Shown: positions 1-64,000 of the stretch, one piece after another
Layout of the letters: the number at the start of each line of letters is the position of its first letter
Position numbering within the stretch: the first letter of the stretch is position 1
DNA from: Escherichia coli
Lineage (GTDB): Bacteria > Pseudomonadota > Gammaproteobacteria > Enterobacterales > Enterobacteriaceae
Reading direction: 5' to 3' (one strand)
Assembly: GCF_024502345.1 (NCBI RefSeq)
Contig: NZ_JALDNN010000001.1
DNA: 64,000 nt
The notes under the pieces: model-generated
Told to the model about the DNA's origin: nothing
What the model saw: the letters and a program-made list of their open reading frames with translations, nothing else
Database searches by the model: none
Program-made: the position numbers and the translations under genes

Positions 1-1
1 G

Positions 2-61
2 TTCAACAACGCCATTCTGGCGAGTGAAATTGCCAAAGAATACCAGCATCTCGCGGGTTAA
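2..61 (+). CDS. psuG: 3' end (last 19 codons, FNNAILASEIAKEYQHLAG-stop) of an upstream gene, most likely pseudouridine-5'-phosphate glycosidase
   Basis: Open frame from window edge to TAA at 59-61; position directly upstream of a NupC-type transporter matches psuG-psuT synteny; identity from synteny only. Confidence 0.4.
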   Translation, partial: FNNAILASEIAKEYQHLAG

Positions 62-154
62 TTTCTGACGGGCAGAAAGCCGTCGCCCGTACTCATCAAG
101 CATACCAAAACCTGGCGCTGACGCCGGGTTTACTGGCATGAAGGGAAAATCATT

Positions 155-1405
155 ATGGATATAATGAGAAGTGTTGTGGGGATGGTGGTGTTACTGGCAA
201 TAGCATTTCTGTTGTCAGTGAATAAAAAGAGCATCAGTTTGCGCACGGTTGGAGCCGCACTGCTGCTGCAAATCGCTATTGGTGGCATCATGCTCTACTT
301 CCCACCGGGAAAGTGGGCAGTAGAACAGGCGGCATTAGGCGTTCATAAAGTGATGTCTTACAGTGATGCCGGTAGCGCCTTCATTTTTGGTTCGCTGGTT
401 GGGCCGAAAATGGATGTCCTGTTTGACGGTGCGGGTTTTATCTTCGCCTTTCGCGTACTTCCGGCGATTATTTTCGTTACTGCGCTCATCAGTCTGCTGT
501 ACTACATTGGCGTGATGGGGCTGCTGATTCGCATCCTTGGCAGCATTTTCCAGAAAGCTCTTAACATCAGCAAAATCGAATCTTTTGTCGCAGTCACAAC
601 TATTTTCCTCGGGCAAAATGAGATCCCGGCGATCGTTAAACCGTTTATCGATCGCATGAATCGCAACGAGTTGTTTACCGCAATTTGTAGCGGGATGGCG
701 TCCATTGCTGGTTCGATGATGATTGGTTATGCTGGAATGGGCGTACCAATTGACTACCTGTTAGCGGCATCGCTGATGGCGATCCCAGGTGGTATTTTGT
801 TTGCACGTATTCTTAGCCCGGCCACCGAGCCTTCGCAGGTCACATTTGAAAATCTGTCGTTCAGCGAAACGCCGCCAAAAAGCTTTATCGAAGCGGCGGC
901 GAGCGGTGCGATGACCGGGCTGAAAATCGCCGCTGGTGTAGCGACGGTGGTAATGGCGTTTGTCGCAATTATTGCGCTGATCAACGGCATTATCGGCGGA
1001 ATTGGTGGCTGGTTTGGTTTCGCCAATGCCTCTCTGGAAAGTATTTTTGGCTATGTGCTGGCACCGCTGGCGTGGATCATGGGTGTGGACTGGAGTGATG
1101 CCAATCTTGCGGGTAGCCTGATTGGGCAGAAACTGGCGATTAACGAATTCGTCGCTTACCTGAGTTTCTCCCCATACCTGCAAACGGGCGGCACGCTGGA
1201 AGTGAAAACCATTGCGATTATCTCCTTTGCGCTTTGTGGTTTTGCTAACTTTGGTTCTATCGGTGTTGTCGTTGGCGCATTTTCGGCTATTTCGCCAAAA
1301 CGTGCTCCAGAAATCGCCCAGCTTGGTTTACGGGCGCTGGCAGCAGCAACGCTTTCCAACCTGATGAGTGCGACTATTGCCGGGTTCTTTATTGGTCTGG
1401 CGTAA
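155..1405 (+). CDS. psuT: NupC-family nucleoside:H+ symporter (putative pseudouridine transporter), 416 aa
   Basis: ORF track; ATG at 155; NupC/CNT-family multi-TM protein; symbol assigned by position next to psuG end. Confidence 0.85.
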   Translation: MDIMRSVVGMVVLLAIAFLLSVNKKSISLRTVGAALLLQIAIGGIMLYFPPGKWAVEQAALGVHKVMSYSDAGSAFIFGSLVGPKMDVLFDGAGFIFAFRVLPAIIFVTALISLLYYIGVMGLLIRILGSIFQKALNISKIESFVAVTTIFLGQNEIPAIVKPFIDRMNRNELFTAICSGMASIAGSMMIGYAGMGVPIDYLLAASLMAIPGGILFARILSPATEPSQVTFENLSFSETPPKSFIEAAASGAMTGLKIAAGVATVVMAFVAIIALINGIIGGIGGWFGFANASLESIFGYVLAPLAWIMGVDWSDANLAGSLIGQKLAINEFVAYLSFSPYLQTGGTLEVKTIAIISFALCGFANFGSIGVVVGAFSAISPKRAPEIAQLGLRALAAATLSNLMSATIAGFFIGLA

Positions 1406-1412
1406 TGCTCGA

Positions 1413-1456
1413 TTTGTAGACCGGATAAAACGTATTAAGCGTTGCATCCGGCAATC
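1413..1456. repeat. REP-like palindromic unit downstream of psuT
   Basis: GTAGACCGGATAAAACG...GCATCCGGCA palindrome resembling REP consensus. Confidence 0.45.
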
Positions 1457-1475
1457 GCGCTATTGCAAATAATTT

Positions 1476-2135
1476 TTACTGCATCATCCCGGAGAATTTA
1501 TTCTCCGGGTCCATCTCCAGCGCCAGTCCTGACAACTGCTTTCTGTTTTTAATGAGATACCCTTTCTTGCTTTTAGTTAATAAACCGTCGTGAATGAATT
1601 GCGCGAGAACATATAAAAGATGTCGATAAGAAACGCCTAAATACTCTGCCGCTTGCGTATGCTTTTCGTGATAAAGATCACCTTCCTGCGAGAGTAATAT
1701 AAAAGCTGCCAGGCGATTAACTAACGGAAATGATTGATTCTGAGTTAAAGAAACAATATTACGATAATTTTTATGACTTAAGGTGACGCAGAGTTTTCGT
1801 AAAAATAGCGTGTCGTTTAATAACAGCGGGCGGTAATGTTTCATAGAGAGCGCAAGGCACCAACACTCTTCAATAGCCTGCACCGCACGCGGTTCATGGT
1901 CTTTGTCGATTAACTCAATCTCACCAATAAAACAGGGGGCGGCAAAGAAATCGATCAGCGACACGCGACCATTAGCAAGCGTGGCGTAAAGCCTGGCGCG
2001 GCCTCGCGTCAGATAAAACAGCCAGGACGGCTGTTGCCCTTCCTGCACAATGTAGTCACGCGCTAAAAAATGAAACAGCCGCGTATCGGCTGAAACATCC
2101 GTTAAAAAGCAATCCTTAAACGCGGATTCACTCAT
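1476..2135 (-). CDS. yeiL: CRP/FNR-family transcriptional regulator YeiL (219 aa from ATG; ORF track GTG extension to 2174)
   Basis: ORF track; cNMP-binding plus HTH regulator; ATG (MSESAFKD...) gives the 219-aa length I recall. Confidence 0.8.
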
Positions 2136-2187
2136 CAATTGCAGCTTAAGATCATTATTGTGGATTTCTTTCACGATGTTTATCCGC

Positions 2188-2203
2188 TGTGAGATTTCTC
2201 ATA
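2188..2203. promoter_or_regulatory. CRP-like site TGTGA-N6-TCATA in the yeiL/rihB divergent region
   Basis: Match to TGTGA-N6-TCACA consensus (9/10). Confidence 0.3.
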
Positions 2204-2303
2204 TTTAGCATACGTACGCTGTTGTTAAGATTCAATCATCGGCCCGGTCGAATTTTCTTTGCTGTAGAAAAAATAACGCAACTGGAAACAGAGGAAATAA
2301 ACA

Positions 2304-3245
2304 ATGGAAAAGAGAAAAATTATTCTGGATTGTGATCCGGGTCATGATGATGCTATTGCAATGATGATGGCAGCGAAACATCCGGCGATTGATTTATTAG
2401 GCATCACTATTGTAGCGGGTAATCAGACGCTTGATAAAACATTAATTAATGGCCTGAATGTTTGCCAGAAACTGGAGATTAATGTTCCGGTTTATGCGGG
2501 GATGCCGCAACCCATTATGCGTCAACAAATCGTTGCCGATAATATTCACGGTGAAACCGGACTGGATGGCCCGGTATTCGAGCCGCTGACCCGCCAGGCA
2601 GAAAGTACCCACGCGGTGAAATACATCATTGATACCCTGATGGCAAGCGATGGCGATATCACTCTGGTGCCGGTTGGTCCGCTTTCAAATATCGCGGTGG
2701 CAATGCGTATGCAACCCGCGATCCTGCCCAAAATCCGTGAAATTGTGCTAATGGGCGGCGCTTACGGTACAGGCAACTTCACGCCATCTGCCGAGTTCAA
2801 CATCTTTGCTGACCCGGAAGCCGCACGCGTGGTGTTCACCTCCGGCGTTCCATTAGTGATGATGGGCCTCGATCTTACCAACCAGACCGTTTGCACCCCG
2901 GACGTAATTGCTCGGATGGAAAGGGCAGGCGGCCCTGCCGGAGAGCTGTTCAGCGACATCATGAACTTCACTCTCAAAACGCAGTTCGAAAACTACGGCC
3001 TGGCTGGCGGCCCGGTGCACGACGCCACCTGCATCGGTTATCTGATTAACCCTGATGGCATTAAAACCCAGGAGATGTACGTCGAAGTGGACGTCAACAG
3101 TGGCCCTTGCTATGGGCGTACCGTCTGCGACGAGCTGGGCGTTCTTGGCAAGCCCGCTAATACCAAAGTCGGCATCACTATTGATACCGACTGGTTCTGG
3201 GGCTTAGTCGAAGAGTGCGTGCGCGGCTACATCAAAACCCATTAA
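2304..3245 (+). CDS. rihB: Pyrimidine-specific ribonucleoside hydrolase (IU-nucleoside hydrolase family), 313 aa
   Basis: ORF track; N-terminal DCDPGHDDA aspartate cluster typical of nucleoside hydrolases; synteny. Confidence 0.9.
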
Positions 3246-3344
3246 GTGTTGATAACAAGCCGGGTCAGTATCGCAAGATCCAAGCCCGGCTATTTCTGAT
3301 GGGCAGAAAGCCGTCGCCCAATATGACATGAAGAGATAATAACT

Positions 3345-4595
3345 ATGGATGTCATGAGAAGTGTTCTGGGAATGGTGGTATTGCTGACGATTGCGTTTTT
3401 ACTGTCAGTAAACAAGAAGAAGATCAGCCTGCGTACCGTTGGCGCGGCGTTAGTGTTACAGGTCGTGATTGGCGGGATTATGCTTTGGTTACCGCCAGGG
3501 TGTTGGGTCGCTGAAAAAGTCGCTTTTGGCGTGCATAAAGTGATGGCGTACAGCGACGCGGGTAGCGCATTTATCTTCGGTTCGCTGGTCGGGCCGAAAA
3601 TGGACACGCTGTTTGATGGCGCAGGATTTATCTTTGGTTTCAGAGTGTTACCGGCAATTATCTTCGTCACCGCGCTGGTGAGTATTCTCTATTACATCGG
3701 TGTGATGGGGATCTTAATTCGCATTCTCGGCGGTATATTCCAGAAAGCATTAAATATCAGCAAGATCGAGTCATTCGTCGCGGTCACTACCATTTTCCTC
3801 GGGCAAAACGAAATTCCGGCAATCGTCAAACCCTTTATCGATCGTCTGAATCGCAATGAATTATTTACAGCGATTTGTAGTGGCATGGCCTCGATTGCTG
3901 GTTCGACAATGATTGGTTACGCCGCACTGGGCGTACCTGTGGAATATTTGCTGGCGGCATCGTTAATGGCGATCCCAGGCGGAATCTTGTTTGCCCGCCT
4001 GTTAAGCCCGGCTACGGAATCTTCGCAGGTTTCTTTTAATAACCTCTCTTTCACCGAAACACCGCCAAAAAGCATTATTGAAGCCGCCGCGACAGGGGCA
4101 ATGACCGGGCTGAAAATCGCCGCAGGTGTGGCGACAGTAGTGATGGCATTTGTCGCCATCATTGCGTTAATTAACGGTATTATCGGCGGCGTTGGCGGCT
4201 GGTTTGGTTTTGAACATGCCTCGCTGGAGTCCATTTTAGGTTATCTGCTGGCCCCACTGGCGTGGGTAATGGGTGTTGACTGGAGTGATGCGAATCTTGC
4301 CGGGAGTTTGATTGGACAGAAACTGGCAATAAATGAATTTGTCGCTTATCTCAATTTCTCACCCTATCTGCAAACGGCTGGCACTCTGGATGCTAAAACC
4401 GTGGCGATTATTTCCTTCGCGTTGTGCGGTTTCGCTAACTTTGGTTCTATCGGGGTGGTGGTGGGGGCGTTTTCTGCGGTTGCACCACACCGTGCGCCGG
4501 AAATCGCCCAGCTTGGTTTACGCGCGCTGGCGGCGGCGACACTTTCTAACCTGATGAGTGCCACCATTGCCGGGTTCTTTATTGGTTTAGCGTAG
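3345..4595 (+). CDS. nupX: NupC-family nucleoside transporter, 416 aa; close paralog of the ORF at 155-1405
   Basis: ORF track; near-collinear similarity to psuT along the full length; position downstream of rihB. Confidence 0.85.
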   Translation: MDVMRSVLGMVVLLTIAFLLSVNKKKISLRTVGAALVLQVVIGGIMLWLPPGCWVAEKVAFGVHKVMAYSDAGSAFIFGSLVGPKMDTLFDGAGFIFGFRVLPAIIFVTALVSILYYIGVMGILIRILGGIFQKALNISKIESFVAVTTIFLGQNEIPAIVKPFIDRLNRNELFTAICSGMASIAGSTMIGYAALGVPVEYLLAASLMAIPGGILFARLLSPATESSQVSFNNLSFTETPPKSIIEAAATGAMTGLKIAAGVATVVMAFVAIIALINGIIGGVGGWFGFEHASLESILGYLLAPLAWVMGVDWSDANLAGSLIGQKLAINEFVAYLNFSPYLQTAGTLDAKTVAIISFALCGFANFGSIGVVVGAFSAVAPHRAPEIAQLGLRALAAATLSNLMSATIAGFFIGLA

Positions 4596-4604
4596 TGTGC
4601 GATT

Positions 4605-4648
4605 TATGAGCCGGATAAGATGCGGTCAAGCGTCGAATCCGGCAACAT
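4605..4648. repeat. REP-like palindromic unit downstream of nupX
   Basis: GAGCCGGATAAG...GAATCCGGCA palindromic motif. Confidence 0.4.
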
Positions 4649-4650
4649 TG

Positions 4651-5739
4651 TTACACCATTGGCACTAATGAAAGCGCGTTATCGGCAGACAGGGTAGGGT
4701 TGTTTAAGCTGCCGCTGGCGCGTGAAATTGCCGCGCAGGCTACCGCAAAACGGGCGCTGTCGCGGAAACTGTATCCTTCAAGAAAGCTATATACCAGGCC
4801 CGCCATAAAACCATCGTCAGCACCAAAACTGTCTACTGTCGTATGCGCTGGCGCGGTCAGCAAAAATTGTTCTCCATCCTTTTCGCTGCAATAAACTGAC
4901 TCATCGGGCAAATAAACAAACAGTTGCTGAACACCTTGCTGATGCAACGCATTCACTGCAGCATTACGGTCAGCATCGCTGGTGATCGCCTGTCCCCATA
5001 AAATTTCCAGCTCCGGTAAAGTGGGTTTCAGGGTGTGAATATGCGCCAGCCAGTGTTTGATTTTGCCCGCTTTGAATTCTGAAACGGTATCGACAAACAC
5101 CGGGATCTCATCAGCGAGGGTAAAGACCCATTCCAGCGCCTCGGCTGTCAGGTTGCAATCAGCCAGTACCACGCCCGCATGACGAAGTAAATCGCGCGAC
5201 CCGTTCAGTAGTTGCGGTGTCAACTGTTCCAGCAGATGGGTATCGTTAATCGCCAGCACGGTTTGATCGTCTCGATTGGCAATTGCCAGATACGTCGATG
5301 TGCTTTGACCATGCAAACGAACGCAGCCGGAGACATTCACGCCGGCGCGGCGCGTTTCTTCCAGGAGCATTTCGCCATAAAAGTCATCGCCAATCACTGA
5401 AAGCAAATGGACGTCACGGCCTAACAGCGCCAGATTGTGGGCGATATTGCGTCCAACGCCGCCTGCCGAGCAATGAATTGTACCGGGATGAGAAGCCGCT
5501 TGCGGGTAATGGATATCCGCCATCCCGCGAATATCCATATTGATTGTCCCCACCACTACGCAGTATTCCTGCTCGGTGAGAATGTAACCTTTGCCTTTAA
5601 TCCGGCCTTTGCGCATTAAATCCATAATATGCGCCGCAACGCGCGAACGACTGATTTGCAGCATGTTCGCAATTTCGTTCTGCTGAATCAGCGGGTTACG
5701 CCGTAAAATTGCAAGGATCTCCTTTTCCCGGTTATTCAT
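4651..5739 (-). CDS. yeiI: Putative kinase with N-terminal winged-HTH and PfkB-type carbohydrate/nucleoside kinase domain, 362 aa
   Basis: ORF track; N-terminal HTH then PfkB-like core; stop of nfo lies 2 nt upstream (likely nfo-yeiI operon). Confidence 0.85.
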   Translation of the reverse strand: MNNREKEILAILRRNPLIQQNEIANMLQISRSRVAAHIMDLMRKGRIKGKGYILTEQEYCVVVGTINMDIRGMADIHYPQAASHPGTIHCSAGGVGRNIAHNLALLGRDVHLLSVIGDDFYGEMLLEETRRAGVNVSGCVRLHGQSTSTYLAIANRDDQTVLAINDTHLLEQLTPQLLNGSRDLLRHAGVVLADCNLTAEALEWVFTLADEIPVFVDTVSEFKAGKIKHWLAHIHTLKPTLPELEILWGQAITSDADRNAAVNALHQQGVQQLFVYLPDESVYCSEKDGEQFLLTAPAHTTVDSFGADDGFMAGLVYSFLEGYSFRDSARFAVACAAISRASGSLNNPTLSADNALSLVPMV

Positions 5740-5741
5740 CT

Positions 5742-6599
5742 TCAGGCTACCGCTTTTTCAGTTTGTTGCGCTTTCAGCCAGGCGATCTCTTCTGCCCAGA
5801 TATCCGGGTTGATGGTTTCAAGGATCAGCGGAATGCCGTCGAAACGGTCGTCCTGCATGATCCAGCGGAACGCATCATGACCGATATTGCCTTCACCGAG
5901 GCTATGATGGCGGTCAACGCGGCTGCCAAAGGTGCTTTTCGCATCGTTAAGGTGCATCCCGCGCAGATACTTAAAGCCGACAATACGGGCAAAATCAGCG
6001 AACGTTTTCTCGCATTCGGCTGGAGTACGCAAATCATACCCGGCAGCGAAAGCATGGCAGGTATCAATGCAGACGCCGACGCGGGATTTATCTTCCACGC
6101 CGTCGATAATCGCCGCGAGATGTTCGAATTTAAACCCTAAGTTACTGCCCTGACCGGCGGTGTTTTCAATCACCGCGGTCACACCTTGAGTTTTATCCAG
6201 CGCAATGTTGATGGATTCGGCAATACGCGCAAGGCAATCCTCTTCTGAAATCTGCATCAGATGGCTGCCAGGGTGGAAGTTGAGCAAAGAAAGCCCCAGC
6301 TGTTCGCAACGCTGCATTTCATCTATAAAGGCATCGCGCGATTTTTCCAGAGCTTCAGTGACCGGATGTCCGAGGTTAATCAGATAACTGTCGTGGGGAA
6401 GAATTTGCGCCGATGTGTAGTGATATTTTTCACAGGCGGCTTTGAATTCATCGATGGTTTGCGTCGTGAGCGGTGCGGCACGCCACTGACGTTGGTTTTT
6501 GGTGAACAAGGCAAACGCGGTTGCGTCGATTTCGGCGGCGCGAATTGCGGCATTTGCCAGACCGCCAGCAGCACTAACGTGCGCTCCAATGTATTTCAT
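5742..6599 (-). CDS. nfo: Endonuclease IV (AP endonuclease, xylose-isomerase-like TIM barrel), 285 aa
   Basis: ORF track; start [13 protein letters not shown]; length and synteny. Confidence 0.95.
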
Positions 6600-6606
6600 G
6601 CGAGGA

Positions 6607-6658
6607 CTCCTGTTAAACCCGCTGGAGGAAAACGGTAATGATAGCGGGTTAACAGGAG
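6607..6658 (-). promoter_or_regulatory. Long inverted repeat (about 15-bp arms, about 19-nt loop) between yeiH stop and nfo start; the right arm contains the nfo Shine-Dalgarno
   Basis: CTCCTGTTAAACCCGCT ... AGCGGGTTAACAGGAG seen directly. Confidence 0.35.
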
Positions 6659-6672
6659 CAAGATGTAGTGGT

Positions 6673-7722
6673 TTATGCGATGACGCTTTGAATCACATAG
6701 TTAATCGCACCACCACCAACAATCAGCCAGGCAAACAGAACCAGTGCCATCAGCAGAGGTTTCGCCCCGGCTTTTTTCAGCGCGCTGACGTGAGTGGTCA
6801 GACCCAGCGCCGCCATCGCCATTGCCAGCAGGAAGGTATCCAGCGTTACCAGCATGTTCACCACGCTCTGCGGTAACAGGTGGAACGAGTTAAAGATGGC
6901 AACTACGATGAACAAGATGGCAAACCACGGAATAGTGATTTTGCTTTTCTCGCCGCTGTTCGCCCCAGACAGCTGTTTAACACGCGCCGCCAGCAGGATG
7001 AGGAACGGAGCCAGCATCATCACGCGCAGCATTTTGGAAATAACTGCTGCGTTTTCCGCATCCGGGCTGATGGCATGACCTGCCGCCACCACCTGCGCCA
7101 CTTCGTGCACAGTAGAACCAATGTAGATACCGAAAGTTTCCGGACTAAACCATTGAGACATCAGCGGATATATCGCCGGGTAGAGGAAAATCGCGATGGT
7201 CCCGAAGATAACAACGGTTGCAACAGCCACGGTTACTTTACTGGCTTCCGCTTTCACTACCGGCTCAGTCGCCAGTACCGCGGCAGCACCACAGATACTG
7301 CTACCGGCACCGATCAACCAGCTGGTGTGCTTATCCAGACCAAACACTTTCTGCCCCAGGAAGCAAGCCAGCAGGAAGGTACTGGACAGCGTCAACACGT
7401 CAATGATGATCCCACTGATACCGACATCGGCAATTTGCGAGAACGTCAGACGGAAGCCATAAAGAATGATACCCAGACGTAATAAATATTGCTTGGCAAA
7501 CAGCACACCACCGTCACAGCTTTTCCAGATGTGCGGATAGATGGTGTTGCCTAAAACCATCCCCAACAAGATTGCGAGGGTGAGGGCACTAAACCCGGCA
7601 CCCGCAACCGCGGGAATGGAACCACCCCACAGGGCGACCCCGGTGATAACTGCACTCAGGGCTAACCCCGGAATAAAATGCCACAGTGTACGATGTTGTT
7701 TCTGTAAGGTGATATTCGTCAT
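6673..7722 (-). CDS. yeiH: Inner membrane protein of the UPF0324/YeiH family, 349 aa
   Basis: ORF track; multi-TM hydrophobic protein; divergent from LysR-type yeiE. Confidence 0.9.
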
Positions 7723-7820
7723 AACCCTCTCCTTTAACCGGGCATAAGGTTACGACTAACTGGTTTAAAAATAAAATTGATTATATATTTATAATTAATC
7801 TTTATAAGTGGTAAGCGACT

Positions 7821-8702
7821 ATGCACATCACCCTCCGGCAGTTGGAAGTTTTTGCAGAAGTATTGAAAAGTGGATCAACCACCCAGGCGTCGGTGATGCT
7901 GGCGTTGTCGCAATCAGCAGTGAGCGCAGCCTTGACCGACCTGGAAGGGCAGCTTGGCGTGCAACTGTTTGATCGCGTGGGGAAAAGACTGGTTGTTAAT
8001 GAACACGGGCGGCTGCTCTATCCGCGTGCGTTGGCATTGCTTGAACAGGCGGTTGAAATCGAACAACTGTTTCGCGAAGACAACGGCGCGATTCGTATCT
8101 ATGCCAGTAGTACCATCGGTAACTACATTCTGCCTGCAGTTATCGCCCGTTATCGCCATGATTATCCGCAGTTGCCGATTGAACTTAGCGTTGGGAACAG
8201 CCAGGACGTGATGCAAGCGGTGCTGGATTTCCGCGTTGATATTGGCTTTATTGAAGGACCGTGCCACAGCACTGAAATCATTTCTGAACCGTGGCTGGAA
8301 GACGAGCTGGTGGTTTTCGCCGCGCCGACTTCGCCGTTGGCTCGTGGTCCGGTCACCTTAGAACAGCTGGCCGCTGCGCCGTGGATCCTGCGTGAACGCG
8401 GTTCCGGCACGCGGGAGATTGTCGATTATCTATTGCTGTCACATTTACCGAAGTTTGAGATGGCGATGGAATTAGGTAACTCCGAGGCAATCAAACATGC
8501 GGTGCGTCATGGGTTGGGAATTAGTTGCCTGTCGCGACGGGTGATTGAAGATCAATTGCAGGCAGGCACATTAAGTGAAGTTGCGGTCCCTCTGCCGCGC
8601 CTGATGCGTACGTTGTGGCGTATACATCATCGGCAAAAACACCTTTCCAACGCGCTACGGCGCTTTCTGGACTATTGCGATCCCGCGAATGTACCGCGTT
8701 AA
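7821..8702 (+). CDS. yeiE: LysR-family transcriptional regulator, 293 aa
   Basis: ORF track; N-terminal HTH ([20 protein letters not shown]) and LysR substrate-binding domain. Confidence 0.9.
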
Positions 8703-8906
8703 GTTGCTGTACAAGAACATGCTGGTGCTGTGTCGATTTCGTGACGCAGCGCCCTCAGCATGCATTCGCCAGAAAAGAGATTGGCTGCTTTACTTATAAT
8801 CCCTGGGCGATCATGAAGGTGTCTTATAACCGTGTATTTCTGCCGGAAGGATTGCCAATCGTCTGCTACAATCGCGCCTCATTTTTAAGATGGATAGCAT
8901 TTTTGT

Positions 8907-10376
8907 ATGGTTTCCGAAACTAAAACCACAGAAGCGCCGGGCTTACGCCGTGAATTAAAGGCGCGTCACCTGACGATGATTGCCATTGGCGGTTCCATCG
9001 GTACAGGTCTTTTTGTTGCCTCTGGCGCAACGATTTCTCAGGCAGGTCCGGGCGGGGCATTGCTCTCGTATATGCTGATTGGCCTGATGGTTTACTTCCT
9101 GATGACCAGTCTCGGTGAACTGGCTGCATATATGCCGGTTTCCGGTTCGTTTGCCACTTACGGTCAGAACTATGTTGAAGAAGGCTTTGGCTTCGCGCTG
9201 GGCTGGAACTACTGGTACAACTGGGCGGTGACTATTGCCGTTGACCTGGTTGCAGCTCAGCTGGTCATGAGCTGGTGGTTCCCGGATACACCGGGCTGGA
9301 TCTGGAGTGCGTTGTTCCTCGGCGTTATCTTCCTGCTGAACTACATCTCTGTTCGCGGCTTTGGTGAAGCGGAATACTGGTTCTCACTGATCAAAGTCAC
9401 GACAGTTATTGTCTTTATCATCGTTGGCGTGCTGATGATTATCGGTATCTTCAAAGGCGCGCAGCCTGCGGGCTGGAGCAACTGGACAATCGGCGAAGCG
9501 CCGTTTGCTGGTGGTTTTGCGGCGATGATCGGCGTAGCTATGATTGTCGGCTTCTCTTTCCAGGGAACCGAGCTGATCGGTATTGCTGCAGGCGAGTCCG
9601 AAGATCCGGGGAAAAACATTCCACGCGCGGTACGTCAGGTGTTCTGGCGAATCCTGTTGTTCTATGTGTTCGCGATTCTGATTATCAGCCTGATTATTCC
9701 GTATACCGATCCGAGCCTGCTGCGTAACGATGTTAAAGACATCAGCGTCAGTCCGTTCACCCTGGTGTTCCAGCACGCGGGTCTGCTCTCTGCGGCGGCG
9801 GTGATGAACGCAGTTATTCTGACGGCGGTGCTGTCAGCAGGTAACTCCGGTATGTATGCGTCTACTCGTATGCTGTACACCCTGGCGTGTGACGGTAAAG
9901 CGCCGCGCATTTTCGCTAAATTGTCGCGTGGTGGCGTGCCGCGTAATGCGCTGTATGCGACGACGGTGATTGCCGGTTTGTGCTTCCTGACCTCCATGTT
10001 TGGCAACCAGACGGTATACCTGTGGCTGCTGAACACCTCCGGGATGACGGGTTTTATCGCCTGGCTGGGGATTGCCATTAGCCACTATCGCTTCCGTCGC
10101 GGTTACGTATTGCAGGGACACGACATTAACGATCTGCCGTACCGTTCAGGTTTCTTCCCACTGGGGCCGATCTTCGCATTCATTCTGTGTCTGATTATCA
10201 CTTTGGGCCAGAACTACGAAGCGTTCCTGAAAGATACCATTGACTGGGGCGGCGTAGCGGCAACGTATATTGGTATCCCGCTGTTCCTGATTATTTGGTT
10301 CGGCTACAAGCTGATTAAAGGAACTCACTTCGTACGCTACAGCGAAATGAAGTTCCCGCAGAACGATAAGAAATAA
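8907..10376 (+). CDS. lysP: Lysine-specific permease (APC superfamily), 489 aa
   Basis: ORF track; amino-acid permease signature; length and synteny. Confidence 0.95.
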   Translation: MVSETKTTEAPGLRRELKARHLTMIAIGGSIGTGLFVASGATISQAGPGGALLSYMLIGLMVYFLMTSLGELAAYMPVSGSFATYGQNYVEEGFGFALGWNYWYNWAVTIAVDLVAAQLVMSWWFPDTPGWIWSALFLGVIFLLNYISVRGFGEAEYWFSLIKVTTVIVFIIVGVLMIIGIFKGAQPAGWSNWTIGEAPFAGGFAAMIGVAMIVGFSFQGTELIGIAAGESEDPGKNIPRAVRQVFWRILLFYVFAILIISLIIPYTDPSLLRNDVKDISVSPFTLVFQHAGLLSAAAVMNAVILTAVLSAGNSGMYASTRMLYTLACDGKAPRIFAKLSRGGVPRNALYATTVIAGLCFLTSMFGNQTVYLWLLNTSGMTGFIAWLGIAISHYRFRRGYVLQGHDINDLPYRSGFFPLGPIFAFILCLIITLGQNYEAFLKDTIDWGGVAATYIGIPLFLIIWFGYKLIKGTHFVRYSEMKFPQNDKK

Positions 10377-10396
10377 GTTTCCTCCCTTCCTTGCTA

Positions 10397-10423
10397 AGCC
10401 CTCTCAACCGAGAGGGCTTTTTC
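10397..10423 (+). terminator. Rho-independent terminator of lysP
   Basis: AGCCCTCTC-AACC-GAGAGGGCT hairpin followed by TTTTT. Confidence 0.8.
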
Positions 10424-10470
10424 AATTCCATTTCCCTGACAAATCATGCGGATATAAAATTTAACATTTG

Positions 10471-10500
10471 GATTGATAATTGTTATCGTTTGCATTATCG
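10471..10500 (+). promoter_or_regulatory. Fur box(es) in the cirA promoter
   Basis: GATTGATAATTGTTATCGTTTGCATTATCG matches the GATAATGATAATCATTATC Fur consensus; leaves a ~170-nt leader before cirA. Confidence 0.7.
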
Positions 10501-10669
10501 TTACGCCGCAATCAAAAAAGGCTGACAAATCAGGGGCTGTTCCGGCTTTCTGGGATGATCACCTGCATAAAAAATAAGTCCACCGCGATGCTGCCGTACG
10601 CAAGGGGACGTGAAGAAGATGTGAGCGATAACCCATTTTATTTTCGTAGTTACCTCATGGAGATATGGA

Positions 10670-12649
10670 ATGTTTAGGTTGAACCCTTTCGTACGGGTCG
10701 GGCTGTGTTTGTCCGCTATTTCTTGTGCATGGCCTGTGTTAGCGGTCGATGATGATGGCGAAACGATGGTTGTCACTGCATCTTCCGTTGAACAAAACCT
10801 TAAAGATGCACCCGCCAGTATCAGCGTCATTACCCAGGAAGACCTGCAGCGAAAACCGGTACAGAATCTGAAGGATGTCCTCAAAGAAGTGCCTGGCGTA
10901 CAACTGACGAACGAAGGGGATAACCGTAAGGGCGTTAGTATTCGTGGTCTGGACAGCAGCTACACCCTGATTCTTGTCGACGGTAAACGCGTTAACTCCC
11001 GCAATGCCGTCTTCCGCCACAATGATTTCGATCTGAACTGGATCCCGGTCGATTCCATCGAACGTATTGAAGTGGTCCGTGGCCCGATGTCGTCGCTGTA
11101 CGGTTCCGATGCGCTCGGCGGTGTAGTGAATATCATCACCAAAAAAATCGGTCAGAAATGGTCGGGTACCGTTACCGTCGATACCACCATTCAGGAACAT
11201 CGCGATCGCGGTGATACCTATAACGGTCAGTTCTTTACCAGCGGACCATTAATTGACGGTGTGCTAGGAATGAAAGCTTACGGCAGCCTGGCAAAACGTG
11301 AAAAGGATGACCCGCAAAACTCAACGACCACCGATACTGGAGAAACGCCGCGTATTGAAGGATTCTCCAGCCGCGACGGCAATGTCGAATTTGCCTGGAC
11401 ACCGAATCAAAATCACGATTTTACTGCCGGATACGGTTTCGACCGTCAGGATCGTGATTCCGACTCGCTGGACAAAAACCGCCTGGAACGCCAGAACTAC
11501 TCCGTCAGCCATAATGGGCGTTGGGATTACGGCACCAGCGAACTGAAATACTACGGTGAGAAAGTCGAGAACAAAAACCCTGGCAACAGCAGCCCGATAA
11601 CTTCCGAAAGCAATACGGTCGACGGCAAATACACGTTGCCGCTGACGGCGATTAATCAGTTTCTCACGGTTGGCGGTGAATGGCGTCACGACAAACTTAG
11701 CGATGCGGTGAACCTGACCGGGGGAACCAGCTCCAAAACGTCTGCCAGCCAGTACGCGCTGTTTGTGGAAGATGAATGGCGGATCTTCGAGCCGCTGGCG
11801 CTGACGACCGGCGTGCGTATGGACGATCACGAAACCTACGGTGAACACTGGAGTCCGCGTGCCTACCTGGTTTATAACGCCACCGACACCGTAACGGTGA
11901 AAGGGGGCTGGGCGACGGCATTTAAAGCACCTTCTCTGTTGCAACTTAGCCCTGACTGGACGAGCAATTCCTGCCGTGGCGCATGTAAGATTGTGGGTAG
12001 CCCGGATCTGAAACCAGAAACCAGCGAAAGTTGGGAGCTGGGGCTTTACTACATGGGTGAAGAAGGCTGGCTGGAAGGGGTTGAATCCAGCGTTACCGTT
12101 TTCCGTAACGATGTGAAAGATCGTATCAGCATCAGCCGTACGTCTGACGTCAATGCTGCACCGGGCTACCAAAACTTTGTTGGTTTTACAGCGAACGGTG
12201 TGCCGGTATTTAGCTACTACAACGTTAACAAAGCACGTATTCAGGGCGTGGAAACCGAGCTGAAAATTCCGTTCAACGATGAATGGAAACTGTCACTCAA
12301 CTACACCTACAACGATGGTCGTGATGTCAGCAACGGCGAAAACAAACCGCTATCCGATCTGCCGTTCCATACCGCTAACGGTACGCTGGACTGGAAACCG
12401 CTGGCGCTGGAAGACTGGTCATTCTATGTTTCTGGTCACTATACCGGGCAGAAACGAGCCGACAGCGCGACGGCTAAAACACCGGGCGGTTATACCATCT
12501 GGAATACCGGCGCGGCCTGGCAGGTGACTAAAGACGTCAAACTGCGCGCAGGCGTGCTGAACCTTGGCGACAAGGATCTCAGTCGTGACGACTACAGCTA
12601 TAACGAAGACGGACGTCGTTACTTTATGGCAGTGGATTATCGCTTCTGA
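10670..12649 (+). CDS. cirA: TonB-dependent outer-membrane receptor for catecholate siderophores / colicin I receptor, 659 aa
   Basis: ORF track; signal peptide, TonB box (ETMVVTA), C-terminal aromatic residue. Confidence 0.95.
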
Positions 12650-12656
12650 TAAGAAG

Positions 12657-12676
12657 ATGCCCGGCGAACCGGGCGG
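12657..12676. terminator. Short GC hairpin between convergent cirA and yeiG
   Basis: GCCCGG-CGAA-CCGGGC hairpin; weak T-tract. Confidence 0.35.
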
Positions 12677-12680
12677 ACTT

Positions 12681-13550
<870 letters not shown>

Positions 13551-13774
13551 TCATCATACCGTTTATTCAGTGTGCTGTGAGTAACTTTCACTTCCGTATT
13601 TGCATAACGATGTTTTAACATCTGCTGATGAAAGGCAGCGGCAATTACAATAATTATCGCTGTGAATACTGGATTATGTGCGCCGCCTCACGCACAATAA
13701 TCAGGCTGTAAATCAGCTTAATAACTTTGCCCCCACGCAGGGCGGAGGCGTCACACCTGCAGGAGAAATCATAA

Positions 13775-14443
13775 ATGCCATCACTCAGTAAAGAAGCGGC
13801 CCTGGTTCATGAAGCGTTAGTTGCGCGAGGACTGGAAACACCGCTGCGCCCGCCCGTGCATGAAATGGATAACGAAACGCGCAAAAGCCTTATTGCTGGT
13901 CATATGACCGAAATCATGCAGCTGCTGAATCTCGACCTGGCTGATGACAGTTTGATGGAAACACCGCATCGCATCGCTAAAATGTATGTCGATGAAATTT
14001 TCTCCGGTCTGGATTACGCCAACTTCCCGAAAATCACCCTCATTGAAAACAAAATGAAGGTCGATGAAATGGTCACCGTGCGCGATATCACTCTGACCAG
14101 TACCTGTGAACACCATTTTGTTACCATCGATGGCAAAGCGACGGTGGCTTATATCCCGAAAGATTCGGTGATCGGTCTGTCAAAAATTAACCGTATTGTG
14201 CAGTTCTTTGCCCAGCGTCCGCAGGTGCAGGAACGTCTGACGCAGCAAATTCTCATTGCGCTACAAACGCTGCTGGGCACCAATAACGTGGCTGTCTCTA
14301 TCGACGCGGTGCATTACTGCGTGAAGGCGCGAGGCATCCGCGATGCAACCAGTGCCACGACAACGACCTCTCTTGGTGGATTGTTCAAATCCAGTCAGAA
14401 TACGCGCCACGAGTTTCTGCGCGCTGTGCGTCATCACAACTGA
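13775..14443 (+). CDS. folE: GTP cyclohydrolase I, 222 aa
   Basis: ORF track; length and family. Confidence 0.95.
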
Positions 14444-14459
14444 TTAAAAGGCAGGAACC

Positions 14460-15617
14460 ATGGAGCGCAACGTCACGCTCGATTTTGTTCGCGGCGTCGC
14501 CATTCTGGGGATCCTGCTATTAAACATCAGCGCCTTTGGGCTACCAAAGGCGGCTTATCTTAATCCCGCCTGGTACGGCGCTATTACGCCGCAGGATGCA
14601 TGGACCTGGGCATTTCTCGATCTCATCGGCCAGGTGAAATTCCTCACGCTTTTTGCGCTGCTGTTTGGTGCTGGCCTGCAAATGTTGCTGCCCCGTGGCA
14701 GACGCTGGATCCAGTCGCGGTTAACGCTGTTAGTCTTGCTGGGCTTTATTCACGGTTTATTGTTCTGGGACGGCGATATTCTGCTGGCTTACGGGCTGGT
14801 GGGCTTAATCTGCTGGCGGCTGGTGCGCGATGCGCCATCGGTAAAAAGCCTGTTTAATACCGGCGTCATGCTTTATCTGGTGGGGCTTGGCGTTTTGCTG
14901 TTATTGGGGTTGATTTCCGATAGCCAGACCAGCCGCGCCTGGACGCCGGATGCATCGGCTATTTTGTATGAAAAATACTGGAAGCTTCACGGCGGCGTTG
15001 AAGCGATCAGTAATCGTGCCGATGGTGTTGGCAACAGTTTACTGGCACTGGGCGCACAGTATGGCTGGCAACTGGCAGGGATGATGCTCATTGGTGCGGC
15101 GCTGATGCGCAGCGGCTGGCTGAAAGGGCAGTTCAGCTTACGTCACTATCGTCGTACTGGTTTTGTGCTGGCGGCGATTGGGGTGACCATTAACCTTCCT
15201 GCCATCGCCCTGCAATGGCAGCTGGACTGGGCGTATCGCTGGTGTGCCTTCTTACTTCAAATGCCGCGGGAACTGAGTGCGCCGTTTCAGGCGATTGGCT
15301 ATGCGTCGCTTTTTTATGGTTTCTGGCCGCAATTGAGCCGCTTTAAGCTGGTGCTTGCGATCGCCTGCGTCGGACGGATGGCGCTGACCAACTATCTATT
15401 GCAAACGCTGATTTGTACCACGCTTTTTTACCACCTCGGTTTGTTTATGCATTTTGACCGCCTGGAGCTGCTGGCGTTTGTTATTCCGGTATGGCTGGCG
15501 AATATCCTCTTCTCTGTTATCTGGCTGCGTTACTTCCGCCAGGGGCCGGTGGAATGGCTCTGGCGTCAGTTAACTTTGCGTGCTGCCGGACCGGCAATAT
15601 CTAAAACATCAAGATAA
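14460..15617 (+). CDS. yeiB: DUF418-family inner membrane protein, 385 aa
   Basis: ORF track; polytopic membrane protein 16 nt after folE (operon). Confidence 0.85.
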   Translation: MERNVTLDFVRGVAILGILLLNISAFGLPKAAYLNPAWYGAITPQDAWTWAFLDLIGQVKFLTLFALLFGAGLQMLLPRGRRWIQSRLTLLVLLGFIHGLLFWDGDILLAYGLVGLICWRLVRDAPSVKSLFNTGVMLYLVGLGVLLLLGLISDSQTSRAWTPDASAILYEKYWKLHGGVEAISNRADGVGNSLLALGAQYGWQLAGMMLIGAALMRSGWLKGQFSLRHYRRTGFVLAAIGVTINLPAIALQWQLDWAYRWCAFLLQMPRELSAPFQAIGYASLFYGFWPQLSRFKLVLAIACVGRMALTNYLLQTLICTTLFYHLGLFMHFDRLELLAFVIPVWLANILFSVIWLRYFRQGPVEWLWRQLTLRAAGPAISKTSR

Positions 15618-15647
15618 CGATCTGGATCACATTCGTTAACAAAACGG

Positions 15648-15663
15648 CTGTAACCGTTTCCAT
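15648..15663. promoter_or_regulatory. GalR/GalS-type operator upstream of galS
   Basis: CTGTAACCGTTTCCAT fits nTGnAAnCGnTTnCAn at every constrained position. Confidence 0.6.
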
Positions 15664-15666
15664 TGC

Positions 15667-15682
15667 TGTGACTCGATTCACG
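15667..15682. promoter_or_regulatory. CRP binding site in galS promoter
   Basis: TGTGA-CTCGAT-TCACG versus TGTGA-N6-TCACA. Confidence 0.6.
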
Positions 15683-15758
15683 AAGTCCTGTATTCAGTGC
15701 TGACAAAATAGCCGGCAGCAAGCAGTCATTTACTGCAATCTCATAACAGGTAGTGAAT

Positions 15759-16799
15759 ATGATCACCATTCGTGATGTAGCGCGTCAGGCTGGCGTCTCT
15801 GTGGCAACGGTTTCCCGGGTGCTCAATAACAGCACGCTGGTCAGTGCCGACACGCGTGAAGCAGTAATGAAAGCCGTGAGTGAGCTGGATTATCGGCCAA
15901 ACGCCAATGCCCAGGCGCTGGCAACTCAGGTTAGCGACACCATTGGCGTGGTGGTGATGGACGTTTCTGATGCGTTTTTCGGCGCGCTGATAAAAGCGGT
16001 GGATCTGGTCGCTCAGCAGCATCAGAAATACGTGCTAATCGGCAATAGCTATCATGAAGCGGAAAAAGAGCGTCACGCCATTGAGGTGTTAATTCGCCAG
16101 CGTTGTAATGCGTTGATTGTTCACTCAAAAGCATTGAGTGACGATGAACTGGCGCAATTTATGGATAACATTCCCGGTATGGTGTTAATCAACCGCGTTG
16201 TGCCGGGGTTCGCCCATCGTTGCGTTTGCCTGGATAATCTCAGCGGTGCCCGAATGGCGACGCGCATGTTGCTGAATAACGGTCATCAACGTATTGGTTA
16301 TCTTTCTTCCAGTCACGGCATTGAAGATGACGCCATGCGTAAAGCAGGCTGGATGAGTGCGTTGAAAGAGCAGGATATTATTCCGCCGGAAAGCTGGATT
16401 GGCACTGGCACGCCGGACATGCCGGGCGGTGAGGCGGCGATGGTTGAACTGCTGGGGCGCAATCTACAACTTACCGCTGTATTTGCTTATAACGACAATA
16501 TGGCTGCTGGCGCACTGACAGCATTAAAAGATAATGGCATTGCGATTCCGTTACATCTCTCAATCATCGGTTTCGATGATATTCCCATCGCCCGTTACAC
16601 CGACCCGCAATTAACGACCGTGCGTTATCCCATTGCTTCAATGGCTAAATTAGCCACCGAACTGGCCTTGCAGGGGGCAGCAGGCAATATTGATCCTCGT
16701 GCCAGCCACTGTTTTATGCCGACGTTAGTGCGTCGCCATTCTGTCGCAACGCGCCAGAATGCGGCGGCGATCACTAACTCAACAAATCAGGCGATGTAA
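15759..16799 (+). CDS. galS: LacI/GalR-family repressor GalS (346 aa from ATG; ORF track starts at GTG 15753)
   Basis: ORF track; [26 protein letters not shown]; synteny upstream of mglBAC. Confidence 0.9.
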
Positions 16800-16812
16800 C
16801 CGCTTTCAATCT

Positions 16813-16828
16813 GTGAGTGATTTCACAG
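16813..16828. promoter_or_regulatory. CRP binding site in the mglB promoter
   Basis: TGTGA-GTGATT-TCACA, perfect match to consensus half-sites. Confidence 0.7.
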
Positions 16829-17078
16829 TATCTTAACAATGTGATAGCTATGATTGCACCGTTTTAACGTTGTAACCCGTATGTAACAGTGAATAATCAC
16901 TTTCACCGAGGTAATAGCGTCATAACAACAATTAAAGCCGTTTTCTGGAGCGTTACCGGGCATGGAAGAACGAATTTTAAAAAGTGAGCTTCGGCGTTCA
17001 GTAACACTTCATTAACTCTACTGCCCCGCCGAGCATTTATCTCAAGCACTACCCTGCATAAGAAAAACCGGAGATACC

Positions 17079-18077
17079 ATGAATAAGAAGGTGTTAACCC
17101 TGTCTGCTGTGATGGCCAGCATGTTATTCGGTGCCGCTGCACACGCTGCTGATACTCGCATTGGTGTAACAATCTATAAGTACGACGATAACTTTATGTC
17201 TGTAGTGCGCAAGGCTATTGAGCAAGATGCGAAAGCCGCGCCAGATGTTCAGCTGCTGATGAATGATTCTCAGAATGACCAGTCCAAGCAGAACGATCAG
17301 ATCGACGTATTGCTGGCGAAAGGGGTGAAGGCACTGGCAATCAACCTGGTTGACCCGGCAGCTGCGGGTACGGTGATTGAGAAAGCGCGTGGGCAAAACG
17401 TGCCGGTGGTTTTCTTCAACAAAGAACCGTCTCGTAAGGCGCTGGATAGCTACGACAAAGCCTACTACGTTGGCACTGACTCCAAAGAGTCCGGCATTAT
17501 TCAGGGCGATTTGATTGCTAAACACTGGGCGGCGAATCAGGGTTGGGATCTGAACAAAGACGGTCAGATTCAGTTCGTACTGCTGAAAGGTGAACCGGGC
17601 CATCCGGATGCAGAAGCACGTACCACTTACGTGATTAAAGAATTGAACGATAAAGGCATCAAAACTGAACAGTTACAGTTAGATACCGCAATGTGGGACA
17701 CCGCTCAGGCGAAAGATAAGATGGACGCCTGGCTGTCTGGCCCGAACGCCAACAAAATCGAAGTGGTTATCGCCAACAACGATGCGATGGCAATGGGCGC
17801 GGTAGAAGCACTGAAAGCACACAACAAGTCCAGCATTCCGGTGTTTGGCGTCGATGCGCTGCCAGAAGCGCTGGCGCTGGTGAAATCCGGTGCACTGGCG
17901 GGCACAGTACTGAACGATGCTAACAACCAGGCGAAAGCGACCTTTGATCTGGCGAAAAACCTGGCCGATGGCAAAGGTGCGGCTGATGGCACCAACTGGA
18001 AAATCGACAACAAAGTGGTCCGCGTACCTTATGTTGGCGTAGATAAAGACAACCTGGCTGAATTCAGCAAGAAATAA
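17079..18077 (+). CDS. mglB: Galactose/glucose ABC transporter periplasmic binding protein, 332 aa
   Basis: ORF track; signal peptide; family and synteny. Confidence 0.95.
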
Positions 18078-18085
18078 GACTGATT

Positions 18086-18113
18086 GGGCGCAGTCGTTTA
18101 CTGCGCCCTTATT
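18086..18113 (+). terminator. Intra-operon hairpin (partial terminator / mRNA stabiliser) between mglB and mglA
   Basis: GGGCGCAGT-CGTTT-ACTGCGCCC 9-bp stem followed by TTATTG. Confidence 0.6.
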
Positions 18114-18137
18114 GTATGGCCAACAAGGTAAAATTAT

Positions 18138-19658
18138 ATGGTCAGCTCAACGACTCCGTCTTCCGGGGAATACTTGTTGGAAATGAGCGGTATCAACAAG
18201 TCCTTTCCTGGTGTTAAGGCACTTGATAACGTTAATTTAAAAGTCCGGCCACATTCTATCCATGCATTAATGGGGGAAAACGGTGCAGGAAAATCGACAT
18301 TATTAAAATGCCTGTTTGGTATTTATCAAAAAGACTCCGGCACCATTTTATTCCAGGGTAAAGAGATCGATTTCCATTCCGCCAAAGAGGCACTGGAAAA
18401 TGGTATTTCGATGGTACACCAGGAGTTAAACCTGGTATTACAACGTTCGGTGATGGATAACATGTGGCTGGGGCGATATCCCACCAAAGGCATGTTTGTC
18501 GATCAGGACAAAATGTACCGCGAAACCAAAGCGATTTTTGATGAACTGGATATTGATATCGATCCGCGTGCGCGCGTCGGCACATTATCCGTTTCGCAAA
18601 TGCAGATGATCGAAATCGCAAAAGCGTTTTCCTATAACGCGAAAATTGTGATTATGGATGAACCGACTTCTTCGTTAACCGAAAAAGAGGTCAATCATCT
18701 GTTCACTATTATTCGTAAATTAAAAGAGCGCGGCTGCGGTATTGTTTATATCTCGCATAAAATGGAAGAAATCTTCCAGTTATGTGATGAAGTTACCGTA
18801 TTGCGCGACGGTCAGTGGATCGCCACCGAACCGCTGGCAGGACTGACGATGGACAAGATCATCGCCATGATGGTTGGGCGTTCTCTTAACCAGCGTTTCC
18901 CTGACAAAGAAAACAAGCCGGGCGAAGTCATCCTCGAGGTGCGTAACCTGACGTCACTGCGCCAGCCGTCGATCCGTGATGTCTCGTTTGATCTGCATAA
19001 AGGGGAGATCCTCGGTATTGCCGGTCTGGTGGGGGCGAAACGTACCGATATTGTTGAGACGTTATTTGGTATTCGCGAGAAATCGGCTGGCACCATTACG
19101 TTGCACGGCAAAAAGATCAATAACCATAATGCCAACGAAGCCATAAACCACGGATTTGCACTGGTAACTGAGGAGCGCCGCTCAACGGGGATTTATGCCT
19201 ATCTGGATATTGGTTTTAACTCGTTAATTTCCAATATTCGCAACTACAAAAATAAAGTTGGTTTACTGGATAACTCGCGGATGAAAAGCGATACCCAGTG
19301 GGTGATTGATTCGATGCGGGTAAAAACACCGGGGCATCGGACGCAAATTGGTTCGCTCTCCGGTGGTAATCAGCAAAAGGTGATTATTGGGCGCTGGCTA
19401 CTAACGCAACCGGAAATATTAATGCTCGATGAACCGACGCGCGGTATTGATGTCGGGGCGAAGTTTGAGATCTATCAGTTAATTGCCGAACTGGCGAAGA
19501 AAGGCAAGGGGATTATTATTATCTCCTCTGAAATGCCTGAGTTGTTAGGGATAACAGACCGTATTCTGGTCATGAGCAATGGTCTCGTTTCCGGAATTGT
19601 CGATACAAAAACAACAACGCAAAACGAAATTCTGCGTCTTGCGTCTTTGCACCTTTAA
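18138..19658 (+). CDS. mglA: Galactose ABC transporter ATP-binding protein (duplicated ABC domains), 506 aa
   Basis: ORF track; two Walker A motifs (GENGAGKST and a second ABC domain). Confidence 0.95.
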
Positions 19659-19673
19659 GATTAGGGGCTTCCC

Positions 19674-20684
19674 ATGAGTGCGTTAAATAAGAAAAGTTTT
19701 CTTACTTACCTGAAAGAGGGCGGTATTTACGTCGTTCTTTTAGTTTTGCTGGCGATTATTATTTTCCAGGACCCAACATTTTTAAGTCTGTTGAACTTAA
19801 GTAATATTCTCACCCAGTCATCGGTGCGTATTATTATCGCGCTCGGCGTGGCAGGGTTAATTGTCACCCAGGGGACCGACCTTTCTGCGGGGCGTCAGGT
19901 AGGGCTGGCGGCAGTGGTGGCAGCGACATTATTGCAGTCCATGGATAACGCCAACAAAGTGTTCCCGGAAATGGCGACGATGCCGATTGCGCTGGTTATT
20001 CTGATTGTCTGTGCCATTGGTGCGGTGATCGGTTTGATCAACGGTCTGATTATCGCTTATCTCAACGTGACGCCGTTCATTACCACGCTCGGCACGATGA
20101 TCATCGTCTATGGCATCAACTCGCTCTATTACGACTTTGTCGGGGCGTCGCCAATTTCTGGATTTGACAGTGGCTTCTCTACCTTTGCTCAGGGCTTTGT
20201 CGCGCTGGGGAGTTTCCGTCTCTCTTACATCACCTTCTACGCGTTGATTGCGGTGGCGTTCGTCTGGGTGTTGTGGAACAAAACCCGCTTCGGTAAGAAC
20301 ATTTTTGCTATTGGCGGTAACCCGGAAGCGGCAAAAGTATCTGGTGTCAATGTCGGCCTGAACCTGCTGATGATCTACGCGTTGTCTGGTGTGTTCTATG
20401 CCTTCGGCGGGATGTTAGAAGCCGGACGTATCGGCTCTGCCACCAACAACCTCGGCTTTATGTATGAACTGGATGCTATCGCGGCGTGCGTGGTAGGCGG
20501 TGTATCGTTCAGCGGCGGTGTGGGGACGGTGATTGGCGTGGTGACCGGGGTAATTATTTTTACCGTCATCAACTATGGCCTGACGTATATCGGCGTAAAC
20601 CCATACTGGCAGTACATCATCAAAGGGGCGATTATTATCTTCGCCGTAGCGCTGGATTCACTGAAATACGCGCGTAAGAAGTGA
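19674..20684 (+). CDS. mglC: Galactose ABC transporter permease, 336 aa
   Basis: ORF track; polytopic permease; synteny. Confidence 0.95.
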   Translation: MSALNKKSFLTYLKEGGIYVVLLVLLAIIIFQDPTFLSLLNLSNILTQSSVRIIIALGVAGLIVTQGTDLSAGRQVGLAAVVAATLLQSMDNANKVFPEMATMPIALVILIVCAIGAVIGLINGLIIAYLNVTPFITTLGTMIIVYGINSLYYDFVGASPISGFDSGFSTFAQGFVALGSFRLSYITFYALIAVAFVWVLWNKTRFGKNIFAIGGNPEAAKVSGVNVGLNLLMIYALSGVFYAFGGMLEAGRIGSATNNLGFMYELDAIAACVVGGVSFSGGVGTVIGVVTGVIIFTVINYGLTYIGVNPYWQYIIKGAIIIFAVALDSLKYARKK

Positions 20685-20743
20685 TGTGATTGTGGTCCGC
20701 ATTCGGTCATAAACGCACATAACATCATGATCTGTGTGGTTTT

Positions 20744-20917
20744 GTAGGCCGGATAAGGCGTTCACGCCGCATCCGGCGACAGGAGCCAAATGCCGGATGC
20801 AACGCTGGCGCGTTTTATCCGGCCTACAATGAGTTCAACATACTGATTTGTATGGTTTTGTAGGCCGGATAAGGCGTTCAAGCCGCATCCGGCGACAGGA
20901 ACTAAATGCCGGATGCG
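20744..20917. repeat. BIME: cluster of about 4 REP units in alternating orientation
   Basis: Repeated GCCGGATAAGGCGTTCACGCCGCATCCGGC and its reverse complement. Confidence 0.85.
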
Positions 20918-20926
20918 TCTCTGGTT

Positions 20927-22162
20927 TTACAACGTTACCGGGTGTTCTTTCTCGCCTTTCTTAAACTTCACTTCCCCGAGCTCAATACAACCCACCGGGC
21001 AGACGTGACCACAAAGCAGACAACCCACACATTTCTCGGTATTACAATGCGGTGTGCGGGTTTTCTCGCTCCATTCCATCGCCTGGTGACCGCCGTCGTA
21101 ACAGGAAATATAACAGCGTCCACAGCCAACACATTTATCAAGATTGATACGGGGATAGACAATATAACTGCGGTCTAAATCTTCCGCCGGGACAATATTG
21201 TTATTCGCCAGACCTACCATCTCCTGCAACGAATCAAATCCCTGATCGGCGAGATAATGCGATAACCCGCTCGCCATATCTTCTACGATGCGATAGCCGT
21301 ACTGCATAATGCCGGTGGTGACCTGTAACGTTGCTGCGCCGAGCAATAAAAACTCCGCCGCATCCTCCCAGGTTTCAATGCCGCCGATACCGCTGATTGG
21401 GAAATCGCGCAGTTCTGGATGGGTGCGCATTTGCTGAATGAAGCGCAGGGCGATCGGTTTTACCGCTTTACCGGAATATCCGGAAATACTCGATTTTCCG
21501 TTAACGATCGGCATACCGATTTTCTGATTAAGATCGATATTGGTGATGGATTTAACGGTGTTAATCGCCGCAATGCCATCTGCGCCGCCGCGCTTCGCCG
21601 CCAGCGCCACTTCGCACATATCACCGATATTCGGCGTCATCTTCGCCAGCATTGGCAGCGTGGAACCCCGTTTCACTGCCCGACAATATTTTTCTACCAG
21701 CTCCGGGCTTTGCCCGACATCGCTACCCATCGCATGAGAAGTCATTTGCGGACAGGAGAAGTTACACTCGATCATATCCGCGCCAGCTTCTTGCACCAGG
21801 CGCGCCAGCTCCTCCCATTGCTGCTCATTTTCCCCCATGATCGAAGCGATCAATACTTTGTCCGGGTAATCTTCCTTCAGCCGACGCAGGGCGGCCAGAT
21901 TCTCTTCCAACGGATGTTCAGCAATCTGCTCCATATTTTTGAAGCCGATAAAACCGGTATCTTCTTTCACCAGATGATCAAAACGCGGCGAGACTTCGTT
22001 GGCGATAAAAAAGCCGATCGTTTTAAACACCACACCGCCCCAACCTGTGTCGTAGGCTTTGGCACACATCTCATAGCAGTTGCCTACCGGCGAAGAAGAG
22101 AGGCAGAACGGGTTGGGAAACTTCACGCCGCAAAAAGTAATCGAAAGATCTTTCGTTAACAT
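20927..22162 (-). CDS. preA: NAD-dependent dihydropyrimidine dehydrogenase subunit PreA (411 aa from ATG 22162; ORF track TTG at 22168)
   Basis: ORF track; DHODH-like TIM barrel plus C-terminal 4Fe-4S ferredoxin cysteine clusters. Confidence 0.9.
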
Positions 22163-23394
22163 GAGCAAGCTCCCTCTAAATAGTGATGAATCGCCTCGGC
22201 GGCTTCTTTCCCGGTTTTCACGGCATAGACCACGGTTTTGTCACCCTCAACAATATCGCCCGCAGCAAAGACTTGCGGATCGCGGGTCTGATAATTTTGT
22301 GTATTGATAGTGTTACGCTGCGGCTCTAACTCCGCAAAGGCATCCAGTCTGGCATGCTGACCGACGGCGAGAATAATTTTATCTGCCGCCATCGTCAGTT
22401 CGCCCGGTAACCGTACATGCTTAAACGTGACTTTATTGCCTTCCACGACTACTGGCGTGAATCCATCGATGATCGAAACGCCCAGCTCTTGGGCGCTGGT
22501 AAACTCTTTTTCGCTTGCCGGAAACTCATCTAACTCTTCACGCGCTACGCAAGTTACCGCCTGACAGCCGAGAACTTTCAGCGTGCTGGCTACGTCCATC
22601 GCGACATCACCGCCGCCGATAATTAATGCGCTTTGTGGAATGCTGATATCGCCTTGCGCCTGTCGTACACGTTGCAGGCAGTCGACGGCAATCTCAACGT
22701 CACTATGCTCAAACAGCGGTAGCCCGGAACCGCTTGATAACCCCACGGTGACCAGTACCGCGCGGTTTTCTGCTTTCAGCTGCTCAAGGGTGAGTGTGTT
22801 ACCGACTTCGTTGTTGCACTTAATGGTCACGCCCATTTTTTCAATACGGGCGATCTCTGCATCCAGCACTGATTGCGGTAACCGGAATTGCGGAATACCG
22901 TTACGCAACCAGCCACCGGGGTGCGCTTCTTTCTCATAAATCGTGACGTCATAACCCTGGTTTGTCAGTGTTACACTGGCCTGCAATCCGGCAGGACCTG
23001 CGCCAATAATCGCGACTTTGCCGAGCGTTTTAGTACCGGGCTGATAAATTTCCATCCCAGTTTGTTGTTCAAAATCAGTAACAAAACGCTGTAAGCGACC
23101 GATATCAATGGGAGTATCAACACCGGCACGGGTACAACCGCTTTGACATAATTTCTCCGTCGGGCACACTCTGGCACAAACGGCACCGAGGGCATTATTT
23201 TCGCGAATTGTCTCGGCAGCGCCTTTAAAATTACGAAAGTAGATTGAGCGAATAAATTTCCCCGGATCGGTCTGTGCCGGGCAAGCCTGACTACAGGGAG
23301 CGTCATGACATAATAAACAGCGAGAGGCTTCTTTAATCGCCAGTAAAGGCGTAAAAGCCGGAGTGAGTTCATCCAGATAATTTTGTTGCGGCAT
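22156..23394 (-). CDS. preT: NAD-dependent dihydropyrimidine dehydrogenase subunit PreT, 412 aa
   Basis: ORF track; Rossmann GxGxxG (IIGAGPAG) and Fe-S cysteines; stop 1 nt before preA ATG. Confidence 0.9.
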
Positions 23395-23436
23395 GTGATC
23401 TTCCTTAATGCTATGAGTAATTAAGGCGAACGCTAA

Positions 23437-23563
23437 ATATACTCGTCATACTTCAAGTTGCATGTGCTGCGTCTGCGTTCGCTCACCCCAGTCACTTACT
23501 TATGTAAGCTCCTGGGGACTCACTCACTTGTCGCCTTCCTGCAACTCGAATTATTTAGAGTAT
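23437..23563. repeat. ERIC (IRU) element, full-length about 127 bp
   Basis: TATACTCGTCATACTTCAAGTTGCATGTGCTGCG ... GAATTATTTAGAGTATA imperfect palindrome characteristic of ERIC. Confidence 0.8.
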
Positions 23564-23712
23564 AAATATTGCGTGCTGATATTAAGGCTATGCGCGTGGG
23601 GAAATTTATACTGTGAAAGGATTCACAAATAGCTGCGGTTCAGAATGTTATATCCGCAGCTTATTGAGTGAAGTAATAATTATTCTCAATAATTAACAGA
23701 AAAGAGAAAATA

Positions 23713-25708
<1,996 letters not shown>

Positions 25709-25767
25709 GGCGTTGCCTCATAATCATGTAATGGGATAACAGTTTACGAACCCGTTATGGCTTTATA

Positions 25768-25783
25768 TGTGATCTGAATCTCA
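25768..25783. promoter_or_regulatory. CRP site in the cdd promoter
   Basis: TGTGA-TCTGAA-TCTCA, about 70 nt upstream of the cdd start. Confidence 0.5.
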
Positions 25784-25837
25784 TTAATTATGCAACACGT
25801 GAAACTTACATCAAAAATGCGCGACGTATCGCAAATT

Positions 25838-26964
<1,127 letters not shown>

Positions 26965-27166
26965 TTAATTCGTAAAACGTGCTACCGATCACATTAAGAA
27001 ATCAGCGCTTATTTTTTCGCTCCCCGGCATTACGCAATGCGCAACGAACTCAGGCATACATCAAGCATAGAGAGGGATTGCAGTTTGCAGCAATCCCTCT
27101 TTGTAGACCTTTAATCCGCTGACCATAGGCGCTAACATAGCGCCTCATTATTTTGCGGGTGATGAT

Positions 27167-28117
27167 ATGCGTGTGTTACTGGCACCGATGGAGGGAGTGC
27201 TTGACTCTCTGGTGCGTGAATTGCTGACCGAAGTTAACGACTACGATCTGTGCATCACCGAGTTTGTCCGCGTGGTGGATCAACTGCTGCCGGTAAAAGT
27301 CTTTCATCGCATTTGCCCTGAGCTACAAAACGCCAGCCGGACACCATCTGGTACGCTGGTGCGCGTGCAGTTGTTAGGTCAGTTCCCACAATGGCTGGCA
27401 GAGAACGCCGCCCGTGCGGTGGAGTTAGGTTCCTGGGGCGTGGATCTCAATTGCGGCTGCCCGTCGACAACGGTTAACGGTAGCGGCGGCGGGGCGACGT
27501 TACTCAAAGATCCTGAACTCATCTACCAGGGGGCAAAAGCGATGCGTGAAGCTGTACCGGCGCATTTGCCTGTCAGCGTGAAAGTGCGTCTGGGCTGGGA
27601 CAGCGGTGAGAAGAAATTTGAAATCGCCGATGCGGTTCAACAGGCTGGCGCTACGGAGCTGGTGGTGCATGGGCGGACGAAAGAGCAGGGTTACCGCGCG
27701 GAGCATATTGACTGGCAGGCGATTGGCGAGATTCGCCAGCGGCTGAATATTCCGGTGATTGCCAACGGTGAAATCTGGGACTGGCAGAGCGCGCAACAAT
27801 GCATGGCGATCAGCGGCTGCGACGCAGTGATGATTGGTCGCGGGGCGCTCAATATTCCCAACCTGAGCCGGGTGGTAAAATATAACGAACCGCGAATGCC
27901 GTGGCCGGAGGTGGTTGCTTTGCTGCAAAAATATACCCGTCTGGAAAAGCAGGGCGATACCGGGTTATATCACGTAGCGCGGATTAAACAGTGGTTGAGT
28001 TATTTGCGTAAAGAATACGATGAAGCAACAGAATTATTTCAGCATGTTCGGGTGTTGAATAATTCCCATGATATTGCAAGGGCTATTCAGGCAATTGATA
28101 TCGATAAGCTGCGATAA
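27167..28117 (+). CDS. dusC: tRNA-dihydrouridine synthase C, 316 aa
   Basis: ORF track; Dus TIM-barrel with catalytic Cys in LNCGCP. Confidence 0.9.
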
Positions 28118-28138
28118 TAGTGGAATCGCAGCTTATCA
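28103..28138 (+). terminator. 12-bp perfect inverted repeat spanning the dusC stop codon
   Basis: GATAAGCTGCGA[16 protein letters not shown]; no T-tract, so terminator function uncertain. Confidence 0.3.
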
Positions 28139-28504
28139 GAGACAATGAATCGCTTATTCAGCTTCATCATCTTGTTGCGCTCCTTTCATGAACTAAGCCA
28201 CATATTGCCACTGGCGCAAGGTGCGCGCAGAGGGAGGACAATCGCCTCCTCCCCCTGCACCCCCGGGCTCTGGCGAACAAAATCGCCGCTGCGCGGTACC
28301 TTCAGCTTATCCCCTTCGGCTACCGGGTCGGGCGCGAGGTAACGTCCTTGTAAGACGCGCCCTCAGCCCACATCCATGTGGGCTGCCCCGGCCTTCGGGG
28401 AACGCTTCAGCGATTTTGACGCCACCAACACCGGAGCTGTTTGCAAATCAAGTACAAAAAATATCTAGTTCCTGACCTGACAACTTATATGCCATATCTG
28501 ATTT

Positions 28505-28588
28505 TTAAAATATCATCTTAAATACGCCAGTCACCACCAGTAGCCCAATCAGGAAAATAATCAATACAGCCCAGAGTATAATTTTCAT
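28505..28588 (-). CDS. yohP: 27-aa single-TM small membrane protein MKIILWAVLIIFLIGLLVVTGVFKMIF
   Basis: Not in ORF track (below length cutoff); ATG preceded by AAGGAA SD; peptide matches E. coli YohP as I recall it. Confidence 0.6.
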   Translation of the reverse strand: MKIILWAVLIIFLIGLLVVTGVFKMIF

Positions 28589-28736
28589 TGGCGTTCCTTT
28601 ATTTGTGAGTGCTGAATAAGTATAGGAAAAAACGAAGCCCTTCGCTGTCATTTATAAGTGATTAAGATAAATCGGAGAATATCATTCACTTAGTCTATAT
28701 TTTTCTGGGTATGTCGTTTTATTGCTACTGATGTAT

Positions 28737-28745
28737 TGCCACGCG
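28737..28745. repeat. Left copy of 9-bp target-site duplication TGCCACGCG flanking IS1
   Basis: Identical 9-mer directly abuts both IS1 ends. Confidence 0.9.
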
Positions 28746-28800
28746 GGTGATGCTGCCAACTTACTGATTTAGTGTATGATGGTGTTTTTGAGGTGCTCCA

Positions 28801-29076
28801 GTGGCTTCTGTTTCTATCAGCTGTCCCTCCTGTTCAGCTACTGACGGGGTGGTGCGTAACGGCAAAAGCACCGCCGGACATCAGCGCTATCTCTGCTCTC
28901 ACTGCCGTAAAACATGGCAACTGCAGTTCACTTACACCGCTTCTCAACCCGGTACGCACCAGAAAATCATTGATATGGCCATGAATGGCGTTGGATGCCG
29001 GGCAACCGCCCGCATTATGGGCGTTGGCCTCAACACGATTTTCCGCCATTTAAAAAACTCAGGCCGCAGTCGGTAA
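28801..29076 (+). CDS. insA: IS1 InsA (transposition inhibitor / N-terminal part of InsAB' transposase), 91 aa
   Basis: ORF track; zinc-finger CPSC...CSHC; inside IS1. Confidence 0.95.
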
Positions 29077-29498
29077 CCTCGCGCATACAGCCGGGCAGTG
29101 ACGTCATCGTCTGCGCGGAAATGGACGAACAGTGGGGATACGTCGGGGCTAAATCGCGCCAGCGCTGGCTGTTTTACGCGTATGACAGGCTCCGGAAGAC
29201 GGTTGTTGCGCACGTATTCGGTGAACGCACTATGGCGACGCTGGGGCGTCTTATGAGCCTGCTGTCACCCTTTGACGTGGTGATATGGATGACGGATGGC
29301 TGGCCGCTGTATGAATCCCGCCTGAAGGGAAAGCTGCACGTAATCAGCAAGCGATATACGCAGCGAATTGAGCGGCATAACCTGAATCTGAGGCAGCACC
29401 TGGCACGGCTGGGACGGAAGTCGCTGTCGTTCTCAAAATCGGTGGAGCTGCATGACAAAGTCATCGGGCATTATCTGAACATAAAACACTATCAATAA
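28995..29498 (+). CDS. insB: IS1 InsB reading frame (expressed as InsAB' by -1 frameshift at TTAAAAAAC near 29048-29056)
   Basis: ORF track frame overlapping insA 3' end in the -1 frame. Confidence 0.9.
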
Positions 29499-29513
29499 GT
29501 TGGAGTCATTACC

Positions 29514-29522
29514 TGCCACGCG
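29514..29522. repeat. Right copy of 9-bp target-site duplication TGCCACGCG
   Basis: See left copy. Confidence 0.9.
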
Positions 29523-29588
29523 AAACTAAAAAATATATCGCAACACACGGTAATCTCCGCGCACCGTTTCTTACCTGATTATTCCCCC

Positions 29589-31025
29589 ATGAATCGTGAT
29601 TCCTTTTATCCAGCCATCGCCTGTTTTCCGCTGTTACTGATGCTGGCCGGGTGTGCGCCTATGCATGAAACCCGCCAGGCGTTAAGCCAGCAAACGCCCG
29701 CTGCACAAGTTGACACCGCATTACCCACGGCGCTGAAAAATGGTTGGCCAGACAGCCAATGGTGGCTGGAGTATCACGATAATCAGCTCACTTCATTAAT
29801 TAACAATGCACTACAGAACGCACCGGATATGCAGGTGGCTGAACAGCGCATTCAGCTAGCTGAAGCCCAGGCGAAGGCAGTTGCCACTCAGGATGGTCCG
29901 CAGATCGACTTTTCGGCGGATATGGAGCGGCAAAAAATGTCGGCAGAAGGGCTAATGGGGCCGTTTGCTCTGAACGATCCGGCCGCAGGTACGACCGGTC
30001 CGTGGTACACCAACGGAACTTTTGGCTTAACGGCGGGCTGGCATCTCGATATCTGGGGAAAGAATCGGGCGGAGGTTACTGCCCGCCTGGGTACGGTTAA
30101 AGCACGGGCGGCGGAACGCGAGCAAACCCGCCAATTGCTGGCTGGCAGCGTAGCCCGCCTGTACTGGGAGTGGCAAACCCAGGCGGCGTTAAACACGGTC
30201 TTGCAGCAAATAGAAAAAGAGCAGAACACCATTATCGCGACCGATCGCCAGCTATATCAGAACGGGATTACTTCTTCAGTTGACGGTGTGGAAACCGATA
30301 TTAATGCCAGCAAAACCCGGCAGCAGCTCAACGATGTCGCGGGGAAAATGAAAATTATTGAGGCACGGTTAAGCGCACTTACAAATCACCAGACAAAGTC
30401 ATTGAAGCTTAAACCGGTCGCGTTGCCGAAAGTGGCAAGCCAGCTTCCTGATGAACTGGGGTACTCCTTACTGGCCCGGCGGGCAGATTTGCAGGCGGCG
30501 CACTGGTACGTTGAGTCATCGCTAAGCACCATTGATGCGGCAAAAGCGGCATTTTATCCTGACATCAACCTGATGGCCTTCCTGCAACAGGATGCGTTGC
30601 ACTTAAGCGATCTGTTCCGTCATTCCGCGCAGCAAATGGGCGTTACGGCAGGCCTGACGCTACCTATTTTCGATAGTGGTCGTCTTAACGCCAATCTCGA
30701 TATCGCAAAAGCCGAAAGCAACTTGTCTATCGCCAGCTACAACAAAGCGGTGGTTGAAGCGGTGAATGACGTGGCGCGGGCAGCCAGTCAGGTTCAGACA
30801 CTTGCGGAGAAAAACCAGCATCAGGCGCAAATTGAGCGCGATGCCTTGCGTGTGGTAGGTCTTGCGCAGGCGCGCTTTAACGCGGGCATCATTGCTGGTT
30901 CCCGCGTCAGCGAAGCCAGAATCCCCGCGCTGCGTGAGCGGGCCAATGGCCTGTTATTGCAAGGGCAGTGGCTGGATGCTTCCATTCAACTCACTGGTGC
31001 GTTGGGCGGGGGTTACAAACGCTGA
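29589..31025 (+). CDS. mdtQ: Outer-membrane efflux lipoprotein of the NodT/OprM (TolC-like) family, 478 aa, apparently intact
   Basis: ORF track; signal peptide with lipobox LLMLAGC; synteny. Confidence 0.8.
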   Translation: MNRDSFYPAIACFPLLLMLAGCAPMHETRQALSQQTPAAQVDTALPTALKNGWPDSQWWLEYHDNQLTSLINNALQNAPDMQVAEQRIQLAEAQAKAVATQDGPQIDFSADMERQKMSAEGLMGPFALNDPAAGTTGPWYTNGTFGLTAGWHLDIWGKNRAEVTARLGTVKARAAEREQTRQLLAGSVARLYWEWQTQAALNTVLQQIEKEQNTIIATDRQLYQNGITSSVDGVETDINASKTRQQLNDVAGKMKIIEARLSALTNHQTKSLKLKPVALPKVASQLPDELGYSLLARRADLQAAHWYVESSLSTIDAAKAAFYPDINLMAFLQQDALHLSDLFRHSAQQMGVTAGLTLPIFDSGRLNANLDIAKAESNLSIASYNKAVVEAVNDVARAASQVQTLAEKNQHQAQIERDALRVVGLAQARFNAGIIAGSRVSEARIPALRERANGLLLQGQWLDASIQLTGALGGGYKR

Positions 31026-31077
31026 TGATATGCGCCTTCTATACTTAACGTTTATTCAGCGTTAAGTGGAGAACTCG

Positions 31078-31839
31078 ATGGCACAGGTTGCGATTATTAC
31101 CGCCTCCGATTCGGGGATCGGCAAAGAGTGCGCGTTATTACTGGCGCAGCAGGGGTTTGATATTGGTATTACCTGGCACTCAGATGAAGAAGGGGCAAAA
31201 GATACTGCGCGTGAGGTAGTTAGCCACGGCGTACGTGCGGAGATGGTGCAGCTGGATCTCGGTAAACTGCCAGAAGGTGCGCAGGCGCTGGAGAAACTCA
31301 TTCAACGGCTGGGGCGTATTGATGTGCTGGTGAATAATGCGGGCGCAATGACCAAAGCGCCGTTTCTTGATATGGCTTTCGATGAGTGGCGCAAGATTTT
31401 TACCGTTGATGTCGATGGTGCATTTTTATGCTCACAAATTGCGGCCCGCCAGATGGTGAAACAAGGGCAGGGCGGTCGCATCATCAACATTACGTCGGTA
31501 CATGAACATACGCCGCTGCCGGATGCCAGCGCCTACACAGCCGCTAAACATGCGTTCGGTGGGTTAACCAAAGCGATGGCGCTGGAGCTGGTCAGGCATA
31601 AGATTTTGGTGAACGCAGTCGCGCCTGGGGCGATCGCCACGCCAATGAATGGCATGGATGACAGCGACGTGAAGCCCGACGCGGAGCCTTCGATTCCTCT
31701 GCGGCGTTTTGGCGCAACGCATGAGATTGCCAGCCTGGTAGCGTGGCTGTGCTCAGAGGGCGCAAATTACACCACCGGGCAGTCGTTGATAGTGGATGGC
31801 GGCTTTATGTTGGCGAATCCGCAGTTCAACCCAGAATAG
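31078..31839 (+). CDS. yohF: Short-chain dehydrogenase/reductase (253 aa from ATG; ORF track GTG at 31066)
   Basis: ORF track; SDR TASDSGIG cofactor motif and YxxxK active site. Confidence 0.85.
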   Translation: MAQVAIITASDSGIGKECALLLAQQGFDIGITWHSDEEGAKDTAREVVSHGVRAEMVQLDLGKLPEGAQALEKLIQRLGRIDVLVNNAGAMTKAPFLDMAFDEWRKIFTVDVDGAFLCSQIAARQMVKQGQGGRIINITSVHEHTPLPDASAYTAAKHAFGGLTKAMALELVRHKILVNAVAPGAIATPMNGMDDSDVKPDAEPSIPLRRFGATHEIASLVAWLCSEGANYTTGQSLIVDGGFMLANPQFNPE

Positions 31840-31878
31840 CGCAGTGAGGTGCGTGGTTATTTCAATGGGTAAAATTTT

Positions 31879-31962
31879 GGTAGGCATGATAAGACGCACA
31901 AGCGTCGCATCAGGCATGGTGCACCGGATGTCGGATGCGGCGCGAACGCCTTACCCAGGGCA
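31879..31962. repeat. REP/BIME-like units between convergent yohF and yohD
   Basis: GGTAGGCATGATAAGACGCACAAGCGTCGCATCAGGCA and CGGATGCGGCGCGAACGCCTTAC motifs. Confidence 0.6.
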
Positions 31963-31968
31963 ATGGTT

Positions 31969-32547
31969 TTACGCCTGATGATCCGGCTTTTTCTTCCCGC
32001 GCCGTTTCAGCCACCAGCGCACGCCCACCACCAGAACCACGACCAGAATCAACCAGACCCAGTGCTTCAAATGCTGGTCGAGATTGTGCAACCACGGCGC
32101 AATCACCTGACCACCAGCGTAACCAATAGTGGTAAAAATCAACGCCCAGGCAAATGCGCCGAGAATATTCAGCGGCAGAAAGATTTTCGGCGGCAGCTGG
32201 CTGGCACCAATCAGCGTCGGGCCAATCACCCGAAAGCCATACATAAAGCGCGTACCAATGACAAACAGATACGGATGGCGTTGGATAAGTTTCTGCGCCC
32301 GCTCAATTTTATCCTGATGTTTCGAGAAACGGCGTAACAGCTTGCCGCCAAACCGCCGCCCGCACAGATAAAGCACCTGGTCGCCAATCATGCCGCCAAG
32401 CGCCACAGAAAGTACCACCAGCGGGAACTTTAATAGCCCCTGATGTGCCGCAACGCCTCCCAGCAAAGTCACGGTTTCACCTTCCGCCAGGCTACCGATC
32501 ACCAGCGCGGCATAACCATATTGTGAGATGAGTGTATTGAGATCCAT
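31969..32547 (-). CDS. yohD: DedA-family inner membrane protein (192 aa from ATG; ORF track extends to 32583)
   Basis: ORF track; DedA/SNARE-associated TM profile. Confidence 0.85.
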   Translation of the reverse strand: MDLNTLISQYGYAALVIGSLAEGETVTLLGGVAAHQGLLKFPLVVLSVALGGMIGDQVLYLCGRRFGGKLLRRFSKHQDKIERAQKLIQRHPYLFVIGTRFMYGFRVIGPTLIGASQLPPKIFLPLNILGAFAWALIFTTIGYAGGQVIAPWLHNLDQHLKHWVWLILVVVLVVGVRWWLKRRGKKKPDHQA

Positions 32548-32716
32548 AGGCCAGTCTGTCTCCCTTTGGTTGCCTGTAAGCATACACCCTGGAAATCATT
32601 CACGCTGAAAAAGGACATACATCAGACGGTGCAAATTACATGGATGAACAAAAAATAATCACAAGCTGACTTATACTTGAACTGTCAGGTTCATGAACTC
32701 ACAACAAGGGGGCGGT

Positions 32717-33304
32717 ATGAGCCATGTCTGGGGACTGTTTTCCCATCCCGATCGTGAAATGCAGGTGATTAATCGCGAAAACGAAACGATTTCTCACCAT
32801 TACACCCACCACGTTTTGCTGATGGCGGCGATTCCGGTGATTTGCGCCTTCATTGGCACTACACAGATTGGCTGGAATTTTGGCGATGGCACTATCCTGA
32901 AGTTATCCTGGTTTACCGGACTGGCGCTGGCTGTCCTGTTTTATGGCGTTATGCTGGCTGGGGTTGCGGTAATGGGGCGGGTCATCTGGTGGATGGCGCG
33001 TAATTATCCGCAGCGTCCGTCACTTGCGCACTGCATGGTCTTCGCGGGCTACGTTGCAACTCCGCTGTTTTTAAGCGGTCTGGTGGCGCTTTATCCGCTG
33101 GTCTGGTTGTGTGCGCTGGTCGGCACGGTGGCGCTGTTTTACACCGGCTACCTGCTTTACCTTGGTATTCCGAGCTTCCTGAATATCAACAAAGAGGAAG
33201 GCCTTAGCTTCTCTAGTTCGACGCTGGCGATTGGCGTGCTGGTACTGGAAGTGCTGCTCGCCCTAACCGTTATACTATGGGGCTACGGTTATCGTTTGTT
33301 CTAG
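32717..33304 (+). CDS. yohC: Yip1-family inner membrane protein (195 aa from ATG 32717)
   Basis: ORF track; polytopic; SD GGGGG upstream of ATG. Confidence 0.8.
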   Translation: MSHVWGLFSHPDREMQVINRENETISHHYTHHVLLMAAIPVICAFIGTTQIGWNFGDGTILKLSWFTGLALAVLFYGVMLAGVAVMGRVIWWMARNYPQRPSLAHCMVFAGYVATPLFLSGLVALYPLVWLCALVGTVALFYTGYLLYLGIPSFLNINKEEGLSFSSSTLAIGVLVLEVLLALTVILWGYGYRLF

Positions 33305-33321
33305 AAAGTTCTTTGACGTTG

Positions 33322-33353
33322 CATTGCTGGCGTAAATGTCAGCAATGCAGCAT
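33322..33353 (+). terminator. Hairpin downstream of yohC
   Basis: TGCATTGCTG-loop-CAGCAATGCA 10-bp stem; weak T-tract. Confidence 0.4.
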
Positions 33354-33477
33354 TTCCTCACGATTCTCCTTTGACGATCGCACTTTTTGCTCGTTATGAT
33401 GGCGTCGCTAGCCTCAGTAAATCCTTACTCCGGCGGTGCGCAACCCGTGCGCGTGAACCACTATCTGAATGCTCATC

Positions 33478-34410
33478 ATGCCGAAATTTCGAGTTTCTTT
33501 ATTTAGCCTGGCCCTGATGCTGGCTGTGCCTTTGGCACCGCAGGCCGTTGCGAAAACGGCAGCCGCTACCACCGCTTCACAACCGGAAATTGCCTCCGGT
33601 AGCGCGATGATTGTTGATCTGAATACCAACAAAGTGATCTATTCGAACCACCCGGATCTGGTGCGTCCGATTGCGTCTATCAGCAAATTAATGACCGCGA
33701 TGGTTGTGCTGGATGCACGACTGCCGCTGGATGAAAAACTAAAAGTGGATATCAGCCAGACGCCGGAGATGAAAGGGGTCTATTCGCGCGTACGACTGAA
33801 TAGCGAAATCAGCCGTAAAGATATGCTGTTGCTGGCGCTGATGTCTTCAGAAAACCGCGCGGCGGCAAGCCTTGCGCACCATTATCCCGGTGGTTACAAA
33901 GCCTTTATTAAGGCAATGAATGCGAAAGCGAAATCGCTCGGAATGAACAACACGCGCTTTGTTGAACCTACCGGATTGTCGGTGCATAACGTTTCAACTG
34001 CCCGTGACTTAACCAAACTGCTCATTGCCAGCAAACAATATCCGTTGATCGGGCAGTTAAGTACTACCCGGGAAGATATGGCAACCTTCTCTAACCCGAC
34101 GTATACGCTGCCGTTCCGCAATACTAATCATCTGGTGTATCGCGATAACTGGAATATTCAGTTAACCAAAACCGGCTTTACCAATGCGGCGGGCCATTGT
34201 CTGGTGATGCGTACGGTTATCAATAATAAACCGGTGGCGCTGGTAGTGATGGACGCGTTTGGCAAATATACCCATTTTGCCGATGCCAGCCGCCTGCGTA
34301 CCTGGATTGAAACCGGTAAAGTGATGCCTGTGCCGGCAGCAGCGTTGAGCTATAAAAAACAAAAAGCCGCCCAAATGGCGGCGGCGGGGCAGACGGCACA
34401 GAACGATTAA
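33478..34410 (+). CDS. pbpG: D-alanyl-D-alanine endopeptidase PBP7 (310 aa from ATG 33478; alternative ATG at 33469)
   Basis: ORF track; signal peptide; SxxK (SISK), SxN and KTG motifs. Confidence 0.9.
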
Positions 34411-34418
34411 GTGAATTC

Positions 34419-34450
34419 GGATGGCGATACTCTGCCATCCGTAATTTTTA
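34419..34450. terminator. Bidirectional Rho-independent terminator between convergent pbpG and dld
   Basis: GGATGGC-loop-GCCATCC followed by TAATTTTTA. Confidence 0.7.
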
Positions 34451-36163
34451 CTCCACTTCCTGCCAGTTTTTCCGTTTACTGGTTTTACCGATCCCCGGAT
34501 TCATGCTGTTGGTCGGATCGTTCTCGCGATAGAACTTCTGCAACGTCTCCGGTGCTTTATACAAATGACCGACGTTATGCTCGGCAGGGTACTGCGCGCC
34601 GCGCTGCTGTAGCAGTTCCAGCATCTGTTCTTTTAACGCATGCACATCCACGCCTTTTTTCACTATGTAATCCTGATGGAAGACATAGCACATAAAATGG
34701 CCGTAATAGAGCTTGTGCACCAGCTGGCTGTCGATCTCCGGCGGTAAATGCTCATACCACTCGGTGTCGTTACGCCGCAGAGCGATATCCAACGCCAGAA
34801 TGTCTTCGACTTCATCGGAATGCACCGCCTGATAACGAATTGCTGCGCCCGCAGCGGCGAAACGGTGTAAAAACGCTTTGCTGCCTTCCTCCGGCGTACA
34901 GACAAAGAAATCGCCTTCGGCCTGTTTGAAATAATCTACCAGCCACGATTTGGCTTCACCGACGCCATCGCCCGCCATTTTTAACAGCAGATGATGCTCG
35001 TATTTATCGCGCCAGTTTTTCATGCGCGGCGGTAAATGGCTGGGGAACAGGTGACCGAATTTTTGCATCGCACGGTCAGTAAAATGCGGACGGAAGAATT
35101 TCACTTTCTCCAGCATCGCATCGGTGCGTCCCTTGAGATTAAAGAAGAACGGCATCTTGTCGGTGCCTAACTTATCAATCATCAGGAAGGTGTCTTTGCC
35201 GTATTTTTCCGCAATATCGTAGATATCCCGGTGCATATATTCCCCGGCAACCGGCAGATTTTCGAAGTTAGCCAGAATATGACGGCGGATTTCGGTCAGC
35301 ACTTCCGGCTGGTTGGTGCCGATATAAAACACCTGCTGATTTTTTTCCGCCTCGAAGGTATCAAGACGTACTGCAAAGACGGCCAGCTTCCCGGCGCAAC
35401 CAGAAGATTCAAATAACCGATCCGGATCGGCGTTATAACGTGCGGGCGTGTCGGCTTCAATATCACGAACGCGGTGGACATAGTCATAATCGTGGGCGTG
35501 ACGACCATCGTGACGCACATCGTCATCTTTGATGCGATCATCATCCAGCTTGCTAAGGATCTGCTCCGGCGTTTCGCCCAGATCAATCCCCAGATGGTTC
35601 ACCAGCGTCAGTTTGCCGTCTTCATTTATACGCGCGAATAACGACATTTCGGTATACGCCGGGCCACGTTGCACCAGCGAGCCGCCGGAGTTGTTACAAA
35701 TACCACCGATGACCGATGCGCCTATACACGATGATCCAATCACTGAGTGCGGTTCGCGTCCCAGCGGTTTGAGGGCTTTTTCCAGCGAATAGAGCGTGGT
35801 GCCCGGATAGGCCAGCACCTGTTCGCCCTTGCCGAGAACGTGCAGCTTGTCGAGACGCAGGGTGCTGATGATCACGATATCGCGATCATAGTCGTTACCG
35901 TTTGGCGTCGATCCTTCGGTCAGGCCTGTATTGGCAGCCTGCATCAGAATAATTTTGTCGGCGGTGACGCAGGCTTTCAGCACCCGCCACAATTCCAGTA
36001 GTGAGCCAGGGAAAACGACAGCCAGCGCGTCGCCCTGACCAGAACGGAAGCCCTTGCGATAGCGAGCCGTTTTTGCGGGATCGGTGAGCAGGTGTGAATG
36101 ACCGACCAGACGGGCAAGTTCATTCAAAAAGGCTTTATTATCAGTTGTTGTCATGGAAGACAT
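34448..36163 (-). CDS. dld: FAD-dependent membrane-associated D-lactate dehydrogenase (571 aa from MSSMTTTD start)
   Basis: ORF track (GTG extension to 36196); family and length. Confidence 0.9.
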   Translation of the reverse strand: MSSMTTTDNKAFLNELARLVGHSHLLTDPAKTARYRKGFRSGQGDALAVVFPGSLLELWRVLKACVTADKIILMQAANTGLTEGSTPNGNDYDRDIVIISTLRLDKLHVLGKGEQVLAYPGTTLYSLEKALKPLGREPHSVIGSSCIGASVIGGICNNSGGSLVQRGPAYTEMSLFARINEDGKLTLVNHLGIDLGETPEQILSKLDDDRIKDDDVRHDGRHAHDYDYVHRVRDIEADTPARYNADPDRLFESSGCAGKLAVFAVRLDTFEAEKNQQVFYIGTNQPEVLTEIRRHILANFENLPVAGEYMHRDIYDIAEKYGKDTFLMIDKLGTDKMPFFFNLKGRTDAMLEKVKFFRPHFTDRAMQKFGHLFPSHLPPRMKNWRDKYEHHLLLKMAGDGVGEAKSWLVDYFKQAEGDFFVCTPEEGSKAFLHRFAAAGAAIRYQAVHSDEVEDILALDIALRRNDTEWYEHLPPEIDSQLVHKLYYGHFMCYVFHQDYIVKKGVDVHALKEQMLELLQQRGAQYPAEHNVGHLYKAPETLQKFYRENDPTNSMNPGIGKTSKRKNWQEVE

Positions 36164-36358
36164 TTTCCACTCCTTGTGGTGGCGAAAAAATATCACAAAC
36201 TAGAATAGCGCCTTGTATGACAATTCAGCGAGTGAATATTTTGAAAATTCAGACAATAAACTGAGCATTCTTTTTCTCTCTCCATCATGCTTATGGCAAA
36301 CTACGGTTTTTGCACCATTTTCGCTGCCTCGTCGGGCAACAGAGGAAGAAAAATCCAT

Positions 36359-38656
36359 ATGAAATGGCTATGTTCAGTAGGAATCGCGGTGAGTCTGGCC
36401 CTGCAGCCAGCACTGGCGGATGATTTATTCGGCAACCATCCATTAACGCCCGAAGCGCGGGATGCGTTCGTCACCGAACTGCTTAAGAAAATGACAGTTG
36501 ATGAGAAAATTGGTCAGCTGCGCTTAATCAGCGTCGGCCCGGATAACCCGAAAGAGGCGATCCGCGAGATGATCAAAGACGGTCAGGTTGGGGCGATTTT
36601 CAACACCGTAACCCGTCAGGATATCCGCGCCATGCAGGATCAGGTGATGGAATTAAGCCGCCTGAAAATTCCTCTTTTCTTTGCTTACGACGTGCTGCAC
36701 GGTCAGCGCACGGTGTTCCCGATTAGCCTCGGTCTGGCCTCGTCTTTTAACCTCGATGCAGTGAAAACGGTCGGACGTGTCTCTGCTTATGAAGCGGCAG
36801 ATGATGGCCTGAATATGACCTGGGCACCGATGGTCGATGTCTCGCGCGATCCGCGCTGGGGACGTGCTTCCGAAGGTTTTGGCGAAGATACGTATCTCAC
36901 CTCAACAATGGGTAAAACCATGGTGGAAGCGATGCAGGGTAAAAGCCCGGCAGATCGCTACTCGGTGATGACCAGCGTCAAACACTTTGCCGCATACGGC
37001 GCGGTAGAAGGCGGTAAAGAGTACAACACCGTCGATATGAGTCCGCAGCGCCTGTTTAATGATTATATGCCGCCGTACAAAGCGGGGCTGGACGCAGGCA
37101 GCGGCGCGGTGATGGTGGCGCTGAACTCGCTGAACGGCACGCCAGCCACCTCCGATTCCTGGCTGCTGAAAGATGTTCTGCGCGACCAGTGGGGCTTTAA
37201 AGGCATCACCGTTTCCGATCACGGTGCAATCAAAGAGCTGATTAAACATGGCACGGCGGCAGACCCGGAAGATGCGGTGCGCGTGGCGCTGAAATCCGGA
37301 ATCAACATGAGTATGAGCGACGAGTACTACTCGAAGTATCTGCCTGGGTTGATTAAATCCGGTAAAGTGACGATGGCAGAGCTGGACGATGCTGCCCGCC
37401 ATGTACTGAACGTTAAATATGATATGGGGTTGTTTAACGACCCATACAGCCATCTCGGTCCGAAAGAGTCTGACCCGGTGGATACCAATGCCGAAAGCCG
37501 CTTGCACCGCAAAGAAGCGCGTGAAGTGGCGCGTGAAAGCCTGGTGTTGCTGAAAAACCGTCTCGAAACGTTACCGCTGAAAAAATCCGCAACCATTGCG
37601 GTGGTTGGCCCGCTGGCAGACAGCAAGCGTGACGTGATGGGAAGCTGGTCGGCGGCAGGTGTTGCAGATCAATCCGTGACCGTGCTGACCGGGATTAAAA
37701 ATGCCGTCGGTGAAAACGGTAAAGTGCTGTATGCCAAAGGGGCGAACGTTACCAGTGACAAAGGCATTATCGATTTCCTGAATCAGTATGAAGAAGCGGT
37801 CAAAGTCGATCCGCGTTCGCCGCAAGAGATGATTGATGAAGCGGTGCAGACGGCGAAACAATCTGATGTGGTGGTGGCTGTAGTCGGTGAAGCACAGGGG
37901 ATGGCGCACGAGGCCTCCAGCCGTACCGATATTACTATTCCGCAAAGCCAACGTGACTTGATTGCGGCGCTGAAAGCCACCGGTAAACCGCTGGTGCTGG
38001 TGCTGATGAACGGGCGTCCGCTGGCGCTGGTGAAAGAAGATCAGCAGGCTGATGCGATTCTGGAAACCTGGTTTGCGGGGACTGAAGGCGGTAATGCAAT
38101 TGCCGATGTGTTGTTTGGCGATTACAACCCGTCCGGCAAGCTGCCGATGTCCTTCCCGCGTTCTGTCGGGCAGATCCCGGTGTACTACAGCCATCTGAAC
38201 ACCGGTCGTCCGTATAATGCCGACAAGCCGAACAAATACACTTCGCGTTATTTTGATGAAGCTAACGGGGCGCTTTATCCGTTCGGCTATGGTCTGAGCT
38301 ATACCACTTTCACCGTCTCTGATGTGAAACTTTCTGCGCCGACCATGAAGCGTGACGGCAAAGTGACGGCCAGCGTGCAGGTGACGAACACCGGTAAACG
38401 CGAAGGGGCCACGGTAGTGCAGATGTACTTGCAGGATGTGACGGCTTCCATGAGTCGTCCGGTGAAACAGCTGAAAGGCTTTGAGAAAATCACCCTGAAA
38501 CCGGGCGAAACTCAGACCGTTAGCTTCCCGATTGATATCGAGGCGCTGAAGTTCTGGAATCAACAGATGAGATATGACGCCGAGCCTGGCAAGTTCAATG
38601 TCTTTATCGGCACTGATTCCGCACGCGTTAAGAAAGGCGAGTTTGAGTTGCTGTAA
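36359..38656 (+). CDS. bglX: Periplasmic beta-glucosidase, glycoside hydrolase family 3 (765 aa from MKWLCSVG start)
   Basis: ORF track (upstream extension to 36287); signal peptide; GH3 domains. Confidence 0.9.
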   Translation: MKWLCSVGIAVSLALQPALADDLFGNHPLTPEARDAFVTELLKKMTVDEKIGQLRLISVGPDNPKEAIREMIKDGQVGAIFNTVTRQDIRAMQDQVMELSRLKIPLFFAYDVLHGQRTVFPISLGLASSFNLDAVKTVGRVSAYEAADDGLNMTWAPMVDVSRDPRWGRASEGFGEDTYLTSTMGKTMVEAMQGKSPADRYSVMTSVKHFAAYGAVEGGKEYNTVDMSPQRLFNDYMPPYKAGLDAGSGAVMVALNSLNGTPATSDSWLLKDVLRDQWGFKGITVSDHGAIKELIKHGTAADPEDAVRVALKSGINMSMSDEYYSKYLPGLIKSGKVTMAELDDAARHVLNVKYDMGLFNDPYSHLGPKESDPVDTNAESRLHRKEAREVARESLVLLKNRLETLPLKKSATIAVVGPLADSKRDVMGSWSAAGVADQSVTVLTGIKNAVGENGKVLYAKGANVTSDKGIIDFLNQYEEAVKVDPRSPQEMIDEAVQTAKQSDVVVAVVGEAQGMAHEASSRTDITIPQSQRDLIAALKATGKPLVLVLMNGRPLALVKEDQQADAILETWFAGTEGGNAIADVLFGDYNPSGKLPMSFPRSVGQIPVYYSHLNTGRPYNADKPNKYTSRYFDEANGALYPFGYGLSYTTFTVSDVKLSAPTMKRDGKVTASVQVTNTGKREGATVVQMYLQDVTASMSRPVKQLKGFEKITLKPGETQTVSFPIDIEALKFWNQQMRYDAEPGKFNVFIGTDSARVKKGEFELL

Positions 38657-38665
38657 TGCTTTAGT

Positions 38666-38690
38666 AAGGGCGTGACATTTGCGCCCTTTG
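38666..38690 (+). terminator. Hairpin terminator candidate after bglX
   Basis: AAGGGCG-loop-CGCCCTT followed by TG-rich tail. Confidence 0.45.
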
Positions 38691-38728
38691 CCTGATGTTC
38701 ATATCTTAACTTGCTGAATTTTCGCCCT

Positions 38729-38767
38729 TTGTAGGCCGGATAAGGCGCTCGCGCCGCATCCGGCAGG
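38729..38767. repeat. REP unit
   Basis: TGTAGGCCGGATAAGGCGCTCGCGCCGCATCCGGCAGG. Confidence 0.8.
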
Positions 38768-38907
38768 AAACGCCGGACCGAATATGCCTCTTAAGTATTT
38801 ATCTGATTCTGCAACTGAATCCGTCCGCTCAGGCTAATCCCGCCATTATCAACTATGCTTTTCTCTTAATTCGCTGAAAACAACAGTAAAAGAATGAGGA
38901 AAGCATC

Positions 38908-39825
38908 ATGCCACTCTCAAAGGTCTGGGCAGGTTCACTGGTTTTGTTGGCAGCCGTGAGCCTGCCGCTGCACGCGGCTTCCCCCGTTAAAGTCGGTTCA
39001 AAAATCGATACTGAAGGCGCGCTGCTCGGCAATATCATTTTGCAGGTACTGGAAAGCCACGGCGTACCGACGGTCAATAAAGTGCAACTCGGAACGACTC
39101 CTGTGGTGCGCGGGGCGATTACTTCCGGTGAACTGGATATCTATCCGGAATATACCGGCAATGGCGCGTTTTTCTTTAAAGATGAAAACGATGCAGCGTG
39201 GAAAAACGCGCAGCAAGGTTACGAGAAAGTCAAAAAACTTGATGCAGAGCAAAACAAGTTAATCTGGCTGACGCCCGCACCTGCAAATAACACCTGGACC
39301 ATCGCCGTGCGTCAGGATGTGGCAGAGAAAAACAAACTCACTTCGCTTGCTGACCTGAGTCGTTATCTGAAAGAGGGCGGCACCTTCAAACTGGCAGCCT
39401 CGGCAGAGTTTATCGAACGCGCCGATGCCTTACCCGCGTTTGAAAAAGCCTATGGCTTTAAGCTCGGTCAGGATCAGTTGCTGTCACTGGCTGGTGGCGA
39501 CACGGCGGTGACGATTAAAGCCGCTGCCCAGCAAACTTCTGGCGTTAATGCCGCAATGGCTTACGGCACTGACGGTCCGGTCGCGGCGCTGGGGCTGCAA
39601 ACCTTAAGCGATCCGCAAGGCGTGCAACCTATCTACGCGCCTGCACCAGTGGTGCGTGAGTCAGTGCTGAAAGAGTATCCGCAAATGGCACAGTGGCTAC
39701 AGCCAGTCTTCGCCAGCCTCGATGCAAAAACATTGCAGCAACTGAATGCCAGCATTGCAGTGGAAGGACTGGATGCCAAAAAAGTGGCTGCCGACTACCT
39801 GAAACAAAAAGGGTGGGCGAAGTAA
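38908..39825 (+). CDS. osmF: Periplasmic glycine-betaine/osmoprotectant-binding protein of an ABC transporter, 305 aa
   Basis: ORF track; signal peptide; first gene of a four-gene ABC operon. Confidence 0.85.
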   Translation: MPLSKVWAGSLVLLAAVSLPLHAASPVKVGSKIDTEGALLGNIILQVLESHGVPTVNKVQLGTTPVVRGAITSGELDIYPEYTGNGAFFFKDENDAAWKNAQQGYEKVKKLDAEQNKLIWLTPAPANNTWTIAVRQDVAEKNKLTSLADLSRYLKEGGTFKLAASAEFIERADALPAFEKAYGFKLGQDQLLSLAGGDTAVTIKAAAQQTSGVNAAMAYGTDGPVAALGLQTLSDPQGVQPIYAPAPVVRESVLKEYPQMAQWLQPVFASLDAKTLQQLNASIAVEGLDAKKVAADYLKQKGWAK

Positions 39826-39831
39826 TTTCCC

Positions 39832-40989
39832 GTGACTTATCTACGTATTAATCCTGTTCTGGCGCTGCTGCTGTTGCTGACGGCAATCGCAGCAGCGCTG
39901 CCGTTTATCAGCTACGCGCCTAATCGTTTAGTCTCGGGTGAAGGGCGTCATCTCTGGCAACTGTGGCCGCAAACGATCTGGATGCTGGTGGGCGTTGGTT
40001 GCGCCTGGCTGACAGCCTGTTTTATTCCCGCTAAAAAAGGCAGCATTTTTGCACTCATTCTGGCGCAATTCGTCTTCGTATTGCTGGTGTGGGGAGCTGG
40101 AAAGGCGGCGACCCAACTGGCGCAAAATGGCAGTGCGCTGGCGCGTACCAGCCTCGGCAGTGGTTTCTGGCTGGCTGCGGCGCTGGCATTGCTGGCCTGT
40201 AGCGATGCCATCCGCCGAATCTCCACGCATCCGCTGTGGCGCTGGTTGTTGCATATGCAGATTGCCATTATTCCGCTGTGGTTGCTTTACTCCGGCACGC
40301 TTAACGATCTCTCGCTAATGAAAGAATACGCCAACCGTCAGGATGTGTTTGACGACGCGCTGGCTCAACATCTGACGTTGCTGTTTGGTGCGGTGCTGCC
40401 TGCGTTAGTGATTGGTGTGCCATTGGGCATCTGGTGCTACTTTTCCACCGCGCGGCAGGGGGCGATTTTTTCTCTGCTCAATGTCATTCAGACCGTGCCT
40501 TCGGTGGCGCTCTTTGGCCTGTTGATTGCGTCGCTTGCCGCGCTGGTGACGGCCTTTCCGTGGCTGGGGAAGCTCGGCATAGCAGGAACCGGAATGACAC
40601 CCGCACTGATTGCGCTGGTGCTCTATGCCTTGCTGCCGCTGGTGCGCGGCGTGGTAGTAGGCTTGAACCAGATCCCGCGCGATGTGCTGGAGAGCGCCAG
40701 AGCGATGGGGATGAGCGGGGCGCAGCGATTCCTGCATGTTCAGTTACCGCTGGCGTTACCGGTATTTCTGCGCAGCCTGCGGGTGGTGATGGTGCAAACT
40801 GTAGGCATGGCGGTGATTGCGGCGTTAATCGGCGCAGGCGGTTTTGGTGCGCTGGTTTTCCAGGGGCTGCTAAGCAGCGCCATTGATTTAGTGTTGCTGG
40901 GGGTGATCCCGGTAATTGTTCTGGCGGTGCTGATCGATGCGCTGTTCGATTTACTTATCGCACTGTTGAAGGTGAAACGTAATGATTGA
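39832..40989 (+). CDS. yehY: ABC transporter permease, 385 aa
   Basis: ORF track; ABC permease TM domain. Confidence 0.85.
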
Positions 40990-41908
40990 ATTTAGCCATG
41001 TCAGCAAACTGTTTGGCGCACAAAAAGCCGTTAACGATCTCAATCTCAATTTTCAGGAAGGGAGTTTTTCGGTGCTGATTGGCACATCTGGCTCCGGCAA
41101 ATCCACCACCCTGAAAATGATTAACCGCCTGGTGGAACATGACAGCGGAGAGATCCGCTTTGCCGGAGAAGAAATTCGCTCGCTGCCAGTACTGGAGTTG
41201 CGCCGCCGTATGGGCTATGCCATTCAATCTATTGGCCTGTTTCCCCACTGGAGCGTGGCACAAAACATTGCCACCGTGCCGCAATTACAAAAATGGTCGC
41301 GGGCGAGGATTGACGATCGTATCGACGAATTAATGGCGCTACTGGGGCTGGAGTCAAATTTACGTGAGCGTTATCCGCATCAGCTTTCCGGTGGTCAGCA
41401 GCAACGTGTGGGAGTAGCGCGCGCACTGGCTGCCGATCCGCAAGTCTTACTGATGGATGAACCTTTTGGCGCACTGGACCCGGTAACGCGCGGCGCGTTG
41501 CAACAAGAGATGACGCGCATTCACCGTTTGCTGGGGCGTACCATTGTGCTGGTCACTCATGATATTGATGAGGCGCTACGGCTGGCAGAACATCTGGTAT
41601 TGATGGATCACGGTGAAGTGGTGCAGCAGGGGAATCCGCTGACGATGCTGACTCGTCCGGCGAATGATTTTGTCCGCCAGTTTTTTGGACGTAGTGAACT
41701 GGGTGTGCGCCTGCTTTCGTTACGTAGTGTGGCGGATTACGTGCGTCGCGAAGAACGGGCAGAAGGTGAGGCACTGGCAGAAGAGATGACGCTGCGCGAT
41801 GCGCTCTCCCTGTTTGTCGCGCGGGGATGCGAGGTGCTGCCGGTGGTGAACACGCAGGGCCAGCCTAGCGGCACGCTGCATTTTCAGGATCTGCTGGAGG
41901 AGGCGTAA
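40982..41908 (+). CDS. yehX: ABC transporter ATP-binding protein with C-terminal CBS-like region, 308 aa
   Basis: ORF track; Walker [10 protein letters not shown], signature LSGGQQQRV. Confidence 0.9.
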
Positions 41909-41912
41909 GCGT

Positions 41913-42644
41913 ATGAAGATGTTGCGCGATCCGCTGTTCTGGCTCATTGCTTTGTTTGTGGCACTGATTTTCTGGCTGCCTTACAGCCAGCCGCTGTTTG
42001 CTGCCTTGTTCCCACAACTGCCACGACCCGTTTATCAGCAAGAAAGTTTTGCCGCTCTGGCACTGGCTCATTTCTGGCTGGTGGGAATTTCGAGTTTGTT
42101 TGCGGTGATCATTGGTACTGGTGCCGGAATTGCTGTCACTCGCCCGTGGGGCGCGGAATTTCGCCCACTGGTGGAAACTATTGCCGCCGTTGGACAGACT
42201 TTTCCGCCCGTCGCAGTGCTGGCGATCGCCGTTCCGGTGATCGGGTTTGGTCTGCAACCAGCGATTATCGCCTTGATCCTTTACGGTGTGCTGCCCGTCC
42301 TGCAGGCGACACTTGCCGGGCTGGGAGCGATTGATGCCAGCGTGACAGAAGTTGCGAAAGGTATGGGAATGAGTCGTGGTCAGCGACTGCGTAAGGTCGA
42401 GCTACCGCTGGCGGCTCCGGTGATTCTGGCGGGCGTGCGAACTTCGGTGATTATCAACATTGGTACGGCGACGATCGCCTCAACGGTAGGGGCCAGCACG
42501 CTGGGTACGCCCATCATCATCGGGCTTAGCGGATTTAATACCGCGTATGTGATCCAGGGGGCGTTACTGGTGGCACTGGCGGCGATCATCGCAGACCGCC
42601 TGTTTGAAAGGCTGGTGCAGGCGCTTAGCCAGCACGCAAAATAA
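41913..42644 (+). CDS. yehW: ABC transporter permease, 243 aa
   Basis: ORF track; permease TM profile. Confidence 0.85.
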
Positions 42645-42732
42645 AGGTATAACCTGCGAGCATGACGCCACCAATTCCGCCTAACGCCATAAACAGGAAC
42701 AGGGCGATGACCCCAATTTTAGCTATGCGCAT
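42625..42732 (-). CDS. yohO: 35-aa small membrane protein [35 protein letters not shown]; 3' end overlaps the yehW 3' end antisense
   Basis: Not in ORF track; ATG with AAGGAG SD 7 nt upstream; peptide matches E. coli YohO as I recall it. Confidence 0.6.
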
Positions 42733-42791
42733 AATGCACTCCTTATGTTAACGAAAGGATTGTACAGTAAAGCGCATTTGTTAACGAATCA

Positions 42792-43523
42792 TTAAATGCC
42801 GAGTGGGAAAATATCATAGCCTTGTTCTTGCCAACTGGTGAGTTGCTGTTGTTGGGCGGAGGTTCGATTTTCACCGCACCACACCAGCAATGTACGGCCT
42901 TCGAACAGTTCAGGGCGTAGTTGATTGAGCGAGTGGGCGAGGACATCAATGCGCCATCCTTGTTGACTGGCAATCCAGCCCTCCAGCCACAGACGGGTGG
43001 TATCGTGAATATTCCAGCCAACCACCAGCGCATCTTTACCCTGTTTTTTACGTGCCGAAGCCAGACAGATGGCGATGTAGTTGATCAGTACGCCGTCGAG
43101 GATCGCCAGCAGCGCCTGGAGAGTCGGTTGTTGGCACTGAAGCCGTCGACGCAGAGGAATAAACAAATGCGTGGTGAGCGTCTGGGCGGGGTAATCCTGA
43201 CCGCGCTCTTTGATCCACGTTCGCAGGCTATGCAGATTGCCGCTTTGCAAGTAAGTCAGTAATGTTTCTTGCTGATCGCGCCAGCCGTTCTGCACATCAA
43301 CATTTTCATTACTGAGCAGCATTTTAACTTTGCTGACCTGCACGCCGTTGTCGATCCAGCGTTTGATCTCGCGGATCCGGTCAATATCGGCATCGTTGAA
43401 CAGCCGATGACCGCCGTCTGTCCGTTGCGGTTTCAGCAATCCGTAACGCCTCTGCCACGCGCGTAACGTGACAGGGTTAATATCACAAAGCAACGCCACT
43501 TCACCAATTGTGTAAAGCGCCAT
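42792..43523 (-). CDS. mlrA: MerR-family transcriptional regulator (curli/csgD activator type), 243 aa
   Basis: ORF track; N-terminal MerR HTH (MALYTIGEVALLCDINPVTLRAWQRRYGL). Confidence 0.9.
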   Translation of the reverse strand: MALYTIGEVALLCDINPVTLRAWQRRYGLLKPQRTDGGHRLFNDADIDRIREIKRWIDNGVQVSKVKMLLSNENVDVQNGWRDQQETLLTYLQSGNLHSLRTWIKERGQDYPAQTLTTHLFIPLRRRLQCQQPTLQALLAILDGVLINYIAICLASARKKQGKDALVVGWNIHDTTRLWLEGWIASQQGWRIDVLAHSLNQLRPELFEGRTLLVWCGENRTSAQQQQLTSWQEQGYDIFPLGI

Positions 43524-43744
43524 CGTCTCACCCTTGCTCGCGAGGTCCCGGTTTAACTTTAGACGCAGTTTTGCGAACCAGGTAGTTTTGCCCGTTTTTT
43601 GTGCATTTATAGGGTGATTTTATTTTTGCCAGGCGATTTTGAGTGATCGTACTCACGAATTCTCATTTTTCTGCAAGAGTTCAAAGAAAGTTAAACGCAG
43701 GCAATGTATGTTACGCGTTTTAAAGGGAAGTGTGGTTTGCGGGT

Positions 43745-45430
43745 ATGTACGATTTTAATCTAGTGTTGCTGCTGCTTCAGCAGATGTGCGTTTTTTTAGT
43801 CATTGCATGGTTAATGAGTAAAACGCCATTATTCATACCGTTAATGCAGGTCACGGTTCGTCTGCCGCATAAATTTCTCTGCTACATCGTCTTTTCCATC
43901 TTCTGCATCATGGGCACCTGGTTTGGGTTGCACATTGACGATTCTATTGCCAATACCCGTGCGATAGGCGCGGTAATGGGCGGCTTACTCGGCGGTCCGG
44001 TCGTCGGTGGGCTGGTTGGCCTGACCGGCGGGTTACATCGATATTCGATGGGGGGCATGACCGCGCTAAGTTGCATGATCTCGACCATCGTTGAAGGATT
44101 GCTCGGCGGCCTGGTACACAGCATCCTGATCCGTCGCGGGCGCACTGATAAAGTCTTTAACCCCATTACCGCCGGTGCCGTCACGTTCGTCGCTGAAATG
44201 GTGCAAATGTTGATCATCCTGGCGATCGCCCGACCTTATGAAGATGCGGTGCGTCTGGTGAGTAATATTGCTGCGCCAATGATGGTCACCAATACCGTCG
44301 GCGCGGCGCTGTTTATGCGTATATTGCTCGATAAACGCGCGATGTTTGAAAAATACACTTCGGCTTTTTCTGCCACTGCGCTGAAAGTGGCTGCCTCGAC
44401 GGAAGGCATTTTGCGCCAGGGGTTTAACGAAGTGAACAGCATGAAAGTGGCACAGGTGCTGTATCAGGAGCTGGATATTGGTGCAGTCGCGATTACCGAT
44501 CGAGAGAAATTGCTGGCCTTTACCGGAATTGGTGACGACCACCATTTACCCGGCAAACCGATATCTTCGACTTACACCTTAAAAGCGATTGAAACCGGTG
44601 AAGTGGTCTACGCTGATGGCAACGAAGTACCTTATCGTTGCTCTTTGCATCCGCAATGCAAACTGGGGTCGACGCTGGTAATTCCGTTGCGTGGTGAAAA
44701 TCAGCGGGTGATGGGCACCATCAAATTGTATGAAGCCAAAAACCGTTTATTCAGTTCAATCAACCGCACGCTGGGCGAGGGGATTGCGCAACTGCTTTCG
44801 GCGCAGATCCTCGCCGGGCAATATGAGCGGCAAAAAGCGATGCTCACCCAGTCAGAGATCAAACTGCTTCACGCCCAGGTGAACCCCCATTTTTTGTTTA
44901 ATGCGCTTAACACCATTAAAGCGGTGATCCGTCGCGACAGCGAACAGGCCAGCCAGCTGGTGCAGTATCTTTCCACTTTTTTCCGCAAAAACTTAAAGCG
45001 GCCTTCGGAGTTTGTTACTCTCGCCGACGAAATTGAACATGTGAACGCTTATCTGCAAATTGAAAAGGCGCGCTTCCAGTCGCGGTTGCAGGTCAACATT
45101 GCTATTCCGCAAGAATTATCCCAGCAGCAATTGCCCGCGTTTACCCTGCAACCGATAGTGGAAAACGCCATTAAACATGGGACATCACAACTGCTGGATA
45201 CAGGGCGAGTGGCAATCAGCGCCCGACGTGAGGGGCAACATTTGATGCTGGAGATCGAAGACAATGCCGGTTTGTATCAACCGGTAACCAATGCCAGTGG
45301 GCTGGGGATGAATCTGGTGGATAAGCGTTTACGTGAACGGTTTGGCGATGACTATGGGATAAGCGTCGCCTGTGAGCCTGATAGTTACACCCGAATAACC
45401 TTACGACTACCATGGAGGGACGAGGCATGA
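43745..45430 (+). CDS. btsS: LytS-type sensor histidine kinase (561 aa from MYDFNL start)
   Basis: ORF track (upstream extension to 43730); 5TM-LytS N-terminus, GAF-like region, His-kinase core. Confidence 0.9.
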
Positions 45431-46146
45431 TTAAAGTCTTAATTGTCGATGATGAACCGTTAGCACGGGAGAACCTGCGCGTATTTTTGCAGGAGCAGAG
45501 CGATATTGAAATCGTTGGTGAGTGTTCAAACACCGTGGAAGGGATCGGCGCGGTGCATAAACTGCGCCCGGATGTGCTGTTTCTCGATATCCAGATGCCG
45601 CGCATCAGTGGTCTGGAAATGGTGGGGATGCTCGACCCGGAACATCGTCCGTATATTGTTTTTCTCACCGCGTTTGACGAATACGCCATTAAAGCCTTTG
45701 AAGAACACGCCTTTGATTATCTGCTGAAGCCAATTGATGAAGCGCGACTGGAGAAAACGCTGGCGCGTTTGCGGCAGGAACGCAGCAAGCAGGATGTTTC
45801 GCTGTTACCAGAAAATCAACAGGCGCTGAAATTTATCCCTTGTACTGGGCATAGTCGGATTTATTTGCTGCAAATGAAAGATGTGGCATTTGTCAGCAGT
45901 CGGATGAGCGGTGTCTACGTTACCAGCCACGAAGGGAAAGAGGGCTTTACCGAATTGACATTACGTACCCTGGAAAGTCGTACACCACTACTGCGCTGCC
46001 ATCGTCAGTATCTGGTTAACCTCGCGCATTTACAGGAGATTCGTCTGGAAGATAACGGCCAGGCCGAGTTGATTTTGCGTAATGGCTTAACCGTGCCGGT
46101 CAGCCGCCGTTATCTGAAAAGCTTAAAAGAGGCGATTGGCCTGTAA
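45427..46146 (+). CDS. btsR: LytTR-family response regulator (239 aa from [10 protein letters not shown] start)
   Basis: ORF track; receiver domain plus LytTR DNA-binding domain; start overlaps btsS stop (ATGA). Confidence 0.9.
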
Positions 46147-46192
46147 AAGACTGCTAAAATGGCTTTTTGCCTCATCAACACCTGAAGGCCTC

Positions 46193-46663
46193 ATGCTAAG
46201 TAACGATATTCTGCGCAGCGTGCGCTACATTTTGAAAGCCAATAATAATGACCTGGTGCGTATTCTGGCGCTGGGTAATGTCGAAGCCACCGCGGAACAG
46301 ATCGCCGTCTGGCTACGTAAAGAAGACGAAGAGGGTTTTCAGCGTTGTCCGGACATTGTTTTGTCGTCATTCCTCAATGGCCTGATTTATGAAAAACGCG
46401 GCAAGGATGAGTCTGCTCCGGCACTGGAGCCGGAACGTCGCATTAATAACAACATCGTGCTAAAAAAATTACGCATCGCGTTTTCGCTGAAAACCGATGA
46501 CATTCTGGCGATCCTCACCGAACAGCAGTTCCGCGTTTCGATGCCGGAAATTACGGCGATGATGCGTGCACCGGATCATAAAAACTTCCGCGAATGCGGC
46601 GATCAATTTTTACGTTATTTTCTGCGTGGACTGGCAGCGCGCCAGCATGTGAAGAAAAGCTAA
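46193..46663 (+). CDS. yehS: DUF1456 protein (156 aa from MLSNDIL start)
   Basis: ORF track (extension to 46136); synteny. Confidence 0.8.
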   Translation: MLSNDILRSVRYILKANNNDLVRILALGNVEATAEQIAVWLRKEDEEGFQRCPDIVLSSFLNGLIYEKRGKDESAPALEPERRINNNIVLKKLRIAFSLKTDDILAILTEQQFRVSMPEITAMMRAPDHKNFRECGDQFLRYFLRGLAARQHVKKS

Positions 46664-46672
46664 GACGGGTAT

Positions 46673-46697
46673 GGCGGCCATGCGAAACATGGCCGCC
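46673..46697. terminator. Bidirectional terminator between convergent yehS and yehR
   Basis: GGCGGCCATG-CGAAA-CATGGCCGCC perfect 10-bp stem. Confidence 0.7.
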
Positions 46698-46703
46698 GAC
46701 AGA

Positions 46704-47165
46704 TTATTTCACTTCTTTAAAACCAGCGGCTTTCATCACCAGTTCCATTTGCGCCATAGTGATACCTTTTTTGGCATCTTCAGCAGAAACGTTGATTCCT
46801 GAAATACCCTGCAGGGCTTTAAAATCCACTTTTTCCATATCGATAGTCACGTTTTCCTGCGCGTAGGTATCGGTATAGGTTAATTTTTCTTCAACACCCG
46901 CGATGTTTTTGTATTTGGCGCTTAACGGCTCAAGTGTCTTGGCAGCGTCTTCTTTGGTGGTTGCACCAATAGAGGCAAATTGAATTTTGGTTTCTGAAGA
47001 TTGCTTAAGCACCTTGTCACCTTTGTAGACATAGGTAATGGCAATTTCAGTGCCGTTCAGATTGGCGCTGAATTTCTTCGATTCTTCTTTGTCACCGCAG
47101 CCAGCAAGAGAGAAAACCAGAACAGATGCAACAACAAGGGAAAACAGCTTATTGAAAGCCTTCAT
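46704..47165 (-). CDS. yehR: Lipoprotein (DUF1307), 153 aa from MKAFNKLF start
   Basis: ORF track; signal peptide with lipobox LAGC. Confidence 0.8.
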   Translation of the reverse strand: MKAFNKLFSLVVASVLVFSLAGCGDKEESKKFSANLNGTEIAITYVYKGDKVLKQSSETKIQFASIGATTKEDAAKTLEPLSAKYKNIAGVEEKLTYTDTYAQENVTIDMEKVDFKALQGISGINVSAEDAKKGITMAQMELVMKAAGFKEVK

Positions 47166-47289
47166 GTAAAACTCCATTTTATTTAATCAAGGAACTGGTG
47201 ACTCTCACCAGGGGCTATATAGGATATGCCTAATACCGTGGTGTGAGCAGTCCGGAACTGGAGTAGAACTCTTAGTAAAAAGCACTATT

Positions 47290-49293
47290 TCATCCTTGTT
47301 GCTGAAGCATGGGGAATAATTGTTCGCACAGCAAAACGCAGTTATTCATTGCTTCTACCCGTGCCTCGCTTTCTGTATTACGAAATTGTCCCAATACATG
47401 TGCCAGCCGATAAAAAACCACCGCGGTGAGGTCATTCGCCAGCAACTCTGCCTGACCAATAGCACTCTGTTCCTGATAGCGCCAGCCGTTATGGAGCAGT
47501 TGAATAAGTAATGCCTGGCAGCGCATCAGCAACTGATGAGCAGTAGACGGCACAGGCAGAACGCTGACAGAAGGTAGTGATGCCACCACAGGCGCAGTTT
47601 CTGCGTCCAGCGCCCAGGCACGAGTCTTTGTCATCATTACCTGTGGTTCCAGTGTCAATTGCCCATCAACAAAACTGACAAAGCCAGAAACCAGACACAC
47701 GGGGTCGTCTGTTTGTTGCAAAAGCGCCGCCATGCGTTCAATGGCATAAGGCGCGCTGGCTGAGGCTGGCAGTGATAACGTCAGCAGATTATCTTCACCT
47801 TCGCCGCTGATTACCTGCGCATCCAGCGTCTGGCGGCTGCTATCCCAACCGAGCGAAATACACTCAGCGACCGGCAGAATAAATAAGTTATCGACCTGAT
47901 TAAGAGGCCGTATGCAGGAGGGGGGACGCTGGCGTAAATATTCCCGCAAAGCCACAATGCCCGGCTGGCGTAACGGCGCGCTCAACATTTGCCAGGCATC
48001 AGGCGACAGCGGCACAACGCTGCTTAAGCGGTTGCGGGTAGCTAACAGCAGCTCGCCATCGGCACTGCGTTTTGCTGCTTGTGAAACAATTTGCCCACCC
48101 GCCAGTGCGCCAGCCTGAAAACTAAACAGCCGACGCGTAGCTGCCGGTGAGTTTTCCTGTTCACTTCGCGGCCAACTGCGCGAAAGGTGCAAAATACTGC
48201 CGGTGTCGGGATCGGTAAACCAGATGCGTAAACCATAATGCTCAATATCCTGCCAGCAACGCATACCTAAAGACACCAGCCGCAGATGATCAAGCTTTGC
48301 TTCTCCGGCAATGCCAGAGCCAACGACCGTGCGCCACGGCACAGGAGGAACTTCACCAACACTGTCGCGCCGCGCCATCTCTTGTGCGCAATTTAATCGA
48401 CTGTTTAATGCCGCAAGCTGACGTAAGCATTCTCCGGCATGATAGTGGCTGGCGCGGGCGTGGAAGGCATCAACGCTGGCGCGCAGTTGCCGTAGCGATT
48501 CACTCACCCATCGCCAGTTGCAGCGTTCCGCTGCTTGCTGCGCGCGGCTGAAAGCGGCCTCGTAGTGAATAAGCGGCTGGCTGATGCCGCCCAGCCATAA
48601 TGCCTGGCTTAGTTGCTGAACATATTGACGACACGTTTTGCCTTCTTCGCTGGCAAACAGATCGTCAGATGATGTGACGTGTTCGCTGCGCATCTGCCAG
48701 ATTAAATGAGTCAATTCCGGTTGCTGCGCTTTTGCCTGGACAAAGGCCTGTACTGCCAGTACGACATGTTCGCAAAGTGTGCCTTCAATACAATCACAAC
48801 GGGCGAAACGAATGCTGCTACGGGAATAAAAACGCACATCGCTCATCGGTAAGCGGGCAGAGGGAATTTCGCCCGGCGTACAGAACAACTCAATGGTGAT
48901 GCCTTTAGCGACCAGCGCCTGCGCGCGTTTGCGGGTGGCATCGGGCAGGGTAGCCAGTTCTTCCAGCCAGATTGCCGGATCCCACTCTTCTTCTTTTTCT
49001 GTGGGCTGGACGGTGGCACAAAGTCGTTGATAACTTAACACCAGCATCACGCGATGACGGCACATGCCGCTGGCCCCGCAGCTGCACTGAGCCTCTTTCA
49101 GTGCCTGGCCGTTCGCCAGCTGGGTACGGACACCGTCACTGAAGGTGGCGATTAAAGCGCCGTTCTCATGGCTGATCTCCGGGACGTTGCCATTTTCCAG
49201 TTCCTTAAGACTGCGCTTAACAAAACCGGCATTGCTTAACGCTGTCAGGGCCTGCGGTGTCAGTTCTAATAATTCCGGACGTAGTGAATTCAT
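47290..49293 (-). CDS. yehQ: SWIM zinc-finger protein (667 aa from ATG 49293)
   Basis: ORF track (extension to 49317); two CxC...CxH SWIM-like motifs; ATG overlaps yehP stop (ATGA). Confidence 0.8.
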   Translation of the reverse strand: MNSLRPELLELTPQALTALSNAGFVKRSLKELENGNVPEISHENGALIATFSDGVRTQLANGQALKEAQCSCGASGMCRHRVMLVLSYQRLCATVQPTEKEEEWDPAIWLEELATLPDATRKRAQALVAKGITIELFCTPGEIPSARLPMSDVRFYSRSSIRFARCDCIEGTLCEHVVLAVQAFVQAKAQQPELTHLIWQMRSEHVTSSDDLFASEEGKTCRQYVQQLSQALWLGGISQPLIHYEAAFSRAQQAAERCNWRWVSESLRQLRASVDAFHARASHYHAGECLRQLAALNSRLNCAQEMARRDSVGEVPPVPWRTVVGSGIAGEAKLDHLRLVSLGMRCWQDIEHYGLRIWFTDPDTGSILHLSRSWPRSEQENSPAATRRLFSFQAGALAGGQIVSQAAKRSADGELLLATRNRLSSVVPLSPDAWQMLSAPLRQPGIVALREYLRQRPPSCIRPLNQVDNLFILPVAECISLGWDSSRQTLDAQVISGEGEDNLLTLSLPASASAPYAIERMAALLQQTDDPVCLVSGFVSFVDGQLTLEPQVMMTKTRAWALDAETAPVVASLPSVSVLPVPSTAHQLLMRCQALLIQLLHNGWRYQEQSAIGQAELLANDLTAVVFYRLAHVLGQFRNTESEARVEAMNNCVLLCEQLFPMLQQQG

Positions 49294-50426
49294 GACTGAA
49301 GATTCTCCGCAAGCCATGATGCCAGTTCGCCCGGTGTCATGGCGGCTATTTGTGCGCCGACATTAACCAGCGCCTGGGCCGTATCGCGGTCATAGCAAGG
49401 CGTTGCTGTGCTATCGAGCGCCGCCAGTCCCAGCACTTTGATGCCGCTCTGGACACACTTTTTCACCTGATGCGTCAGCAATGATGATGAACCCCCTTCG
49501 TAAAAATCGCTCACGAGGATAATGACGCTTTTTGCTGGTTGTTCAATAAGTTGCCGACCATATTCCACGGCACTGGCGATATTGGTCCCGCCGCCCAACT
49601 GTACTTTCATTAATAACTCTACCGGATCGGCAACGTCTGCCGTGAGATCAACGACGCTTGTGTCAAACGCCACCAGATGGGTACGAATGCCGGGTAACTG
49701 CCACAAACAGGCCGCCATCACCGCAGAGTGGATCACCGAGTCCACCATCGATCCGCTTTGATCAACCAGTAAGACCAGTTGCCATTGTTCACTGTGGCGT
49801 TTAATGCGGCTGTTAAAGCGGGGGGATTCGATATACAACTTGCCGTGTTGCGGGTGCCAGTGTTGCAGGTTGGCGCGCAGAGTACTTTTGAAATCAAAGT
49901 TTCGCGCCAGTGGAATAAATGAGCGGCGACGGCGATCGCGGACACCAGAAAAAGCCTGACGAACTTCCTTTGCCAGTCGAGCCATAATTTCTTCAACAAC
50001 CTGGCGCACTATCCGGCGGGCGGCAGCCAGTACTTCGGGGTTCATCAGATGTTTGGTGTGCAAAACGGCGCGTAGCAGACTTTCAGAAGGCTGCATACGT
50101 TCCAGCACGTCGAGATTCGTCACCACATCTTCAATGCCGTAGCGCAGTACGGCATCGCTTTCCAGCCGCTCAATCACCTGTTGCGGAAACAGCGTGTGAA
50201 TACTGTTGATCCACTCAGGGGTGGTGAGATTTGAGCTACCTAATCCACCGGAACGTTCACCACGCTGGAGCCGTTCAGGATCGCGCCCATACAGCCACTC
50301 CAGCGCGTGGTCTATCTGCCGGGCGTTGTCATCCAGCCCACAAAGCGTCGTTTCTGCCGCTTCGCCAAGAATTAATCGCCAGCGTTGTAGCTCACGGGTG
50401 GTCAGAAGATCGTTCAGTTCAGACAT
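49290..50426 (-). CDS. yehP: von Willebrand factor A (vWA) domain protein (378 aa from MSELNDLL start)
   Basis: ORF track (extension to 50654); MIDAS motif DQSGSM. Confidence 0.8.
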   Translation of the reverse strand: MSELNDLLTTRELQRWRLILGEAAETTLCGLDDNARQIDHALEWLYGRDPERLQRGERSGGLGSSNLTTPEWINSIHTLFPQQVIERLESDAVLRYGIEDVVTNLDVLERMQPSESLLRAVLHTKHLMNPEVLAAARRIVRQVVEEIMARLAKEVRQAFSGVRDRRRRSFIPLARNFDFKSTLRANLQHWHPQHGKLYIESPRFNSRIKRHSEQWQLVLLVDQSGSMVDSVIHSAVMAACLWQLPGIRTHLVAFDTSVVDLTADVADPVELLMKVQLGGGTNIASAVEYGRQLIEQPAKSVIILVSDFYEGGSSSLLTHQVKKCVQSGIKVLGLAALDSTATPCYDRDTAQALVNVGAQIAAMTPGELASWLAENLQS

Positions 50427-52698
50427 GGAAAACTCCCCAGTTTTGCAGCGATGCCAGTGCCTGCTGTTCGAGTTGTTGATGATGTGCAATGGCTTGTGGT
50501 GGACAATGCAACGGCATTTGCAGCGCCGAAACGGGAAGTTGCGCCAGTTGATAATGCTCAAGCACCTGATGCGCCAGCGTCCCGCGTTCTCGTGGTGGTA
50601 GCCAGGCCATCGCCGCGCGTAAATCGGGCAGGGCATTGATAAAATTGGCATCACTCAGTTGATTTAAATGACTGCTGAAACCGGCGATAAATGCCGGCTG
50701 ACAGGCCAGTTGATGGCGGGCCAGCGCCAGCAAACCGTGCAGCGCTTCGCCGGATTGTGCCGGGGATAACTGCGCCAGCATCGTCAGCGCCGCTTCGGCA
50801 CTAGCGTTGGGATGTTCCAGACGCATCAGTGCGCCAAGAGCCGCGCCGCGATCCAGCGCCGGGGCATGGATTGCCTGACTGCGTCGCTCCAGTAAGGCTA
50901 CCGCCGCAGAAAGAGAAACGCCGGGTAAATTAACGCCGCTATATAGATCGCGCAGGATATGGCAAAGCGCCTGCCAGCTATGCATGTGAGCGTGAAACTC
51001 CTTTTCATCTGGTCTGCCGTTAGATTCACACAGCCACAGCGTGCGATCGATAGCCGCGCATAACGTCGTTTGTAATATCTGCGCGCCTTGCATACCGCTA
51101 ATTTCATCCAGCCGCCATAAGGCATATAGCACTTCCAGCGCCTGGCCCATTTCGGCAAATTGATTTTCCTGGGCGATTAATAATGTGAGTTGCTCCAGTA
51201 ATTGTTGACTGAAGGACGCCAGACCCGCTAACGCCGCCTGGCTAAGACATGTGGTGATACTGCCGATTCCACCCGCGTCCAGCATATCGGTTTCTAATTT
51301 ATGGCGTGCGGCTTCCTGGAGTGTGGCACCAAAGCAGGCGGCCTCAATCAATGCCGCATGCTGGCTAAGCGGGCGGGTTAATTTCCAGCGTTCTTCACCG
51401 TTGCCTGCAAGTGTCAGTGTGCTTCCCTGCTGGCGTACAATCCCTGGGATCTCCAGTATTGCCAGCCGATGTAACACCTGACTTTGCGCTAGTCCATTGG
51501 GGTTAAAGCGATTTAAGGTAAGCTCCGCCGGAAGAGAGATTGCGGTACGTTCCAGTTCGCAGGTGACATCTTTTGGCAGAGGCGGTTGTGGCGTAGAAGG
51601 GGCAAGTTTACCGAATCCGTCACCCGCTAATGTGTCTATCAACGTTAGCAGAATCGGATCGGTATCGGGATGAATAACGCCGCGATAGCTCCATGGCAAC
51701 GGCGCATTCAGGGATTCTTTAATCAGCGAGCCTGCTAAGGCATCCAGCCAGTCAGTGCGTAACGGTAGTGTATGACCGCGCAACTGTGCCAGCGCCATCG
51801 CATGCAGATGAGCGGCAGCCATATCCGCGGTCGAAGCAGGCAAGTGGTGTTGGCGCAAACGGGTAAGAACCGTTTTTAGCAGTTGTTCTCCCGCCTGCTG
51901 TAAGCCCCACTGCCAGCACCAGCTTTGCCAGACCGGGGCAGGCATTCCTGAAAGGTATCCTGCCAGCACATCAAGGCGCTTTTCACTGTAGGGTGTGAGA
52001 TAACAACCTGTAACGGCATCTGCCAGCGAGGGCAATTCTGGCTTGTTAATGTCCTGCGGACATTCGCGCCACATTTTTGCCAGTGCCGGAGCGTGCCAGC
52101 CACCGCAGACGACTAACACGTCGCCATTGTTTTGCTGCATCGCCCATGCAATCCAGCGGGCCATGAAGGCTTCGCGCTGACGATTGAGAGCATCTCCGGG
52201 GGAATCGCCCCGCAGTTGTGCAAAATAGTGCGCCAGCGCAGAGGGTAATGCAGTTTGCTGGCTTTCATCTTCGAATAAGTGATCCCACAGGGTATCGCTG
52301 TTATCCATGCGGGTGGCACGCAGCAGTAAGGTCTGGCTTTCATCTTGCGTATCAGGCGAATCGTTCTCTTCTTCACTCTGCGCCCAGCAAGGCAAATCGA
52401 TGAAGTAAGTTTATGCCTGAATACGACGTGCGGCTTGTAGCGCCTGCCACTCCGGCGAAAATTCAGCAAATGGCGTCCAGGCACCACGCCCGGGGGCCGC
52501 ACCGTCCTGATACTGGCAATAACTGTAAATAGCTACCGGAAGCTGGTGGGCTAAAAACAGTTCGTCTACCCGGTCATTAAAATCAGCCGGGCCTTCAATC
52601 AACACGTATCGTGGCCGCTGGCTTTCGATTAATGATTTGACCAGCCGGGCGCAGGCCGGGCTATGATGCCGGATGCCGACAATTAACGGCTCGCTCAT
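50419..52698 (-). pseudogene. yehM: yehM reading frame (759 codons) interrupted by a single in-frame TAA at 52411-52413 (codon 96)
   Basis: ORF track entries 52411-52866 and 50419-52395 are in the same frame, separated only by TAA plus 5 sense codons; summed length equals the 759 aa I recall for intact YehM. Confidence 0.65.
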
Positions 52699-52708
52699 GC
52701 ATCTTTCC

Positions 52709-53797
52709 TCACGGCAGGCGGTGGCGGGCTTGATAATAAGCCTGCCAGTGAGCTTCTTTATGTGTGGCGACACGCTGTTCGAAGTAACGGCGCAGACGAG
52801 CGCGATCTTCTTCGTTATCTTTGACGATGGTTCCGGCAATACAGTCCACCAGATCGGCTGGCTCACCTGCGCGATTCGCTAAAAACCAGGCGCGGACGCC
52901 CACAGCGTGGGCCACGTTCACGGCTTCAGCGGTGGACATAATCGCTGTTAGTGTATCCATTGACGTTTTCTTTTCGCCGTTGGCACGCAGATCGCGGAAG
53001 GTGCGGACCAGTAACTCCAGTACCGCGTCAGGCACTTTATGCGGAATACCGCTATGGGCCAGCAAACGCGCCGAAGCACTGGCGACAAGCTCCAGCTCCT
53101 GGGCGAAATCCATAATCGGAAAGACAGTTTCAAAATCGAAGCGACGCTTTAGCGCAGCACTCATTTCATTGACGCCGCGATCGCGGGTATTGGCAGTGGC
53201 AATAATATTAAAGCCTTCTCGCGCATAGAGCTGACTGGCTTCACCAGTGAGTTCCGGCACCGTCATCACCCTGTCAGAAAGCATACCTAACAGACAGTCT
53301 TGCACTTCCAGCGGTGTACGCGTTATCTCTTCAAAACGGACGATTTTGCCGTCGCGCATTCCCTGGTAAAGCGGGGCAGGGACCAGCGCTTCCGTTGATG
53401 GACCATGATTGATAAGCAGGGCGTAGTTCCAGCCGTACTTGATTTGATCTTCGGTAGTAGATGCGCCGCCCTGGATGGTTAACCCGGCATCGCCGCTAAT
53501 AGAGGTTGCCAGTAATTCAGACAGGAGAGATTTTGCGGTGCCAGGTTCCCCCACCAACATCAAACCGCGTCCGGTGGCAAGAGTGACTAACATACGTTCG
53601 ACAGCGGAGGGACTAATCACCACTTTACGGCTAATATTTTGCGCGCTATCGCCAAGGATAAAAGCACGGGCCGCAGGCAAACTTAACTGCCAACCGGGCG
53701 GGCAAGGTGCGTTATCATTTTGTTTTAATTTTGCCAGTTCATCGGCGTATAACACAGCAGCAGGCGGACGCTGCAGATGATTATTCTGCGGTGACAT
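52709..53797 (-). CDS. yehL: MoxR-like AAA+ ATPase (362 aa from MSPQNNH start)
   Basis: ORF track (extension to 53863); Walker A GEPGTAKS and Walker B-like hhhhDE region. Confidence 0.85.
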   Translation of the reverse strand: MSPQNNHLQRPPAAVLYADELAKLKQNDNAPCPPGWQLSLPAARAFILGDSAQNISRKVVISPSAVERMLVTLATGRGLMLVGEPGTAKSLLSELLATSISGDAGLTIQGGASTTEDQIKYGWNYALLINHGPSTEALVPAPLYQGMRDGKIVRFEEITRTPLEVQDCLLGMLSDRVMTVPELTGEASQLYAREGFNIIATANTRDRGVNEMSAALKRRFDFETVFPIMDFAQELELVASASARLLAHSGIPHKVPDAVLELLVRTFRDLRANGEKKTSMDTLTAIMSTAEAVNVAHAVGVRAWFLANRAGEPADLVDCIAGTIVKDNEEDRARLRRYFEQRVATHKEAHWQAYYQARHRLP

Positions 53798-53908
53798 ATA
53801 TTCATCCCTGAAATGTATTAATGAAATAAACGATATTTTACGCGCAATAAATGTTTGGCGCATTAGTTGTTTGAGCGAAAAATATCTGGAAAGCAGATCA
53901 CAGTAAAT

Positions 53909-53991
53909 AAAAAAACCTGCTGGTGAGGCAGGTTCTTTTATTTACTATTTTCAGGCCTAACACCACAGCCTGTGCAACATCGTGTTCCAAC
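53909..53991 (-). ncRNA. orzP: Predicted ~80-nt divergent small RNA (OrzO/OrzP-like antitoxin RNA), copy A
   Basis: Minus-strand promoter (-35 TTGCAA 54021-54026, 17-bp spacer, -10 TATAAT 53998-54003); minus-strand intrinsic terminator (stem ACCTGC/GCAGGT then U7) at 53909-53934; 5' region repeats leader sequence at 54138-54157. Confidence 0.5.
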
Positions 53992-54020
53992 GAACGAATT
54001 ATAACCACGGCTGGACCCCG

Positions 54021-54048
54021 TTGCAATTAAGATAATGAGATTTATAAT
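54021..54048 (+). promoter_or_regulatory. Sigma70 promoter of peptide gene copy A (-35 TTGCAA, 16-bp spacer, -10 TATAAT); -35 shared with the divergent sRNA promoter
   Basis: Hexamers read directly; predicted TSS near 54056 gives a ~174-nt leader. Confidence 0.6.
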
Positions 54049-54229
54049 CCTGACTGTTGGGACGTTGCGCCGGATCGAACCTATTTCAAGTCCTGGCTAC
54101 CGGACGGGGGGTGCTGCAGGTAGTGCCCTGATCCGGAGTGCAACATCGTGGTCCAACATACGTAAACCAGTATCGACAGGCAGTGTAAGGGTAAGGTGCT
54201 GGTGTTGCGCTCCTTAATAAGGAGAGCGG

Positions 54230-54319
54230 ATGGACTCGCTGACACAAAAGTTAACCGTGCTCATTGCTGTACTGGAGCTATTAGTGGCTCTGTTACGGTT
54301 GATTGATTTGTTGAAGTAA
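54230..54319 (+). CDS. zorP: 29-aa hydrophobic peptide MDSLTQKLTVLIAVLELLVALLRLIDLLK (type I toxin candidate, ZorO/ZorP-like), copy A
   Basis: ATG with AAGGAG SD 7 nt upstream; single predicted TM helix; sequence as I recall ZorO-family toxins; symbol O versus P uncertain. Confidence 0.7.
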   Translation: MDSLTQKLTVLIAVLELLVALLRLIDLLK

Positions 54320-54341
54320 CGGGCAAATTGAAACGCATCTA

Positions 54342-54366
54342 AGGGGGAAAACCGCTTCCCCCTTTA
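54342..54366 (+). terminator. Terminator of peptide gene copy A
   Basis: AGGGGGA-loop-TCCCCCT followed by TTAATAAAAT. Confidence 0.55.
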
Positions 54367-54518
54367 ATAAAATGATTACTGTTTTTATTAATTCATCATA
54401 TAACTCATTTTTATTTATAAATTCATCGATTTTATATTCAACGCACCATTTGACCGGGATGTGAATATTTATGTTGGGCTATTGGCAAAAAATATCTGGA
54501 AAGTAGATCGCAGAAAAT

Positions 54519-54599
54519 AAAAAAACCTGCTGGTGAGGCAGGTTCTTTTATTTACTACAGTGACGCTAACTTGCTGATTGTGCAACATTTCGTACCAAC
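54519..54599 (-). ncRNA. orzO: Predicted ~80-nt divergent small RNA, copy B
   Basis: Minus-strand -10 TATAAT (54606-54611) and shared -35 TTGCAA (54629-54634); terminator hairpin plus U7 at 54519-54543; 18-nt complementarity (one G-U) to leader at 54749-54766. Confidence 0.5.
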
Positions 54600-54628
54600 G
54601 AATAAATTATATCCATATCCACACTCCA

Positions 54629-54656
54629 TTGCAATTCAGTGAGTGAGATTTATAAT
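54629..54656 (+). promoter_or_regulatory. Sigma70 promoter of peptide gene copy B (-35 TTGCAA, 16 bp, -10 TATAAT)
   Basis: Read directly; same geometry as copy A. Confidence 0.6.
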
Positions 54657-54837
54657 CCTGCCCGTTGGGAGGTTGTGCCGGATCGGACCAATTTTAAGTC
54701 CTGGCTGCCGGACGGGTGGTGCCGCAGGCGGTGCCCTGATCCGGAGAGCAACGTTTCGTACCAACATACGTAAACCAGTATCAACAGGCAGTGTAAGGGT
54801 AAGGTGCTGGTGTTGCGCTCCTTAATAAGGAGAGCGG

Positions 54838-54927
54838 ATGGACACGCTGACACAAAAGTTAACCGTGCTCATTGCCGTACTGGAGTTATTAGTGGCTCTG
54901 TTACGGTTGATTGATTTGTTGAAGTAA
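54838..54927 (+). CDS. zorO: 29-aa hydrophobic peptide MDTLTQKLTVLIAVLELLVALLRLIDLLK (type I toxin candidate), copy B
   Basis: ATG with AAGGAG SD; differs from copy A by S3T only. Confidence 0.7.
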   Translation: MDTLTQKLTVLIAVLELLVALLRLIDLLK

Positions 54928-54949
54928 CGGGCAAATTGAAACGCATCTA

Positions 54950-54974
54950 AGGGGGAATACCGTTTCCCCCTTTA
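54950..54974 (+). terminator. Terminator of peptide gene copy B
   Basis: AGGGGGAA-loop-TTCCCCCT then TTTAAG. Confidence 0.5.
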
Positions 54975-54982
54975 AGAAAGCT

Positions 54983-55036
54983 ATACTCGTCATACTTCAA
55001 GTTGCATGTGCTGCGACTTTAATTATCTAGAGTATA
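54983..55036. repeat. Truncated (short-form) ERIC element: left and right termini without the central part
   Basis: TATACTCGTCATACTTCAAGTTGCATGTGCTGCG + ACTTTAATTATCTAGAGTATA; compare full copy at 23437-23563. Confidence 0.7.
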
Positions 55037-55354
55037 TTATTCTATTTCTTGGTTGAATATATTCTGTAGTTCACGATTAAAAATTGCTATTACAGTTTCA
55101 GGTGATTCACCTCGTAATTTCCGCTCATCAATACACTCATCTCTTATATAAATCAACGCATCATTTATTAGCGGGTCAGCATCTTCTCGATCACGTTGAT
55201 GAAATGTTGGATGTAGCCGGAATCGCTCCAGTCGATAGACGGAACCTGTAAATAATTCAGAGCATTTATGGATCTCAAGTCTGAAGGAAAACGGATCTTC
55301 AGGTACAGGGACCTCATAATCGTAAATAGCAACTAGCTCTTTTTGCACGATCAT
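55037..55354 (-). CDS. yehK: Uncharacterised small protein, 105 aa
   Basis: ORF track; synteny between yehL and yehI. Confidence 0.7.
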   Translation of the reverse strand: MIVQKELVAIYDYEVPVPEDPFSFRLEIHKCSELFTGSVYRLERFRLHPTFHQRDREDADPLINDALIYIRDECIDERKLRGESPETVIAIFNRELQNIFNQEIE

Positions 55355-55414
55355 CGCTTTCCCCGCTGGTAAGTCGTGTAGATAACGGGCAGTCGCATCA
55401 CTGCCCGCTGTGTT

Positions 55415-57622
55415 TTAATGGAAAATGACGTCAGGTGCGCTTAACGCCTCACTCAAATCAAACACATCAAGTTCGGCAAAAGTGACGGATTTATTGTCAC
55501 GGTACACTCGAAGAGAACGGAAGCTCATTAGCGCTTTGCTATCAACATTGTAGTGGTTAAAACCGGGTGAAAACTTAAGGACCAGCCGGTACTCGCCCAG
55601 GTCATAGACAAATGCATCCTCATAGCCTGACTCCCAGCCTTTGTATCGCATTCCCATAAGCTGCCCAACGGTAGCGGATTTACCTTCCCAGCGAGTCAGG
55701 CTGTTACTGGTTGACTCGTCAGGTGTGAGCAGCACCGTGCACCGCGCCAACTGGCGAAAAGGCGGCATAATTTCGTAATCGGCAAAAAGCTGTGCAAATT
55801 CACTGCGCATTTCTACTGTCATTTCTAACGGGTGGGCAATGCCAATCAGAGCGTCCGCAGGCAGGTCAATTGGCTCATCTTGCGCATTGCAGAACTCCCC
55901 CTCTGCGGCCACACGAAAGGCGTTGAGTAAACAACGCGGTTCATTTGCCGGATAAGCCCCCCATATTAATCGCTGGGTAACCAGACGGGTAAAGGGATGA
56001 TTAACAAACAGAGAATGAAAATCTGCCAGCGACCAGCGTCGGGTGGTACGTAGGGCCGTTTCAAGACGCGGGAGCAGGTTTTTGCTCACCTGAGTGGCAT
56101 CTTTTTTTAGCCCTTTTAGTCGGGCCAGTGCCTCGGGCGCTTTCAGTTGATCGTCATCGGCGCGCAACCGGGGAACGCTTTTCTGGCGAACGTTTTGCTG
56201 ATCAAAGATAACCGGGTTGAGGTTTTCATCGAAGCGAACGGTAAACTGCCGGGGACCAAAATCAAAACTCAACGCCTGCGGATCATCAAGGCCCAGGGTT
56301 GGGACTAATCTGTCCGCTAGCTCTTCCTGGCTTAGCCCGCGATTTTCTGCGACCACCTGAAGAAATTCCGCCGCGTTATCACGTAAGGGGCGGGATTTCG
56401 CCCGTTGCGATATATGATGCAGCTGTATCAGCGCCATATCATTATTCATCAGGGTAAGGATGTTCAGGCCACTGACAGCACGGGCAGATTTGCCTTCTTG
56501 TGGCCAGCCGAGGATCTGTGTCGTTAGATCCCGTGCCGTGCTTTCGTCACCAAAGAGACTTAACGCCAGAAATGCCCAGTTGTCTTTTACGGGGGCACCA
56601 GCTTGTTGCCACGCAGTGAAGAGATCCCAGGCAAAAGCTGCCAGCGTTTGTGGCTGGCAGAACGTTTTCAGTTGTTCCAGCCCGCTATAAAAACGTCCCC
56701 CCTGGGTAAAGCGCAGCATTTCGCCGATAATTTCCAGAGCGTCATCGGTAACAGGTTGATTATTAGTGATAAGGCGCGGCCTGGACCACATTTGCGGATG
56801 CCAGAAATCAGGGGCTTTTGGAATGCGTGCCGGGTAAATCTCTATTGGACTCTGTTTAAGTAATTGTTCCAGGGCAGGCCATAGATCTGTACGCTGCCAA
56901 CGATTGGCTACAGTTTGTAGCAATTCGCCATGCCCATGTTCGTAAAGTAAACGCAGGGCAAGTAATGCAGCTTCGCTTTTATCGCTAGATTTGGTGAAGA
57001 CAAGAGGGATAAGTGCAGTAGCCGTATGTTCCGGCCATTGTAAAATCCACTGGCGAGCCAGATTACGCTGGCCCGCAAAACGCTGCCAGCAGCTTTCCTC
57101 TGCCAGAGAGAGATGCTTACGCAGTCGGAGATCGAATTCGTTATAGGTTTCTGAGCGATAACCATAGCCATAATCCTCGTCCTGATACTGCAATGTCACT
57201 ACCAGAGGATCACTCTCATAACACCGCGCAATAAACTGGCGTGCAATCACCACCTCAGTCGCATATTCCAGCCCCTCTTGTTGGACGATTTCGTCGAGCA
57301 ACTGTTGGCTGTCATTTTGCGCGATACAGGCTAGCGCCGCCATTGTCCGGGGCGGGATTGAGGGTTTGTGTTCGCCGATCAAGTTGATGGCCTGCGTGAT
57401 GGCGGACTGCCACTCCAGTGAAAAATTTTCATAACGCCAGACAATGTTTTTTTTCTTCTCAGCTTTTTGTAGCAATTCATCACCCAGTGTCTGAATGATG
57501 CTTTCAGTGATAACAGGCACTGGTTCGCCCGGCCAATTGCGATGGCTGAGTGGTGTTTTACCATTTTTATATTTCAGTTCCAGTTGGGCGTTATCAGCCA
57601 GCCACGGTAATTCCTTGTCCAT
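55415..57622 (-). CDS. yehI: DUF4132-family protein, 735 aa; shorter paralog of the adjacent 1264-aa gene
   Basis: ORF track; ATG with AAGGAAAG SD 9 nt after the upstream stop; aligns to the longer paralog from about residue 105 and skips its central ~420 residues. Confidence 0.7.
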   Translation of the reverse strand: MDKELPWLADNAQLELKYKNGKTPLSHRNWPGEPVPVITESIIQTLGDELLQKAEKKKNIVWRYENFSLEWQSAITQAINLIGEHKPSIPPRTMAALACIAQNDSQQLLDEIVQQEGLEYATEVVIARQFIARCYESDPLVVTLQYQDEDYGYGYRSETYNEFDLRLRKHLSLAEESCWQRFAGQRNLARQWILQWPEHTATALIPLVFTKSSDKSEAALLALRLLYEHGHGELLQTVANRWQRTDLWPALEQLLKQSPIEIYPARIPKAPDFWHPQMWSRPRLITNNQPVTDDALEIIGEMLRFTQGGRFYSGLEQLKTFCQPQTLAAFAWDLFTAWQQAGAPVKDNWAFLALSLFGDESTARDLTTQILGWPQEGKSARAVSGLNILTLMNNDMALIQLHHISQRAKSRPLRDNAAEFLQVVAENRGLSQEELADRLVPTLGLDDPQALSFDFGPRQFTVRFDENLNPVIFDQQNVRQKSVPRLRADDDQLKAPEALARLKGLKKDATQVSKNLLPRLETALRTTRRWSLADFHSLFVNHPFTRLVTQRLIWGAYPANEPRCLLNAFRVAAEGEFCNAQDEPIDLPADALIGIAHPLEMTVEMRSEFAQLFADYEIMPPFRQLARCTVLLTPDESTSNSLTRWEGKSATVGQLMGMRYKGWESGYEDAFVYDLGEYRLVLKFSPGFNHYNVDSKALMSFRSLRVYRDNKSVTFAELDVFDLSEALSAPDVIFH

Positions 57623-57631
57623 GCTCTTTCC

Positions 57632-60600
57632 TTATTCAAACAGGGCTTCAATATCGTTAATTAGCTCGCTGGCGGTGATGGCATCGAGTACGGAGAGCTG
57701 CGCTTCCTGTGTTGAATTACTCCCCCAGCCATAGCTTTCCGCTTTGCCTTCCCATAGCCACAGCTTGCTTAAGAGCTGCTCAGCGCTAAGTTCGGCTGGT
57801 GACATACCCACTGCAAAGCCTTCATCGATTTCCATGATTAACGACCAGCGGCCCAGAGGTTTGATCATCCAGCCGATCCAGCCTCCATCCTGTGGTTCGC
57901 CCTTTATCCAGCCTTTATTCGCCAGCCCCATTACCCGACCGCTCGGGCATTTTCTGCTTGCCCAGCGGGTCAGTTCGCTGGCATTGCGCTCGGTTTCTGT
58001 CAGGGCGTAACTGTTACGGTCGAGCTGGCGGAACGGCGGTAGCAGTTCGTAGTCGGCAAAAAGCTGCCCAAATGCGGCGGCATCCGTCGGTGATATTTCC
58101 AGAACGTGAGGAATACCAACAGAGATATCGCCTTCCGGCAGGGTGAAAAGATCATCGTCAGCGGTGCTGTAGCTGTTATCTTCCGCTACGCGAAAGCAAG
58201 CCAGTAGCTGGTTTTCGGCGCTATAAACACCCCAAATCAGACGGCGGGTTAAGTGGCGAACCAACGGATGCTCAACCAGGAAGAGCTGGAAGTTTTCCGG
58301 CGACCAGCGGCGGCGCAGGCACATGGCGGATTCCAGCCTTGCTACCTGCTGGGCGGCGACGGTACGCGCATCTTTTTTCAGCAATTTGTAGCGGTTAACC
58401 GCATCGTTCGCCTGTGATTCATCATCGCTTTTATTGGGTTTAGGTAAGTCTTTCAGGCGGCTGCCGGAAACATCACGCACAAACGGTTTTAAGGTTTCAT
58501 CAAAGCTGACGGTGAACTGGCGTGGGCCAAAATCCAGCAGCAACGAACCGTTATCATCCAGACCGAGATCCGGTGCTAACCGATCTTCAAGCTCCGCCAC
58601 TGTCAGTTCGCGACTTTCGGCAATGTCGGCAATTTTCTCTTTCGCCCGCTCCTGTAATGCTTTGAATTTCAGTTTCTGGGCAATGCCGTTAAGCTGCATC
58701 AGGGCGATATCACTACCGATAGCGGCGAGAATATCCAACCCAACGGTGGCGCGTTTATGCTGAGATTCGCCAGGCCAGGCGCGGATTAATGGCGTCAGTT
58801 TGCGGGCGGTGTCATCGTTGCCGAGAACACCTAACGCAATGAACGCCCAGCTTTCTTTCGATGGCGCGCCCGCAGTCAGCCAGGCGGTAAACAGATCCCA
58901 GGCAAATTCAGCCAGTGAGTCGGCGGTACAGGCATCTTTCACCTGCAATAATCCCGGATACAGAGCCTCTTCCTGAGGGAAGCGGAGCATTTCACCGAGG
59001 TGCTGGAGTGCGCTATCGGGCAGTGATTGGGCGTTTGCTTTTAATACCGGGCGCGTCCAGAGCGATGGCTGATAAAAGGCCGGAAGAGTGGGGATTTTTG
59101 TCGGGTGATTATCTAAGGGATCGAGCGCAAGCAGAGCGTTCACCGCGTCTGTTACTTCCGGCTGGTTATAACGCCGGGCGATTTCTTGCAGTAATGGCTG
59201 ATGACCATTTTCGGTAAGCATACGCAAGGCAGCGCGGGCGTTATCCTGTGCTTCACCGGCTTTGCCGAGCGCCGCAGGCAGCAGGCCGGTAAGGGCATGT
59301 TCCGGGTATTTCAGCAGCCAGGTGCGGGCGTCTTGTCGTAGGGTTTTGAGTTTGTTGAAGGCGCGGGCGACGGCAGGAGCTAGCTCACTCGCTGCGAAGT
59401 AATTCGTGATGGGCAAGGCTTCCTGCGGATAGCGTGTAATTGAGTTAACTAAACCAGGTAAACCTTTGAGTCCAAAATGTAACATGGCGTATTCGGTATC
59501 GGTATGTGGAGATAGAGTAAGGGCATTCCATGCTTTTACTGCTTTCTCCAGCGGCAATGTTGTCAAAATCCCCAAATGCCAATAATGCCCGGTAGGTGAA
59601 TGAAACACCTTAAATTCACTTATTAAGGTTGAATAATCTTCATTTAGCCATGCCTCAACTACCGCTTCGGGAGCTTTAATATATGTACCAGCGATCCGTC
59701 GTTGAAAACCCATCCTTGCCAACAGGTTGGTAGTACTTTCTTCATGGCTAACCGTGATGTGTTGTGAATACCAGATATATTTCGCCAAAAGTTGATTACT
59801 GATTTCTTCTGTCATATAACAGATTGGCTCAATGCCTAATGGCGCTAAATCCAGCACCGGAATCGGCGATTTTTTCTTTTTCGAAAGCCATGGTGGGGAG
59901 ACTACTATGGCAGGCAGTAGATCGGCGCAGGCATGGTTTGAGGGCTGTGTCAGTTGTTGCTGGCATGATTTCAGTACGGCAACTGCGGGTGTCGAGAGCC
60001 AGGGAAGGACCTGTTCTGCCAGTGCTGGTTGTGAGATAAGCATTGTCATTAGCATAATGCGCCAACTGTTCTCTTCTTTTTGCCCAAGAAGTTCCGTCAG
60101 TGCCGCCATTGCTGCATGTGGGAACGCAGCAATGGCTTTCGTCATCCGATCGTGACAGCGTTTAGTTTGCCCGGCTACACGTATAAGCAGTGTCAATGCG
60201 ACCGGATGATTGATATGACGCAACACATCGGCGCAGTAGTCACTTGCGGCATAGGGAGCAAATCGGGGCAGGGCTGCAACACCTTGCTCCTGTAATACGG
60301 TGGCTGACCATATCGCACCACAATAGTAATCATCAAAAATGGCATATGGCTCGTGATATTTTTCTAATGAGGCAAGAATGTGCTCATCAGTCGCCACTAT
60401 TTTTAACCACTCAAGCGAGGGTAATTTTTTTTGCCCCAGTAGACGCTGGGCAATTTCATGTGCAATTTCTGGTTTTTCGGGTAATAACAAAGCAATTAAT
60501 GGTTGCCGCCATTCTGGAATATGTGGAATTGCGGCAATAAGTTTTTGTGCACATTTTTGCCAGAGAGACTCTTCCGCCAGTGATAAATGTTTACGTAGGC

Positions 60601-61426
60601 GTAATTCAAATCTGGAATATTGCTCCAAGTAGTTAGGTGCAATGCCAGACGGCAGAATAATAATGACATTATTCGCATAATCCCATTCAATATCAATCTG
60701 TTGAAGGTGTATTATTACATCAGTAGCATATGCCAGACCGCCTTCCTGGACGATCTGATCCATAACATCCTCACGCACTTTATATCTTGTGCATTTCATT
60801 TCAAGTGCCGTGAGTACAGCCATTACTGGTGATGGTAACTGTGTTGTTTTCAGGCCGTCGATCTGACTGATCGCCTGGGCGACGGTGTTTTGCCATTCTA
60901 AAGAACAGGCGCTGAAGTCAAATGTGGCTGTTTTATTATCCCGTTGCGACACACTACAGGCTAAGCGACGTAAGTGGGTCAATTTGTCTGCTTGCTGAAC
61001 AGGAACTTCGGGAAAGCGGCGATGGCTTAACGTGGTGTGTACAACTTCGGGCGGAAAAACGACAGCAATATCTTTCGCCAGCCACGGTAAAACAGCATCT
61101 GTATTTTTGTCAGCCGCACGGGTTTCTGCTACGAAAGAGGGTTGTTCCTGAATAATGGTGGATAAGTCCGCTACCTTGAGAGAGCCCGTTACCGTTTGGG
61201 AAGGTTGCAAAGAATTATCCTTCGCTTGCTCCATATATCCCTTCTTCACCTTCTCCGCAATCAGCTTCAGTTCCGCTTTTGCCGCCGCTGCAGCATCTGC
61301 AAAGCTTTTTACCTGACTTTGCCCGTTAGTGCCGACTTTACCCCAGTTGATATGCAGCTCGTTGTCTTGCTGCTCCACCGCCCAGAATTTATGTGATTTT
61401 TCGTCCTGATAGATATAACTCTTCAT
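57632..61426 (-). CDS. molR: WGR-domain plus DUF4132 protein, 1264 aa, intact reading frame
   Basis: ORF track; N-terminal WGR-like motif (KFWAVEQQDNELHINWGKVGTNGQ); position between metG and yehI. Confidence 0.75.
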   Translation of the reverse strand: MKSYIYQDEKSHKFWAVEQQDNELHINWGKVGTNGQSQVKSFADAAAAAKAELKLIAEKVKKGYMEQAKDNSLQPSQTVTGSLKVADLSTIIQEQPSFVAETRAADKNTDAVLPWLAKDIAVVFPPEVVHTTLSHRRFPEVPVQQADKLTHLRRLACSVSQRDNKTATFDFSACSLEWQNTVAQAISQIDGLKTTQLPSPVMAVLTALEMKCTRYKVREDVMDQIVQEGGLAYATDVIIHLQQIDIEWDYANNVIIILPSGIAPNYLEQYSRFELRLRKHLSLAEESLWQKCAQKLIAAIPHIPEWRQPLIALLLPEKPEIAHEIAQRLLGQKKLPSLEWLKIVATDEHILASLEKYHEPYAIFDDYYCGAIWSATVLQEQGVAALPRFAPYAASDYCADVLRHINHPVALTLLIRVAGQTKRCHDRMTKAIAAFPHAAMAALTELLGQKEENSWRIMLMTMLISQPALAEQVLPWLSTPAVAVLKSCQQQLTQPSNHACADLLPAIVVSPPWLSKKKKSPIPVLDLAPLGIEPICYMTEEISNQLLAKYIWYSQHITVSHEESTTNLLARMGFQRRIAGTYIKAPEAVVEAWLNEDYSTLISEFKVFHSPTGHYWHLGILTTLPLEKAVKAWNALTLSPHTDTEYAMLHFGLKGLPGLVNSITRYPQEALPITNYFAASELAPAVARAFNKLKTLRQDARTWLLKYPEHALTGLLPAALGKAGEAQDNARAALRMLTENGHQPLLQEIARRYNQPEVTDAVNALLALDPLDNHPTKIPTLPAFYQPSLWTRPVLKANAQSLPDSALQHLGEMLRFPQEEALYPGLLQVKDACTADSLAEFAWDLFTAWLTAGAPSKESWAFIALGVLGNDDTARKLTPLIRAWPGESQHKRATVGLDILAAIGSDIALMQLNGIAQKLKFKALQERAKEKIADIAESRELTVAELEDRLAPDLGLDDNGSLLLDFGPRQFTVSFDETLKPFVRDVSGSRLKDLPKPNKSDDESQANDAVNRYKLLKKDARTVAAQQVARLESAMCLRRRWSPENFQLFLVEHPLVRHLTRRLIWGVYSAENQLLACFRVAEDNSYSTADDDLFTLPEGDISVGIPHVLEISPTDAAAFGQLFADYELLPPFRQLDRNSYALTETERNASELTRWASRKCPSGRVMGLANKGWIKGEPQDGGWIGWMIKPLGRWSLIMEIDEGFAVGMSPAELSAEQLLSKLWLWEGKAESYGWGSNSTQEAQLSVLDAITASELINDIEALFE

Positions 61427-61525
61427 CCGCGTTTCCTGTATTTATATCCAGTTATAAGCGGATGCTAGCAGTTAATGAAAAAAATTAAGAGCGTTGAACA
61501 AACAAGAAAACAACTTTAGGAATTT

Positions 61526-61557
61526 ATAAAGAAAAGGCGCTGTCGATGCAGCGCCTT
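61526..61557 (-). terminator. Rho-independent terminator of metG (minus strand)
   Basis: Minus-strand AAGGCGCTG-CATCGA-CAGCGCCTT then TTCTTTAT. Confidence 0.8.
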
Positions 61558-61566
61558 GAAGGGGGA

Positions 61567-63600
61567 TTATTTCACCTGATGACCCGGTTTAGCACCAGCA
61601 TCCGGGCTTAGCAGGAAAATATCTTTCCCGCCAGGACCGGCAGCCATCACCATGCCTTCGGAGATACCGAAGCGCATTTTACGTGGTGCCAGGTTAGCCA
61701 CCATAATGGTGTGACGACCAATCAGTGCCTGCGGATCCGGGTAAGCAGAACGAATGCCGGAGAAGACATTACGCTTTTCGCCGCCGAGATCCAGCGTCAG
61801 GCGTAGCAGTTTGTCAGAACCTTCAACAAACTCTGCGTTTTCAATCAGCGCCACGCGCAGGTCAACTTTGGCGAAGTCGTCAAAGGTGATGGTTTCCTGA
61901 ATCGGATCATCTGCCAGCGGGCCAGTTACCGGCGCGGCAGCTGCTTTCACTTCTTCTTTAGACGCTTCCACCAGTGCTTCAACCTGCTTCATATCTATGC
62001 GGTTATACAGCGCCTTGAACGGATTCACTTTATGGCCCAGCAGCGGTTGCTGGATACCATCCCAGGTCAGTTCCGTATTAAGGAATGCTTCTGCGCGCTC
62101 GGTCAGTTTCGGCAGTACCGGCTTCAGGTAAGTCATCAGCACGCGGAACAGGTTTATGCCCATTGAGCAAATTGCCTGCAGGTCGGCATCGCGGCCTTCC
62201 TGTTTCGCTACCACCCACGGAGCCTGTTCATCGACATAGCGGTTAGCCAGATCAGCCAGCGCCATGATTTCGCGCACTGCTTTACCAAATTCGCGGCTTT
62301 CCCACGCTTCACCAATCACTTCAGCGGCATCAGTGAAGGTTCTGTACAACTGCGGGTCAGCCAGTTCGCTTGCCAGCACGCCGTCAAAACGCTTGTTGAT
62401 AAAGCCCGCGTTGCGGGAGGCCAGGTTAACCACTTTGTTCACGATATCGGCATTCACGCGCTGAACGAAATCTTCCAGGTTGAGATCGATATCATCAATG
62501 CGCGAAGAGAGTTTCGCAGTGTAGTAGTAACGCAGGCTGTCGGCGTCAAAATGATTCAGCCAGGTGCTGGCTTTAATAAAGGTACCGCGAGACTTAGACA
62601 TCTTCGCGCCGTTCACCGTCACATAGCCATGAACAAACAGGTTGGTCGGCTTGCGGAAGTTGCTGCCTTCCAGCATTGCTGGCCAGAACAGACTGTGGAA
62701 GTAAACAATATCTTTACCGATGAAGTGGTACAGCTCGGCGGTGGAGTCTTTCTTCCAGTATTCATCGAAGCTTACGCTGTCGCCGCGCTTGTCGCACAGA
62801 TTCTTGAAAGAACCCATATAGCCAATCGGCGCATCTAGCCAGACGTAGAAATATTTACCCGGCGCGTTCGGAATTTCAAAACCGAAGTACGGCGCGTCGC
62901 GGGAGATATCCCACTGTTGCAGGCCAGATTCAAACCACTCCTGCATTTTATTTGCCACCTGCTCCTGCAACGCACCGCTGCGGGTCCATGCCTGCAACAT
63001 TTCGCTGAAAGAGGGCAGATCAAAGAAGAAGTGTTCAGAATCACGCATTACCGGCGTAGCGCCAGAAACCACCGATTTCGGCTCGATCAATTCAGTCGGG
63101 CTGTAGGTCGCGCCGCAGACTTCGCAGTTATCGCCGTATTGATCCGGGGATTTACATTTCGGGCAGGTGCCTTTTACAAAACGGTCCGGCAGGAACATGC
63201 CTTTTTCCGGATCGTACAGCTGAGAGATGGTGCGGTTTTTAATAAAACCGTTTTCTTTCAGGCGAGAGTAGATAAGTTCTGACAACTGGCGGTTCTCTTC
63301 GCTGTGCGTCGAGTGATAGTTGTCATAGCTGATGTTAAAGCCTGCGAAATCAGTCTGATGCTCCTGACTCATTTCGCCAATCATCTGCTCCGGGGTGATA
63401 CCAAGCTGCTGAGCTTTCAGCATGATCGGTGTACCGTGGGCATCGTCGGCGCAGATGAAGTTGACCTCGTGGCCGCGCATTCGCTGGTAACGGACCCAGA
63501 CATCAGCCTGGATGTGCTCCAGCATATGGCCGAGGTGGATTGAGCCGTTAGCGTACGGCAGTGCGCACGTCACCAGAATTTTCTTCGCGACTTGAGTCAT
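61567..63600 (-). CDS. metG: Methionyl-tRNA synthetase (677 aa from MTQVAKK start)
   Basis: ORF track (extension to 63609); class I HIGH (HLGH) and KMSKS motifs, zinc knuckles CPKC...CEVC. Confidence 0.97.
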
Positions 63601-63730
63601 AGTAGGCATTACTTCTTAATAGTGAAAAGGGGTTAGATAGTACCAAATGGGAAAATGTTAAGTAAGTACTTCTCTATATTCTTCAGGTAAACTATCAGCT
63701 GATGGTTTATCTATACAAAAAAGGAGTCGG

Positions 63731-64000
63731 GATGAACGAACAATCCCAGGCCAAATCACCAGAAGCCTTGCGCGCAATGGTCGCCGGGACACTGGCCAAT
63801 TTTCAGCACCCAACCCTGAAGCATAACCTCACCACGCTGAAAGCGTTGCACCATGTCGCCTGGATGGACGACACGTTGCATGTGGAACTGGTTATGCCAT
63901 TCGTCTGGCATAGCGCGTTTGAAGAGTTAAAAGAGCAATGTAGCGCCGAACTGCTGCGTATCACCGGGGCGAAAGCTATCGACTGGAAACTGTCGCACAA
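63731..64000 (+). CDS. mrp: 5' part (first 90 codons) of the Mrp/ApbC iron-sulfur cluster carrier ATPase gene; runs off the window
   Basis: ATG with AAGGAG SD; open frame to window end; N-terminus MNEQSQAKSPEALRAMVAG; divergent from metG. Confidence 0.8.

Follow-up and report, generated by a model that had tools for sequence, protein, structure and literature searches.

The yehL-yehK spacer of a 64,000-nucleotide stretch of Escherichia coli DNA (the window; spacer at positions 53864-55036, 1.2 kb) contains two direct repeats, unit A beside yehL and unit B beside yehK, which share 86% identity over 300 nt with a period of 608 nt. On the minus strand of each, the Rfam model RF02083 (OrzO-P; gathering score 60) scored above threshold, at 53909-53984 with 99.9 bits and at 54519-54592 with 88.8 bits. 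Note that the model begins at sRNA position +8, the first 7 nt being outside the match. The Rfam match, a hydrophobic ORF of 29 aa, divergent promoters, complementarity between sRNA and leader and the position between yehL and yehK all place the region in the zor-orz family. Unit A combines a toxin with S3 and an sRNA with ACG at +9 to +11, as in zorP-orzP, and unit B combines T3 with GAA, as in zorO-orzO; these definitions, by toxin residue 3 and the sRNA segment V1, are those of PMC3919570 and PMC11264685. We are highly confident that the region carries two type I toxin-antitoxin pairs in tandem, zorP-orzP (unit A) and zorO-orzO (unit B), and that a full-length duplex is open to each sRNA only with the mRNA of its own unit.

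In unit A, the orzP sRNA gene (~83 nt) occupies 53909..53991 on the minus strand, with +1 at the G of 53991 and a terminator hairpin at 53914-53934 followed by a U run. The 5' pairing region of OrzP, GUUGGAACACGAUGUUGCAC (53972..53991, minus strand), matches over its 20 nt the orzP-type gene of K-12, which is 100% identical to OrzP of EDL933 (PMC11264685), and its +9 to +11 segment, ACG, is the published V1 of OrzP. A palindromic TTGCAA (54021..54026) serves as the -35 element of both divergent promoters, scoring 10/12 on both strands in a promoter scan. The same scan placed the -10 of orzP at 53998-54003 (minus strand) and that of zorP at 54043-54048 (plus strand); a -35 of TTGCAA and a -10 of TATAAT are listed in Table 3 of PMC11264685. 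The zorP 5' UTR spans 174 nt (54056..54229, plus strand). Its start was assigned by homology to zorO, unit A aligning with unit B, and gives an mRNA beginning GUUGGGA, the same as zorO. The plus strand of this unit further contains the OrzP target site at leader +83 to +102 (54138..54157), an AAGGAG ribosome-binding site (RBS; 54219-54224) and the 29-aa toxin ORF, MDSLTQKLTVLIAVLELLVALLRLIDLLK (54230..54319). The peptide is identical in Sakai and differs from ZorO by T3S, the change that defines ZorP (PMC11264685). A terminator-like hairpin follows at 54341-54364.

Unit B has the same layout. The orzO gene (~81 nt) lies at 54519..54599 on the minus strand, with +1 at the G of 54599. Its -10 (54606-54611, minus strand), the zorO -10 (54651-54656, plus strand) and the palindromic TTGCAA common to both promoters as their -35 (54629-54634, both strands) were all found by promoter scan. 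The 5' pairing region of OrzO is GUUGGUACGAAAUGUUGC (54582..54599, minus strand), with GAA, the published V1 of OrzO, at +9 to +11. On the plus strand, the zorO 5' UTR covers 54664..54837, and its published length of 174 nt fits the window sequence (PMC5397157). The AAGGAG RBS (54827-54832, +164 to +169) agrees with the published position. Mapping the published EAP region, +73 to +102 (PMC5397157), onto the window places it at 54736-54765, with the OrzO target site at its 3' end (+85 to +102, 54748..54765). The 29-aa toxin ORF, MDTLTQKLTVLIAVLELLVALLRLIDLLK (54838..54927, plus strand), is identical in Sakai and is followed by a terminator-like hairpin at 54949-54972. Among Zor variants, ZorO is the one that dominates in E. 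coli (PMC11264685). With the sRNA starts at 53991 and 54599 (minus strand), the numbering reproduces the published V1 positions. ORFs of 60 aa that overlie the leaders (54035-54217 and 54643-54825) were rejected as genes, as each starts upstream of the transcription start mapped or inferred for its unit.

The locus has the same neighbors in E2865, DEC5E and Sakai, and its match in E2865 is 99.8% identical. Sakai was used as the O157:H7 reference in place of EDL933. Over the 1251-nt locus, identity to Sakai is 99.4%, with 6 substitutions and 1 single-base indel, none of them in a pairing site; all four pairing sites and both 29-aa peptides are identical. The published zorO-orzO and zorP-orzP pairs of EDL933/Sakai (RF02083; Wen, Won and Fozo 2014; Wen, Harp and Fozo 2017) are the same as those of the window in everything compared: location, tandem order, toxins, sRNA seeds, leader sites, promoters, UTR length and RBS position. 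The differences from Sakai fall outside the sites only; one of them, a T at 54612 just upstream of the orzO -10, is specific to the window. In the RefSeq annotation of E2865, Sakai and DEC5E, no feature represents either toxin ORF or either sRNA in the spacer, and NCBIfam has no model for the 29-aa Zor peptides.

Other features of the window were noted in passing. The yehI gene (55415-57622, minus strand) encodes 735 aa, compared with 1210 aa in Sakai and E2865, because ~475 codons have been lost in frame from its interior; the junction of this deletion, near 57075-57089, shows an overlap of 15 nt. Its neighbor, a molR-like ORF at 57632-61426, is intact (1264 aa) and is annotated as a pseudogene in Sakai. 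Elsewhere on the plus strand, Rfam scored naRNA4, a REP-type element (85.8 bits; 20747-20824), and a Peptidase-S11 leader RNA (72.8 bits; 33393-33473) above their gathering scores.

The complementarity between sRNA and leader appears in the DNA as a repeat in each unit, one copy at the 5' end of the minus-strand sRNA gene and the other ~166 nt away in the plus-strand toxin leader. An earlier note on this DNA, made from the sequence alone, had described these copies. By direct reading, its coordinates hold for the unit B sRNA-gene copy GCAACATTTCGTACCAAC (54582-54599) and for the unit A copies GTGCAACATCGTGTTCCAAC (53972-53991) and GTGCAACATCGTGGTCCAAC (54138-54157). The unit B leader copy GCAACGTTTCGTACCAAC is present as described but lies at 54748-54765, one base away from the 54749-54766 that had been given. 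The sRNA carries the first copy as its reverse complement, so that the single difference between copies gives a U·G pair in unit B and an A·G mismatch in unit A. In-register pairing bears out both duplexes that the note had proposed, 18 bp with one G-U in unit B and 19/20 with one G-A mismatch in unit A. The units also differ in the central 11 nt, as had been noticed; the comparison offered for this had, however, set the sRNA-gene copy of unit A against the leader copy of unit B. Comparing like with like, the sRNA genes differ at 4/11 positions and the leaders at 6/11. A search of the whole 64-kb window allowing ≤3 mismatches found each motif only at its two expected places, against chance expectations of 0.04 and 0.01, ruling out a chance origin of the repeats.

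We compared the pairing of all four sRNA-leader combinations. In register, OrzO and zorO form 18/18 pairs, all continuous, with the one U·G at +13, and OrzP and zorP form 19/20, in runs of 6 + 13 around the A·G at +7. The non-cognate combinations reach 15/18 pairs for OrzP-zorO, equal to the figure quoted by Wen 2014 (PMC3919570), and 14/18 for OrzO-zorP, and their longest continuous run is 8-9 bp. Seed duplex energies were -29.6 kcal/mol for OrzO-zorO and -30.8 to -32.3 kcal/mol for OrzP-zorP (20-/22-nt constructs), as against -17.2 kcal/mol for OrzP-zorO and -21.2 to -22.7 kcal/mol for OrzO-zorP. RNAduplex on the full sRNA and full leader returned -50 to -61 kcal/mol for all four combinations, an artefact of ignoring intramolecular structure, and was replaced by the in-register counts, seed-only duplexes and co-folding.

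Co-folding of the whole sRNAs with the full-length leader or the leader processed by 28 nt gave binding energies of -16.2 to -22.4 kcal/mol for cognate and -6.6 to -11.7 kcal/mol for cross combinations; such folding predictions ignore kinetics and proteins. With the processed leader, the values were -22.4 (OrzP-zorP), -19.7 (OrzO-zorO), -11.7 (OrzO-zorP) and -8.3 kcal/mol (OrzP-zorO). As a null, the first 20 nt of each sRNA were shuffled 60 times. Relative to these shuffled seeds, the cognate combinations had z scores of -7.9 (OrzP-zorP) and -5.9 (OrzO-zorO). OrzP-zorO was near background (z -1.3, with 4/60 shuffles as good), and OrzO-zorP, with a duplex of 5 + 9 bp, was intermediate (z -3.1). 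Thus, seed-only duplexes and co-folding both favor the cognate partner.

Much of the corresponding experimental work has been published for zorO. Of the two sRNAs, only OrzO rescues cells from zorO, and its first 18 nt are sufficient when grafted onto other sRNAs (PMC3919570). Both sRNAs change their specificity when V1 (+9 to +11) is exchanged, and a zorO leader with compensatory changes is again repressed by the matching sRNA mutant (PMC3919570). A single mismatch at +9 abolished repression of zorO by OrzO, and the pairing requirement derived for OrzO-zorO is 15 continuous pairs, or 17 with one mismatch (PMC3919570). Repression of zorO needs RNase III and does not need Hfq (PMC3919570). The full-length zorO leader is poorly translated; removal of 28 nt opens +73 to +102, which acts like a standby site in promoting translation, and OrzO, pairing at the 3' end of this region, can block translation (PMC5397157). 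For site sequences identical to those in the window, the literature therefore shows that OrzO represses zorO, that OrzP does not, and that V1 decides between them.

These observations fit a mechanism in which one palindromic -35 hexamer in each unit serves two divergent promoters, one giving the toxin mRNA with its 174-nt leader and the other an sRNA of ~80 nt. Over its first 18-20 nt, this sRNA would pair with leader +83/85 to +102, blocking translation and leading to RNase III-dependent decay. In this scheme the outer parts of the duplex (sRNA +1 to +5 and +12 to +18) are common to both units; sRNA +6 and +9 to +11 in the center differ between units and have changed jointly with the leader. 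Because these central positions changed together with the leader, each sRNA would form a full-length duplex only with its own mRNA.

The published requirement is satisfied in both units, by 18 continuous pairs in unit B and by 6 + 13 pairs around one mismatch in unit A. With only 13 continuous pairs, the OrzP-zorP duplex relies on the rule of at least 17 pairs with one mismatch, which was derived for OrzO-zorO. By this rule, OrzP is predicted to repress zorP through the 6 + 13 bp duplex, and OrzO is predicted not to. Our literature search turned up no published assay of whether zorP is toxic, whether OrzP represses it or whether OrzO acts on it, so that one half of the orthogonality claim is a prediction. 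Two-way insulation is a probable reading: the predictions favor the cognate partner in both directions, and the experiments cover OrzP on zorO. OrzO keeps a predicted affinity for zorP above background, and insulation may be weaker in that direction. The preference of each sRNA for its own mRNA, as the earlier note had supposed, is supported by the duplex and binding predictions, by the covariation described below and, on the zorO side only, by the published experiments.

To place the two units among natural variants, related units were gathered from 12 E. coli genome records, 3 other Escherichia genomes and 18 metagenome contigs. They comprise seven distinct combinations of adjacent sRNA and leader: types P, O and Q-like, a fourth, unnamed type in locus L009 that we label R, one variant of O, and two with swapped partners. 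Across the natural types, sRNA positions +5, +6, +9, +10 and +11 change on both sides of the duplex. When sRNA and leader were treated as a hairpin, 90.7% of cells were paired, compared with 27-40% in slid registers. Under the published rule, an sRNA of any type passes with the leader of that type and fails with all others. A survey in 2024 of 2,439 loci had found the pairing region to be 'quite variable', suggested that this variation may prevent crosstalk in multicopy strains, and described a third type, zorQ/orzQ, as well as strains such as K-12 with orz only (PMC11264685). The zorQ-orzQ and further types (PMC11264685) have the same architecture and constant duplex ends as the units in the window, but their center differs and has changed on both sides. 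The seed centers in those loci are GUUGAGAUGCC (Q-like) or GUUGGGGCGCC (L009), whereas the window has only the P and O types.

Several of the collected loci depart from the standard arrangement. On one contig (L021, minus strand 6909-7606), orzP adjoins a Q-type leader and is followed by an orzQ; on another (L028), orzQ adjoins a P-type leader. Either tandem units have recombined in nature to give these swapped partners, or the contigs are assembly chimeras. In strain 82.0312 (L011, ~588-600), a deletion of 4 nt between the orzP -10 and +1 should shift the sRNA start, and in L024 the Zor ORF is longer by two residues (…LLKQW). K-12 BW2952 (L003, 1499-1810) retains an intact orzP-type gene with its promoter and about the first 30 nt of a zor leader but has no toxin gene, which matches the published orphan OrzPmg (PMC11264685). 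When one genome per species was scanned, the locus turned up in three other species-level genomes of Escherichia and nowhere else; the E. coli representative in that scan had no match to the zor RBS-hairpin pattern.

The persistence of an orzP-type gene with an intact promoter on its own in K-12 raises the question of whether the divergence of OrzP reflects a second job, its seed being shaped by other trans targets and not by insulation. About 30% of E. coli genomes have the orphan gene, and MG1655 expresses it (PMC11264685); we found orzP-type sequence in ~3,396/5,426 complete genomes as compared with ~1,255 for orzO. However, no target besides zor is known, and the zorP leader, where present, has changed in step with OrzP, as control of the toxin predicts. 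As the driver of the divergence, a second job is therefore unlikely; as an additional role of OrzP, it would be compatible with insulation of the two pairs.

A slightly less probable arrangement is insulation in one direction only, a hierarchy in place of orthogonal pairs, in which OrzP cannot act on zorO and OrzO partly represses zorP. OrzO-zorP is indeed the stronger of the cross interactions, by seed duplex, by z score and by ensemble binding energy (-10.9 to -11.7 kcal/mol, compared with -6.6 to -8.3 kcal/mol for OrzP-zorO). This duplex nevertheless has four mismatches within the first 11 nt and a longest run of 9 bp, far below the published 15 continuous pairs or 17 with one mismatch. It is also non-Watson-Crick at +9, the position at which a single mismatch abolished the action of OrzO. 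Finally, the proposal that the repeats are merely a leftover of duplication or a protein-binding site in DNA, with no RNA-RNA pairing, is already refuted. All that speaks for it is that the two copies are direct repeats in the DNA. Against it, mapped or consensus promoters transcribe the copies in opposite directions, the pairing is maintained across types by compensatory changes, and published compensatory mutagenesis and structure probing show an RNA duplex (PMC3919570, PMC5397157).

Returning to pairing with the cognate leader as the preferred reading, every natural cognate duplex seen, in the window and in five of the collected loci (L005, L006, L007, L009 and L019), has one fixed imperfection. 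In the P, Q-like and L009 types it lies at sRNA +7 as a purine-purine mismatch, even though neighboring positions covary; in the O type it is a G·U at sRNA +13. In the window, these correspond to 53985/54151 in unit A (the +7 pair) and 54587/54753 in unit B (the +13 pair). We queried complete E. coli genomes with 'repaired' versions of the four sites, each carrying one single-base change. No full-length exact match to a repaired version was found among the 3,382 and 3,396 genomes with a match for the P leader and P sRNA gene, or among the 1,257 and 1,255 with a match for the O leader and O sRNA gene; diversity within each type is low, and the absence of repaired versions is therefore not proof of selection.

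The leader site may also pair within its own mRNA. Both zor mRNAs begin GUUGGGA.GUUG(C/U), resembling the 5' end of Orz. Single-sequence and alignment folds predict that the two constant flanks of the Orz site are bound by leader +1 to +5 and +9 to +13 (54056-54068 with 54138-54157 in unit A; 54664-54676 with 54748-54765 in unit B), and that the variable center of the site, +93 to +97, stays unpaired. Published probing found +73 to +102 closed in full-length zorO RNA, which fits the predicted helix (PMC5397157). In the leader alignment, no compensatory change was seen in the helix between 5' end and site, the columns being invariant. The helix is thus suggested by thermodynamics and the published probing. 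Such self-pairing may offer a reason why only the center of the duplex diverges. We further suggest, tentatively and as something that is probably not the case, that the imperfection in the duplex is selected: with the site closed in cis by the mRNA and recognized in trans by the antitoxin, the imperfection could tune RNase III cleavage or the strength of repression.

Repeated copies of Ldr/Rdl are kept apart by a few nucleotide differences in the recognition region. The same is true of the Sib/Ibs copies within one genome (PMC3919570), as in zor-orz. The Sib RNAs, however, are fully antisense and cis-encoded and have two recognition domains (PMC3919570), whereas Orz is divergently encoded, with only 18-20 nt of complementarity and one recognition domain. 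In shoB-ohsC, tisB-istR-1 and dinQ-agrB, sRNA and toxin gene are likewise divergently encoded. The toxin leader is long, needs processing and holds a sequestered RBS; the 5' end of the sRNA pairs with this leader far upstream of the RBS, and the proposed action is occlusion of a standby site together with RNase III decay (PMC5397157). The toxin and sRNA sequences of these systems differ from those of zor-orz. OhsC and IstR-1 gave no repression of zorO unless they were given the OrzO seed (PMC3919570).

In conclusion, the two units in the yehL-yehK spacer are zorP-orzP and zorO-orzO in their known arrangement, and the idea of insulated duplicate pairs in the earlier note is already published. 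As a discovery the locus matters little, the system, the site, the specificity nucleotides and the crosstalk idea all being in print (2014, 2017, 2024). In the matching genomes, however, RefSeq annotates no genes between yehL and yehK, and sequence scans will therefore keep rediscovering the two toxin and two sRNA genes that lie there.

What the first reader, a model, noticed from the sequence alone, without database searches (positions are those of the whole stretch)
54983..55036. Truncated ERIC element abutting the TA-like module and the yehK stop codon
A short-form ERIC (both termini, central part missing) lies directly between the unit B terminator and the yehK stop, while a full 127-bp ERIC lies at 23437-23563. 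Repeats at the edge of a strain-variable insertion may mark the recombination or insertion junction of the tandem TA modules.
Basis: partly seen in the sequence, partly recalled or inferred. Interest (0 to 1): 0.3.

Follow-up and report, generated by a model that had tools for sequence, protein, structure and literature searches.

The report
Decayed ERIC repeat beside yehK stop
A 55-bp internally deleted copy of the common enterobacterial ERIC repeat sits right after the yehK stop codon; it is an ordinary old mobile-element insertion that did not bring in the neighbouring toxin-antitoxin genes, although it was one breakpoint of the deletion that removed those toxin genes from K-12-like strains.

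Summary
Window 54982-55036 is a 55-bp ERIC with both termini and no centre. It lies 10 nt after the module-B zor terminator and directly against the yehK stop codon (55037-55039). A full 127-bp ERIC lies at 23438-23564.

The same TA dinucleotide carries an allelic series in 5,426 complete E. coli genomes:
- empty site, zor terminator abutting yehK: 1,395
- full 127-bp ERIC: 685
- 205-bp ERIC with an internal insertion: 255
- window-type 55-bp ERIC: about 917-950
- a second 55-bp form (CFT073/Nissle): 92
- a 17-nt ERIC right terminus fused to the zorO 5'UTR (K-12 type): 1,840

E. whittamii has two zor-orz modules and an empty site. So the TA modules predate the ERIC, and the ERIC is not their insertion junction.

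The short form matches a 72-bp deletion between two 8-bp direct repeats (CTGCGACT) in the full copy at this site. The same deletion recurs at the yafP/rtcB locus.

K-12 is not a naive site. It keeps orzO and lost the toxin through one deletion that ends inside the ERIC.

This is a known kind of element and of low interest.

The parts
54982..55036 (+). 55-bp internally deleted ERIC (MITE), in the same orientation as the full copy at 23438-23564. It has 7-bp perfect terminal inverted repeats, TATACTC...GAGTATA.
   Evidence: Folds as a hairpin: -16.5 kcal/mol on the plus strand and -14.5 on the minus strand, z about -3.7.
54982..54983 (.). Left TA of the duplicated TA target.
   Evidence: Empty alleles have a single TA here (…AAAGC-TA-TTTTTC / …AAAC-TA-TTATTC). 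Filled alleles have TA[TACTC…GAGTA]TA. The net gain for the full copy is 125 bp, i.e. 123 + 2.
55035..55036 (.). Right TA of the duplicated TA target, directly abutting the yehK stop codon.
55011..55018 (+). CTGCGACT, the surviving copy of the 8-bp direct repeat across which the central 72 bp were lost.
   Evidence: In the orthologous 127-bp copy (L006) CTGCGACT occurs at positions 29 and 101. Deleting between them gives a 55-mer that differs from the window copy at 2 of 55 positions.
55037..55354 (-). yehK (105 aa). Its stop codon TAA is at 55037-55039.
   Evidence: Annotated as yehK in matching RefSeq genomes.
54949..54972 (+). Terminator hairpin of zor module B (AAGGGGGAATACCGTTTCCCCCTT). 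It is palindromic and so also folds on the yehK strand.
54838..54927 (+). zor toxin ORF of module B (29 aa, MDTLTQKLTVLIAVLELLVALLRLIDLLK).
   Evidence: Read from the sequence. Family described in PMC3919570 and PMC11264685.
54519..54592 (-). orz antitoxin sRNA gene of module B.
   Evidence: Rfam RF02083, 88.8 bits.
54230..54319 (+). zor toxin ORF of module A (29 aa, MDSLTQKL…, the T3S variant).
   Evidence: Read from the sequence.
53909..53984 (-). orz antitoxin sRNA gene of module A. This is the gene retained in K-12-type genomes.
   Evidence: Rfam RF02083, 99.9 bits.
52709..53863 (-). yehL.
23438..23564 (+). Full-length 127-bp ERIC, used as the reference copy.
   Evidence: Hairpin of -39.7 kcal/mol, z -5.5.

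Best explanation
The feature is a decayed copy of ERIC (also called IRU or RU-1), a non-autonomous MITE-like repeat of enterobacteria.

1. A full 127-bp ERIC inserted into a TA dinucleotide immediately 3' of the yehK stop codon and duplicated the TA. The zor-orz modules were already at this locus.
2. The filled and the empty alleles have both persisted in Escherichia, and recombination has moved them onto different backgrounds.
3. In the lineage of this window (shared with O157:H7, O111:H8 and others) the copy lost its central 72 bp. The loss was a deletion between two 8-bp direct repeats (CTGCGACT) that flank the central stem. I infer replication slippage favoured by the hairpin. It left a 55-bp mini-hairpin.
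4. In another lineage (K-12, BL21 and about a third of E. coli) a single deletion ran from about nt 30 of the zorO 5'UTR to 17 nt before the ERIC right end. It joined the imperfect repeats CAATTT and CAACTT. It removed the toxin gene or genes and left an orphan orzO.

Shown by comparison: the insertion site, the TA duplication, both deletion junctions and the allele frequencies.

Inferred: the slippage mechanism, and any present-day function. At most the element adds a hairpin to the yehK 3'UTR directly after the stop codon. By analogy with Yersinia ERICs, that could modulate mRNA decay.
For: Identity as ERIC:
- Exact 32-nt match to the full copy, with 0 expected by chance.
- The ERIC primer sites are present in the full copy.
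- 7-bp terminal inverted repeats and a hairpin fold.

Empty versus filled site with a TA duplication:
- Empty: L002, L003, L008-L011 and E. whittamii L018.
- Filled: L006, L012, L016. The difference is 125 bp.

In-situ 72-bp deletion:
- The simulated deletion in L006 reproduces the window copy at 53 of 55 positions.
- The locus-specific variant ATCTAGAG is shared with the full copies of E. coli at this site (L006, L012).
- The same empty / full / short series, with the same breakpoints, occurs at the yafP/rtcB locus and keeps that locus's own SNP, GTACTGCG.

Census of 5,426 genomes: empty 1,395; filled 1,977 (full 685, long 255, pal55 92, window-type about 917-950); K-12 fusion 1,840.

K-12 junction: read directly. 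The parental sequence CAATTTTAAGTCC is seen in L008 and L010. orzO is intact in K-12. This agrees with the published figure of more than 30% orz-only genomes (PMC11264685).

Family properties (terminal inverted repeats, TA duplication, co-transcription, RNase E-dependent and orientation-dependent mRNA effects) come from the reviews PMC2229807, PMC3184786 and PMC2759123.
Against: - The direction of change (insertion versus precise excision) rests on one deep outgroup, E. whittamii, and on shared flanking SNPs. Two other non-coli Escherichia genomes are filled, so the polymorphism is old and its history is blurred by recombination.
- The short form could in principle have been copied in by gene conversion from another short ERIC (yafP or speF loci) rather than deleted in situ. 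The locus-specific SNPs argue against this but do not exclude it.
- About 214 genomes (4%) were not classified.
- No transcript or stability data were examined, so any functional role is analogy only.
- The primary ERIC survey of E. coli (Wilson and Sharp 2006) could not be read.
Confidence: 0.85

Rival explanations
1. One reading: the ERIC fragment is the scar or substrate of the event that inserted or duplicated the tandem zor-orz modules between yehL and yehK.
For: The ERIC lies at the edge of a region that differs between K-12 and this window. Repeats are known to sit in plastic regions (PMC3184786).
Against: - 1,395 genomes and E. whittamii have the modules but no ERIC.
- One-module and two-module alleles both occur with and without ERIC.
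- The module duplication is a 608-bp tandem repeat with no ERIC sequence at its internal junction.
- K-12 retains orzO, so the difference from K-12 is a deletion.
Confidence: 0.03
2. The 55-bp form is a separately propagating short ERIC subfamily. On this view it inserted here, or replaced the full copy by gene conversion, and did not arise by deletion in situ.
For: 55-bp copies with the same internal junction exist at two or more other loci: yafP/rtcB and speF-speFL. At speF only the short form was seen among the sampled rows.
Against: - At both yehK and yafP the full 127-bp allele occupies exactly the same TA site in other strains.
- At each locus the short allele keeps that locus's private SNPs: ATCTAGAG at yehK and GTACTGCG at yafP.
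- The breakpoints coincide with an 8-bp direct repeat inside the full copy, as a slippage deletion would predict.
Confidence: 0.1
3. The short ERIC is retained because it functions. It would be a 3'UTR hairpin directly after the yehK stop codon that tunes yehK mRNA decay or insulates the convergent zor and yehK transcripts.
For: - Stable hairpin on both strands.
- It abuts the stop codon, the geometry in which ribosome-dependent exposure of an RNase E site in ERIC RNA was proposed for Yersinia (reviewed in PMC2229807).
- The short allele is common, at about 17% of genomes.
Against: - All states (empty, full, long, short, remnant) are frequent, which looks like neutral drift and recombination rather than selection.
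- The zor terminator hairpin already lies between the two genes.
- No expression data were examined.
Confidence: 0.1

Closest known systems
[quoted passage not shown] 1991; Wilson and Sharp 2006; De Gregorio et al. 2005)
   Same: - Terminal sequences and 7-bp terminal inverted repeats.
- TA at both ends, with a TA target duplication.
- Intergenic position next to a gene's 3' end.
- Imperfect-palindrome hairpin.
- Size variants, with shorter (internal deletion) and longer (about 70-80-bp internal insertion) forms at the same site.
   Different: The window copy lacks the conserved 72-bp centre, including both ERIC-PCR primer sites. It is a degenerate derivative, not a canonical 127-bp unit.
zor-orz type I toxin-antitoxin locus and 'orz-only' loci (Wen et al. 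2014, PMC3919570; Shore et al. 2024, PMC11264685)
   Same: The flanking modules are zor-orz, with Rfam OrzO-P hits and the 29-aa Zor peptide. About 34% of genomes have orz only, matching the published figure of more than 30%.
   Different: Those papers do not mention ERIC or yehK (0 occurrences). Here the orz-only allele is traced to one shared junction, zorO 5'UTR fused to the ERIC right terminus.
Slippage deletions between short direct repeats that flank hairpin-forming DNA (a general mutational mechanism; stated from my own knowledge)
   Same: The 72-bp loss is bounded by 8-bp direct repeats (CTGCGACT / CTGCRACT) on either side of the central stem-loop. It recurs at two loci.
   Different: The mechanism is inferred from the end products only. 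No experimental rate data were available.

Membership tests
ERIC (IRU/RU-1) MITE | Sequence similarity of the termini to the ERIC consensus | tested here: met
   The left 32 nt are identical to the full copy in the window, and 22 of 26 nt match at the right end. The full copy is itself validated by the ERIC2 (0 mismatches) and ERIC1R (1 mismatch) primer sites.
ERIC (IRU/RU-1) MITE | Conserved central core (the ERIC1R/ERIC2 region) within a unit of about 127 bp | tested here: not met
   No primer-site match at 54982-55036 and the length is 55 bp. Orthologous copies at the same site in other strains are 127 bp and have the core (L006, L012, L016). The window copy is therefore a deletion derivative of a true member.
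ERIC (IRU/RU-1) MITE | Terminal inverted repeats and a stable stem-loop | tested here: met
   TATACTC…GAGTATA. MFE -16.5 and -14.5 kcal/mol, z -3.8 and -3.7, with 0 of 200 shuffles folding as well.
ERIC (IRU/RU-1) MITE | Insertion at TA with TA target-site duplication (PMC2759123, PMC2229807) | tested here: met
   Empty alleles carry a single TA and filled alleles carry TA on both sides. The net size difference is 125 bp for the full copy. The same holds at the yafP/rtcB locus.
ERIC (IRU/RU-1) MITE | Located in a transcribed intergenic region and co-transcribed with a neighbouring gene | not testable with these tools
   The position is intergenic, directly 3' of the yehK stop and upstream (on that strand) of the only hairpin terminator. 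No transcript data were available.
zor-orz type I toxin-antitoxin (context) | Orz sRNA gene divergent from a 29-aa hydrophobic Zor ORF with a long 5'UTR | tested here: met
   Two RF02083 hits above the gathering score. Two 29-aa ORFs read. Promoter-like TTGCAA/TATAAT pairs on both strands.

The most novel reading that the evidence does not exclude
The ERIC copy at this site may have been an active source of instability with regulatory after-effects.
- Its hairpin-prone DNA supplied the breakpoint for the single ancestral deletion that removed the zor toxin genes from about a third of E. coli.
- In those genomes the intact zorO promoter sits about 50 nt from the yehK stop with no terminator between them, so it may drive an antisense transcript into yehK-yehI.
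- The recurrent, breakpoint-identical 72-bp deletion would make ERIC a predictable slippage hot spot.
Probability: 0.2. Interest if true: 0.35.

Novelty: already known. Interest (0 to 1): 0.15.

Why it matters
The result matters mostly as a clarification.
- The ERIC fragment is not evidence that zor-orz is a recently inserted island. The TA locus is ancestral at yehL-yehK, and laboratory strains lost the toxin by a deletion that ended in the ERIC.
- That gives a precise molecular origin for the published 'orz-only' allele.
- It is also a caution for work in K-12: the strain is not free of orzO.
- The site is a clean natural series (empty, full, long, two short forms, remnant) that illustrates how ERIC copies decay.

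Tried and rejected
- MAFFT pairwise alignment of the short and full copies misplaced the right terminus. I replaced it with direct comparison and a simulated deletion.
- Rfam has no ERIC family. The only hit on the element is a sub-threshold match to part of isrH (20.8 bits against a gathering score of 45), probably because that Salmonella sRNA model contains ERIC-like sequence. I did not pursue it.
- Wilson and Sharp 2006, the key survey of ERIC in E. coli, is not held in the library. Whether this exact locus is listed there is unknown to me.
- The genome-contig scan with YehK returned only three non-coli Escherichia loci. E. albertii, E. fergusonii and Salmonella could therefore not be used to polarise the insertion.
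- Precise excision as the origin of the empty alleles is considered unlikely. Empty alleles share flanking variants with the E. whittamii empty site (e.g. TATTTGTTGG in L002) rather than with the filled haplotypes. This is not formally excluded.
- Flank haplotype comparison shows ERIC state is uncoupled from flank similarity: L002 is identical to the window over 400 bp on the left, yet it is empty. That points to recombination, so I did not attempt a simple tree-based count of events.

Full report
**What is at the coordinates**

Window 54982-55036 reads TATACTCGTCATACTTCAAGTTGCATGTGCTGCGACTTTAATTATCTAGAGTATA, 55 bp.
- Its first 32 internal bases are identical to window 23440-23471. This pattern occurs only at these two places in the 64 kb, with none expected in 100 shuffles.
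- The copy at 23438-23564 is a canonical 127-bp ERIC. It contains the ERIC2 primer site with no mismatch (23480-23501, minus strand) and the ERIC1R site with one mismatch (23502-23523) (primer sequences as printed in PMC3696847).
- The short copy has neither site. Its right end (CTGCGACTTTAATTATCTAGAGTATA) matches the right end of the full copy (CTGCAACTCGAATTATTTAGAGTATA) at 22 of 26 positions.
The coordinates are off by one base for both copies.
- The short copy folds into a hairpin on either strand: -16.5 and -14.5 kcal/mol, z about -3.7.

**Context**

The element lies between two convergent units.
- On the plus strand are two tandem zor-orz type I toxin-antitoxin modules. They form a 608-bp direct repeat at 86-95% identity.
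  - Rfam OrzO-P hits lie at 53909-53984 and 54519-54592 on the minus strand, at 99.9 and 88.8 bits against a gathering score of 60.
  - The 29-aa Zor ORFs lie at 54230-54319 and 54838-54927.
  - The module-B terminator hairpin lies at 54949-54972.
- On the minus strand, yehK (55037-55354) ends with TAA at 55037-55039. The ERIC therefore begins on the base after the stop codon.

**The same site in other genomes**

A 2-kb query across yehL-yehK hit 5,424 of 5,426 complete E. coli genomes, with several discrete span lengths. Reading representatives shows an allelic series at one and the same TA dinucleotide:

| State | Example loci | Sequence feature |
|---|---|---|
| Empty | L002, L003, L008-L011 | …CCCCCTTTAATAAAGC-TA-TTTTTCTATTT… |
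| Full, 127 bp | L006, L012 | canonical ERIC |
| Long, 205 bp | L007 | 78-bp insertion inside the ERIC |
| Short, 55 bp (window form) | window, EDL933 L004 | centre deleted |
| Second 55-bp form | L005, CFT073/Nissle | right arm is a near-perfect reverse complement of the left arm |
| K-12 form | L001 | only GAATTATTTAGAGTATA, the last 17 nt of ERIC, remains |

- A filled site with the full copy is 125 bp longer than an empty site: 123 bp of element plus a second TA.
- This is the TA target duplication described for ERIC (PMC2759123, PMC2229807).

**Census with junction-specific queries**

| Allele | Genomes |
|---|---|
| Window-type short | about 917-950 |
| K-12 fusion | 1,840 |
| Empty | 1,395 |
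| ERIC left end joined to the zor terminator (all filled forms) | 1,977 |
| of which long | 255 |
| of which full | 685 |
| of which CFT073-type | 92 |

The filled sub-classes add up to the filled total within about 30. The empty, filled and K-12 classes cover 5,212 of 5,426 genomes.

**Outgroups**

A YehK-based scan of one genome per species returned three non-coli Escherichia loci.
- E. whittamii has two zor-orz modules and an empty site (…AAAC-TA-TTATTC…). Its yehK already ends GAA TAA.
- Escherichia sp. E1V33 has one module and a full ERIC.
- Escherichia sp. MOD1-EC7003 has one module and the long ERIC.

Three conclusions follow.
- zor-orz is ancestral at this locus.
- The ERIC inserted later, next to an existing stop codon and without changing the protein.
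- The presence/absence polymorphism is old.

Flank comparison shows that ERIC state is uncoupled from flank similarity. L002, for example, is identical to the window over 400 bp on the left and 1% different on the right, yet it is empty. This indicates recombination. L002's immediate flank carries variants seen at the E. whittamii empty site, which argues against precise excision.

**How the short form arose**

- In the 127-bp copy at this site (L006) the octamer CTGCGACT occurs twice, at positions 29 and 101.
- Removing one repeat and the intervening sequence (72 bp) gives a 55-mer that differs from the window copy at two positions.
- The window copy also shares the site-specific variant ATCTAGAG with the full copies of E. 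coli at this site (L006, L012).
- The same series exists at a second locus, between yafP and an rtcB-like gene: empty (ATCC 25922, L020), full 127 bp (a K-12-like strain, L019) and short 55 bp (L013).
  - The breakpoints are the same (CTGCGACT / CTGCAACT).
  - The short allele keeps that locus's own SNP, GTACTGCG.
- A third short copy lies between speF and speFL.
- I therefore read the short form as a recurrent in-situ deletion between direct repeats flanking the central stem. Slippage is the inferred mechanism. Gene conversion from another short copy is a weaker alternative.

**K-12 and the 'strain-variable insertion'**

K-12 (L001) is not a naive site.
- It has a complete orzO (99.9 bits), the shared promoter region and about 30 nt of the zorO 5'UTR.
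- It then reads …CGGATCGGACCAATTT|GAATTATTTAGAGTATA|TTA.
- The parental sequences are CAATTT-TAAGTCC in the UTR (seen in L008 and L010) and CAACTT-GAATTA in the ERIC (L016). The junction therefore lies between imperfect 6-bp repeats.
- Exactly this junction is present in 1,840 genomes, or 34%. This matches the published observation that more than 30% of E. coli have orz only (PMC11264685).
- That paper and the original zor-orz paper do not mention ERIC or yehK. The earlier paper treated MG1655 as lacking the locus.

**Verdict**

- The idea that the ERIC marks the junction at which the TA modules arrived is not supported. Modules occur without ERIC in a quarter of E. coli genomes and in E. whittamii, and module number varies independently of ERIC state.
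- A junction relationship does exist, but for loss: the ERIC is the right-hand breakpoint of the deletion that created the orz-only allele.
- Functionally the element is most likely a neutral, decaying MITE.
- A role as a 3'UTR hairpin affecting yehK mRNA stability is possible by analogy with Yersinia ERICs (reviewed in PMC2229807), but it is untested.
- The kind of element, its size variants and the TA locus are all known. The new points are the detailed allelic series and the origin of the orz-only allele, and both are minor.

Noticed in passing
L001 (K-12 MC1061) 710-785 and 837-904; equivalent to window 53909-54086: K-12-type genomes keep a full-scoring orzO antitoxin gene and the zorO promoter (TTGCAA-16-TATAAT). 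The zorO promoter now points at the yehK stop about 50 nt away with no terminator between them, so an antisense transcript into yehK is conceivable. Experiments that used MG1655 as a 'zor-orz-free' host (PMC3919570) had a chromosomal orzO present.
   Followed up: partly
L005 (strain N39) 1175-1229; also CFT073 and Nissle 1917: A second 55-bp ERIC form, found in 92 genomes. Its right arm (ACTTGAAGTATGATGAGTATA) differs at 5 clustered positions from the usual right arm. It is almost the exact reverse complement of the left arm, which looks like quasi-palindrome correction by template switching.
   Followed up: partly
L007 ~1210-1290 and L017; 255 E. coli genomes including type strain ATCC 11775: A 205-bp ERIC carrying a 78-bp GC-rich insertion (GGGTTATTCGGCCCATCC…GCGGATTT) just after the left CTGCGACTGCG. 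It is shared with a non-coli Escherichia, so it is old. The nature of the inserted piece was not examined.
   Followed up: no
window 57079-57089 (inside yehI, ORF 55415-57622): Relative to the closest genome, MLI023K1 (99.9% identity over 10 kb), the window lacks about 1,425 bp of yehI between 11-bp direct repeats. This leaves a 735-aa in-frame ORF instead of about 1,210 aa.
   Followed up: partly
L002, L008, L010 (yehK 321 bp) and L009 (354 bp) versus window 55037-55039: In many empty-site alleles the TAA stop of yehK is mutated (TTA to TTT or ATA on the plus strand). yehK then ends one codon later at the TAG that contains the ERIC target TA. In L009 that stop is lost as well and the ORF runs into the zor terminator.
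   Followed up: partly
window 54982-55036 minus strand: A sub-threshold Rfam match to positions 161-216 of the Salmonella isrH model (20.8 bits, E 0.006). This suggests the isrH seed includes ERIC-derived sequence.
   Followed up: no
window 54230-54319 versus 54838-54927: The yehL-proximal module encodes the T3S Zor variant (MDSL…) and the yehK-proximal module encodes the MDTL… variant. Single-module strains carry either O-like or P-like modules, consistent with unequal crossing-over between the 608-bp repeats.
   Followed up: partly

Follow-up and report, generated by a model that had tools for sequence, protein, structure and literature searches.

In the window, the 64,000-nt stretch of Escherichia coli DNA analyzed here, yehI was found to carry an exact in-frame deletion of 1425 bp that is limited to one small clonal lineage. 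The best explanation, which we consider very probable, is a clonal deletion that arose via microhomology, with the function of the product lost or weakened in a decaying accessory module. The deletion is an ordinary strain-specific event in a dispensable, often-damaged cluster, not a new gene arrangement.

As recognized in a preliminary description, two tandem WGR/DUF4132 paralogues are encoded on the minus strand, at 57632..61426 and 55415..57622. The first was identified by ORF calling, Pfam, an NCBI protein match, and K-12 annotation as an intact molR-type gene of 1264 aa, whose exact protein is present in NCBI ('WGR and DUF4132 domain-containing protein / MolR family'). Its layout is a WGR domain followed by a helical solenoid and DUF4132; Pfam placed WGR (PF05406) at residues 8-69 (8.2e-18; 64.7 bits, cut-off 22) and DUF4132 (PF13569) at residues 988-1173 (6.7e-51; 173.2 bits, gathering cut-off 27). 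The domains found in MolR give no support to its historical name, 'molybdate metabolism regulator.' The second ORF was assigned by BLASTP, blastn, and codon mapping to a deletion allele of yehI. Its 735-aa product (WP_060659351.1) contains DUF4132 as the sole domain (residues 479-663, 158.7 bits) and no WGR. BLASTP confirmed the collinear two-block similarity described previously, which is far above chance: residues 110-316 of the long protein matched 2-206 of the short one (33% identity, E 3e-22), and 682-1204 matched 171-688 (43% identity, E 1e-133). The alignment does resume after a central gap, but the long protein has WLLKYPEH from residue 703 onward rather than near 745, and the gap, put earlier at ~420 residues, amounts to about 400 in MolR numbering and to exactly 475 in YehI.

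Between the molR stop codon (TAA, 57634-57632) and the yehI ATG at 57622 lie 9 nt (GGAAAGAGC), and an AGGA Shine-Dalgarno-like motif was read in this interval (57623..57637, minus strand) 7 nt 5' of the ATG. Since the distance between the two starts (61426 - 57622 = 3804) is divisible by 3, both ORFs lie in one frame, again as first described. The short spacing suggests cotranslation, and molR and yehI may thus be translated from a single mRNA. Gene order in the window (metG-molR-yehI-yehK-yehL-yehM) is that of strains H1 and K-12, and the two ORFs are the known E. coli tandem paralogues molR and yehI. In K-12, molR is split into yehF and the pseudogene yehH, whereas the copy in the window is whole, as in most strains.

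K-12 yehI (b2118, NP_416621.1, 'DUF4132 domain-containing protein YehI') spans 3633 bp and encodes 1210 aa, in agreement with the preliminary description, and orthologues from Escherichia, Klebsiella, and Serratia are 1195-1216 aa long. All share the start MDKELPWLADNA and none has a WGR domain, so the missing WGR N-terminus of the short protein does not belong to the lesion. Like the window gene, K-12 yehI lies between molR and yehK, begins with MDKELPWLADNA, and encodes DUF4132 without WGR, and its product is 95% identical to the window allele over both retained parts (1-185 and 646-1210). What sets the window allele apart is the absence of residues 182-656 together with the substitutions K20N and A91P. 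These two derived substitutions are both nonsynonymous, with 0 synonymous ones, counts too small for a selection test. Over the retained parts, DNA identity to H1 yehI was 99.8%. By location (the molR-yehK interval, 3' of metG) and by identity the gene is a yehI orthologue, but at 735 aa and with residues 182-656 gone it has neither the length nor the continuous helical region of the others; it counts as a deletion allele rather than a normal member of the orthologue group.

Comparison with the nearest genome (NZ_CM136169.1, 99.9% identical to the window) defined the lesion exactly and bore out the earlier suspicion that a longer copy had been shortened internally. Blastn returned two blocks (99.9% and 99.8% identity) offset by 1425 bp, equivalent to 475 codons, and overlapping by 11 nt at 57079..57089 (minus strand). 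Against each of the other E. coli genomes examined, too, the deletion measures exactly 1425 bp and keeps the frame. Codon mapping showed that residues 1-181 are joined in frame to 657-1210 of the normal 1210 (junction R181-F657; the 30-mer across it is GCTGCTGGCAGCGTTTTGCGGGCCAGCGTA). Base-by-base comparison of the junction with the left and right copies revealed an exact 4-bp microhomology, CGTT (57079-57082), within an imperfect 11-bp direct repeat (10/11; CTGGCAGCGTT / CTGGCACCGTT), and no long repeat at the deletion endpoints. The proposal of a deletion between repeat units of the protein did not hold up, as yehI contains 121 11-bp pairs of this kind (10/11 nt match; 36-72 in shuffles). 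From these junction features we infer that a single illegitimate recombination or replication slippage, crossing over within the CGTT common to the chance microhomologies CTGGCAGCGTT and CTGGCACCGTT, would have removed 1425 bp (residues 182-656) from the yehI of the strain's lineage. With 1425 divisible by three, the product reads as one 735-aa ORF, in which the N-terminal alpha/beta domain would be fused straight to the conserved C-terminal half, i.e., the last solenoid helices and DUF4132.

In the AF2 model of full-length YehI (pLDDT 89.2, pTM 0.78), alpha/beta domains stand at both ends, the N-terminal one reaching to about residue 160, and residues 162-913 between them are helical. On this model, the deleted part is predicted to be most of a HEAT/ARM-like helical solenoid, including the family-invariant LPxxLxxPPW loop, and the deletion cuts helix 176-192 mid-helix. 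In an alignment of 80 family sequences, W434 of the PPW motif was invariant, the sole such residue outside the C-terminal half, and it lies in the deleted part together with P206, P334, P426, P432, P433, A647, and A651, each at least 90% conserved. The most conserved stretch (residues ~650-1200) was kept (mean conservation 0.59 vs 0.31). The all-helical region 162-913 is built like HEAT/ARM alpha-solenoid scaffolds such as importins, PP2A PR65, FANCI, and condensin HEAT subunits. Foldseek of the full-length model against the PDB gave no match at E<=0.001 and only generic HEAT/ARM solenoids (best E 5e-3, TM about 0.1); such insignificant matches mean that the resemblance is architectural and not one of homology. 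A PDB sequence search found no match for YehI and matched MolR to 2ra8 in the WGR region alone, and NCBIfam gave sub-threshold matches only (the WGR region to a Leptospira family, and a GvpN/MadB-type ATPase).

Judged from what has been removed, the allele most likely represents a loss or reduction of function. The intact paralogue molR could cover the function of yehI. Since the frame is kept, the most conserved part is retained, and the AF2 folds are confident, a shortened yet active protein is conceivable: the solenoid would be a tolerant spacer, and the deletion would have been retained or selected for a changed reach or partner specificity, with the N-terminal domain and DUF4132 still active. 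The intact frame and the retention of the best-conserved 550 C-terminal residues agree with such a protein. In AF2, moreover, both retained parts of the 735-aa protein were confident (pLDDT 91.2) and only residues 181-184 at the junction scored low, a prediction that cannot judge stability and shows only that the retained bodies are autonomous. Naturally short family members of 635-760 aa occurred in the 50% representative set, but at least one of them, P0170, looks like a fragment beside full-length paralogues. Hybrids and further sporadic in-frame yehI deletions exist in E. coli (P0124, ~537 aa missing; P0021, 145 aa; P0022, 97 aa; P0019, 37 aa), but in-frame variants are over-represented in public data, as out-of-frame ones are called as fragments. 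Furthermore, W434 and several of the conserved residues are lost, helix 176-192 is severed, orthologue length is tightly held across genera, and the allele is restricted to one clone whose partner gene yehM is itself interrupted by a nonsense codon. We therefore consider an active short YehI unlikely.

A broader version of this idea, to which we give still less credence, regards the metG-adjacent tandem DUF4132 array as a fast-diversifying, SOS-induced sensor or scaffold whose solenoid length is tuned by in-frame deletions and paralogue hybrids. If so, the 735-aa allele would be a working short variant, and the N-terminal domain and DUF4132 module would be able to act without the central solenoid and PPW motif.

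The window itself derives from one assembly, and a collapsed repeat or misjoin might have created the junction. The same junction recurred, however, in three more assemblies from different sources and assemblers (GCA_050022275.1, GCA_001484085.1, and the Logan assembly of the raw run SRR24000611), each of which covers 8.6-14.2 kb of the window with an identity of at least 99.986%. Its endpoints have only 11 bp in common, too short a match to collapse in assembly, and an artefact is thus very improbable. The yehM stop described below (Q96*) was common to the window and every junction-bearing assembly reaching yehM. Outside this lineage, the 401-bp junction probe was found in one piece in none of 5426 complete E. 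coli genomes, and the full-coverage E. coli matches listed each measured ~8.0 kb, as against 6.6 kb in the window. The deleted segment was present in all 3910 complete genomes covering at least 80% of the region, and the 735-aa protein formed a singleton cluster. A YehI of ~735 aa is therefore not the common form, given these counts and the orthologue lengths of 1195-1216 aa.

Recombination between the paralogues had also been proposed and was considered here as an unequal homologous exchange of molR with yehI. In other E. coli, molR::yehI hybrids that begin with WGR and end as YehI (P0036, P0063, P0135) demonstrate that paralogue recombination does happen at this locus. In the window, however, both junction flanks are yehI (99.8-99.9% to that of the nearest relative), which argues against an exchange between paralogues. 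The upstream molR is complete at 1264 aa, and the similarity of the two genes at the DNA level is negligible in this genome (limited to segments of 49 bp at 82% and 143 bp at 67%), so that we rejected this origin as hardly credible. Least credible of all, and likewise rejected, is an ancestral form of 735 aa that reached 1210 aa by insertion, an idea supported solely by the existence of short family members. The segment is present in MolR, with which full-length YehI aligns end to end (2-1163 with 110-1204), in orthologues of other genera, and in the 3910 genomes mentioned above, as well as in every one of the 79 homologues that were aligned to YehI (occupancy mostly 0.8-1.0).

The genes following yehI on the minus strand form the remainder of a conserved module. 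They are yehK (55037..55354; ORF of 105 aa without a family match in Pfam), yehL (52709..53797; MoxR-type AAA+ ATPase, AAA_5 1.1e-33, annotated in H1 as a 362-aa ATP-binding protein), yehM (50419..52698; DUF5682), yehP (49290..50426; VWA protein, CoxE-like, VWA_CoxE 6.6e-72), and yehQ (47290..49317; SWIM zinc-finger protein by Pfam, 7e-08, and K-12 annotation). The AAA_5, DUF5682, and VWA_CoxE genes are thus co-linear with the DUF4132 gene. ORF analysis, Pfam, and comparison showed that codon Gln96 of yehM has become a stop (in-frame TAA, 52411-52413), and the split gene was likewise called in an independent assembly (L002); with yehI internally deleted, the module is not intact. The yehK-yehL spacer harbors a zorO/zorP-orzO/orzP type I toxin-antitoxin tandem (53870..54980; ORFs, Rfam, blastn), consisting of two ~608-bp units 88% identical to each other, with 29-aa zor ORFs at 54230-54319 and 54838-54927 and Rfam OrzO-P matches at 53909-53984 and 54519-54592. 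This pair is not part of the DUF4132 module. In the unrelated GCA_039533615.1 (locus L013), whose DUF4132 homologue has ~27% identity to YehI, the order WGR-DUF4132 / small ORF / AAA_5 (MoxR) / DUF5682 / VWA matches molR/yehI-yehK-yehL-yehM-yehP in both order and domains. E. coli differs from this type of operon by two or three tandem DUF4132 paralogues, and this strain additionally by the zor-orz pair between yehK and yehL. Some DUF4132 homologues are solitary, e.g., adjoining ssb and uvrA. A search of the anti-phage defence HMMs of PADLOC-DB 2.0 with MolR, YehI, YehK, YehL, YehM, YehP, and YehQ matched 0 families at E<=0.01. The module appears to consist of a WGR/solenoid/DUF4132 scaffold that acts together with MoxR AAA+ ATPase, DUF5682, VWA, and SWIM proteins.

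By pattern matching and inspection of the sequence, a LexA (SOS) box-like palindrome, CTGGATATAAATACAG (CTG-N10-CAG), was located at 61436..61451 (minus strand), ending 9 nt upstream of the molR ATG and conserved in K-12, ST131, and H1 although the sequence around it has diverged. One-mismatch matches to the stricter CTGT-N8-ACAG were as frequent across the window as expected by chance (18 vs 18.2), and the argument for an SOS box consequently rests on position and conservation. For K-12, molR is listed among the genes under LexA control whose SOS box is known (PMC6590174), and together with the motif this makes it probable that the molR-yeh module is SOS regulated. BglJ-RcsB also activates the molR promoter (PMC3950696), and in Deinococcus, WGR and DUF4132 genes are derepressed upon DdrO depletion (PMC8533742). 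A promoter and terminator scan of 54900-61700 showed no promoter enrichment, and the metG terminator alone stood out.

The same locus is damaged in other strains. In O157:H7 the DUF4132 paralogues are pseudogenised and yehM has an internal stop, and ST131 L1a has a TnMB1860 transposon insertion in the DUF4132 region (PMC9334617). These and the other metG-DUF4132-yeh variants are independent lesions with different endpoints and mechanisms, and none has the 1425-bp deletion of the window. Repeated breakage in successful E. coli lineages (K-12, O157:H7, ST131 L1a, and that of the window) argues that the module is dispensable under common conditions; it seems to be an accessory system that bears an SOS box and can be dispensed with. 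As the conserved partner yehM is interrupted by a nonsense codon in this clone as well, we infer that decay in the lineage extends to the module as a whole, molR-yehI-yehK-yehL-yehM-yehP-yehQ.

The significance of the allele beyond annotation is small. WP_060659351.1 should be annotated as an internally deleted yehI allele instead of a distinct short DUF4132 protein, and the junction combined with yehM Q96* provides a handy clonal marker of the lineage. For functional study of the WGR/DUF4132-MoxR-VWA module, the natural in-frame deletion might provide a ready-made domain-deletion construct.

The genes of the locus are all encoded on the minus strand, in the order metG (61567-63609), a 1264-aa ORF (molR, 57632-61426), a 735-aa ORF (yehI, 55415-57622) and yehK (55037-55354), followed by yehL, yehM, yehP and yehQ. 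Pfam assigned WGR and DUF4132 domains to MolR, but DUF4132 only to YehI. As the preliminary description had stated, molR and yehI lie in one frame, separated by TAA plus 9 nt, and a Shine-Dalgarno-like motif (AGGA) is located 7 nt 5' of the yehI ATG. BLASTP likewise bore out the two collinear blocks proposed between the proteins (MolR 110-316 versus YehI 2-206, 33% identity; MolR 682-1204 versus YehI 171-688, 43%, E 1e-133); the numbering was slightly off, since WLLKYPEH, placed near residue ~745 of MolR, is at residue 703.

A Megablast search with positions 55000-61600 matched 5425 of 5426 complete E. coli genomes, and the genes beneath the match were annotated as metG, a DUF4132 protein, yehI and yehK. 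All full-coverage matches listed consisted of at least two pieces and spanned ~8.0 kb or more, compared to 6.6 kb in the window, and a 401-bp probe over the suspected junction was contiguous in none of the 5426 complete genomes. Against the nearest genome, NZ_CM136169.1 (L001), two blocks (99.9% and 99.8% identity) were offset by 1425 bp and overlapped by 11 nt. The left copy at the junction reads CTGGCAGCGTT and the right copy CTGGCACCGTT; since the window carries CTGGCAGCGTT followed by the right-hand sequence, the crossover falls within the common CGTT (57079-57082). Codon mapping revealed that R181 is fused to F657, with residues 182-656 (475 codons) lost in frame. In K-12, yehI comprises 3633 bp and encodes 1210 aa, in line with the ~1210 aa of the preliminary description, and its start, MDKELPWLADNA, is the same as in the window. 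Full-length YehI aligned end to end with MolR (YehI 2-1163, MolR 110-1204, 37%), and thus the missing central segment is the deleted part of yehI. The WGR domain, also noted as missing from the short copy, is normally absent from YehI. In NZ_CM136169.1, yehI is annotated as frameshifted: a G7 run (L001 10058-10064) corresponds to G6 in the window, and the additional G is either genuine or an error made in sequencing the homopolymer.

Internal deletion between repeat units, one of two origins suggested initially, held in part: 1425 bp were deleted, but the endpoints are chance microhomologies rather than repeats. Within yehI, there were 121 pairs of 10/11-nt matches, 67 of them in frame; shuffles gave 36-72 pairs. 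The segment was presumably removed by replication slippage, or else by illegitimate recombination of another kind that uses microhomology. The second suggestion, recombination between the paralogs, is excluded as homologous exchange, because both flanks of the junction are yehI and the molR/yehI DNA similarity in this genome is limited to two stretches, one of 49 bp (82%) and one of 143 bp (67%). Assembly repeat collapse was rejected as not credible, since just 11 bp are alike at the endpoints and three further assemblies carry the deletion.

The identical protein is present in NCBI (WP_060659351.1; KUG75173.1, KUG75877.1 and MCQ7034325.1), forms a singleton 90% cluster and is encoded on four contigs. 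Compared with the window, three of these contigs (GCA_050022275.1, GCA_001484085.1 and Logan SRR24000611) carry the same deletion and show 99.986-100% identity over 8.6-14.2 kb. The allele represents a single clonal lineage and is not recurrent. Other rare in-frame yehI deletions (~537, 145, 97 and 37 residues in the public E. coli proteins P0124, P0021, P0022 and P0019) and molR::yehI hybrid ORFs, joining the WGR paralog to yehI (P0036, P0063 and P0135), have endpoints unlike those of the window allele. No new kind of element is involved: an already known, though uncharacterized, gene has undergone a genuine in-frame microhomology deletion that is specific to this lineage.

A second lesion was found in yehM (50419-52698, minus strand; DUF5682). 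Codon 96 is TAA (52411-52413; Gln96*), splitting the gene into 95-aa and 658-aa ORFs; it is CAA in the nearest relative, K-12 and O157. This stop is common to the independent same-clone sister assemblies reaching yehM. The locus has been broken independently in K-12 (molR split), O157:H7 (pseudogenized DUF4132 paralogs and a different yehM stop) and ST131 L1a, in which a resistance transposon inserted in the DUF4132 region (PMC9334617). DUF4132 paralog number and integrity differ by lineage (L006 675-11891; L007 1-9616): ST131-type genomes contain three tandem paralogs, all intact, and O157:H7 has one paralog with an internal stop, another split or truncated, an intact yehI and a yehM with an internal stop. 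The molR-yehI interval is also unusually diverged within the species; among 5427 E. coli records, identity to 55000-61600 is only 90-95% for 2238 and 80-90% for a further 33, and G+C falls to 0.44-0.47 over the molR 5' half (59500-61500).

The yehK-yehL spacer (53870-54980) contains a tandem pair of ~608-bp units (88% identity), with 29-aa ZorO/ZorP-like toxin ORFs, MD[S/T]LTQKLTVLIAVLELLVALLRLIDLLK, on the plus strand (54230-54319 and 54838-54927) and Rfam OrzO-P antitoxin RNAs on the minus strand (53909-53984 and 54519-54592). In contrast, K-12 lacks these units and has a 306-bp spacer. Rfam matches at 20747-20824 (naRNA4, a REP-derived nucleoid-associated RNA) and 33393-33473 (Peptidase-S11 cis-regulatory RNA) are unrelated to the yehI deletion.

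The DUF4132 gene forms a conserved unit with yehL, yehM and yehP. The unrelated assembly GCA_039533615.1 encodes a homolog ~27% identical to YehI in the same gene order as the E. coli module (WGR-DUF4132, small ORF, AAA_5, DUF5682, VWA). Some DUF4132 homologs are solitary; on a metagenomic contig (L008 10001-17782), one with WGR and DUF4132 lies beside ssb and a uvrA-like gene, without MoxR/VWA partners. PADLOC models matched no component of the module. A LexA-box-like palindrome, CTGGATATAAATACAG (CTG-N10-CAG; 61436-61451), ends 9 nt 5' of the molR ATG and is kept in K-12 and ST131 although the surrounding promoter sequence differs. PMC6590174 lists molR as a LexA-regulated gene for which an SOS box is known, and BglJ-RcsB activates the molR promoter (PMC3950696). 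In Deinococcus, DdrO depletion derepresses WGR and DUF4132 genes (PMC8533742).

YehI orthologs in Escherichia, Klebsiella and Serratia are 1195-1216 aa long. Using an alignment of 80 sequences built from a family search that yielded 5715 clusters, AlphaFold2 modeled YehI residues 1-1200 (pLDDT 89.2, pTM 0.78) as an alpha/beta domain at the N-terminus (up to ~residue 160), a region made up entirely of helices (162-913) and a C-terminal alpha/beta domain with DUF4132; Foldseek against the PDB returned weak HEAT/ARM solenoid neighbors only. In this model, the N-terminal edge of the deletion interrupts helix 176-192, and its C-terminal edge falls between two helices, 644-656 and 658-670. Conservation in the alignment was highest from ~residue 650 on (0.59, versus 0.31 in the deleted part), but the deleted part includes the invariant W434 within an LPxxLxxPPW loop, as well as P206, P334, P426, P432, P433, A647 and A651, each at least 90% conserved. 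In a model of the 735-aa protein, both retained bodies were confident (pLDDT 91.2), junction residues 181-184 scored <50 and pTM fell to 0.69. The two derived yehI substitutions of the window lineage are both nonsynonymous. That the short protein acts as a functional "mini-YehI" is improbable; most likely, the deletion inactivates or weakens YehI in a module that the clone is already losing.
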